Shown here one piece after another: positions 1-34,612 of a stretch of DNA of 34,612 nt. Below the pieces are notes generated by a model. It was not told the DNA's origin, ran no database searches, and saw only the letters and a program-made list of their open reading frames with translations. Made by a program: the position numbers and the translations under genes. Positions within the stretch are counted from its first letter, which is position 1. Every line of letters starts with the position of its first letter. Origin of the DNA: a virus (Duplodnaviria > Caudoviricetes). Location of the stretch: positions 1 through 34,612 of IMG/VR virus record IMGVR_UViG_3300047477_000152. The stretch is one strand, 5' to 3'.

Positions 1-126
1 ACTACGGTTGTTGGGCGCAATGGGAAGACGATCATGGGGCTGGCGCAGGACATGACGCTAGATATCGCGAACCGAAAGTTCCTGTTTGAGTATCTATCTG
101 CGTCTGATGACTGGAGACTGTCATGA
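1..126 (+). CDS. 3' end of a structural protein gene (partial); resembles a T4 gp9/gp10-like baseplate/tail domain
   Basis: Frame 1 is open from the window start: TTVVGRNGKTIMGLAQDMTLDIANRKFLFEYLSASDDWRLS*. The RNGxxIxG..D..LD...F.Y...W pattern is typical of this domain. Its TGA overlaps the ATG at 123. Confidence 0.55.
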   Translation, partial: TTVVGRNGKTIMGLAQDMTLDIANRKFLFEYLSASDDWRLS

Positions 127-680
127 GCAACGCATCTACATTCCTAGGGGGCGGCGCTGCAATCAAGAGCGTTCAGCGCGGAACGATTTCAAGTACAGCC
201 TACCCTGCAACAGCAACAGTGACTGCGGTAGATACGACGCGCTCCGTCATTAAATTGATGGATACCACCCCGGGGCTATGGTCGAGCGCGTATGTCAGCA
301 CTAGAGTGGAACTTACAAACGCAACTACGGTGTCAATGCGCAACGCGTTTGGCGGAACGCTTAATTCGGCAGCCTCGGCAACATGGGAATTGGTTGAATA
401 CGCGGCTCCGATTAAGTCTATTCAGCAAGTCGCGGTAACTCTGTCAGGCAGTAATCAAGGGATGTATTTGGATACTGCGATCACCCCCGTCGATCTCAGC
501 AAGACGATTCTTGAGTTTCGCGGCTACCAAGCCGGGACGTCCTCGCTTTCCTCCGACGTTCAGGGGTTTATGTTGAAAGGTGCGCTCACATCTAGCACAA
601 ATCTGCGCGTCTATAACCGAGCGAAACAGCAAACCCCGTACGGACTAATCGGCCATTTCACTATTGTGGAGTTCTTCTGA
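123..680 (+). CDS. Tail/tail-fibre-associated protein built from two tandem ~85-aa repeats
   Basis: Internal duplication: IKSVQRG/IKSIQQV, TAVDTTRS/TPVDLSKT, ELTNATTV/ALTSSTNL, WELVEY/FTIVEF. S/T-rich, coupled to both neighbours. Confidence 0.65.
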   Translation: MSNASTFLGGGAAIKSVQRGTISSTAYPATATVTAVDTTRSVIKLMDTTPGLWSSAYVSTRVELTNATTVSMRNAFGGTLNSAASATWELVEYAAPIKSIQQVAVTLSGSNQGMYLDTAITPVDLSKTILEFRGYQAGTSSLSSDVQGFMLKGALTSSTNLRVYNRAKQQTPYGLIGHFTIVEFF

Positions 681-1066
681 TGCTATACGGATACCCCAAC
701 CACGACGGCGTGATTCAGACTACTTTAGAGACAGCAGGCATCGCGCCTGCGGGATACATCCCCATTGACTCTCAAGACAAGATTGGGTGGCGCCACATTG
801 ACGGATCGTTTTTGCCTCCGCTTCCGCCACCACCCACCCCAATTACAAGCGTCACCCGTCGCCAGTTCAAACAAGGACTCACCCGGATCGGCCTACGTGT
901 AGCTGTTGAAGCGGCTATTGCAGCTGCAGATCAAGACACTAAGGACTGGTACTTCGAGTCGACAAGTTTTGAGCGTGCGAATCCGGTTATGAACTCGATG
1001 GCAAGCGCCCTCGGCAAGACGCAGGAAGATATCGACAACCTATTCAGGCTGGCGGCGACACTATGA
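680..1066 (+). CDS. Tail fibre assembly/chaperone-like protein
   Basis: IGWRH..GSF.PP followed by the VTRRQF..L...W.....FER..P.....ALG....IDNLF.LA signature common next to phage fibre genes. Confidence 0.6.
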   Translation: MLYGYPNHDGVIQTTLETAGIAPAGYIPIDSQDKIGWRHIDGSFLPPLPPPPTPITSVTRRQFKQGLTRIGLRVAVEAAIAAADQDTKDWYFESTSFERANPVMNSMASALGKTQEDIDNLFRLAATL

Positions 1067-2235
1067 ACATCATTGAGATCCGGGCACAGTCAGGCGTCCG
1101 AAACGACCTCCCGCCAGATCGTTTCTCTCCTGGCGATCTGCTCACTGCGGACAACATCGAGCTTGATGAGACGGGCAAGGCATACAGGCGCTTGGGTGTT
1201 TCACGCCAAGCCACTGGCATGTTCCACAGCCTGTGGAGTGACGTGCAAGACAGCTACGTGGTTAAGGACGGCGTGCTCAGTCGGTTCAGCGGCGCAGGTG
1301 TCACTCCGATTGTGCCCGTGGTAGGTCGACGGGTGGCTTATCAGAGGATCGCTGACGCCGTCTTCTGGACTGACGGCGTAGCCAGCGGAGTTCTTCGCGG
1401 GGCCACAAACCACCCGGCTGGCGTAGAACTCCCTCAGTCCCCCTCAATAAACCTCACGGGCGGTGCATTTCGCCCAGGTGCTTACCTGGTGTGTGTCACG
1501 AATCTGCGCGCTGATGGGGTTGAGTCGGGGGCAAGCAGTGTCCAACGGGTGCTAGTAGGGGAAAACCAAGGGCTAACCCTGACCCTGTCGACGCCAGTTA
1601 GCCCCTCGGTCACGTCGTGCCGGGTGTATGTCTCCCAGTGGGACGGCGAGGTGCCGATGCTCGCCGCTACGGCGCCTGCCGCCACAGCCACTCTGACACT
1701 ATCTGAATTGCCGGATCTCACGCTTCCGGTCCGCACGCAGTACATGTCCGGCCCCCCTCCTGGTCAGGTTCTTGGCTACTACAAGGGGCGCCTGTATGTG
1801 GCTAGAAACCACTACTTATGGTACAGTCAGCCATACGAGTATGAGCTGTTCGACCGGGTTGGGGGGTATATCGGTTTTTCGTCCCCAGTGCGTGTTTTTG
1901 CCCCAGTCTCTGACGGTCTCTTTGTCGGCACAGAGAGTGAAACGGTCTTCTTGTCAGGCTCAGACCCGGATGTTTTTGAGCGGGTAGAAGTGGCTCCTTA
2001 CGGGGCGGTGCTTGGGACGGAGCAGGAGATACCGGCGCATTACTTTAGCGACGGGTCAACCCAAGCCCCGGTCTGGTTGTGGGCTTCGGAACGCGGGGTT
2101 TGTATGGGTGCGAGCGGCGGTCAGTTCAAGGATGTGACGGGCGGTAGATATCAGCTCCCGGCTTCTGTAGGTGGTGCAAGTCTTTTCAAGATTCGGGGCG
2201 GCACGCCTCAGTTCATAACCAGCCTGTTTGCATAA
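1063..2235 (+). CDS. Putative tail tubular/nozzle (stabilisation-type, beta-propeller-like) virion protein
   Basis: N-terminal G.RND.PPD....L..ADN..LD..G...RR.G and an internal YYKGRLYVA....LWYS.P..YELF motif, as in podovirus tail proteins. ATGA overlap with the previous gene. Confidence 0.6.
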   Translation: MNIIEIRAQSGVRNDLPPDRFSPGDLLTADNIELDETGKAYRRLGVSRQATGMFHSLWSDVQDSYVVKDGVLSRFSGAGVTPIVPVVGRRVAYQRIADAVFWTDGVASGVLRGATNHPAGVELPQSPSINLTGGAFRPGAYLVCVTNLRADGVESGASSVQRVLVGENQGLTLTLSTPVSPSVTSCRVYVSQWDGEVPMLAATAPAATATLTLSELPDLTLPVRTQYMSGPPPGQVLGYYKGRLYVARNHYLWYSQPYEYELFDRVGGYIGFSSPVRVFAPVSDGLFVGTESETVFLSGSDPDVFERVEVAPYGAVLGTEQEIPAHYFSDGSTQAPVWLWASERGVCMGASGGQFKDVTGGRYQLPASVGGASLFKIRGGTPQFITSLFA

Positions 2236-2245
2236 GGAGCAGATC

Positions 2246-2698
2246 ATGGCATTTCGTCTATCTACAGGTCTTACCAACGCCATGATGGCGTCGTCATCGT
2301 TCAAGGCAGCGCTGGAAGGCGCTTCGGGTTTCTTGATTGACATCTACTCGGGCACTCAGCCAGCCAACCCTGACACTGCAGCGAGCGGCACACTACTTGT
2401 CACCGTTTCGCTGTCTGGCGCGGGAACAGGGATTCACTTCGAGACTACCGCCACAGCAGGCATGATCCCCAAGAAAACCAGCGAAACCTGGAGTGGTACT
2501 GGCTTGGCGACAGGTACTGCCGGATGGTTCCGAATTCGCCAGACCACGGAGGCGGGCACTGCCGCCACGACCACTCTCGCACGGGCGGACGGTTCAATTG
2601 CCACCAGCGGGGCGGATATGGACTTGGGGTCTCTCACGGTGACGCTCGGCGCCCCCTTCTTGCTATCGGCAGCTGAATTCAGCTTGCCGACGGTATAA
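2246..2698 (+). CDS. Small virion structural protein
   Basis: AAGGAG RBS before ATG 2246, preferred over the ORF-track start at 2228. IYSGTQPANPDTAA..G.A.WFR...DGS motif; G/T/A-rich. Confidence 0.65.
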   Translation: MAFRLSTGLTNAMMASSSFKAALEGASGFLIDIYSGTQPANPDTAASGTLLVTVSLSGAGTGIHFETTATAGMIPKKTSETWSGTGLATGTAGWFRIRQTTEAGTAATTTLARADGSIATSGADMDLGSLTVTLGAPFLLSAAEFSLPTV

Positions 2699-2707
2699 GG
2701 AGTAATC

Positions 2708-3115
2708 ATGCCTCTCTTCATTCCTTCAGTCGGCGAGAACAAGCTCGTTGAGTTCGCTCTCGGATTCTCGACACCCGGCAACCAGCTGCTCAAGCTCTAT
2801 GTGAACAACGTCACTGCGGCTGACACTGACACCGCAGCGACCTATACGGAGATGTCGACGCTTGGTTACGCAGCGAAGACGCTCACCAAAGGTAGCTGGT
2901 CCATTGCTCAGAACGGCGGGCTTGCGCAGGCTTCGTACGCGGCACAGACATGGACGTTCACGGCGGGCACGGCGGTGACGGTCTATGGCTACTTTGTAGT
3001 GGATGCAACGACGGGCGTGTTGCTCTGGAGCGAGCCTTTCAGCAGCGGCAAGATCATCCAGTACACCGGGGACCAGATCATCATCACGCCGGTGTTCACT
3101 GGCAGCAAGGTGTAA
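2708..3115 (+). CDS. Small virion structural protein
   Basis: AAGGAG RBS. LKLY.N....DT....YTE....GYA..TL...W...A....TWTF......VYGY pattern of phage tail-associated proteins. Confidence 0.65.
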   Translation: MPLFIPSVGENKLVEFALGFSTPGNQLLKLYVNNVTAADTDTAATYTEMSTLGYAAKTLTKGSWSIAQNGGLAQASYAAQTWTFTAGTAVTVYGYFVVDATTGVLLWSEPFSSGKIIQYTGDQIIITPVFTGSKV

Positions 3116-3118
3116 GCC

Positions 3119-3919
3119 ATGTCAGCGCTTGTGTTCAGCAACAACGCCAAGAACAATTATCTGGACACCCTAACGGGTAAAGCCATAATGGGCAGCTATG
3201 CCCTCGGAACTTACATCCAGATCACTACAAACGCTGCGGTGAATTTGTTCACTAACGCGTACGGTACAGCGGTGTCATTCGCCTACCCAGTGGCGGGCAC
3301 AAGCGTCATGTCTACTGCGTCTATCACCCCAAACGTTAGCGGGGCAGCCTCGCTGATGACTTGGTACGGCAATGCGAGTACGTCATACCTTGTTGCCACA
3401 GGCACTGTAAGTGCTGCAGGTGGTGGGGGTAACTTCATTGTGCAGAGCACGTCGTTCACGGCCTCTACACCCGTACCTTGTTCGTGCGTCATAAAGCTGC
3501 CGACCGGAAACGGCGGAACGCTATTTATGAATCAAGCGCTTGTCAATGCATGGCTCCAAATCATTACAGGCACAGCGACAGCGGTTCCCGCAATGGCTTC
3601 GTCTGGCACGATGACGTTCTATTCTGGCACGCAGCCCGCCAATGCTGACACAGCTGTCACTACGCAAACCGCGCTAGGTAGCCTAACGTTCGCCGTTGCG
3701 GATTATTCGTCAGCTGCAACCGGCGTAGCGGTGTTGGCTGCAGCCAAGTCGTGTACCCCTGTGGCCACAGGTACGGCTACATGGGCGCGATGGACGAGAG
3801 GCACTTATACCATCGACGGCTCTGTGGGGACAACGGGCGCTGACTTCATTGTTGCAACAACTTCGTTTGTAACCGCCACGCCAGTGAATTTGACCGGCGC
3901 ATCGTTGACGTTCCCGTAA
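3119..3919 (+). CDS. Virion structural protein; C-terminal half paralogous to 2246-2698
   Basis: FYSGTQPANADTA...GTATWARW...DGSVGTTGAD aligns with IYSGTQPANPDTA...GTAGWFRI...DGSIATSGAD. Confidence 0.65.
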   Translation: MSALVFSNNAKNNYLDTLTGKAIMGSYALGTYIQITTNAAVNLFTNAYGTAVSFAYPVAGTSVMSTASITPNVSGAASLMTWYGNASTSYLVATGTVSAAGGGGNFIVQSTSFTASTPVPCSCVIKLPTGNGGTLFMNQALVNAWLQIITGTATAVPAMASSGTMTFYSGTQPANADTAVTTQTALGSLTFAVADYSSAATGVAVLAAAKSCTPVATGTATWARWTRGTYTIDGSVGTTGADFIVATTSFVTATPVNLTGASLTFP

Positions 3920-3920
3920 C

Positions 3921-5483
3921 ATGGCAAACACCCCGATCCTTGACTCTGGGGAGTATGCTCGTGCAATAACGGGCTTCGGGGTACCGCCTCTAACTGGTAG
4001 TGGTGAATACACTGCTGTCAGCACGGGCACTACCGTTACCCCAAAACCTGTTTCCGGTGAGTATTCTCGTGAAATAGTGGGTTTTGGGGTAACCCCGTGC
4101 CTTTCAATTGGGGAACCTCCGCTTAACTTTCAGTTTACAGCCTCTGGCGGGGCTTTGTTCAGTGGAACTGCGTCCAAGCAGTTCACCTTGAACTCCGTTA
4201 CCAGCTATGACATAACGTCATATAGTTTGACGGCCTCTGGTGGGGCGTTGTTTAGCGGCACGGCGCAAGTATCATCAACGCAGCTGTCCGTATATGAGAT
4301 TTTCCCACTTGGCGGGATGGCGTTCTCTGGAGCGGCCACCTCGGTGTCAACTTGGAGGGAGTTTTTACCCACAGGTGGGATTGCTTTCGGCGGCGCGGCT
4401 AGGTTTATCACTGCCGAGCACGGAACCGGCGGTATGCAGTTCAGTGGGACAGCTGGTATTGGTGCGAATACGGGCTCGGTAGCAGTCACTCTACCTCGGT
4501 TGAACGCTTCGCTCGACGCAGAGACGATCACTGTCATCTCTGCTGAGGTGTCCGCAGAGCTGCCGAGACTCACTGCGGATATAAGCTCGCTCACGGGCTC
4601 TGTGGCAAGTGTTGCGGCGAAGCTGCCAAACCTGACAGCAAACGTGGCAGGTGGGTCGTTTGCCTTGTCCGCAGAGCTGCCGAGTATGACAGCGACGATC
4701 AGCGGTACAGCCGGGATCATTGGCAGTGTCGCAGCACAGACCCCCAGGCTGACGACTCAGGTGTCCGGGCAGGTCGGTGGGGGCGGCGCGATTGCGGCCA
4801 AGCTGCCGAACCTCACGGGTTCTGTATCTGGCCTGTCAGGTGTCATAGGCGCGATCTCAGCTGAGCTGGCCTCACTGGCGATGTCGAGTTCGGCAACCGT
4901 CGGCGTGCAGGCTACGCTCTCTGGCTCCTTGCCGAGCATGACGGCTTCCCTCGGTGCGGCCCAGACGGTCACGGGCTCCATGACGGTGAGCTTGCCGAAA
5001 GTGTCTGCGCGGCTGACGGCTGAGTACACGGCGGGTTTGATCCTGACGTTTGTCACGAACACCTTGAGTGCTGCAAGCACAACGTTCTCGAACTATCCGT
5101 TCAACAGCTTCTGTGAGATCGACGGGGAATACTACGGAGCAGCGGCTGATGGCCTATACAAGCTGGATGTACAGCAGGACAGCGTCCCTTTCAAAATGAC
5201 GACCGGTTTTATGTCGTTCAAGATTCCGCAGCAGAAACGAGCGAGCGACTTTTACATGAACCTACACAGCGCAGGTGACATCACTCTGCGCGTGTCTGTG
5301 GATGAAGGCCCGCAGTACGCCTACACGCTGAGCCCGCAAGATGTAACGGCCTTGCGCCAGCGGCGCGCGCTGCTCGGTAAAGGTCTGCGCGGGGTGTATT
5401 GGCAGTTCGAGCTGGAAGGCACGAAGGACTTTGATTTCGACAACTACACCGTGGCCTTCGCGCCGACGGCACGGAGAGTGTAA
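3921..5483 (+). CDS. Repeat-rich tail/virion protein
   Basis: SGEY.R.I.GFGV.P x2, then GG..FSG.A repeats, then about nine LPxLTA/LPSMTA repeats. C-terminal globular domain NYPFNSF...YG...DGLY...GKGLRG.YWQF. Confidence 0.7.
   Translation: MANTPILDSGEYARAITGFGVPPLTGSGEYTAVSTGTTVTPKPVSGEYSREIVGFGVTPCLSIGEPPLNFQFTASGGALFSGTASKQFTLNSVTSYDITSYSLTASGGALFSGTAQVSSTQLSVYEIFPLGGMAFSGAATSVSTWREFLPTGGIAFGGAARFITAEHGTGGMQFSGTAGIGANTGSVAVTLPRLNASLDAETITVISAEVSAELPRLTADISSLTGSVASVAAKLPNLTANVAGGSFALSAELPSMTATISGTAGIIGSVAAQTPRLTTQVSGQVGGGGAIAAKLPNLTGSVSGLSGVIGAISAELASLAMSSSATVGVQATLSGSLPSMTASLGAAQTVTGSMTVSLPKVSARLTAEYTAGLILTFVTNTLSAASTTFSNYPFNSFCEIDGEYYGAAADGLYKLDVQQDSVPFKMTTGFMSFKIPQQKRASDFYMNLHSAGDITLRVSVDEGPQYAYTLSPQDVTALRQRRALLGKGLRGVYWQFELEGTKDFDFDNYTVAFAPTARRV
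4549..4684 (+). repeat. Exact 19-bp intragenic direct repeat TGTCCGCAGAGCTGCCGAG
   Basis: Copies at 4549-4567 and 4666-4684, both encoding SAELP. Confidence 0.85.
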
Positions 5484-7313
5484 ATGGCAAATTCTGTAAC
5501 CGTATCAGACCTGAAGAATTCTGCGGACTACGCGTCCAGCGCGATGGTGGATAACGCAAACAATTTCCTCGCGGATTTGCGTGCTATCGCGGATATGGTG
5601 AAGCCGGCGTCTAATTGGGGGAGCTACACCAGTGAGGGTGGAGTGGATCTGGTTGACCCGTCAGTAGCGAACGCTATCACCGCTGCTGCGGCCAATACAC
5701 CCGTCGAACCTTTGTTCCCCGACAACGCCGCACAGCGCCCGTCCGACGCCGCTCTTGCACAAATAGCCATTCCTGAATTCGGGTCTATTCCCGAAATGAC
5801 ACTGGCTGAACCTGTGTTGACCCTGCCGGCTGCCCCCAATGCAACCCTGCCGGCTGCCCCCGGAAATGCACCTGAGCTGAACTCGGCCGTCTTACCTGCC
5901 GCGCCCCAGATAACGCTCCCGGCTGTGCCGACCATTCAAGCATTGGCGCTGCCAGAGGCCCCCGCGATAAACGTGCCGACATTCAGTACAGCCGCCCCAG
6001 TCGATGACATGCTCGAACCTACCTCCCGGTTCGAGTTCAGTGAGGACCAATACCAGTCTGACCTGCTCGATGCGGCGAAGCAGAAGCTCATTGCTGACTT
6101 GGTGAATGGCGGGTACGGCATTGAGGCGGCCGATGAGGAAGCTCTCTGGGACCGCGTGCGTGCTCGCGAGCTACTGAACGCCGAGACACAGATCCAGGAG
6201 GCGGCACGCCAAGCGGCTGCTCGCGGAATGATGCTGCCGCCAGGCGCTCTCAATGCAACGATCAGCCGAATTCAAACAGCCGCTCTTGAGAAGACATCGA
6301 GTCTGTCACGTGACATCGCGCTGAAACGCGCCGACATGTATGTGGAGAATCGCAAGTTCACGTTGCAAGAGGTTCGTCAAGTCGAAGCGATGCTTATCCA
6401 ATACTTTGGTTTTGTTCAGGAGCGTGCGCTGAATGCGGCTAGGTACCTCGCCGATTTTGGGGTCCAGTTGTTCAACGCAAAACTATCGCGGTTCAACGCG
6501 AGACTGGAGGCGTTCCGTGGAGCGGCTCAAGTGTACGAGACTCAGCTCCGCGGAGCGCTGGCTCACCTAGATGTGTACAAGTCCAAGGTGGAAGGCGCCC
6601 GACTGTCCGTTGAGGCCCAGCAGATGTATGTGTCGCTGTACAACGCGCAACTTGAAGGCGTGAAGTCGCGCGTCGAGCTGTATCGCACACAGATGGAGGC
6701 GGCGAAGGTCTTCACGGAGGTCGAGCGGTCCAAGCTGGACCTGTTCCGCACCCGCGTCGAGGCATATCAAGCTCAGGTGAGCGCCAAGGCGTCGGAGTTT
6801 GGAATGTACGAGGCTCGCATTCGCGGTGAAGCCACAAAACTGGGGGTGTATGAGACCTCGGTCAGAGCATATGCCACGAAGGTGCAGGCTTATCAGTCTG
6901 GTGTGGCAGCGAAGGAGACGCAGGTTCGTGCCCAAGTCGCTGCAGCGCAAATCCCGCTCGAACAGTACAGAGCGCGAATTCAGATGTACGGGGCGGATGT
7001 GGCCCGGTATCAAGCAGACATCCAGGCGGCGTTGGGTATCTATGAGTCTCGGTTGAAGAAGTACAGCGTCCAAGTGGAAGCGCAGGTGAAAGCGGTGGCT
7101 GAGAAGGTGCAGGCGCAGCAGTCGAACTCCACGGTCATGGCACATCGAGCTCAGATTGCATCAAGTGAAATGCTTGGGCAGTCGCAGATTCTCAACGCAC
7201 GCTCTCAGATAGCAGCTACGGCCGCTTCGAGTGGGCTAGGCATCCTGTCTCAGAACATGGCTGCAATCAGGACCGCTGCCAGCGGTCTCGTGGCTGAAAT
7301 ACAGTCGGCATAA
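5484..7313 (+). CDS. Virion protein with Pro-rich linker and long helical/coiled-coil C-terminus (putative ejection/internal protein)
   Basis: LPAAP repeats, then A/Q/Y-periodic helical repeats. Directly follows the previous stop (TAAATG). Confidence 0.6.
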   Translation: MANSVTVSDLKNSADYASSAMVDNANNFLADLRAIADMVKPASNWGSYTSEGGVDLVDPSVANAITAAAANTPVEPLFPDNAAQRPSDAALAQIAIPEFGSIPEMTLAEPVLTLPAAPNATLPAAPGNAPELNSAVLPAAPQITLPAVPTIQALALPEAPAINVPTFSTAAPVDDMLEPTSRFEFSEDQYQSDLLDAAKQKLIADLVNGGYGIEAADEEALWDRVRARELLNAETQIQEAARQAAARGMMLPPGALNATISRIQTAALEKTSSLSRDIALKRADMYVENRKFTLQEVRQVEAMLIQYFGFVQERALNAARYLADFGVQLFNAKLSRFNARLEAFRGAAQVYETQLRGALAHLDVYKSKVEGARLSVEAQQMYVSLYNAQLEGVKSRVELYRTQMEAAKVFTEVERSKLDLFRTRVEAYQAQVSAKASEFGMYEARIRGEATKLGVYETSVRAYATKVQAYQSGVAAKETQVRAQVAAAQIPLEQYRARIQMYGADVARYQADIQAALGIYESRLKKYSVQVEAQVKAVAEKVQAQQSNSTVMAHRAQIASSEMLGQSQILNARSQIAATAASSGLGILSQNMAAIRTAASGLVAEIQSA

Positions 7314-7325
7314 CGGAGAATAATC

Positions 7326-8795
7326 ATGGGACTTCTGGATGAAGCAATGGGTGCTGCTCGTAGGGGCGTGGGCCAAGGCGCTCAGTGGGTGTCGAACAAA
7401 GCAGCGGCTACGCCCGTTACACCAGCGGTAGAGGCTTCGGCCGCTGAGGGTGGTTTGGCGGGGCGGGCGGGGAGGCTGCTAGGTAAAGCCACCCGAGTGG
7501 CGGCTCCTTTGGTTCAGAAAGCTGCGGTAGCTTCGCCTCTGCTTGGGTTTAACGACTACAAGCTCAACGAACCTGGCGTGGACTCGTCTGCGGCTGGAAC
7601 GTTTAAGTCCCTCGGTTCGGGCGACTTTACTGGTGCAGGCCGCAGTCTGGTCAAGGGTGCTAAAGAGGCCGTGCTCGACTCAGCGTCTGGTGTTTCTAAG
7701 TTCGTCGACGGAGCAGCTGGGGTGGTTGGGGCGGATACGGGTCTGGCGCGCGGCCTTGCCCAGAAAGTTCGCGGCCACTACGGCGACGGTGTACAAATCA
7801 ATCCTTCTCTGACTGACCAGCCACCTGTTGTAGCTCAGCCAGCTGCGACACCCGTACCTCAACCGCCTGTAGCGCCAGGTACTTCAGCCACCCCTAATCA
7901 ACCCGTGACTACAGCTAACCAGTCTGCACCTGAAGACAAGTTCTCCCGCCTTGTAGATCAGCTGAGCAACGCCCGGTCCACCGCACCTGCGGTTCGAGCT
8001 GCTCCGAATGCCGCTTCCAGTTTTCGTGAGCCGCCAGCACTTGACACATCCATGGTTGCAGGGGACGCCACCGGTCTCGGTACGCTGGCCAAGATAGCCG
8101 CTCAACAACCGGCTGCGGCAGAGTGGGCGGCAGGTATGAGGCGCGCAAAGAATCAGGACGCTCTCCAGCTGCAAGCTGAAGCTGCGGGTGACCTTAATGC
8201 GCGCGCAGGTGATCAGTTGAAAATGCAGGGTCTGAGTAAAGCTGCCGACATCTACGCTCAGCAGGCTCAACGCCAACACGAGCGGGGGCTCGCCCGCAAT
8301 AAATTGGAATATGACCGAGCGGAAGATACCGAGAAGCGCTATGAGAAGCGCATCGAAGACACGTTCGGTCCGGCGTTTGACAAGGACGGCAAGGCCAATC
8401 CGAACCGTCAGAAGTTCGAGACCGCTCTGAACGCGTACTTGGATCAGGCCGGGGTTGACAAGCGCCAACTCGACCCAAGCACGTTCGAGAAGATCCTGCT
8501 TGCGTCACAGTCCGCTGCGTACAACCCGAGCCCTGGTATTGGTAGCCAGTTACTACAGAAGGCTCTTGGTGGTAGCACTGCTGCTACGACCAACGCCATG
8601 GACGCAACTCAACCAACGAGTGAGCAAGCGCTGGGCGGTGTGTTTGTCAGGACCGCCGATGGTCGCTACAAGCTCGCGTCGGACGTTCATGGTGGAGGCA
8701 CGCTGACGGATATCTTCAGTGCGCCAAACCGCGAAGTTCAAAGTCGTTTTGCGAAGGAAGCCGCTGAGGCTGCCAAGCGCCGCCAGGAGAACTGA
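7326..8795 (+). CDS. Putative DNA transfer/ejection protein
   Basis: GGAG RBS; G/A-rich N-terminus, Pro-rich linker, helical C-terminus. Sits immediately before the giant internal virion protein. Confidence 0.5.
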   Translation: MGLLDEAMGAARRGVGQGAQWVSNKAAATPVTPAVEASAAEGGLAGRAGRLLGKATRVAAPLVQKAAVASPLLGFNDYKLNEPGVDSSAAGTFKSLGSGDFTGAGRSLVKGAKEAVLDSASGVSKFVDGAAGVVGADTGLARGLAQKVRGHYGDGVQINPSLTDQPPVVAQPAATPVPQPPVAPGTSATPNQPVTTANQSAPEDKFSRLVDQLSNARSTAPAVRAAPNAASSFREPPALDTSMVAGDATGLGTLAKIAAQQPAAAEWAAGMRRAKNQDALQLQAEAAGDLNARAGDQLKMQGLSKAADIYAQQAQRQHERGLARNKLEYDRAEDTEKRYEKRIEDTFGPAFDKDGKANPNRQKFETALNAYLDQAGVDKRQLDPSTFEKILLASQSAAYNPSPGIGSQLLQKALGGSTAATTNAMDATQPTSEQALGGVFVRTADGRYKLASDVHGGGTLTDIFSAPNREVQSRFAKEAAEAAKRRQEN

Positions 8796-8797
8796 GA

Positions 8798-11700
8798 ATG
8801 CCCTTATACGACGTGCTCCAGAACAACCCAAACGCATTCAAGACTACCCCGAGCACCTACGACAGGCTGCAGGCCCAACCGCGCCCTGAGCCGATGACAG
8901 GGCTTGAGCAGGAGAAGCTCTTCGGCAATCCGTTGTCTCGCGGCCTCGGTCAAGCTGCACGTGGGATGAAGGGTTCGGTCAAGGCGTATGTGGCGTCAGC
9001 GCTCGACGCCATGGGCGCTGGCGAGACCGCTCAAGGGTGGTGGGATGGGGCCCAGCAGGATGCTGAACGTGCTGCGTTCGTCGCACCAGAGGTGCAGAGT
9101 ATTCGCCAGGTCAATGATGTGGATACAGCCGGGCAATACGCGCTCGGGGCGATAGGCAAAGGGCTTGCGTTTATCCCTGCCACGATGGCCGCTGCTGCTG
9201 CCGGTAGAGCGGGCTTGGGTCGGGCGATTGGCCCCACGGCGGGCGCGCACGTCGGCGGCGCGGCGCTCATGCTGCCCGCTGAGGGGGGCGAGGTGGCTCA
9301 GCAACTGCGCACAGATCCAGCTGCAGCTGGGATGAGCGCGGCGGAGAAGTTCGCACGCGCCACTGGTGTGGGTGCGATCAACGCAGGACTTGAGGTGCTG
9401 CCCGAGGCGGGCATGGTTAACCGCTTGACAGGCCGAGTGCCGGTAACGTCGCTCAGGCAGGCAGCGAAAGGTGCGGCAAAGGAATTCAGCCAGAATGTAG
9501 GCAAGGAGGTCCTTACCGAGACTGCGCAAGATGCTGTGGGCCAGTTGCATAACATTCAGTATGACGGAAGCAAGGCGTTCGACGCAGTTCAGTCAGTGGA
9601 CGCGGCTCTGCAAGGGGGCATCGGCGCAGGCCCGGTTGCGGCGATACACGCGCCCGTGGCTCAGGGCCTGGATCTACTGGCCGGCACAGGTAAGCTCGGT
9701 TCTGACGCAGTGCAGGCTGGTGGTAAGAAGATCAGTGACACCGCCATGAGCGCTCCCTCAACGGGTCTAGGTGACGCGTGGCACAGCTACCGTGAGCACC
9801 CGGAGCTGGCGCAGTTGATGAGCGAGCAAACGCTCCCGCCTGAGTTGGCTAAAGGCTCCGACCAAGACGTTCTGAACTGGGCCGCTGGTGACGACAACAA
9901 GCGCCGGGACGCGGCGCTGGTCATTGCCCAGCGCACGCTCACGAACCCTGCCGCCAGTGAGCAGGCCAAGGCTGAAGCACAGGGCTTGCTGAACAACCCA
10001 GGCGACCCGGAAGCATGGCGTCCGTTTGCCGGCGCTCTGGTGCTGCAGGAGAAGTCTCGCCGTGTAGGCGCGAACATCCGCGAAGCAGCGGAACAACTGG
10101 GTGCGAAGATCCCCAGCATACCCGAGGGGCTTGACGCTGAGACTGTGGCGAACAAGGCCGGTCTTGGTGTGCGAGCTGCCGCGCAGACGGTGAAGGCGGC
10201 TGCTGACGGCTTGAGCAAGAAGAACCTCGAACCCACTATCCAAGATCTGAATTATGCCCAGCTCATGGCACCGCGCATGGAGAAGGCCTTCGGTGGCCAG
10301 CTCAGCCCGGACGTGAGCACGGCGGCAGCCTCTGTGCTGAAGGATTATGTGCTCGGCGGCTTTGGTGTGGACGAACACGGTAACGTGACCGTGCCGCACG
10401 GTCTCACGGCAGCATTCGGCGCAGAGACCCCGGCAGTGGTCGAGCATGCGTTTGACCTGCTGCGCAGACAAGGGCGTGTTGACGAAGCTCTGGCGGCAAA
10501 GCTCGCTGACGTGAAGACGGCGGTGGAAGAGCGCTTGCCTAAGTACAAGCGGGCGACACAGGTGGTGTGGGACAACCTCGTGCCTGAGCAGATGGAAGCT
10601 GTGCCGTCAGAGGACTACCCCCACATTGCAGACAGCGTGCGGCGGTATCTGGACTCTGGCAAGAAAGACCCTGCCGCTGAGAAATATCTCGACACCCTGT
10701 TCGGGCCGAACAAGTCCAAGGTGCTGGAGCAGATCGACCTTTTGCACGAACGCGGGCAGCTCAAGGCGAAGCACTATGGTGAGGGGGTTGATGAGGCTGG
10801 CGTTCAAGAGAGCGACAACGCGGTTGAAGAAGATCACGACGCGCCTATTGGGGAGCGCGGGCCGAGCTACGACTATCACTTCGGAAGCAAGGCGGGCATG
10901 CCCTTTGACATGGAGCAGGGGCATACCCCTGAGCACATGATGCGGGTGTCTTCAGGGCTCGACGCGAGCCGCTACGCAACGCGCTATGACAAGAGCACAG
11001 GGAAAGACTATGTGCATGCTGAGCCTGTCGGCATTGTTGACTATGCGCGCCAGACCGGAGACGGCGCCGCACTGCAGAAGCTCTACAAAGAGCACGCGGC
11101 CGAGCGCGACCAGATCGGCGATGACGCACTGGACCGCAAACTGAACAGCCGGTACAAGGTTCTGCGTGCTCAGGAACTCATGGACGACGGGCATGATCAA
11201 GTTGACATTCGAGCTTCAGAACTAAAACGTCCTGCAACTATCAAGGGTGAGCCGAACAAGCGCGCGTGGTCAGATGTCACGGCAATTGGCACCAAGGATG
11301 TTTCGACCATCGAACATGGCCGTGTGTTCTTGAAGCAGAAGGATGGTGGCGAGTTCGTCACCTCCGCGCAGAAGCTCATCAGCAAGATGTGGGAGGCTAA
11401 ACAACGAGGTGCGTTCCAGGGCAGCACGGCGGAGCAGGCTGGAGGCAAAGACATGCTGAACATGTTCTCTGCCGGTCTTGCGTCGCTTCTCGCAACTGGG
11501 CAGTTCGAAGGCATGGACGTTCGTATGCCTGACGGCTCCATGCAGATCGCTGACAAGATCGACGACTTGCCCAAGAACTTCGTGTTGTTCACGAAGCCGG
11601 GTGGCGAGAAGGTTCGTATCTCGGATGTCATCAAGGCGACAAGCAAGGAGATCAACGAAGCACGTGCCGAAGAAAACCGCCTTGCTCGTGACCAGAAGAC

Positions 11701-14700
11701 CGGCGAACACTTCATCTACAGCACAGAGAAAGCAGCGCAAGCGCGAGCCAAAGAACTTGGTGACAAGACCTTTGCCGCCCCTTATCAGGATCGCTTCGCT
11801 GTGTTCGAGAAGGCCGGCGCTGAGATCCCGTCCGACAAGGTGCGCAAGACTGCGGGCGGGCAAGGCCACACCATCACTGAGACAGAAGAAATGGCCTCCC
11901 AGGCGGAAGCCAAGCTGGACAAGACCGAGCGCACTTTCGACGAGCTGACGGGCATTGAGCTACACCCGAAGGAAGGGCGGCTGGATCAACGCAAAGGGCG
12001 CATTGAACAACTGCGCCGTGATTACAAACAGGCGAACGAGCGGCTCAAAGAGTTGGTTGCGAAGCGCGAAGGGCAGGGCGGGAGCATTCAGAACCTGGAG
12101 AAGTTCCGCCCCAACGACGTGGTTTGGGCGGCGGTTACTCCGCGTGAAGAAACTGAAGACGGTCATGCCGTGGCTGTGTTCAAGGATTTTGGTCAGGCCC
12201 AGCGCTATGCTGAGCAGCGTGGTTTGAACACAGTGCAGGATCTGGCGATGAACCTGACGCCCCCGCCTGCACGAAAGAACGTGCCGCTTGAGCGCTCTAT
12301 CGCCGCGGCTCAACAGAAGCGCGACGCGTTGGTGGAAGAAGGCAAGCGCATCTCCGCTGAGTACAAGGCTGCTGCAGACAAGGCTGAGCCCAAGCGCAAG
12401 TACAACAGCGAGCCAGCGCGCAAGAGCGTCATGGACAACCCCCGCTTCGCCGCATGGTTTGGCGACAGCAAGATGAAGACCAAGGACGGTCAGCCAGCTG
12501 TGTTCTATCACAGCACCGACAACACGTTTGATGAGTTCGACACGCGCATGGCGGGGCGGAATACGGACCACGCCAGCACGGGCCTGGGGGTCTTCCTTAG
12601 CCCGAGCAAAGAGCGCAGCAAGGTGTATGGGCAGCATTCCATGGCGCTGTATGTGCGGATGGAAAAACCCTACAAGATGAGTGTTGAAGAGTTCAGCGGG
12701 TTCAAGGATCAGGCATCTGCAGCAGCGCGGCAAGCTGAGCTTCGTGCTCAGGGTTATGACGGCGTCTTCGTACCTGCGGACAAGACCACCATCGTGTTCG
12801 ATCCGACACAGCTCAAGTCCATCGACAACAACGGCAACTTCGGCATCTTCGACGCGAACATCAAGCGCAGTGTTGTCCCCGGTGACGCTACTGCGAGCTT
12901 CGCCACGCCTGAGCAAATCAAGGAGGCACAGGACTACGTGATCAAGACCCTCGGCCCGCAGATGCAGACTGAGTGGGTGAAGTCTTTCCCACACGGAGGT
13001 TCTGGTGAGTGGCAGCAAGGCATCATCCGCTTAGCCACCTCAGCCCTGAACCCGCTCTCCGTGGCGCACCACGAGAGCATGCACGAGCTGTTCAGCAGGT
13101 TGACTGCCGCTAAGCGCGACAAGGTCGCGCAGACTCTGCTCCAGGCTGCGAACAGCCCGCTGACTGTGCGGCGTCTTGAGCGGTTCTTCGCTGACGAGAA
13201 GTACGCCGCTGTGCGCGAGGCGATCAAGACTGACCCGGAAGAGCGGCTGGCATACATGTACCAACTGTGGGCTTCTGGCAAGATGAAGTTCGGCCCGGAG
13301 ACACAGACTGTGTTCCAGAAGGTCGCAGACTTCGTGCGCAAGATCACCGGCATGCTCACGAACGACCAGCGTGCAGAAATGATCATGCAAGCGTTCCATG
13401 AAGGCAAGATGGCTGAGCCAAACGCCATGGCGGAAACGCTCAACGATATTGACAGCCGTGGTCAGACGTTGCGCAGCATAGGTAAAAGAATGCAGCCCGC
13501 TGCGCGCAAGGCGCTTGAACTTGTAGCCACAGCCGAGAGCAACCTGGCCGCAAGCAGTAACCCCGCAGTGCGAGAAATACAGACGCTGTTCAGCAACAGC
13601 ACGGGGAGCACCGACAAGGGGCAGGGGTTCCTGCAAGCGCAGGTGCAAGCGAACAACCAATGGCTCAACAAGATGGGCACTGCGCTGCATGCGTCTGACG
13701 CAGTTGAAAAGGCTGACATCGCCGCGGCGCTTGAAGGGCTGCAGAAAGGTGAAAGCTCTACCGACCCTGTGATTGGCAAGATCCAGGCTGGCGTACGCAA
13801 GGTGCTTGATGACATGCACGAATATCTGCGTGAGGCTGACGTGCGTAGATTCGACAGTGAGAGCAAGCAGTGGGCGCCCATCGAGAAGGTACGTGACTAC
13901 TTCCCACGCAGCTGGGACACGTCGAAGCTGATGGCTGATGGCGACAAGTTTGTCGCGGCTCTGATCGAGCACCACAGTGACGCGCTGGTAGCCATCGCTA
14001 CCCAGGCGAACAAGGAGCGCGCTGCAGACGGTGACGCCGGCAAGTACACGGCCAGCTGGGAGAAAGCACAGAAGAACGACACCTCGGCGGTGACGCCGGA
14101 AGACGTGGCGCGGGCAATCCACCAGCGCCTGCTGAACAGCGACGGTCAGGCAGAGCTTGGTGAGCAGACCAATGCCCTTGGCTACACGCCAATGATGAAG
14201 GCGGTTAACCAGCGGACGTTGAACTGGATCGACATGAAGCACTTCTCCGACTTCCAGCGCAAGGATATGGTGCAGACGCTCACCACCTACGTGAACCAAG
14301 CTACGAAGCGTGCCGAGTACGCCCGCCTGTTTGGCGGAGACGGGGCCAAGCTCGAAGCGAAGATGACTGAGGCTTGGCACCACGAGATCGACAATCTGGC
14401 CAGGGAACAGTACGGTGTTGACAATGCCAGCGCGAAGGCTGCGCAAGCCGCTCGCTCACCTGATGAGTGGGAGAATCACCTGCATGACGTGCTGAAGGTC
14501 AGCAAGGCGGAGGCGCAGAAGCTGATCCAGTCTGGCCTGCAAAACCTCGAACCTGTACGCCGCGCTGTCATGGCCATGGAAGGCACACTGGGTCATGACA
14601 TCTCCCCGCTGCTCCGCAAGGTGAGCGCCTACAGCATCGTGTACCAGAACACCCGGCTCCTGGCGTACGCCATGTTCTCGAACCTCATTGACCCGCTTGG

Positions 14701-15667
14701 AATCATCGTGCGTGGCGGCGAGCTGAAAGACGCCTACAGCGCATTCAAGCGTGGCATGACAAGCGTGGTGCGCGAGTGGGGCGACATGACTGGTTTGCGT
14801 GAAGCGAAAGACGGCGACGTGGACGAGGCCACCCGCATAGCTGAGATGATTGGCACGGTGGATTGCGCCGGTTTCATGAGCACCATGGGTAACATGTACG
14901 GCTCGCAGTTCTTGCCGCAGTGGGCACGGAACTGGAACGACAACTTCTTCCGCTGGAACGGCATGGAGGCGTTCAACAAGGCCATGCGCGTACAGGCTAC
15001 CCAGGCTGCCATCGGCTTCATCAAGCGTCACGGCGGCGAGAAGACCAACGAGCACAGCGGGCGCTACCTGCGTGAGCTTGGCCTGACCGCTGAGGATGTG
15101 AAGGTGGGCGCGGACGGCAGGCTCAACGTGGAAGATCCGAAGATCCAGAAGGCAGTCATGCGTTGGGTGGATGGAGCAATCCTGCGCCCGAACGCCGCGC
15201 TGAGACCCACGTGGATGTCAGATCCTCACTACGCAGTGTTCGGCCACCTCAAGCAGTTTATGTACGCCACCCACGAAGTGCTGCTCAAGCGCATCGTGCA
15301 CGAGGTGAAGAACGGCAACACTGACCCAATGATGACGTTTCTGGCCGGGTACATCCCAGTCATGCTGGTGGCAGACTCAGCCAAGGGCATCCTTCAAGAG
15401 ATAGTCGGGGGCGGAACCCCGACGTGGCAGCACGACAGCGTCGGGGGGATCGTTGCGCACGGCGTTGAGAGAGCCGGTGGCCTGGGTGTTGCCCAAATGG
15501 GTGTGGACACTGTGAAGTACGGCCCCACCAGTTTGCTCGGACCGCAGGTTGAGCAAATCATGAGCGCGTTCAGCAATCCAGTGAACGAGTCCATCAAAGA
15601 AGCCGCGGGGGTTGGCCCCCTCAGCATCATGATGAAGGGCGCCAAGATGACGAACGTAGTGGACTGA
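8798..15667 (+). CDS. Large polyvalent internal virion/ejection protein with ART-like and HExxH metallopeptidase-like domains
   Basis: 2289 aa with a G/A-rich N-terminus. F..WFGDSK..DG.P.VFYH.T...FDEFD..G.FLS...YG..Y....P...GYDG.....IVF.PTQ.KS..N.GNF at ~12428-12870; HESMH at 13070-13084 followed by EERLA. C-terminal YFPR.W and F..LKQFMY motifs typical of large ejection proteins. Confidence 0.8.
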   Translation: MPLYDVLQNNPNAFKTTPSTYDRLQAQPRPEPMTGLEQEKLFGNPLSRGLGQAARGMKGSVKAYVASALDAMGAGETAQGWWDGAQQDAERAAFVAPEVQSIRQVNDVDTAGQYALGAIGKGLAFIPATMAAAAAGRAGLGRAIGPTAGAHVGGAALMLPAEGGEVAQQLRTDPAAAGMSAAEKFARATGVGAINAGLEVLPEAGMVNRLTGRVPVTSLRQAAKGAAKEFSQNVGKEVLTETAQDAVGQLHNIQYDGSKAFDAVQSVDAALQGGIGAGPVAAIHAPVAQGLDLLAGTGKLGSDAVQAGGKKISDTAMSAPSTGLGDAWHSYREHPELAQLMSEQTLPPELAKGSDQDVLNWAAGDDNKRRDAALVIAQRTLTNPAASEQAKAEAQGLLNNPGDPEAWRPFAGALVLQEKSRRVGANIREAAEQLGAKIPSIPEGLDAETVANKAGLGVRAAAQTVKAAADGLSKKNLEPTIQDLNYAQLMAPRMEKAFGGQLSPDVSTAAASVLKDYVLGGFGVDEHGNVTVPHGLTAAFGAETPAVVEHAFDLLRRQGRVDEALAAKLADVKTAVEERLPKYKRATQVVWDNLVPEQMEAVPSEDYPHIADSVRRYLDSGKKDPAAEKYLDTLFGPNKSKVLEQIDLLHERGQLKAKHYGEGVDEAGVQESDNAVEEDHDAPIGERGPSYDYHFGSKAGMPFDMEQGHTPEHMMRVSSGLDASRYATRYDKSTGKDYVHAEPVGIVDYARQTGDGAALQKLYKEHAAERDQIGDDALDRKLNSRYKVLRAQELMDDGHDQVDIRASELKRPATIKGEPNKRAWSDVTAIGTKDVSTIEHGRVFLKQKDGGEFVTSAQKLISKMWEAKQRGAFQGSTAEQAGGKDMLNMFSAGLASLLATGQFEGMDVRMPDGSMQIADKIDDLPKNFVLFTKPGGEKVRISDVIKATSKEINEARAEENRLARDQKTGEHFIYSTEKAAQARAKELGDKTFAAPYQDRFAVFEKAGAEIPSDKVRKTAGGQGHTITETEEMASQAEAKLDKTERTFDELTGIELHPKEGRLDQRKGRIEQLRRDYKQANERLKELVAKREGQGGSIQNLEKFRPNDVVWAAVTPREETEDGHAVAVFKDFGQAQRYAEQRGLNTVQDLAMNLTPPPARKNVPLERSIAAAQQKRDALVEEGKRISAEYKAAADKAEPKRKYNSEPARKSVMDNPRFAAWFGDSKMKTKDGQPAVFYHSTDNTFDEFDTRMAGRNTDHASTGLGVFLSPSKERSKVYGQHSMALYVRMEKPYKMSVEEFSGFKDQASAAARQAELRAQGYDGVFVPADKTTIVFDPTQLKSIDNNGNFGIFDANIKRSVVPGDATASFATPEQIKEAQDYVIKTLGPQMQTEWVKSFPHGGSGEWQQGIIRLATSALNPLSVAHHESMHELFSRLTAAKRDKVAQTLLQAANSPLTVRRLERFFADEKYAAVREAIKTDPEERLAYMYQLWASGKMKFGPETQTVFQKVADFVRKITGMLTNDQRAEMIMQAFHEGKMAEPNAMAETLNDIDSRGQTLRSIGKRMQPAARKALELVATAESNLAASSNPAVREIQTLFSNSTGSTDKGQGFLQAQVQANNQWLNKMGTALHASDAVEKADIAAALEGLQKGESSTDPVIGKIQAGVRKVLDDMHEYLREADVRRFDSESKQWAPIEKVRDYFPRSWDTSKLMADGDKFVAALIEHHSDALVAIATQANKERAADGDAGKYTASWEKAQKNDTSAVTPEDVARAIHQRLLNSDGQAELGEQTNALGYTPMMKAVNQRTLNWIDMKHFSDFQRKDMVQTLTTYVNQATKRAEYARLFGGDGAKLEAKMTEAWHHEIDNLAREQYGVDNASAKAAQAARSPDEWENHLHDVLKVSKAEAQKLIQSGLQNLEPVRRAVMAMEGTLGHDISPLLRKVSAYSIVYQNTRLLAYAMFSNLIDPLGIIVRGGELKDAYSAFKRGMTSVVREWGDMTGLREAKDGDVDEATRIAEMIGTVDCAGFMSTMGNMYGSQFLPQWARNWNDNFFRWNGMEAFNKAMRVQATQAAIGFIKRHGGEKTNEHSGRYLRELGLTAEDVKVGADGRLNVEDPKIQKAVMRWVDGAILRPNAALRPTWMSDPHYAVFGHLKQFMYATHEVLLKRIVHEVKNGNTDPMMTFLAGYIPVMLVADSAKGILQEIVGGGTPTWQHDSVGGIVAHGVERAGGLGVAQMGVDTVKYGPTSLLGPQVEQIMSAFSNPVNESIKEAAGVGPLSIMMKGAKMTNVVD

Positions 15668-15685
15668 GTGCGCTATGATTGAGGG

Positions 15686-16534
15686 ATGAAGAATAAAGGC
15701 TTCACCCTCGTAGAAATGGCGGTGGTATTGGTGATCATGAGCGCGGTCTCCGGCCTGCTGCTGTCCGGACTCAACGTGTTCATGACGCACACTCGAAGCG
15801 CCACCACACACGCCAGGCAGGCGGCTATCAAGAGTGCGTTGATAGCCTACCTCCGGGACAACAAACACCTGCCTTGTCCTGCGACCAAAGCTGACGGCGC
15901 GGCAGGCGACTGCACATCTCTGTCCGGTACGCTCCCATATCGCGAGCTTTCCATCCCCCAAGACGAAGCGCTTGACGCGTGGGGGAATCACTTCACCTTC
16001 GTTGTCACTAAAGACTGGACAGTCGCCGACACGTTCATCAAAGCACCGGATAAAACCAAGTTGGTTCAACTGGGCGACGAGCGCGCGGCAGTCGTCTTGA
16101 TCTCCCATGGTGACAATGGGGACGGGGCGATAAACGCACAGTACCAGCCCAACACGGCCCCGCCCGAGAGTAAGGTTGAAGAAACAGCCAACGCTGAGGG
16201 TTGCTCCCCGCGCTGTTACAGAGAGTCGGTCGCCGATGGCTTTGACGACAGGCTTGCCGTCTTCAGCCCGCAAGAGCTGCTTGAGCCCTTGCTTCAGCAA
16301 GGCTGGACGACAAAGAGCGATGCAGCGTGCGAGAGCTTTATCAACTCGATCATCCTCTCCAGCAAAGCAGGGCCGGCGCTCGGCAGCGTGCAGCTGACAA
16401 TTGACAAGGGAGCGCTTGTTGTCGGATCAACTGAGGAATGCGTGCTTCTGCCGGTGACGCCCCCTAAAGACTGCTCTGCCCCAATGGAGAGGGTGTGCTT
16501 GGTCTTGACTAAAAACGGAGTGTTCGCCAAATGA
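15686..16534 (+). CDS. Prepilin/pseudopilin-like protein (class III signal peptide)
   Basis: MKNKG|FTLVEMAVVLVIMSAV: G-1, F+1, E+5 and a hydrophobic helix. The LPCPA, GTLPY..L, DAWGN.F and LISHG.NG.G motifs match T2SS/MSHA-type minor pilins. Confidence 0.9.
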   Translation: MKNKGFTLVEMAVVLVIMSAVSGLLLSGLNVFMTHTRSATTHARQAAIKSALIAYLRDNKHLPCPATKADGAAGDCTSLSGTLPYRELSIPQDEALDAWGNHFTFVVTKDWTVADTFIKAPDKTKLVQLGDERAAVVLISHGDNGDGAINAQYQPNTAPPESKVEETANAEGCSPRCYRESVADGFDDRLAVFSPQELLEPLLQQGWTTKSDAACESFINSIILSSKAGPALGSVQLTIDKGALVVGSTEECVLLPVTPPKDCSAPMERVCLVLTKNGVFAK

Positions 16535-16731
16535 CCTTCGCTCAACGTGTAAAAGTCGCAGCAATGATCACTCCGGCGTTGATGCTGACGTTCTTCGGCC
16601 TGTTCGTCTGCTCACCGCTACCTAAGTCAGTGAACCTGTATCTTGGTTTCGCCCTCAGCCTGCTTGCCGCGTACAGCTGCGCACACTGCATTGTGATCGC
16701 AGCCTGCATGTGGCGTGATGCGAACAAATGA
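16531..16731 (+). CDS. Small two-TM membrane protein
   Basis: 66 aa, two hydrophobic segments; ATGA overlaps with both prepilin genes. Confidence 0.7.
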   Translation: MTFAQRVKVAAMITPALMLTFFGLFVCSPLPKSVNLYLGFALSLLAAYSCAHCIVIAACMWRDANK

Positions 16732-17294
16732 ATCAGCGGGGATTCACCCTCGTTGAGCTGGCGTTCGTAATTTTGGTCATCGGCGCACTCACAGCGGGCG
16801 TGCTTGTTGGTGGCAAACACCTCGTGCGTCAAGCGGATAAGAAAGCCTTTGCTGCCAAAGTTCAGAGCTTGGTGGCGGCGACATCGGAATTCCGAGATCG
16901 TTATCGCATGTACCCAGGCGACTTCATTGTGAACGAGACCGTGCCTGAAATCCCAAGGCTCAGTAAGCGCTGCCTGTCTGTCGGCCGAGGTAACGGCAAT
17001 GGGCTTATTGACGCGAACGAATCCACGTGTGCGAGGGAGCAACTCCTTGGCGCCGGGGTGCTTGAGGCCGCTGCGTTCGAGTTCAAGTTCCCGCAAGTCT
17101 CGCTCAGTTTTCTCTCCGTTCAAACAGCTGGTGTGCCCGTTGGCACGCTAAAAGCGAACGTGAGGAACGTGGTGGTGTTCCAGAACCTGCCGTGCTACCT
17201 GACCCAGGCTGTGCCGAGCGGGGCGGTGATCACAGGGGTATGTTCGGTTGATGACGAAGACGTGGAAGTCCAGTTTGCAGTAGCCGCACAGTGA
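16728..17294 (+). CDS. Prepilin/pseudopilin-like protein (class III signal peptide)
   Basis: MNQRG|FTLVELAFVILVIGALTAGVLVG, then F.DRY..YPGD and GNGNG.ID motifs; four Cys. Confidence 0.9.
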   Translation: MNQRGFTLVELAFVILVIGALTAGVLVGGKHLVRQADKKAFAAKVQSLVAATSEFRDRYRMYPGDFIVNETVPEIPRLSKRCLSVGRGNGNGLIDANESTCAREQLLGAGVLEAAAFEFKFPQVSLSFLSVQTAGVPVGTLKANVRNVVVFQNLPCYLTQAVPSGAVITGVCSVDDEDVEVQFAVAAQ

Positions 17295-17385
17295 TGGGCT
17301 CTTCGCACGGCGGAGCCGTAATATATTGGACAAACTCGATTATATTGGACTGACAGAGGGTGTCAGATGCCCCGAAAGCCGCATG

Positions 17386-17408
17386 AATAAAGGCTCCCGC
17401 AGGAGCCT
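17386..17408 (-). terminator. Putative intrinsic terminator downstream of the tRNA half
   Basis: Minus strand AGGCTCC-TGCG-GGAGCCT followed by TTATT. Confidence 0.55.
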
Positions 17409-17423
17409 GAATTTTCGGTAATG

Positions 17424-17464
17424 GGATTAACAGTCCGGCGCTCTACCGACTGAGCTATCGAGGA
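17424..17464 (-). tRNA. 5' half of tRNA-Asn(GTT); truncated, probable att core
   Basis: Minus strand TCCTCGATAGCTCAGTCGGTAGAGCGCCGGACTGTTAATCC gives the acceptor 5' strand, D arm (GCTC/GAGC) and anticodon loop CTGTTAA. It then diverges, with no T arm (GTTCGA) or 3' acceptor strand. Confidence 0.9.
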
Positions 17465-17487
17465 AAATCAACAACGTAGCTTCAACT

Positions 17488-17564
17488 AGCTGTCCAATAT
17501 ATCGTCTCTCTGACGGTATCTGAGTGACGTTTTGACGCCCTCTCTGAAAATATATTGGACAGCT
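17488..17564. repeat. 15-bp perfect inverted repeat AGCTGTCCAATATAT/ATATATTGGACAGCT
   Basis: Arms at 17488-17502 and 17550-17564, extendable with 2 mismatches to 17481/17571. Confidence 0.9.
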
Positions 17565-17583
17565 CGTTGCAGCGAGGAAGCGA

Positions 17584-17612
17584 ATTCTAGGTGGTGATCT
17601 CCGGGCTGTCAA
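17584..17612 (-). promoter_or_regulatory. Near-consensus sigma70 promoter pointing at the tRNA half
   Basis: Minus strand TTGACA (17612-17607), 17-bp spacer, TAGAAT (17589-17584). Upstream sequence is AT-rich. Confidence 0.85.
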
Positions 17613-17625
17613 CCTTGGTCTTTAC

Positions 17626-17656
17626 AAAAAGAAAGCCCGGACGAATCCGGGCTTTT
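17626..17656 (-). terminator. Intrinsic terminator ending the leftward early operon (possibly bidirectional)
   Basis: Minus strand AAAGCCCGGA-TTCG-TCCGGGCTTT-CTTTTT, 20 bp after the stop at 17677. Confidence 0.9.
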
Positions 17657-17676
17657 AAAGGGCTGAGGGGAGGGAC

Positions 17677-17934
17677 TCAGCCGTACTTGCGCATGTCTCT
17701 CGCTGACTCCTGCTTGTCCGCTTTGGCGTTGGCCATATCCTCCAGGTGACTTGCGAGCAACTTCTCGAACGCTCGGTCCTCCAGAGCTTTGACGACTTTC
17801 GATTCAAGCAGCTCGATGACGGACTCACCTTTGTGCTGCACGTCTTCCAGCTCGAAGTCCTCAATGTCGTGGAACGTGCCCAGGACAAGGAACTCAACAC
17901 CTCCAAGCGTGATGCTTACTTCACTCGTATTCAT
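17677..17934 (-). CDS. Hypothetical phage protein
   Basis: Last gene of the coupled minus-strand run before the terminator. Confidence 0.7.
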   Translation of the reverse strand: MNTSEVSITLGGVEFLVLGTFHDIEDFELEDVQHKGESVIELLESKVVKALEDRAFEKLLASHLEDMANAKADKQESARDMRKYG

Positions 17935-18275
17935 GGCTTGTCCTTAACTAGAACCTTGAAACCAAGGTAAGTCACTCTCGTAAGACTGTCGTACGAGAAA
18001 GGTTGGGAGCACGAATTAGCCTTCATCTTCAAATAGCAAAGATCCGCTTCGTCAAGCATTAACGCGTCAGGCTCACGCTGCATATGTTGAACCCCTAGAC
18101 TCAAAACCTTCATCATGTCGTAGTACGGGTCATCCGCTGGCGAGAAGGTTCCCGCATGCAATATCTGGATCTTTTTACCGTCCGTTTTACAAACTGTGTA
18201 AGCCGTCTGCTCGTAACCCGGTCTCCCCAGGTCAATACCCAGCATGTACTCAGGTAAGTTGTCACTCGTATTCAT
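17931..18275 (-). CDS. Hypothetical protein (more AT-rich; possible insertion)
   Basis: ORF from ATG 18275 (or GTG 18284), flanked by a 14-bp direct repeat. Confidence 0.6.
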   Translation of the reverse strand: MNTSDNLPEYMLGIDLGRPGYEQTAYTVCKTDGKKIQILHAGTFSPADDPYYDMMKVLSLGVQHMQREPDALMLDEADLCYLKMKANSCSQPFSYDSLTRVTYLGFKVLVKDKP

Positions 18276-18474
18276 AGTCTTCACCTCTGTTGTCTTTGAG
18301 GATGTCGCCCTCGGCTACGTCGACAACCACGAGAACGTCGTCAGCCAGGTTCGTCACTTCGAAGATCGTTGCTATGCTGTCAGGTCTGCGCATGTCGTCG
18401 AGTGCTGTGGCTGCGGCCTCTTCGTGTGACGGAGCGTCGATGTGCGCAGACCATACTGTCAGGAACGTGGGCAT
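18262..18474 (-). CDS. Small hypothetical phage protein
   Basis: Coupled to the ligase stop (TAATG). W...IDA.S.EEAA..A....R.PDS.AT.FEV pattern. Confidence 0.7.
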   Translation of the reverse strand: MPTFLTVWSAHIDAPSHEEAAATALDDMRRPDSIATIFEVTNLADDVLVVVDVAEGDILKDNRGEDYEYE

Positions 18475-19340
18475 TACAGATCCCTCTCATCCCTGAATGA
18501 CAAAAACACAGGGTGTCTCGGTTTGTCCTTCACGCCCACTGGGAAGTATTTGAACTTCAGCAGCTTGCCGATGTACTTCTCGCGGTTGTCCCACACGCGC
18601 TGACGAAGCTCGTCATCCATGCCTGTGCCGATCTCAAACTCGATGCCTTTCCACAGCACTTGGAACGCGCCCAGCGTGTTCTTGCCCGTCTTGTTCTCTT
18701 TGTGTGAGCTGCGCTTGGTACGACCCAGCTCGTTGGTCGTGGCTTCGTTGCCATTGTGCATTTGCTCAACCAGCCCGACGATGTGAGCTTCATCATCCTG
18801 AAATCTTTTTAGCTTCAGCAAGATCCCTTCCTTGGCAGTGCTGCGCCCGAACTTGTAGCCTGCATCCGGGTCACGCAGAATCAGCCCTTCGTAGCCTTCG
18901 TTGAGGCACTTCTCTTCCAGAGCCAGCAGCTCTTCAACAGAGTTCACCAGGGTCTGGGGCACTTCAACGACGCGACTGCGAAGGTTGAACTTGCCCGGCT
19001 TGAAGCGGTGGTAATAGCGCTCGTGAGGTACTTCAATGTGGTCAAACACATGGAAGTGCACGTCGGGCTCACCGTCGACAGACATCACGCCGCTGGTGGT
19101 CACGTTGAAGCAGTTCTTCGCTGTCGGCTCACCGACGATCAGCTCACCGTCGAAGTGCTCGTATGCTGAGAACAGCTTCTGCACGTGCTTGTTCGGGATA
19201 GGTTTGAGGCTCCGGCTCATGAGCACGCCGTTGATTACTACTGCACGAATGCCGTCGAGCTTGGGGCTGGCCAGCAAGGGGAAGCGCAGATTGTTGAGGT
19301 CTGCGGGTGAAGCTAACATGGGTTTGAATGCTAAAGTCAT
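18474..19340 (-). CDS. lig: ATP-dependent DNA ligase (minimal phage type)
   Basis: KPMLA; motif I KLDGIR; FDGEL; F.VFD; EGLILR; LLKLK; OB-domain IGTG and PRHPVF..FR. Start reassigned to ATG 19340. Confidence 0.95.
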   Translation of the reverse strand: MTLAFKPMLASPADLNNLRFPLLASPKLDGIRAVVINGVLMSRSLKPIPNKHVQKLFSAYEHFDGELIVGEPTAKNCFNVTTSGVMSVDGEPDVHFHVFDHIEVPHERYYHRFKPGKFNLRSRVVEVPQTLVNSVEELLALEEKCLNEGYEGLILRDPDAGYKFGRSTAKEGILLKLKRFQDDEAHIVGLVEQMHNGNEATTNELGRTKRSSHKENKTGKNTLGAFQVLWKGIEFEIGTGMDDELRQRVWDNREKYIGKLLKFKYFPVGVKDKPRHPVFLSFRDERDL

Positions 19341-19675
19341 GAGTGGTACTCGATTTCTGCGCCTGGAGCGCGTTGAATCATTCCGATGGTGATACCGCCG
19401 CCCGTTTCCCACTCATAGCGCAAGATCCACTCAAGCATGCCTGAGCTATCTCGCTCGGTACGTGGAAACACTTTGAGGTTCAGCACACGCTCTTCGTTGC
19501 AGTAGCGGCGCACGTGGTTGGCCACACCGTCGCGCATGATTTCTTCGTCGGTGCGTTTGTAACCAAGAGCTTGCTTGGCAAGATGGCGAGCGGTGGTGTA
19601 AAGGGTGTCGCCCACAGTTGCATCAAGCAGTTGCTCCAGTACGCGACGGTCAATGCTTACTTTTTCATTCGTCAT
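19337..19675 (-). CDS. Hypothetical phage protein
   Basis: Start MTNEK at 19675 with AAGGA RBS; ATGA overlaps on both sides. Confidence 0.65.
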   Translation of the reverse strand: MTNEKVSIDRRVLEQLLDATVGDTLYTTARHLAKQALGYKRTDEEIMRDGVANHVRRYCNEERVLNLKVFPRTERDSSGMLEWILRYEWETGGGITIGMIQRAPGAEIEYHS

Positions 19676-20001
19676 TTCGTGTCCTTTGTCACCCAGAACA
19701 CGTAGTCGCCGAACCGACCATAGAACTCGCCGGACTGAAGATTCACTTCTTCGGCGCCGTGGCAATACTCAGTGGCCAGCGCCTCTTGCTCTTCGGCGAT
19801 GTCTTCACCACTCACCTCTTTGTTGGCGGTGTAGTCGCCGCAGTCATCCTCGAACTGCTTCATCATGAAGATGATGTGGGCCTTAGCTTCATCGAAGCTC
19901 TCGCACTCAGCTGGTTCGTTGTCCGGCATGTACCCAGGCATGTTGTAGCCAGCGATCCACACTGTAGTGGGCTCACCTTCCTTATCCAGTTCATTCTTCA
20001 T
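19672..20001 (-). CDS. Acidic hypothetical phage protein
   Basis: Start MKNEL at 20001; AGYNMPGYMPD.EP...FDEA motif; D/E-rich. Confidence 0.7.
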   Translation of the reverse strand: MKNELDKEGEPTTVWIAGYNMPGYMPDNEPAECESFDEAKAHIIFMMKQFEDDCGDYTANKEVSGEDIAEEQEALATEYCHGAEEVNLQSGEFYGRFGDYVFWVTKDTK

Positions 20002-20699
20002 GCCGCTATCTCCAATTTGAGTTGCTTCCACGCGTCCGTTTCGCGGCGTTTAGCTTTACGTGCCTGAACGATCAAGCTCGCCGCCCAGCTGCGCATCTGT
20101 TCGGTGATGTAGCTACCGCTGTTGCTCTCGAAGCCCCAGCATGAGTCTTCACCCAGTTCTTCTCCGTTCTCGTCATGCAGCGTGACGATCAGGCCAACGT
20201 ACCACCAGTTGTCATTGCACCAGTCGCGCAGGAACTCATAGGTGTTGCGCATGGCACGCATAGCCTGCTCGTGCTTCGTCCCGGTCTTGTACGGTGGGGC
20301 GTCCCAGCCTTCTTTGATGGCGATGGGCAAGGTTGCCTTCCAGTCGTAATAGCGATGGCTGAAGTGCTCACCACACAGCTCCCAACCGTACTGCTCTTCG
20401 TCTAACGAACCGTGAATCCAGTCAGTCACTTCACCCACACCGTCGCAGTCTTCCCAAGGCGGCTCGTGGTGGCTGTCATACTGAATCTTGAAATTGATTT
20501 TCCAGCCGCGAGGTAGCTCGTGTTCTTCCTCACCCTCATAGGCTTCACCGTGATTGAGCGGGGTGATGTTCTGCTTGAATGAACCTTCGCCGTACTTCGC
20601 TTCGAACTTTGCTGAACGCATAGCTTGAATGGCGGGGTTGTTTTCAGCACGTTCCTTTTTATAGAAACGGAGCACGCGTTGCTTGTAGGTTTCCTTCAT
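19998..20699 (-). CDS. Conserved-looking hypothetical phage protein (W/Y/D/E-rich)
   Basis: Start MKETY at 20699; PWE.CDG.G.V.DW, YYD, W..D.W.YVG..VT, DSCWGFES motifs. Confidence 0.75.
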   Translation of the reverse strand: MKETYKQRVLRFYKKERAENNPAIQAMRSAKFEAKYGEGSFKQNITPLNHGEAYEGEEEHELPRGWKINFKIQYDSHHEPPWEDCDGVGEVTDWIHGSLDEEQYGWELCGEHFSHRYYDWKATLPIAIKEGWDAPPYKTGTKHEQAMRAMRNTYEFLRDWCNDNWWYVGLIVTLHDENGEELGEDSCWGFESNSGSYITEQMRSWAASLIVQARKAKRRETDAWKQLKLEIAA

Positions 20700-21049
20700 C
20701 ACTCTTCTCCCAGCACAGCGAAGCGAAACCGATACCCAGCCAGATGTGTGCCGCATGCGTCACACGTCTCTCGTGAGAATTCATGCTCTCCTGTGTCGCG
20801 GTCGACGAGCCCGTCTTTGTGGCACTGCGGGCAGATGTCTGTCGGCTGTTTGTGGCCAATCCATCCGCACAGCTTGCACTCGACCTGATCCTCACTGAAG
20901 AAGTCAGGTACGAGGCCTGAGCCCAGGTCGTGAACTCCTTCAACGACCATCCTGTCATGTGCGTCGTCGCTGTCTGGCGGCAGGTCGTCGTTCACTGCGA
21001 AGATCATGCAGTCTTGGCATAACCAGAGGTCACTACGGACGATTTTCAT
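20699..21049 (-). CDS. Zn-binding hypothetical protein
   Basis: Four CxxC pairs: CQDC, CKLC, CPQC, CDAC. Confidence 0.7.
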   Translation of the reverse strand: MKIVRSDLWLCQDCMIFAVNDDLPPDSDDAHDRMVVEGVHDLGSGLVPDFFSEDQVECKLCGWIGHKQPTDICPQCHKDGLVDRDTGEHEFSRETCDACGTHLAGYRFRFAVLGEE

Positions 21050-21422
21050 GGTTCTTCCTATGTGTCAACAGTTCAGATAGGGAAAGGCCGAGCGGGTGCT
21101 TACGCCTGTATTGAGCCCGCCTTAGAAGTACCTCGCGCTCAGCGACTTCAGGCCTTTGTCTCCTTCGCCGCTGCTTCTCATTTGGCGAAGGGGGTTTCGG
21201 GTAAGGCTTGTCCTTGCCCTTACCGTTGGCGTAAACAGGTGAATAGGGGCCGGGTTTTTCTGCAGTTCGCCAACCCACGATATGCACTTCGCCTTCCGCA
21301 TGTAGCTTGGTGAGTAACCTCTGTAGCGTGCGCTGGTGGCAATGCAGGACGGGCCAGTCACGTGCGCTCACAAGTTGATTCTTCAAACGCTCACGAAGCC
21401 TCGGCCCCACGGCGCTCTTCAT
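21033..21422 (-). CDS. Basic, putative winged-HTH DNA-binding protein
   Basis: C..RT.QR.L..L...G.VHI.GW......PVY..G.G.D...P pattern; R-rich C-terminus. Confidence 0.55.
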   Translation of the reverse strand: MKSAVGPRLRERLKNQLVSARDWPVLHCHQRTLQRLLTKLHAEGEVHIVGWRTAEKPGPYSPVYANGKGKDKPYPKPPSPNEKQRRRRQRPEVAEREVLLRRAQYRRKHPLGLSLSELLTHRKNHENRP

Positions 21423-22300
21423 GCAGCCTCCTTGTGCAGCAGCCCAAGCTGCTCAGCGATGAGTTCAAGTTCAGTGAAAGGAATCGTGTGGCATCCAACG
21501 ACGAGCGTGCCGTCCGGGTGAATCATGGTCAGGCGGTAGTCGCCAACCTGTCTCTCCGCGTTGCTAGGGGTATATTCAATGCTATGGGTCTTGCAACGAG
21601 TGGCAGCTCGCCAAAGCCACGGAGCGACTTCGACAGGCACTGTTGCACCGCGCGAGGTCTCGATGAGGGTCTTGTCCTTGCTCAGCCGCAGAGCTGTCAC
21701 TTCGAAGTGCGGGTAACGTCGCTCGACGTTGTGGCGCCAGTCGACGAGGGCTTCCGCTTGTTCTTTGGCACGCGCTTCTGCTCGCTCTTTTTCTTGGCGT
21801 TGGATTACCTTCGCCCACTCCCGCATTCGCAGAGCTTCGACCTCAAGCTGTTTGTCCAGCTCGTCCATCGACGGGCGAGTCCAACCAAGACCGAAGAACG
21901 CTGAATACGCGTCACGTGCGGCGAGGTTTGATTCGATGTCGCTCAACCGCGAACGCAACCGCTTGTTGGCGAGGTACTCCTTGCGAAGGCACTCAACATT
22001 CTTCATCCACCCCCGGTCGTTCGCCATGTGCACGAAGTCCAGGTTCTGACCTTCGTGTTGAGGCAGCACGGCGCAGAAAACGCGTTGCATGTGGTGGACA
22101 GCTGAGCGGGCGCGCCTCTGGTGGGTGGACGTGGTGTTGCTGAACCTGCGCTCACTCAACATGACGCGGTTGTCGCCAAGCAGGAAGCCAATGGGCTCCG
22201 CGTAGCTGAACATCACCGGACCTTCGAAGCGGACGTTACCGCTCTTGGCTCGCGGGCGAGACTGCGCCGCCCAGAGGTGAAACACTTCACGTGAGTTCAT
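21419..22300 (-). CDS. Hypothetical phage protein
   Basis: Start MNSRE at 22300 with GGAGAGG RBS; V.HLWA.Q, FSY, S.TTS.HQ, IETS.GA.VP, L.VGCH.I motifs. Confidence 0.8.
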   Translation of the reverse strand: MNSREVFHLWAAQSRPRAKSGNVRFEGPVMFSYAEPIGFLLGDNRVMLSERRFSNTTSTHQRRARSAVHHMQRVFCAVLPQHEGQNLDFVHMANDRGWMKNVECLRKEYLANKRLRSRLSDIESNLAARDAYSAFFGLGWTRPSMDELDKQLEVEALRMREWAKVIQRQEKERAEARAKEQAEALVDWRHNVERRYPHFEVTALRLSKDKTLIETSRGATVPVEVAPWLWRAATRCKTHSIEYTPSNAERQVGDYRLTMIHPDGTLVVGCHTIPFTELELIAEQLGLLHKEAA

Positions 22301-22661
22301 GATAAACCTCTCCGTCATAGCCAAGTTTGTTGCGCTCCCACAGGAGCTTGAGCAGCGCCTCTGCGTCTGCGCGCTTGCGCTTGATGGACTTCTCGATGAC
22401 CTCAATGGGCGCCGGCAGCAGCTTCATGATGTCAGCCGCGGTGTCAGTGCCGATGCGCGTGCAGGAGATGCCGGGTGGGACTACTTTCTTGCGGGCTGTA
22501 TCAAGGCCGGGCACAACAATGTCCTCTTCGAACACGTCCGCCGCTGCCGCGGGCTTTTGAGCTGGAAACGCGGTCTCTACGACCTTCTTCCCGAACAACT
22601 CTGACAGAAACTCCTTGGCTTCGTCAGAAAGTGTCAGAGTGTGAGTTATGCGAATATCCAT
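22287..22661 (-). CDS. Hypothetical protein, possible C-terminal winged helix
   Basis: In-operon ORF; C-terminal LLKLLWERNKL.YDGE.Y. Confidence 0.65.
   Translation of the reverse strand: MDIRITHTLTLSDEAKEFLSELFGKKVVETAFPAQKPAAAADVFEEDIVVPGLDTARKKVVPPGISCTRIGTDTAADIMKLLPAPIEVIEKSIKRKRADAEALLKLLWERNKLGYDGEVYHELT
22600..22639. promoter_or_regulatory. Tripartite operator-like motif, copy A
   Basis: TCTGACAGA-N11-TTCGTCAGA-N3-TGTCAGAG; blocks and spacing identical to 31393-31432. Confidence 0.6.
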
Positions 22662-22667
22662 GATGGT

Positions 22668-22946
22668 TTAATACTCCGAAGGAAGAAGGATTGTGGTTGC
22701 GCTGCGGTCGGCTTCGGTGATGATCCAAATCTTCACATCAGGTGCGATCTGGTATGCGGAGAAGATGCGGTTGCCGAGCTTAACGGCTTCGTCATTGAGT
22801 GCTTTGTCTTCTTCGCACAGCGTTCCCCAGTCGCCGTTGTAGTGGCGAGTGAGAAGACCTAGCGGCGTGAGTTCGTGAGCGGCAATTACTTCAAGCGCTC
22901 CGGGCGTGGCCACGACCTGGCCGAGTTGGAATAGTGGATGGATCAT
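22668..22946 (-). CDS. Conserved small plasmid/phage protein
   Basis: LFQLGQVVATPGA...L.RH..GDWG.LC.ED...N..A...G.RI.SAY.....IWIITEADRSATTILLPSEY is a widespread mobile-element family of unknown function. Start at 22946 with GGAGG RBS. Confidence 0.85.
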   Translation of the reverse strand: MIHPLFQLGQVVATPGALEVIAAHELTPLGLLTRHYNGDWGTLCEEDKALNDEAVKLGNRIFSAYQIAPDVKIWIITEADRSATTILLPSEY

Positions 22947-23248
22947 GTCAGTCCTCCTGCCTGCAGCCACATGTCGATTGCGGTCTGCGCTTCGTTCATG
23001 AAAGCGGTGCCCTTGCTGGTGAACAGGGTCTCCGCATCATCGTCGTCTTCCGGCCCGCCAAGGAGCTGGTCAAGTACGTCTGGCCAGCACTCTTCACAGA
23101 ACCCACCAAGCTCGTTGGCGTCGATGTAGTCGTGGAGTTGGCTGAAGCGTCTGCCAGTTTTCGGGATGCGTCCGGTGGCCGCCTCTTCGCAGATCTCGCA
23201 CTTCATTCGCTCGATGGTCAGCGCCATTGCGAGTTCTGGTGTCATCAT
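22943..23248 (-). CDS. Acidic hypothetical phage protein
   Basis: FSQLHDYIDANELGG motif; start at 23248, ATGA-coupled. Confidence 0.7.
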   Translation of the reverse strand: MMTPELAMALTIERMKCEICEEAATGRIPKTGRRFSQLHDYIDANELGGFCEECWPDVLDQLLGGPEDDDDAETLFTSKGTAFMNEAQTAIDMWLQAGGLT

Positions 23249-23667
23249 GATTCCAGCCACTTCTCTTGCGCCCAAGTCAGCGCGTTCATTACTGCGGTCT
23301 GCTCTCCGTCAGTGCGCTTGTACTCGCTACGCATGAAGAACTCCCACACCCTGACATACAGGTCTGCTGCCGCTACGTGCTTGTTGATCCTTGGTGCCCC
23401 ACGCTCTCCGGCAGGGTCTTGCGCTTCAATGTGCTTGCGCAGCCACTCCCCGAACGGTTCCGACACCTCGTAGTCATAGACGCCCTCGAAGTAGATGTCC
23501 GCAGCGCCGAACACCGCCTCCAGATACAGCTCTGAAAGTTCAGCGAACTCCGCGACGGCGCGGCACAATTCGATACAGCCTTGATCCCAGTGCTCAAGCA
23601 GCTTGTCGTCTTCCTTCACGCCTTCCCACATGAATGCGGCGGTGATGGCGATGTTGATGTGGTTCAT
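23245..23667 (-). CDS. Acidic hypothetical phage protein
   Basis: GVYDYEVSEPFGEW motif; GGAG RBS. Confidence 0.7.
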   Translation of the reverse strand: MNHINIAITAAFMWEGVKEDDKLLEHWDQGCIELCRAVAEFAELSELYLEAVFGAADIYFEGVYDYEVSEPFGEWLRKHIEAQDPAGERGAPRINKHVAAADLYVRVWEFFMRSEYKRTDGEQTAVMNALTWAQEKWLES

Positions 23668-23672
23668 GTCAG

Positions 23673-24119
23673 TTACTCCATTTCTTCAAGTAGTTCTACG
23701 CCGGTCTCATCGAACAACTGGGTCGACCGGATGATGTTCTCTCGCCAGCGCTCGGCGAATTCGGGGCTCATTCTGCCCACCACCACGCGCTTGATCCCTG
23801 ACTGCACGATGGCTCGTGCGCAGTCCATACAGGGGAAGTGGGTGACGACCAGGGTGCCGCCCTTGGGGCTGAAGCCTGAGCGCGCTGCGGTGTAGATGGC
23901 GTTACGCTCTGCATGTTCTGCCCAGAAGAGCTTCTCCGGGCGAGATTGGAAGCGTTCATCTTCGTCAGCACTGCAGCCACGCGGCGCGCCGTTGTACCCC
24001 CATGGCCCACCCTCTCCATCCGGGCCGATGATGATCGCGCCTACCTTGGTGTCGTCCTTGGACAGCTGGGCCACGGCGCGGGCGATGGCCATGAGTCTGG
24101 ATATCTTGGCGGGGGTCAT
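23673..24119 (-). CDS. dCMP (deoxycytidylate) deaminase family protein
   Basis: SKD.TKVGA, GYNG.PRG, HAERNAI, PCMDCAR.I.QSGI zinc-deaminase motifs. Confidence 0.92.
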   Translation of the reverse strand: MTPAKISRLMAIARAVAQLSKDDTKVGAIIIGPDGEGGPWGYNGAPRGCSADEDERFQSRPEKLFWAEHAERNAIYTAARSGFSPKGGTLVVTHFPCMDCARAIVQSGIKRVVVGRMSPEFAERWRENIIRSTQLFDETGVELLEEME

Positions 24120-24120
24120 T

Positions 24121-24840
24121 TCAGCTCCTCACCAAGAAGGTGTTTCCGTCGACTTCGATCTCGGTGTAGTCAGACTTCAACTCATCGGCAGCCGCTTCCC
24201 AGTCGATGTGGTTTGTGGGCCACTCGGCATCACGTAGGATTGCACCGATATCGCTCGCATACTCTTGACAGTAATCCACAAACTTGCCCTCGTTGATGAG
24301 TTGACAGTCGCGGAACCTACCGCCGCAGTAGCTCTCAGCCTGCTCCTTCAGATCCAGCCAGTTGGCAAGCTCTTCGTACTCGTCAGCGTTCGGGTCGTTC
24401 GGGTCGAACTCAATGGCATAGTCGACGCTGAACTCATCGCAGAACGCACGCGCTTCGTCCTCTCCGTCAAGAAGCGCGCAGATCTTGCCGCGAATCTTGC
24501 AGAGAGCTTCTTCGAGATCAGAGTCTGTAAGAGTGTCGAGCGTGTCTTCGAGGTCCAGCTCGCTCAACACTTCGCTCCAGTAGCCGAGGTTGTCGGCCAT
24601 CGTTTCGAGCGTGTCGAGGTCGTCGGTGTCGGTGATCTCATCCTTGGCCGCTTCAACTGCAGACTTGTCGCCTTCACCCAGGGTGATCTCACCGTTGAGC
24701 CACTTGCGCAGCTCGCTGGAATCCACGTTGTCGAGGAAGTCGTGACCCGTCAGCAGGTAGCTGATATGGGCGTCGATGTCACGACCGGAGAGGTAGTCGT
24801 CATAGAGGTTGATGGTTTTAAGCATCTCGGTCGTCCTCAT
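24121..24840 (-). CDS. Highly acidic ArdA-like antirestriction/DNA-mimic candidate
   Basis: About a quarter of residues are D/E (hand count ~63/239). C-terminal F.DY..EY..D.G.......HIDWEAAA.EL..DY.....G..F resembles the ArdA C-terminus. Confidence 0.6.
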   Translation of the reverse strand: MRTTEMLKTINLYDDYLSGRDIDAHISYLLTGHDFLDNVDSSELRKWLNGEITLGEGDKSAVEAAKDEITDTDDLDTLETMADNLGYWSEVLSELDLEDTLDTLTDSDLEEALCKIRGKICALLDGEDEARAFCDEFSVDYAIEFDPNDPNADEYEELANWLDLKEQAESYCGGRFRDCQLINEGKFVDYCQEYASDIGAILRDAEWPTNHIDWEAAADELKSDYTEIEVDGNTFLVRS

Positions 24841-25372
24841 GCTGCGTTATCCACTGGAGAACCTCGTCTTTGTTCGGGTGGTCTCCTTCGAGCGAGTTAT
24901 TGATGGTGTCTGCAAACTCACATAGCAGGGCGTATGCACCTTCGTTGGCAGCGCGCAGCCTCTCTATCTCGTCGAGCATGGCTGGGAACTCGTTGTGTGC
25001 GAGGCTCTGGAAGTCTTCTTGGGCTGTAGTGGCGCGGGCCTCTTCAAGCACCGAGTCGGCGTAAGACTGTGCATCCTCGCGTGTCGGGTAGAACAGGTCG
25101 GCAGACCCGCGACACTTCTGACCTCGGCTGACGAAGTCGATGCTTTCTCCGGAGCATCCAGGAGATATACCAAAACGAGTGATTTTGATTTCACTGATGG
25201 TTGCTTTGTATGGCCTGTCTCGCTGTGCGTTGTAGTGCAGATCCACTTCATACACAACGACGGGAAGCACTTGATCGCGCAGATCTTCGTTGGAAAGCTC
25301 GCGGAAAGCTCGCGGTTTTTTCTCTGTCGTTGCAGCGTGCGCCGCACGCAGTTTGTCGATGTCGATTGTCAT
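24818..25372 (-). CDS. Ead/Ea22-like mosaic phage protein
   Basis: Start MTIDIDKLRAA..AAT at 25372; AHN.FPAMLDEIERLRA motif. Confidence 0.6.
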   Translation of the reverse strand: MTIDIDKLRAAHAATTEKKPRAFRELSNEDLRDQVLPVVVYEVDLHYNAQRDRPYKATISEIKITRFGISPGCSGESIDFVSRGQKCRGSADLFYPTREDAQSYADSVLEEARATTAQEDFQSLAHNEFPAMLDEIERLRAANEGAYALLCEFADTINNSLEGDHPNKDEVLQWITQHEDDRDA

Positions 25373-25578
25373 TTCAGTAGCTCCACAGTCTTGCGAACAG
25401 GGGCTAGGTACGCTTCGTCTGACGTGAGCAATTCCATTGCGTCTTTGACGCCGCACACGTAGGACACCAACCTGTCTATTTCCATATGGGAGATTAGGGA
25501 GCGTATGCGGAACTTAAGCAACTCGCAGTCGTCCGGGAGGGTGTCTATCGTCGCAATGAGGTCTTCGAGTTTGGTCAT
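25369..25578 (-). CDS. Small hypothetical protein
   Basis: Start MTKLE at 25578 after TGAA; GAGGA RBS. Confidence 0.6.
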   Translation of the reverse strand: MTKLEDLIATIDTLPDDCELLKFRIRSLISHMEIDRLVSYVCGVKDAMELLTSDEAYLAPVRKTVELLK

Positions 25579-25579
25579 T

Positions 25580-25951
25580 TCAGTCTTCCTCTTCAACTTG
25601 CGCAGCCTTCCGGGTCATTTCTATGACCCGCTGTGCGACAACGTCGGTATGGGCGGCCTGCTTAGCTGCGGCCCTGATCACACCTTCAAAAGCGCCTCGG
25701 TATTGAGACGCCAAAGCGACGGCAATATCCTTCTCAATCGCCATCAAGAAATTTGGAGAGACGCACGCCTTGGCGATAGCATGAACCATCGCAACGGTGA
25801 TCTGCTCCTGCGATTCTGCGATTGCTTTCTCCATCGCCGCTTTCAGCTTCGCCCCCGTCCCGTAACTGTCGCGCATCATTGAATTGATGGCGTTCTGAAC
25901 ACCTTCTTTTAGCCAGCGTTCGATTGTTTCGTCTTTGATTTCGATTGCCAT
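25580..25951 (-). CDS. Hypothetical helical protein
   Basis: AAGGAG RBS; fits the coupled gene run. Confidence 0.7.
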   Translation of the reverse strand: MAIEIKDETIERWLKEGVQNAINSMMRDSYGTGAKLKAAMEKAIAESQEQITVAMVHAIAKACVSPNFLMAIEKDIAVALASQYRGAFEGVIRAAAKQAAHTDVVAQRVIEMTRKAAQVEEED

Positions 25952-25952
25952 T

Positions 25953-26159
25953 TCACTTCTCCTTAAACTGTTTCAGGATTTCGCCAACGGTCTTGTGTGA
26001 CCAGTCCGGGTACTCGAAGCTCGGCCCGATCAGGTCGTGCAGAGCGTTTGCGAACTGTTCGTCACTGTCATACAAGTCTGAGACCTTTTCGTTGGACGGG
26101 AAGCGCTTGATGTACGCTCTGGCGCGCTTTTGGGCTGGGGCGATGAGGTCGATTGTCAT
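25953..26159 (-). CDS. Small hypothetical protein
   Basis: Start MTIDLIA at 26159 with GGAGG RBS and ATGA overlap. Confidence 0.6.
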   Translation of the reverse strand: MTIDLIAPAQKRARAYIKRFPSNEKVSDLYDSDEQFANALHDLIGPSFEYPDWSHKTVGEILKQFKEK

Positions 26160-26581
26160 TTCAACAGTTCCTCCGGGGTATCGACTTCGTCGCCAAGCTT
26201 TGCAGCACAGAAGCAGCGCATGGCAGCGATGAGCGGGGTGGGGCCGTACTGTACGCACGAGACGCCATTTTGTGAGTAGGCGGCGAAGCCGTCTCGGTCA
26301 GATGCTCGGCCCACTTGGATTGGGTGCCTTTCGATGATCGGCCCGCCAGCTTCCCAGCTTCCCGAAAAAGAGGGGCAGGGAGTGTGTTTGGTAGGGTTGT
26401 CCCAGTAAATTCTTGGCTTTGAGTCGCGGACTAGATCGGAATATGCCCGGTCGGCCTTGTCTTCCGGGTCGAGCCTGTCATAGCGCTGCTGCCCAGTGAC
26501 GACGGTCGCTTTGTAGCCCAAAGCCTTCGCCACCGCCCAATCCAGCGCAGCGCCGGTCAGTTCTTGTGTTTTTATTCTCAT
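26156..26581 (-). CDS. NinX/DUF2591-like phage protein
   Basis: ELTGAALDWAVAKA ... S.SW..GGPIIER ... GPTPLIAAMRC..AAKLGDEV..P signature. Confidence 0.85.
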   Translation of the reverse strand: MRIKTQELTGAALDWAVAKALGYKATVVTGQQRYDRLDPEDKADRAYSDLVRDSKPRIYWDNPTKHTPCPSFSGSWEAGGPIIERHPIQVGRASDRDGFAAYSQNGVSCVQYGPTPLIAAMRCFCAAKLGDEVDTPEELLK

Positions 26582-26844
26582 CGCTCAATCTCCAATGTCA
26601 TTTTGCTCAGATCCGCCCGACCGATCACAGGGCGGCTTCTCATTGCGTTCTTCAGGTAAGTGGTGGCGCTGCACGCCTCACCGTAGCAGTCGAACCCCAC
26701 GCAGACAGCGCCGGTCTTTGTCACAGCGATCACCAGCCAGTATTCGGTGCCGGGGCTCTTGCGCCCACCTTGGGCGGGGTAGATGTTGCCGGGCAGCACG
26801 TCAGCTTCTTGGATGGTGGCGAGCAGGGAGGGGTTGAGTTTCAT
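26578..26844 (-). CDS. Hypothetical phage protein
   Basis: In-operon ORF with ATGA overlaps. Confidence 0.7.
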   Translation of the reverse strand: MKLNPSLLATIQEADVLPGNIYPAQGGRKSPGTEYWLVIAVTKTGAVCVGFDCYGEACSATTYLKNAMRSRPVIGRADLSKMTLEIER

Positions 26845-27047
26845 TCGTCGTTCCCCTCAGGTTCGCCGTGATCCTCGGGGCGGCAGACTGCGCTGACGGT
26901 GTACGCGCCGTCCCCGCTCAGGACGCGGTCTTCGAGATTCGGGCTGACCTCAAGCCACCTGAAGTAGCCCTGGCACGTATCCAGGGCGATGTCCAGAATG
27001 TCGCCGAAGAAGTCTTCGGTCATGTTGAATTTCAGGGTGATTGTCAT
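26841..27047 (-). CDS. Small acidic hypothetical protein
   Basis: ATG overlaps the integrase stop. Confidence 0.55.
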   Translation of the reverse strand: MTITLKFNMTEDFFGDILDIALDTCQGYFRWLEVSPNLEDRVLSGDGAYTVSAVCRPEDHGEPEGNDE

Positions 27048-28024
27048 TTTCTCTTCTTTCCAGGCTCGACCAGGTCCGTCTTACGAGCCCTGATATAAGC
27101 CTCGGTCATAGTGATACTCTTGTGGCCGAGAAGTTTCTGTGCGGAAGCCGCGTCGTCCATGTCCGTGGCAACCATGCCGCGAAGGTCATGCTCCGTGAAC
27201 CGGTCGTTTCCAGCTGATACGAACGTCGCCATCAGTCGCCTCCAGATCGAGCCGAAACCCTGTGACGTGTACTGAGTGCCCGAGCGAGTTGGAAATAGCA
27301 GCGGCGATGATTTCGGCAAGCGACTTAAAATCTCCTGCAGTTCTGGAGTCAGCCGGATGCGGATCCGCTTTCCGGTAGAGTTCTTGGTTTTTTGAGGACA
27401 TAGGTGTATTCCTTGGTTGTCAATATCAACCCACTTGAGCGCGAGCATGTCTTGCTGGCGGGCACCAATCAGTGCTTTGAGATCCAGATAGGTCTGGAGC
27501 CACGCGGGGCACAGGCTCTTGAACGTCGCCAGTTCTGTCGAGGTGACGTACCGAGTACGGGGCCTCTCTCGCGCACGAAGCCCTGGAACTGCGCAAGGGT
27601 TATCCGTGCGTAAGCCCCACCTGATTGCGTAATTGAAGATGTGGGAAAGGAGCGCAATCTCACGGTTGCCTCTTGTCTTCGCTTCGCGGGCATCACGATA
27701 CGCAGCGACGTGTACTGCGGTGACCTGTGTGACGTGCATCTCTCCAAACGCCGTGCGAAGAAAGCGTAGTTCTTGGCGATTGTCCTTCTGCGTGCGCTCG
27801 GCTTTTCCCGGCACAACTTCGAGAAGGTATCGGTCAAAAAGCTCAGCCATGATCTCAGTTTGTGTCGGTGCGATGACAAGAGTCGACCATTTCGCCATTG
27901 CTTTGGCATAGTCACTGTCTAGCCTTTCCCATTTACCAGTTGCTTTGTGAACGAAGTAGTACGCCCCGTTGCGGTGATATACCCGCTCAGGTAAGTCTTT
28001 TCGTTTTGTTCTTGCGCGTCCCAT
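27044..28024 (-). CDS. int: Tyrosine recombinase / phage integrase
   Basis: N-terminal arm-binding-like LPERVY...GAYYF. Catalytic residues R (GARQQD), K (QKTK), HDLR, LGH, Y (TEAYIR). Confidence 0.95.
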   Translation of the reverse strand: MGRARTKRKDLPERVYHRNGAYYFVHKATGKWERLDSDYAKAMAKWSTLVIAPTQTEIMAELFDRYLLEVVPGKAERTQKDNRQELRFLRTAFGEMHVTQVTAVHVAAYRDAREAKTRGNREIALLSHIFNYAIRWGLRTDNPCAVPGLRARERPRTRYVTSTELATFKSLCPAWLQTYLDLKALIGARQQDMLALKWVDIDNQGIHLCPQKTKNSTGKRIRIRLTPELQEILSRLPKSSPLLFPTRSGTQYTSQGFGSIWRRLMATFVSAGNDRFTEHDLRGMVATDMDDAASAQKLLGHKSITMTEAYIRARKTDLVEPGKKRK

Positions 28025-28241
28025 TTTGCATGCCTCGTTGAAGATCTTTCAGAGCGAATAGGTTCGGCTCAGATTTTGTCAGAGTCTTGGGCGAGCTAAT
28101 TAGCGCTGCGCGTAATACGCGCGGCCAGTCGTCTGCGCCAATAAGGAGAACGGGCACCCCGTATTCGCGCAATATCTTCAAGACAAGTGAGGGACGACGA
28201 TACCCCGTCAACTCGCAGAGTTCGTCTTTTGACAGAATCAT
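27987..28241 (-). CDS. xis: DUF4224-like excisionase / recombination directionality factor
   Basis: LS.DEL.ELTGY.RPS.....L...GVP.......PRV.R ... EPN..AL; overlaps the 5' end of int. Confidence 0.8.
   Translation of the reverse strand: MILSKDELCELTGYRRPSLVLKILREYGVPVLLIGADDWPRVLRAALISSPKTLTKSEPNLFALKDLQRGMQNGTRKNKTKRLT
28045..28096. promoter_or_regulatory. Tripartite operator-like motif, copy C, inside xis just upstream of int
   Basis: TCTTTCAGA-N11-CGGCTCAGA-N3-TGTCAGAG. 28075-28096 matches 31423-31444 at 19/22 positions. Confidence 0.55.
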
Positions 28242-28642
28242 TTCTTCGGGGTAATTACGACAAAGAATTTGTCAAATTCAATTTCGATAGCGCCGTCTTC
28301 GCGCTCAGCTATCACCACGCCTTGTTTTTTCAATAAATTCGGCGACGGGATAGGTGTAGTGGGTCTAGCATCAACCTTCTTATCCCAGATGTACGCGTAC
28401 TTGGCAAACGAGTTGCCGTCCTTCGGTGCGGGGAAACGAGTGAGTAACCCTCGTCGCCACATAAACCCAAGGTTGTCAGACACTTTGTTGGTGGCTACGG
28501 TCATTTCACCGTAAGTTTCCAAGGCACATGCCCTGACCTCCTGGATGTCCATAAGGTTCACGCATGTCATGGCGTATGGTGCCGCCCTCAAGTGCTTTTC
28601 CAGCACGTTGTAAATCTCTTTAGTAGATCGAATACCTTTCAT
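28238..28642 (-). CDS. Hypothetical protein, possible winged-helix regulator
   Basis: IY..LEK.L......T...L ... VSD.LG.MWRRGLL.R.P ... YAY pattern; upstream of xis-int. Confidence 0.65.
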   Translation of the reverse strand: MKGIRSTKEIYNVLEKHLRAAPYAMTCVNLMDIQEVRACALETYGEMTVATNKVSDNLGFMWRRGLLTRFPAPKDGNSFAKYAYIWDKKVDARPTTPIPSPNLLKKQGVVIAEREDGAIEIEFDKFFVVITPKK

Positions 28643-28669
28643 CCCATTCCCCTTTTCCCGCCGCCGCCT

Positions 28670-28798
28670 TTAGCTCTGTTTCTTCGATGCACGCTTGGCC
28701 AACCCATGTAGCAGAAAACCAATCAGAACAACAGAAGACAGTAAGCTGTAGGAAAGACCCGCGACACGAGTCGCAGTCACCAAGGCTCGGATCATCAT
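28670..28798 (-). CDS. Small single-TM protein (42 aa, absent from the ORF track)
   Basis: MMIRALVTATRVAGLSYSLLSSVVLIGFLLHGLAKRASKKQS*. Its ATG overlaps the TGA of the upstream gene and it fills the gap. Confidence 0.55.
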   Translation of the reverse strand: MMIRALVTATRVAGLSYSLLSSVVLIGFLLHGLAKRASKKQS

Positions 28799-29199
28799 CA
28801 CCTCATTGTTGTCCGCTCAAGCCATGAAGCGATGGACTTGCGGTCTAACAGCCTCTGAGTGTACTCAGAAGCAGCCAGCTCCGCACCCCATTCATCAGGA
28901 TTAAGCAGTAGGACGCCACCGGTCGGGCAGCCTATAACCACTGCTACCGCCCGACCTTCTTTGTACCTACCGTTGAGCCACTCTGCCTGTAAAGGGCTGA
29001 GCAGTTCAGCGGGCCGCACTCTCCCACGTTGTGGCACACGCGGAAGAAACTTGTACTCCACCCACAGATCCTTTGAACCGGAATACCACACATCAGGCAC
29101 ACCCCCAAGATAGGGGTTGTTGTTCTTCATGTGATAGACCGTCTTGGGTAAATGTTTGTGAATCGAGTGAATAAAGGTGGTCTCAGGCTTGACGGACAT
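28798..29199 (-). CDS. VRR-NUC-like PD-(D/E)xK nuclease (possible resolvase)
   Basis: PE..F, GVPD, WVEYK, LSPLQ.EWL, G..V.V motifs. Confidence 0.85.
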   Translation of the reverse strand: MSVKPETTFIHSIHKHLPKTVYHMKNNNPYLGGVPDVWYSGSKDLWVEYKFLPRVPQRGRVRPAELLSPLQAEWLNGRYKEGRAVAVVIGCPTGGVLLLNPDEWGAELAASEYTQRLLDRKSIASWLERTTMR

Positions 29200-29584
29200 A
29201 TTGTTCGCACGCCTTATCTTCGAAGGAGAGAATGTCGCGAAGGTTATAGAACTGCCACGGTGCGTTGAGACCGAGGCGCCTATAAGCTGTGTCCAGAACA
29301 GCTGCGTGATGTAAACCCATGTTCATCAGGACGTGTGTGTCTTCCCAAGAGAACGCGTTTTGCAAATCCAACAATGCCTCGCGCAGGGGGACGGCAATCG
29401 CCTCTTCACCCCCGTCCTTCCAAGTGCATAAACTGCGCCCGTCAACGGTTAAACCGAGCGCGAGACATGAGTCGATGTCTACTACCCGTTCGAACTCATC
29501 CTCGTTTGCGCCGCTTGCTGTTATAGACCTGATTACTGCGTCCGCCCCATTACCTAAAGTAGTGATACTCACGGTGATAGTCAA
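29183..29584 (-). CDS. Degenerate DEDDh 3'-5' exonuclease-like protein (probably inactive)
   Basis: Framework TLG...DAVI.SI, F.R.VD..S....G..VD..SL.TW, L.EAL, L..AY...G...PW.FYN.RD is present, but the acidic catalytic residues and the C-terminus are missing. TTG start with GGAG RBS. Confidence 0.55.
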   Translation of the reverse strand: MTITVSITTLGNGADAVIRSITASGANEDEFERVVDIDSCLALGLTVDGRSLCTWKDGGEEAIAVPLREALLDLQNAFSWEDTHVLMNMGLHHAAVLDTAYRRLGLNAPWQFYNLRDILSFEDKACEQYVRQA

Positions 29585-29637
29585 AATAGCTCTCCAAAAG
29601 TTTTGATGAGGGAATAGGACTCTGGTCTATGAGGGTG

Positions 29638-29682
29638 GGTTGATTCAGGCCAAAGTCGCATGAACGTTGACCTGAATCAACC
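29638..29682 (-). other. Long intergenic hairpin / inverted repeat
   Basis: GGTTGATTCAGG (29638-29649) pairs with CCTGAATCAACC (29671-29682), extended inward by a G-U pair and CAA/TTG on the minus-strand RNA. No U tract. Confidence 0.7.
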
Positions 29683-29691
29683 AGGCCGCAG

Positions 29692-29931
29692 TTACGCGGG
29701 GGCAGCGGTGAGTTCGGCCAACTTGTCGTCCAGGGACTTCAATTCTTTTGCCCGCGCGGAAGATGCCTTTTCATTGGCCTTGTAGGCGGCGTCGTAAGTC
29801 TTCATGACGGTTTTGAATTCGCCTTGCGCAGCCTTGTCTTGGCCTTTGAGATCTTTGATCTTGGCCTTGGTCTCTGCGATCAGGGTTTTCTTTTCAGCTG
29901 CGGTCAGAATGACGGACTTGGTACGTGCCAT
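29692..29931 (-). CDS. Small basic K/A-rich coiled-coil protein
   Basis: AAGGAG RBS; histone-like composition. Confidence 0.75.
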   Translation of the reverse strand: MARTKSVILTAAEKKTLIAETKAKIKDLKGQDKAAQGEFKTVMKTYDAAYKANEKASSARAKELKSLDDKLAELTAAPA

Positions 29932-29938
29932 GATGGTG

Positions 29939-30148
29939 TTACTCCTTGAGTTTGGAAATGAAAGATTGCCGATTAAAGTCGGCGGCTTTATTGGTCAATC
30001 GTTCGAGCACGTGTTTGCGCCGACGTGACGATTTCTCCAATTCGATTGCAGCAAGAACTTCTTCTTCCGTGAGCTGGTCGATCACGCTGACCAGATCACG
30101 GACTGATTTGAGCGCAAGCTGCATTTGCCACTCGCGCACTGCCATCAC
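29939..30148 (-). CDS. Small hypothetical protein
   Basis: LTEEEV.AA.ELE...RRR...L.RL pattern; overlaps the upstream stop. Confidence 0.7.
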   Translation of the reverse strand: MMAVREWQMQLALKSVRDLVSVIDQLTEEEVLAAIELEKSSRRRKHVLERLTNKAADFNRQSFISKLKE

Positions 30149-30939
30149 GCAGCCTTACGACCGCGTGCAGCGGGCTTCTGCAGTTGACCCTTGCCGCGAG
30201 CAGGCGCTGCTGCGGCTTCAGGCAACGAGCTGAAGTCCGGTTCCGTCAGCAAGCGCTGGCGGGCCTCTTCCTTGCGAGCGAAGGCCAGGGCGAGCTGGTC
30301 CTTGTCGCAGGGCTGAGGATCTCCAAAGCGCACGCTCGGGTAGTCGAGGTTGGGGTCCAGCGTGATCTCAGTCACCACGCCGTAGCTCGGGCGATTGAAC
30401 GTCCGGGCCACTTGCGCCACGTAGCTGTCAAAGTTCTTGATAGCTGTGGCGCTGACCTTGAGCAGCATCAGTGGTGAGTTGAGGTCGCCGTCGGGCTCAA
30501 TCAGGGCGATGAGCTTGCTGTTCCCACAAGCCTTGCCGTTGCCGTTGCCGGACTTCCATTGATTCGCCCAGCACGCCGTGCAGGTGTCGCACTGCTTGTC
30601 CTTGCTGTTTTCCGAAGGCTCCATGCCGGTTGGCTCAAGACCAATGGCGAAGCACTCAGGGGCTTCAATGTGGTTGGGGTTGTAGGTGCTCTTGTAGTAA
30701 GCGTTGAAGCTCACGAAGTCCACGATGATTCCGCGCAGAGTGTCTGCGGTATCGCCGTTGGGAAGCTCGAAGCCTTTCTTGGTCGGCTTGATCCGGTCGC
30801 CGCCAGGAGCTGAGAGACGTTCCTTGAAAGACGCCATTTCCTTGGCCATCTCATCCTGGATGTTGGCCGGCAGAGTGGGTTTGGCAACCGCAAGCGCGGT
30901 GCTGGTCTTCTTGGGTGCTGCAGTTTTGGCAGTTGCCAT
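30145..30939 (-). CDS. Putative ssDNA-binding/annealing replication protein with Cys cluster
   Basis: AYY...Y.P....PEC, C..C..CW.NQW.S..G.GKAC, LL.VSAT..KNF..Y, VVTEI..D....YP...F pattern; AGGAG RBS; near the polymerase. Confidence 0.6.
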   Translation of the reverse strand: MATAKTAAPKKTSTALAVAKPTLPANIQDEMAKEMASFKERLSAPGGDRIKPTKKGFELPNGDTADTLRGIIVDFVSFNAYYKSTYNPNHIEAPECFAIGLEPTGMEPSENSKDKQCDTCTACWANQWKSGNGNGKACGNSKLIALIEPDGDLNSPLMLLKVSATAIKNFDSYVAQVARTFNRPSYGVVTEITLDPNLDYPSVRFGDPQPCDKDQLALAFARKEEARQRLLTEPDFSSLPEAAAAPARGKGQLQKPAARGRKAA

Positions 30940-30950
30940 GAGATTCTCCT

Positions 30951-31352
30951 TCAGGGTTTGACAGAGGGTTTGAGCGCACGAAGATTCAGGCGCTTTTTGC
31001 TGAATGCTTCGAGACCGGGGATCTCGCTGCGCTTCATTTCCATTACCTCGCGAGCGGCAGGGTCAGAGATGCGGCGCTGCATGAGGTGGTAGTTCTTGGT
31101 GCGTGACATCCAGGCAAAGAACTTGGTGTCGTCCTTAATGCTGAAGCTCACGCTGGTTGACACGCTGGCTGTGGCTGTCTTGCCAGTGGCTTTGTCCGTG
31201 CCTTCCGCTTCAAGTCTCGCCATGAGGCGTTCTTCCAGCTCCTTGTAGGCATCCTCCTGCTCCTTGACCTTCTCTTCGAGGACGCGCTTGGCTTCGCGGA
31301 TCTTGTTGAGTTCGTCGATCAGTGAGCCGAGGGGTTTGACTGTGTCTTTCAT
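30951..31352 (-). CDS. Conserved replication-module coiled-coil protein
   Basis: N-terminal coiled coil, then G..AT.S.......I.D...F..W......L.QRRIS..A..E......PG pattern; AAAGGA RBS. Confidence 0.7.
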   Translation of the reverse strand: MKDTVKPLGSLIDELNKIREAKRVLEEKVKEQEDAYKELEERLMARLEAEGTDKATGKTATASVSTSVSFSIKDDTKFFAWMSRTKNYHLMQRRISDPAAREVMEMKRSEIPGLEAFSKKRLNLRALKPSVKP

Positions 31353-31378
31353 ACGTTTTGTCCTTTCTATTTTGACAA

Positions 31379-31407
31379 AGTGTACATTCCAATCTGACAG
31401 AGTGCAA
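31379..31407 (-). promoter_or_regulatory. Putative sigma70 promoter for the SSB/nuclease/xis-int gene run
   Basis: Minus strand TTGCAC (31407-31402), 17-bp spacer, TACACT (31384-31379), 26 bp before ATG 31352. Confidence 0.65.
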
Positions 31408-31444
31408 TGTCTTTCGTCAGAGTTTGTCAGAGACTCGGGCGAAC
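31393..31444. promoter_or_regulatory. Tripartite operator-like motif, copy B, overlapping the -35 element
   Basis: TCTGACAGA-N11-TTCGTCAGA-N3-TGTCAGAG; spans the promoter and the polymerase stop codon. Confidence 0.65.
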
Positions 31445-33363
31445 GAAACTCCCATGTCGGAGAGCATCTCGTAGGTCTCTTTCACGTACCACTGAAGATC
31501 CAGGTCTGGCGGGAGCTTGTTTCGCTCTGGCAGAGTCATCAGCAGCTTGGCCCCTTCGGTCTTCGGCACCTTGTTGCCGCTGCCCACGTAGGTGATGGCC
31601 GGCAGCTGCTCTGTGGTCATGTACCAGCGAGCCACGCGACCGAAAGGTGTGCCGCCATAGCCTTCTTCGACGGCTGGCGGGCGACTCTTACGTTTGACTG
31701 GCGCCCGCTCTTTTCCTGCCCAGGCGGCACGCACCCATTGTCGGTCTTCGATCTGATCCCAGTCGTCGACCATGTGGGTTTTGAGGTGCTGTACGCCTCC
31801 ACCAGATACGCCGCGGACAGTCACGAAGTCACGTACGTCTTTCTGCTTCTTGATGAACACCTCGGGCTTCGTGCCGTCGATCAGGAACTGACGAGCCGCC
31901 TTGCTGCACACTTCCATCGTCGGGTTCTTCTGCAGGCCACATTCAGCGTAGAGGCCTTTGGACTTCACCTTGCCGTCGAGTGTGATAGCCAGGTAATTGT
32001 TCACATCCTTCATGGCAATACAGCGGTACGGTGTTTCTTCGTACTCGAACTTGGTGCGATGGCTGTTTGAAGAGAACACCTTGAGCACGCGTTCGCGGTT
32101 GGTCGGGCTGTGCTGCACGCAGATGCCGTCTGTATTGGCCGAGAGAACTTCCACACCCTTGATGCGCGTCAGTTCGTCGATCAAGCAGAGCAGGTTCAGC
32201 TGACCCGTGATCGTCACGGCCAACATTAAGTCCGGGCTGTAGAAGCTGGAGTAGATGCTACCCAGCTTGCCGAACGTACCGTTCAAGGCAATCTTTAGCG
32301 TGTTGGCGACCTTCTTGTTTCCATCGCGCTTGGCTTGTAGGCGCTCTTGGTATAAGTCCCGGTAGGTGTCGAGGAACGCTTGACCCTTGTTACCTGAGAT
32401 GCGTGGGATGTAGCCACACTGCAGGATCATCGTCGGGTAGTAGCTCCGCACGTCAAAGTCGCTGATGAGCACGGTCTCAGTTGATGCACGATATAACTTC
32501 ACGTCGTGGGTACTGTGAAGCCCACCAATACCGACTTTATAGCTACCTTCGCCAATCTTGAATTCTTCCTCCATCCATTCAGGTGCGATTGGGGAGCCGT
32601 TGGCGTAGTTGATCTTGAAGCTGTGAGCTTCAATGCGTTCGATCAATGCGAGCAGAGCGGGGTTCTTCGTCTTGATGAACGCTGGGGTGAAGTATTCAAC
32701 ATAGCTTGGCGCCACTGGCTTGCCGCTGATACCGGCCACCTTCTTGATGATTGCTTCCGCCACTTGCGCATCGGACTTACTGCGTAGATCCAGACCGTAT
32801 CGCTCACCTAGTTCAATGCGTAGTTCAAGTTCACCTTGCAACTGCTGACTGAGCGCGGCCGTGCCCCCTGTGTCGTTGTCGCAGTAGCTCTCAACCATGG
32901 GCAGCTGCTTGGGTGTGAGGTCCGTGTCGTGATGAACCGGCATGTCCACCAGCGTGGGGTAGTGCATGCGGCCCATGTAGGTCTTGAGGCTCGTCATGGT
33001 GCCCGGCGCTACTTCAATCCAGTCGACGTGGTCGAACTGCAGAGGTTCGATACCGGCGAATTTGTAGACCTCCCACGGTTGCATCTTCTCTTCGATGATC
33101 TTGGTGGCGATGATCTTCAGGTTCTCAGGATCATGACCCTGGACCGCCGCGGCTATGATGGGTGCGTCAAACTTTATACCGTTGAATGACTCCCAAGTGT
33201 ATTTGGGGTCGTCGAACATGGCCAGTAGTCGCTTCATGTCTCCGCGCTTATGCCACCAGAAACCGTGTCGTTCACCAGTCTTCTTGTTACGTGTGCGTAC
33301 TAGGAAGACGGGTTTCTTCAGGCCGATTAGTTCACAGTCGAATACAATGTGCTCTCGTTTCAC
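31417..33363 (-). CDS. Family B DNA polymerase with 3'-5' exonuclease
   Basis: ExoI FDCE, ExoII FNG..FD, ExoIII YC.ND; motif A DFDVRSYYP, motif B LKIALNGTFGK, motif C ANTDG. GTG start. Confidence 0.92.
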   Translation of the reverse strand: MKREHIVFDCELIGLKKPVFLVRTRNKKTGERHGFWWHKRGDMKRLLAMFDDPKYTWESFNGIKFDAPIIAAAVQGHDPENLKIIATKIIEEKMQPWEVYKFAGIEPLQFDHVDWIEVAPGTMTSLKTYMGRMHYPTLVDMPVHHDTDLTPKQLPMVESYCDNDTGGTAALSQQLQGELELRIELGERYGLDLRSKSDAQVAEAIIKKVAGISGKPVAPSYVEYFTPAFIKTKNPALLALIERIEAHSFKINYANGSPIAPEWMEEEFKIGEGSYKVGIGGLHSTHDVKLYRASTETVLISDFDVRSYYPTMILQCGYIPRISGNKGQAFLDTYRDLYQERLQAKRDGNKKVANTLKIALNGTFGKLGSIYSSFYSPDLMLAVTITGQLNLLCLIDELTRIKGVEVLSANTDGICVQHSPTNRERVLKVFSSNSHRTKFEYEETPYRCIAMKDVNNYLAITLDGKVKSKGLYAECGLQKNPTMEVCSKAARQFLIDGTKPEVFIKKQKDVRDFVTVRGVSGGGVQHLKTHMVDDWDQIEDRQWVRAAWAGKERAPVKRKSRPPAVEEGYGGTPFGRVARWYMTTEQLPAITYVGSGNKVPKTEGAKLLMTLPERNKLPPDLDLQWYVKETYEMLSDMGVSFARVSDKL

Positions 33364-33366
33364 AGT

Positions 33367-33564
33367 TTAAGCTCTCCGCAATAACCAAACGATTACCATA
33401 ACCGGCCAAGCAGCTAGCGCCACGGGCTGCATGAACCAAGCTAGGGGTGATGGGCAGCTATCAAACCAGCGCAGAATTGCGTGGTTGTTATCTACCGCTG
33501 TCAGGGCGACTACGCCTGCAAAGAAATAAGCAGCGAATGCTAAAACGACGCTTAGGAGGGGCAT
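33367..33564 (-). CDS. Small membrane protein
   Basis: Two hydrophobic segments; GGAG RBS. Confidence 0.6.
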   Translation of the reverse strand: MPLLSVVLAFAAYFFAGVVALTAVDNNHAILRWFDSCPSPLAWFMQPVALAAWPVMVIVWLLRRA

Positions 33565-34319
33565 TCGCTTTCTCCCTTCGCTGCGATTGCTGCGAGCACT
33601 GCGGCATCCAGACTTTCAGCAACAGAGTCGTCTCTCAACTGCCCAGCAGTTATGGTCGGCGCATCCATCTCGATATACATGACCCACTTCGCTTCCTTAT
33701 CCCCTGATCGTGACCAGCAAAGTTCTTTGCGAGCGAATTGCCAGCACGCCGCATCCTTGCGGTACGGCTCAATCGCCTCGGCAATGGCTGCGTCGAGTGC
33801 GGCTGTACCAGTCTGTTGAGTGTTAGGATGTAGCGGATCAGCACCAATGAACACAGCTTCTGGTGCTTCCGGCCACTCGCTGCGTATAGCGTCGAAACTC
33901 CCCTCGACCCAACAGCGCAGAAACTGATCTCCGCAATCGGTTTTTAGCGAAAACTTAATCGCCGCAACGGGAGCTATCGAGCCGTCCCTTGACTGCGCCT
34001 CAGCGAGCTTGGCTTTCAACCTAACACTCTTGGAACGTTGATCGTCTAGCTTCTGTTGCAGGTCTCGCTTAAATCCGCCAACGCTTTCGGAATATCTGCG
34101 CTCAGATTCAGCAAGTTTCTTGCGCGCGGTGATCAACTCAGATGACAGCTCTTTGGCAAACGCTTCAGAAATTGAGATTCGTCGCTGCGCCTCTTCCAGA
34201 TCAGCGGTCAGGGCAGGGACAGATCTCACAAAGGCTTCTGCCAGCTCAATACAGAAATGGCTTCTGGCGTGCTCGGCCATTGTTTTCAACTCGACGAGTT
34301 TTTCAGGTGTGAGTCTCAT
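33552..34319 (-). CDS. Ead/Ea22-like mosaic coiled-coil phage protein
   Basis: Start MRLTPEKL at 34319; VPAL.ADLE, FLRCW.EG.FDAIR.EWPEAP..VFIGADPL, RKDA..W...R and LDAA..AA modules. Confidence 0.7.
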   Translation of the reverse strand: MRLTPEKLVELKTMAEHARSHFCIELAEAFVRSVPALTADLEEAQRRISISEAFAKELSSELITARKKLAESERRYSESVGGFKRDLQQKLDDQRSKSVRLKAKLAEAQSRDGSIAPVAAIKFSLKTDCGDQFLRCWVEGSFDAIRSEWPEAPEAVFIGADPLHPNTQQTGTAALDAAIAEAIEPYRKDAACWQFARKELCWSRSGDKEAKWVMYIEMDAPTITAGQLRDDSVAESLDAAVLAAIAAKGESECPS

Positions 34320-34320
34320 T

Positions 34321-34482
34321 TCAGGCTCCCGTTGCAGCATGAATGAACGGCTTGATTACGCCCCACAGCCAAGGAATTCCAACTGCGAGTCCCCATCCGA
34401 CGACTACTCCAAATATAACAAGCACAACAAACGTTGTTGTTACGGCGTCTGCGTCAATAAACCCTTTTTGATCGTGTTTCAT
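34321..34482 (-). CDS. Small single-TM protein with prepilin-like leader
   Basis: MKHDQKG|FIDAD followed by a hydrophobic helix; start at 34482 with ATGA overlap. Confidence 0.65.
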   Translation of the reverse strand: MKHDQKGFIDADAVTTTFVVLVIFGVVVGWGLAVGIPWLWGVIKPFIHAATGA

Positions 34483-34612
34483 TTTTCTTCTCCCTTCTGC
34501 TGCCTCAGCAGCTCCTCGCATTTCTGAGCGGCAAACATTCCAAGTTGTTTTACTACGGCGTACTGGCTCTCAAGTAGCTGAACTCTCTGTCGGAGAAATT
34601 CAATCTCTTTGT
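34479..34612 (-). CDS. 3' end of an upstream gene (partial)
   Basis: Open frame KEIEFLRQRVQLLESQYAVVKQLGMFAAQKCEELLRQQKGEEK*, with TGA overlapping the next ATG. Confidence 0.55.
   Translation of the reverse strand, partial: KEIEFLRQRVQLLESQYAVVKQLGMFAAQKCEELLRQQKGEEK

Follow-up and report, generated by a model that had tools for sequence, protein, structure and literature searches.

By homology and gene context, two prepilins encoded by a temperate phage belong to one of two alternative minor-pilin modules of a host filament machine related to the MSH pilus. The phage was detected in freshwater and wastewater samples. The window analysed is the whole 34,612-nt stretch of its DNA, with the virion genes on the left and the replication genes, integrase and excisionase on the right. 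We detected a KPP25-related podophage: the overlapping record G002 supplies its major capsid protein, which shares 66% identity with the KPP25 protein, and the C-terminal part of the 2289-aa protein of the last virion gene (8798..15667, + strand, phrog_30152) is 42% identical to KPP25. Residues 1229-1345 of this protein form an ART-PolyVal ADP-ribosyltransferase-like domain, found likewise in the U. gangwonense homologue.

The last virion gene is the left border of the cassette insertion, which consists of three + strand genes, A (15686..16534), B (16531..16731) and C (16728..17294), joined by ATGA overlaps at 16531 and 16728. Gene A starts 18 nt past the virion gene, in the direction of the late operon, and encodes a 282-aa minor prepilin ("A-long", MKNKG/FTLVE, the slash marking the cleavage site) with a variable C-terminal domain. 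Gene B encodes a membrane protein of 66 aa with two helices, from an unnamed family, and gene C a 188-aa prepilin ("C-minor", MNQRG/FTLVE). An earlier note on this DNA had read the cassette as two class III prepilins flanking a two-TM protein, and the ORF coordinates, PF07963 and two hydropathy peaks in B bear this out. Its placing of the cassette between the last virion gene and attP agrees with the phrog_30152 gene upstream and an attP-like tRNA-Asn half downstream. No prepilin peptidase, ATPase, platform or secretin match was found among the 48 window ORFs scanned, as the note had also stated.

The cassette is not an assembly chimera, because single contigs from four other studies run across it. 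Contigs of three studies cover the region from the virion gene to the att core (14500-17453) with 46-62 differences from the window, and a contig of the fourth covers the cassette and attP (15600-17700) with 33 differences. Freshly excised host DNA was rejected as well: the best bacterial-genome matches to A are at most 39% identical, and the cassette GC3 (0.65-0.70) lies inside the range of phage genes (0.57-0.72). Both refuting scenarios thus failed; the earlier proposal of a phage-owned pilin moron that depends on a host machine is supported. In the fourth-study contig 17 of the 24 cassette SNPs are synonymous, with pN/pS ~0.13 from this one full variant list. The cassette is under purifying selection and was kept intact across divergence to 36-52% identity. 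A 341-nt deletion variant (17921-18261) occurs in three studies, and 15726 is followed directly by 17233 in one low-depth contig, which may represent a cassette-deleted or different allele.

Comparison with the cassette-free relative L149 marks the cassette as an accessory insertion, because L149 has an empty site at the same position, where the stop of the virion gene is joined straight to the motif that follows C elsewhere. This motif, a conserved TGGGCT(C/T)TTCGC element with a hairpin (17295..17318, + strand), is present in the window, L059 and L149. By sequence, the cassette has the character of a phage moron, an accessory insertion missing from relatives at the same site, and the promoter and terminator expected of a moron are represented by sequence predictions, a -10 box before A and downstream hairpins.

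In the attP-like region (17320..17561), four arm-type repeats surround the 5' half of a tRNA-Asn, the att core (17424-17465, - strand), which is identical to the U. gangwonense gene at 41 of 42 positions. All four window copies of ATATTGGAC flank this core, and the phage genes on both sides of it fit the attP reading; ARAGORN found no whole tRNA in the window. A predicted sigma-70 promoter, TTGACA-17-TAGAAT (17584..17612, - strand, 11/12 consensus matches), would drive the host tRNA after integration, and a predicted terminator within the attP-like region (17391-17408, - strand) would insulate the cassette against the host tRNA promoter. A second 11/12 sigma-70 match (17339-17366, - strand), antisense into gene C and overlapping an arm repeat, may reflect antisense control or chance. 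The window integrase and excisionase (27044-28241) lie ~10 kb from attP (17320-17612). L149 and the U. gangwonense prophage have the integrase beside the phage arm and other att-like sequences than the window, which we take to resemble tRNA and tmRNA 3' ends. Two fragments in G001:C32 (108245-108362), 95-96% identical to the prophage virion gene and ~500 bp from tRNA-Asn, may be what an earlier member of this prophage group left behind.

PF07963 was detected above its cut-off of 21.2 bits in A (28 bits) and C (24.5 bits), and TIGR02532 was also above cut-off in both. Their sequences carry the type IV prepilin signal, a class III G/F-x-x-x-E motif with a hydrophobic helix, and PilD/GspO-type cleavage and methylation would be expected. 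According to the structure models, both fold as type IV pilins, with a long alpha-1 helix (8-59 in both) and a globular head. For A (pLDDT 80.6, with a low-confidence C-terminal domain, pLDDT 45-54 over residues 231-282) the nine top matches of the fold comparison were all pilins, with a middling best Z of 7.0 (rmsd 3.5, 143 aligned), and Foldseek gave nothing at E<=0.001. Weak ferredoxin-like matches of the low-confidence domain were set aside. For C (pLDDT 93.4) Foldseek matched 9iuf (E 4.4e-4), and the top fold matches were again pilins (best Z 7.5, also middling; rmsd 3.4, 113 aligned). Of 1681 candidates, 144 are homologous to A at E<=0.001; A is 61-69% identical to three close relatives over residues 6-59 and 13-18% over residues 206-282. 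C-minor pilins form a clade separate from the major-like pilins (SH-aLRT 96), and C is, by sequence, paralogous to the presumed major pilin of the MSH-related machine, where "major" and "minor" are labels drawn from gene position and distribution. The full-length relatives of A and C are unnamed proteobacterial prepilins; no match to A or C was found among 50,697 GenBank phage records, nor to A among plasmids.

T2SS pseudopilins (GspG-K) were rejected, with TIGR01710 at 27.8 and 21.5 against a cut-off of 88.85 and TIGR01708 at ~22 against 80, and so was a T2SS placement, as the homologues of A and C sit in msh-like clusters and not in gsp operons. FimU homology was also rejected: the relatives are A-long and C-minor proteins, the GspH model gives 22 bits against 80, and the FimU chain 4ipu has Z 3.4 for A.

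Among 435 candidates, 98 proved to be B homologues, the family having 52 representatives at 50% identity; B scores 15.5 bits against a profile made without the four closest phage-type copies, while 500 shuffles reach at most 7.4. No Pfam or NCBIfam match was detected for B, and ESM Atlas gave no family (best score 0.88). The family was found in 17 loci, ten of them on contigs of one metagenome scan and most of these short, and in none of the four native clusters. When A, C and B were modelled as a complex in which B was the partner, the score was 0.00 ("no answer"), which counts neither way.

The assignment to the machine comes from gene context. A-C pairs occupy the minor-pilin slot of mshM-L-N-E-G clusters in four loci (L037, L067, L069, L070). 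The native cluster order is mshM-L-N-E-G, PilM-like, PilO-like and a small protein, with labels assigned by us except for L, E and G, which are backed by NCBIfam/Pfam matches. The host cluster encodes MshL above the TIGR02519 cut-off, MshE-, MshG- and MshM-like proteins and a c-di-GMP motif; no prepilin peptidase was seen in the MSH-related loci. These components are shared with the MSH (MSHA) pilus of Vibrio and relatives as outlined in PMC6668835, whereas the gene order and pilin set differ from the canonical MSHA cluster, and MshA was not identified in the host cluster. A immediately followed by C, with or without B between them, was found in 28 of the 41 loci having any match, and loci that cluster in the A tree also cluster in the C tree. 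The slot is occupied in other genomes by a PilX-like protein together with A-short, a shorter A paralogue, or it is empty. MshL is over cut-off in 15 of 20 genomes with a full-length A-family match and in 0/14 controls; the MSH-related cluster type is present in 17 of the same 20 and canonical clusters only in one, the inspection of cluster type having covered all except two. Canonical-order MSHA clusters often co-exist with the MSH-related cluster, including in U. gangwonense. Genome G006 has no minor pilin in the slot and a free-standing A-C pair, apparently its only A-long/C-minor supply, and G008 has none right after the cluster and a free-standing A-B-C; these empty slots with free-standing copies fit action in trans. 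The earlier note had named a type IV pilus or T2SS as the required machine; the dependence on a host machine stands, the T2SS and the ordinary type IVa pilus do not by homology, and the MSH-related cluster takes their place.

The "stand-alone" label was rejected for L066 and L068, which both lie within a native cluster, inverted. In two gammaproteobacterial genomes the A-C pair is inverted in or beside the native minor-pilin slot (L157 7771-9635, L158 13170-14971). A gene for a major-like pilin of this machine is present on a T4-like viral contig (L025 7995-8651), and L184 (7989-8592) has a split copy of the major-like pilin.

We infer from the nearest prophage and the att core that the likely hosts belong to the U. 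gangwonense family, where the exact att core is present in 64 of 251 genomes. The machine marker was found in 187 of the 251 and A+C in six (five with the head-only profile), the six being counted from nine matches after two major-like pilins were removed; in these searches 12-16 candidates were scored for each genome, and many of the genomes are incomplete. By hand count, the 64 exact-core genomes include 48 with the marker and one with A+C. As the marker is common and A+C rare, the phage would usually bring a tip set that the host lacks. The search of the 251 genomes for the phage gave one match, the U. gangwonense prophage. In U. gangwonense the prophage A-long/C-minor pair is the only such pair found; the native slot contains a single divergent A-short (FFLVE), and one query for a PilX-like partner gave no match there.

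The U. gangwonense DSM 18521 prophage is syntenic with the window phage over ~22 window ORFs at 36-70% identity and ends in A-B-C (A 36%, B 52%, C 38%). P0002, P0220 and P0124 share one 24,620-bp contig, likely a third copy of the cassette. Three lambdoid viral contigs carry A-B-C (L180), A-B (L013) and A alone (L181). Every phage copy has A, and no other gene is shared by all of them; the A-C pair is not obligatory in phages, because L181 has A alone and L013 lacks C. A starts 1 nt (L013) and 9 nt (L181) past the repressor gene, and ~400 nt past a repressor-like ORF in L180. On the 41-row tree the phage copies of A branch at three separate positions (single clade rejected, p-AU 1.7e-5), so by phylogeny the cassette genes are carried separately by three phage groups. 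A and C of the window-phage group are each monophyletic and each sister to L060. Locus L060 adjoins a Type ISP enzyme and the PDC-M71 candidate defence pair, and L071 adjoins PDC-M05, the neighbours given to PADLOC being picked from island-like loci. The position of A behind repressors and the defence-gene neighbours suggest a defence signature. No PADLOC model matches A, B or C, and several free-standing copies (L029, L034, L063, L064) lie among housekeeping genes, not defence genes.

Several free-standing A-B-C cassettes (L029, L065, L071, L079) have a divergent helix-turn-helix gene of 130-137 aa upstream of A. The record names Bordetella (L061) and Streptomycetaceae (L071) seem at odds with the genes present and may be labels left by binning.

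For the regulation of the cassette, we predicted a -10 box, TATGAT (15674..15679, + strand), 6 nt before the ATG of A, and TACCAT is present at the same spacing in the U. gangwonense prophage. TAnnnT at 5-8 nt was found upstream of 0/33 other window starts (background 1.8%), and no GGAG-type ribosome-binding site precedes A. This pattern, based on two sequences, suggests a leaderless promoter separate from the late operon; no -35 was found, the consensus scan did not list the -10 box, and among other A genes the box recurs clearly, by eye, only in L074. Transcription was not seen in runs X5, X17, X19 and X20: X19 and X20 contain essentially the tRNA core alone, X5 has what looks like flat whole-phage cover and may be DNA, and X17 (guessed RNA, may be DNA) gave two short low-depth contigs in B-C.

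Our best reading, to which we give about an even chance, is that the lysogen makes a replacement filament tip that leads to superinfection exclusion. The lysogen would transcribe the cassette from its own predicted promoter, a host PilD-type peptidase would process A and C, and both would enter the tip of the host MSH-related filament, displacing the usual minor pilins, with B probably acting as an assembly helper; phages binding the original tip would be stopped. This reading is suggested by the lysogeny-type positions in unrelated phages, the defence neighbours of two loci, the conserved helix with a variable distal domain and the P-FimU precedent. The need of the related Kochitakasuvirus for a type IV pilus, outlined in 10.64898/2026.02.22.706922, also speaks for it. 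P-FimU, a pilin encoded by F10-like Pseudomonas aeruginosa prophages, is described in PMC12952977 as entering the pilus and blocking phages, and the earlier list of precedents for phage pilus interference, all non-pilin inhibitors, has to be corrected in this respect. Both systems, as far as the main account of P-FimU goes, involve a temperate phage, a full-length minor pilin whose class III signal peptide is intact, dependence on the host machine, an own promoter (predicted here) and variable distal parts. In contrast to the single gene in the F10-like tail operon, three genes follow the last virion gene here; A and C are not FimU homologues, and their machine is MSH-related, not a type IVa pilus. 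The cassette occurs in the KPP25-related podophage group and three lambdoid phages. Since the module is missing from most searched host-family genomes, it would be an alternative tip set and not a mimic of a universal subunit. The cassette would work like P-FimU if the reading holds, yet it is not a P-FimU member.

Several results count against tip replacement. The Kochitakasuvirus data come from the type IVa pilus of Pseudomonas. When seven tail-end genes of KPP25 were compared with this phage, a homologue was detected for ORF087 alone (27%, lying outside the window); a search for the KPP25 tail fibre that covered the window, the 8-kb extension and the U. gangwonense prophage gave no homologue. 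The MSH-related machine may be a secretion pseudopilus rather than a phage receptor. The housekeeping surroundings of some host copies and the non-obligatory pair in phages also speak against this reading.

Exclusion could also be dominant-negative: A, with the help of B, would enter the assembly site and block or reduce filaments, so that the receptor is removed. A as the one gene shared by every phage copy, the occurrence of B only away from the machine and the disruption of pilus assembly by FimU overexpression, reported in the text of PMC12952977, would fit such poisoning, which we still consider unlikely, as the same pair fills the native slot in four clusters and serves G006 as its apparent supply, and full heads with paired cysteines are kept under purifying selection where a headless peptide would be enough. 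Lysogenic conversion for host fitness, in which the module adds or restores a working tip (adhesin, substrate specificity) and has no anti-phage role, seems to us improbable to the same degree. The prophage supplies the only A-long/C-minor pair of U. gangwonense beside a native slot with a single A-short, and hosts retain free-standing copies among housekeeping genes; the repeated placement behind phage repressors, the sister locus beside restriction and candidate defence genes, and the relative L149, which manages without the cassette, argue the other way. It is far less probable that the pilins act through the shared N-terminal helix on another filament (type IVa pilus, canonical MSHA or T2SS), for U. 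gangwonense has 33 prepilin-motif matches in several clusters and the phage's relatives use the type IVa pilus in Pseudomonas, whereas the MSH-related cluster is favoured by homology over the full length and by gene context, with GspG and GspH models far below cut-off. A neutral or late-expressed passenger with no role in the lysogen would explain the late-operon direction close behind the virion gene and dispensability in L149, and is very hard to reconcile with the low pN/pS, the intactness across divergence and the carriage by three phage groups.

Tip replacement also differs from other known phage effects on pili. PilA-like proteins of Xylella prophages and truncated PilA in lytic Pseudomonas phages, as summarized in PMC12952977, are likewise type IV pilins carried by phages, with a proposed effect on the receptor, whereas theirs are single and major-pilin-like and the window cassette encodes a minor pair. 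Zip (PMC12952977) and Aqs1 share prophage control of the pilus receptor for exclusion, in these accounts as non-pilins binding assembly proteins, unlike the pilins A and C. TfpY, a membrane pilin accessory encoded beside a pilin, aids assembly and gave no phage defence in the experiments outlined in PMC11841053; the likeness of B, also a membrane protein encoded beside a pilin, is one of analogy. We found no published description of this module or machine in searches that covered few subscription journals; the supplementary tables of PMC12952977 list further phage pilins, which may bear on this.

Taken together, these data allow a broader hypothesis, which we consider tentative and less probable than tip replacement itself: an MSH-related filament, near-core in the U. 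gangwonense family, would have two swappable tip modules, the rare one being a mobile anti-phage cassette of unrelated temperate phages and defence islands, with B as the adaptor displacing the resident tip. If true, prophages would switch receptors by whole modules, and phages of betaproteobacteria from wastewater and freshwater would use the MSH-related filament as a major receptor. The cultured lysogen U. gangwonense DSM 18521 has the cassette as its only pair copy, so expression, incorporation and exclusion are directly testable there, and the cassette gives a genetic handle on a common and apparently unstudied MSH-related filament. If the tip-replacement reading holds, prophage receptor replacement would no longer be confined to one Pseudomonas subunit but would also involve a tip module of several genes, another class of filament and several groups of phages.

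What the first reader, a model, noticed from the sequence alone, without database searches (positions are those of the whole stretch)
17386..17656. attP carries the 5' half of tRNA-Asn with its own promoter, so integration would put a host tRNA under phage control
Seen on the minus strand, in order: terminator, TTGACA-17-TAGAAT, ~110-nt leader, 41 nt of tRNA-Asn(GTT) 5' half ending 3 nt past the anticodon loop, terminator-like hairpin. Established: most tRNA-targeting tyrosine integrases carry the 3' part of the tRNA in attP, so the host promoter is retained. Inference: crossover in the anticodon loop would leave host promoter + 5' half + phage terminator at one end, and phage promoter + complete tRNA-Asn (plus any downstream host genes) at the other. 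The prophage would then drive a possibly essential tRNA, which could penalise loss of that prophage end and allow translational tuning.
Basis: partly seen in the sequence, partly recalled or inferred. Interest (0 to 1): 0.8.

Follow-up and report, generated by a model that had tools for sequence, protein, structure and literature searches.

The report
Front-half tRNA-Asn phage attachment site
This phage carries the front half of a bacterial asparagine tRNA gene behind a predicted promoter of its own as its likely chromosome docking site, and a related phage found inserted in a bacterial chromosome has the only intact copy at that site sitting behind phage DNA, a rare but already described mirror image of the usual arrangement.

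Summary
Observation confirmed and extended. The 41-nt tRNA-Asn 5' half lies inside a full lambda-type attP: four copies of a 10-mer arm motif flank it (0.01 expected by chance), and an intact Int and Xis lie 9.6 kb away. The predicted topology is seen in a relative (Int 53%): host promoter + 5' half + phage P' arm at one end; phage promoter + arms + intact tRNA-Asn at the other. A bacterial genome keeps a 290-bp att-only relic whose promoter-like site precedes its only intact tRNA-Asn. A sister phage carries the tRNA-His 3' half in mirror orientation with matching core half-sites, which suggests how the flip arises. Most genomes of the likely host family show one tRNA-Asn (101 of 151). No lysogen of this exact phage was found and promoter activity is untested. 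'Control' or 'tuning' is unsupported: the promoter looks like a plain copy of host tRNA promoters, and clean excision restores the host's. Known kind (MabA1 phages, PMC8092301; Zhao & Williams 2002). The scan found this arrangement before on other DNA (8 notes, one apparently on relative G003).

The parts
17622..17655 (-). Terminator-like hairpin and T-run ending the early-gene run; insulates the att promoter (inferred)
17584..17612 (-). Sigma-70-type promoter TTGACA-17-TAGAAT followed by a GC-rich discriminator-like stretch, like host tRNA-Asn promoters; start predicted near 17577
   Evidence: equivalent sites in G004 and G422
17551..17561 (-). Arm-type site P1 (TGTCCAATATA)
17506..17546 (-). 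Two CAGAGAG direct repeats (17546-17540, 17512-17506), candidate Xis sites; AGAG repeats sit between P1 and P2 in all five P arms aligned
   Evidence: assignment to Xis is inference
17491..17501 (+). Arm-type site P2, inverted relative to P1
17466..17478 (+). IHF-like site, one mismatch to a recalled consensus
   Evidence: consensus recalled, weak
17424..17464 (-). tRNA-Asn(GTT) nt 1-41; anticodon loop 17433-17427 is the predicted 7-bp strand-exchange overlap
   Evidence: crossover bounded between nt 4 (G004 allele difference) and nt 38 (end of identity in G422)
17386..17408 (-). Terminator-like hairpin that would stop the half-tRNA transcript in attP and at attL
   Evidence: hairpins at the same place in G004 attL and G422 by eye, not scored as terminators
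17341..17351 (-). Arm-type site P'1
17322..17332 (-). Arm-type site P'2, 19 bp from P'1 as in all five P' arms measured
27044..28024 (-). Lambda-type tyrosine integrase, 326 aa, with R189, H279, R282, H301, Y310 and an N-terminal arm-binding region
27987..28241 (-). Excisionase overlapping the int start
   Evidence: three PHROG excisionase families, best E 3e-8

Best explanation
This stretch carries the first 41 bases of a host tRNA-Asn gene between four arm-type repeats and is likely the attachment site at which the phage integrase would insert the genome into that gene, rebuilding it from the front behind a predicted phage promoter that likely just replaces the host's. Steps: (1) shown: anatomy of attP, intact Int and Xis. 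(2) shown in a relative, inferred here: crossover within the shared 5' half, most likely in the anticodon loop, giving attL = host promoter + 5' half + hairpin + P' arm and attR = phage promoter + P arm + intact tRNA. (3) inferred: the phage promoter is a constitutive stable-RNA-type promoter; the 110-130 nt leader holding the P arm is removed by normal 5' processing. (4) inferred: because tRNA-Asn is often single-copy, the promoter is obligatory compensation for reading the target in the reverse direction. (5) inferred: the reverse reading arose because the reverse complement of the tRNA-His anticodon arm and the forward tRNA-Asn arm offer the same half-sites (CCGGA-N7-TCC), so one integrase clade can use either.
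For: Arm motif 4 of 4 copies around the core, 0.01 expected. Arm geometry conserved in five elements with three different arm motifs: P1-P2 59-62 bp, loop to P'1 81-84 bp, P'1-P'2 19 bp, P2 to loop 66 or 87-90 bp. Int profile's best solved matches are lambda Int over positions 1-313. Complete phage G003 (Int 62%) has the Asn 5' half (43 nt) at the same genome position. Prophage G004: tyrB-like gene, host promoter, 5' half at 1031-1071, P' arms, virion gene; contig L291 overlaps it for 19,762 nt with 1 mismatch and continues into TTGACC-16-TACAAT, P1, P2 and an intact tRNA-Asn. The two copies differ at nt 4 (C at attL, T at attR); the empty site in the closest host relative L393 (tyrB 91%) has C and a near-identical promoter, so the intact gene's front is phage-derived. 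L017 begins with the same 50-nt P-arm flank before an intact tRNA with a different 3' half. G422 relic with TTGACT-17-TAGACT before its only intact copy. G002 (Int 55%) holds the His 3' half on the opposite strand and has no promoter there. 101 of 151 family genomes have one intact Asn match, 31 two, 2 three, 17 none.
Against: No integrated copy of this exact phage was found: the window and the identical record G005 both show the free form, and GTDB gave only two clade integrases, on short contigs. Int lies 9.6 kb from the site, so the pairing rests on conserved linkage and on relatives. Promoter activity is untested. The G003 promoter-like site scores 8 of 12 and is not called, though G003's int is truncated. 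The host of the window's phage is not identified; the 42-nt core is exact in 13 of 30 family loci but also occurs in records that were not assigned to that family. Many of the 151 genomes are metagenome bins in which copies can be lost or collapsed.
Confidence: 0.85

Rival explanations
1. Same integration, but the promoter is a regulated switch: Int, Xis or a phage repressor bound at the P arm turns the host's tRNA-Asn up or down and so tunes translation.
For: P1 lies 23 nt after the -10 box in the window and inside the -35/-10 spacer in G003 and G422, so Int binding could block it. The window's leader folds into a stable P1/P2 hairpin (z -5.25; G004 z -3.11). A dusA-integrating element gives lower expression than the native promoter (PMC8409611).
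Against: No operator other than the arm sites was seen; promoters resemble host tRNA promoters; the hairpin follows trivially from inverted arm sites and is absent in G422 (z 0.32); Int is normally scarce in a lysogen (general knowledge); a sister phage does without the promoter by using a 3' half.
Confidence: 0.12
2. The arrangement is kept because it protects the prophage end from deletion: losing the promoter kills a host with one tRNA-Asn.
For: G422 has lost the whole element except 290 bp that include the promoter, before its only intact tRNA-Asn.
Against: One case in 401 genomes; the relic shows the phage genes can be lost while the promoter stays, so it does not protect the phage; precise excision restores the host promoter; P' arms, which the tRNA does not need, were kept too.
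Confidence: 0.1
3. The site is a real but disused attP; this phage no longer integrates.
For: Only free forms seen; relatives with lost or truncated int keep their att sites (G003, G006).
Against: Int is full length with all five catalytic residues checked and Xis is intact; four arm 10-mers are identical; promoter is 11 of 12.
Confidence: 0.07
4. A decayed phage-encoded tRNA gene.
For: Related phages do carry their own tRNAs elsewhere (G003 tRNA-Thr).
Against: No 3' remnant; 100% identity to host genes up to a sharp end; arm sites; relatives have the same half and one is integrated through it.
Confidence: 0.01

Closest known systems
MabA1 prophages of Mycobacterium abscessus at attB-5 (PMC8092301, passages read)
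   Same: [quoted passage not shown]
   Different: tRNA-Met in an actinobacterium; here tRNA-Asn, a betaproteobacterial-type host, a lambda-type Int 9.6 kb from attP, and the promoter can be located against the arm sites.
Element with reversed target-gene orientation, Zhao & Williams 2002, J Bacteriol 184:859 (title seen in a reference list; cited as the less frequent 5' mode in PMC6563490; paper not held)
   Same: Element carries the 5' part of a tRNA gene.
   Different: Recalled as one cryptic element; here a clade of virion-encoding phages with free and integrated forms and a sister in the usual orientation.
dusA-targeting IMEs and SXT at prfC (PMC8409611, passages read)
   Same: Integration in the 5' end with an element-supplied promoter, shown by experiment for dusA.
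   Different: Protein-coding targets; different integrase families.
Lambda Int/Xis attP (PDB 5J0N, 1Z1G, 1Z1B)
   Same: Three-domain Int, Xis, arm sites on both sides of a 7-bp overlap.
   Different: Lambda attB is not in a tRNA gene and int adjoins attP (general knowledge); here two arm sites per side.
tRNA-dependent lysogeny of mycobacteriophages (as summarised in PMC12582341, passage read)
   Same: The lysogen depends on phage DNA for a tRNA function.
   Different: There a separate complete phage tRNA replaces an inactivated host gene; here the host gene is rebuilt in place.

Membership tests
Lambda-type tyrosine integrase attP system | Catalytic R-H-R-H-Y residues in Int | tested here: met
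   R189, H279, R282, H301, Y310 present and invariant in 51 aligned sequences
Lambda-type tyrosine integrase attP system | N-terminal arm-binding region | tested here: met
   Profile aligns to lambda Int from residue 1, E 4e-21
Lambda-type tyrosine integrase attP system | Arm-type repeats on both sides of the core | tested here: met
Lambda-type tyrosine integrase attP system | Excisionase | tested here: met
   27987-28241
Lambda-type tyrosine integrase attP system | Int recombines this site | not testable with these tools
   needs an assay; supported by G004 junctions
5'-replacing (reversed) tRNA-integrating elements | attP holds only the 5' part of a host tRNA gene | tested here: met
5'-replacing (reversed) tRNA-integrating elements | Integrated form: displaced 5' fragment behind the host promoter, intact gene behind element DNA | tested here: met
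   met in relative G004/L291 and in G422; no lysogen of the window's own phage found
5'-replacing (reversed) tRNA-integrating elements | Element-supplied promoter is active | not testable with these tools
   sequence match in 3 of 4 such elements scanned
tRNA-dependent lysogeny (complementing phage tRNA) | Separate complete phage tRNA of the target type; host gene inactivated | tested here: not met
   No complete tRNA in the window (56% complete), no complete Asn tRNA inside G003 or G004; gene is intact at attR
Decayed phage tRNA gene | Remnant of the 3' half or a complete gene at this place in relatives | tested here: not met

The most novel reading that the evidence does not exclude
One integrase clade flips between a tRNA-His 3' site and a tRNA-Asn 5' site by swapping only the DNA between arm site P2 and the core plus a promoter built onto P1; in the Asn form Int binding gates the host's only asparagine tRNA, and the 290-bp att-only cassette in G422 is a gene-less mobile element that lives off helper Int/Xis while holding that essential promoter.
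Probability: 0.15. Interest if true: 0.7.

Novelty: new member of a known kind. Interest (0 to 1): 0.4.

Why it matters
It gives a well-resolved example of the rare 5'-replacing mode with free attP, both prophage junctions, an empty site and a minimal relic, and places the supplied promoter against the arm sites. The His-3'/Asn-5' sister pair with shared half-sites makes the question of how integrases change target and orientation directly testable with two short substrates. Prophage finders that expect a 3' fragment next to int would miss these ends (IMG/VR cut G004 250 nt short of the intact tRNA). It does not show phage control of translation.

Tried and rejected
Rfam scan of the window: nothing at the site. 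Phage collection: no relative over the att flanks, only tRNA matches; polymerase at most 37% to cultured phages. GTDB scan with the Int alignment: no clade prophage with its att end. Sequencing runs: 8 of 24 listed runs laid, all contigs; they break at the 41-nt core and cannot separate attP+attB from attL+attR; none of 4 RNA-library runs covered the leader, which says nothing about promoter activity. (401 genomes, 2 mismatches) also counted tRNA-Lys, so its counts were dropped and replaced; it included an unpublished genome (G036), on which no claim rests. Pattern for 5' halves in viral contigs gave 3 stretches: 2 halves already known and 1 complete tRNA (L428). The Int tree is the quick tree only, SH-aLRT, no clade test: G002 (His-3') groups with G004 (Asn-5') at 99, apart from the window and G003, so at least two switches or module swaps occurred and their direction is not settled; most outgroup integrases face a tRNA 3' end, often His. 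The best Int match in G422 is distant, has a stop and lies on another contig, so the relic's integrase was not found. Leader hairpin as a conserved RNA element: rejected. Papers read in passages without bearing: PMC9934374, PMC3203893, PMC9897764. Literature searches found no description of this phage group or of such a relic; Zhao & Williams 2002 was not held and no supplements were read, so listings of 5'-side islands in tables or subscription papers may exist.

Full report
Setting. The window is a 34.6-kb IMG/VR phage fragment, about 56% complete. Virion genes run on the plus strand to 15667, two pilin-like genes follow, and early genes (polymerase, xis, int, dCMP deaminase, ligase) run on the minus strand down to 17677. 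The finding lies where the two blocks meet. No cultured phage is close (polymerase at most 37%).

Observation. The 41 nt at 17464-17424 are identical to the start of complete tRNA-Asn(GTT) genes and there is no 3' half or complete tRNA in the window. The promoter and terminator matches alone are not much above shuffles. The decisive addition is a 10-mer found four times in the window, all around the half-gene: P1 17561-17551, P2 inverted 17491-17501, P'1 17351-17341, P'2 17332-17322 (0.01 expected). The integrase at 27044-28024 has its catalytic residues and aligns with lambda Int from the N-terminus, so it is a type that needs arm sites; an excisionase overlaps its start.

Relatives. A protein search gave about 54 integrases at 47-98% identity, one clade in the tree. 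The att region is visible in four distinct phages of the clade: the window (and the identical record G005), G003, G004 and G002. Three of four carry the Asn 5' half and one the His 3' half. G003 is a complete 69.7-kb phage with 43 nt of the Asn 5' half at the same position; its int has lost the N-terminus and xis. G004 is a prophage. Its left end reads: tyrB-like aminotransferase, host promoter, tRNA-Asn nt 1-41, hairpin, two arm sites nearly identical to the window's, virion gene. Metagenome contig L291 overlaps G004 for 19,762 nt with one mismatch and runs on past its right end: last phage gene, TTGACC-16-TACAAT, P1, inverted P2, a complete tRNA-Asn at 20013-20088, terminator. The two copies differ at nt 4; the empty site in the nearest host relative (L393, tyrB 91%) has the attL allele and almost the same promoter, so the front of the working gene comes from the phage. 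The resulting U4-G69 pair is common in natural genes of the family. Record L017 starts with the same 50-nt P-arm flank before a complete tRNA with a different 3' half, a second attR seen only in part.

A relic. Genome G422 has, downstream of tyrB and an insertion sequence: host promoter, 5' half whose identity stops at the end of the anticodon loop (nt 38), hairpin, P'1 and P'2, then TTGACT-17-TAGACT straddling P1, AGAG repeats, inverted P2 and the genome's only intact tRNA-Asn match; 290 bp in all, no genes. It was the only such case in 401 family genomes with a pattern that would miss halves ending like G003's. It bounds the crossover at or before nt 38.

The mirror sister. G002 (complete, Int 55%) has the same arm geometry and the same arm motif as G422, but between P2 and the core it holds the tRNA-His 3' half on the opposite strand and no promoter. 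Read in the Int direction, His gives CCGGA-ATCACAA-TCC and Asn gives CCGGA-CTGTTAA-TCC: the same half-sites around different 7-bp overlaps. I infer that this symmetry lets the clade change target and direction, and that the Asn direction forces the phage to bring the 5' half and a promoter. The direction of change is unsettled. Other related phages use other modules at the same genome position: G001 a tmRNA 3' end with an unrelated Int, G006 a His 3' half with no clade Int found.

Essentiality and downstream genes. The G004 host's aminotransferase has its best named matches in Rhodocyclaceae-type bacteria (79-83%). In 151 genomes of the family of the best-matching sampled genome, an exact intact-Asn pattern was found once in 101, twice in 31, three times in 2 and not in 17; the two closest host relatives have one each. 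tRNA-Asn(GTT) is the usual sole reader of Asn codons (general knowledge), so the rebuilt gene is probably essential in such hosts. Many genomes are bins, and the window's own host is not identified. Downstream, a terminator follows at once in L291; in 8 of 30 family loci a second Asn copy lies in tandem, which is the only host gene clearly placed to be co-driven.

Mechanism. Most likely Int crosses over in the anticodon loop and the phage promoter replaces the host's one for one. The phage promoters share the host tRNA promoters' look: a -10 box followed by a GC-rich stretch. Regulation is possible, since P1 lies just after the promoter (window, G004) or inside it (G003, G422), but nothing shows it; the leader hairpin is a by-product of inverted arms and is missing in G422. 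An anti-loss role is weak: clean excision restores the host promoter, and G422 shows the phage genes can go while the promoter stays.

Comparison. [quoted passage not shown] PMC6563490 (passages)' recombination considerably less frequent and cites Zhao & Williams 2002, which I could not read. PMC8409611 (passages) shows an element-supplied promoter at dusA and cites SXT at prfC. PMC12582341 (passage) describes tRNA-dependent lysogeny, a different solution. Seven searches found no account of this phage group or the relic; supplements were not read. Earlier notes of this scan report the same kind at other tRNAs and, in one note, apparently at G003 with the same integrated relative; I had reached these results before reading them and count them as no support.

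Verdict. Real, well supported, a new member of a known rare kind.

Noticed in passing
window 15686-16534 and 16728-17294 (+): Two proteins with type IV prepilin N-terminal methylation motifs (PF07963) beside attP, also present in relative G001 (36-38%); candidate lysogenic-conversion genes that interfere with pili and superinfection.
   Followed up: partly
window 17366-17339 (-): Second promoter-like site (CTGACA-16-TATAAT, 11 of 12) overlapping arm site P'1 and pointing antisense into the pilin-like gene; not called at the G004 attL.
   Followed up: partly
G422:C18 about 41,920-42,300 (L419 1473-1838): 290-bp gene-less attL+attR cassette in front of the genome's only intact tRNA-Asn; either a deletion relic or a minimal mobile element.
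   Followed up: partly
L291 20089-20790: A second small element with a displaced Asn 3' half follows the rebuilt tRNA, so the working gene may be made of two mobile elements' halves; L017 shows the same with a full prophage.
   Followed up: partly
L317 10140-10360 (also L318, L136): A distant integrase (37%) followed by promoter-like sites, repeats and an intact tRNA-Met in the same direction: probably an independent 5'-replacing attR; its sister L304 faces a Met 3' end.
   Followed up: no
G004 45204-46698: A permuted tmRNA call and several weak tRNA-like matches inside the prophage.
   Followed up: no
G003 58746-59881; G006; L130: int truncated or missing while the att site remains: repeated loss of integration in this phage group.
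   Followed up: partly
window 17920-18262: The ORF upstream of 17934 is skipped or replaced in strains from other runs: a variable slot next to attP.
   Followed up: no
L288 3740-4953: About 1.2 kb inserted between xis and int in one clade member.
   Followed up: no
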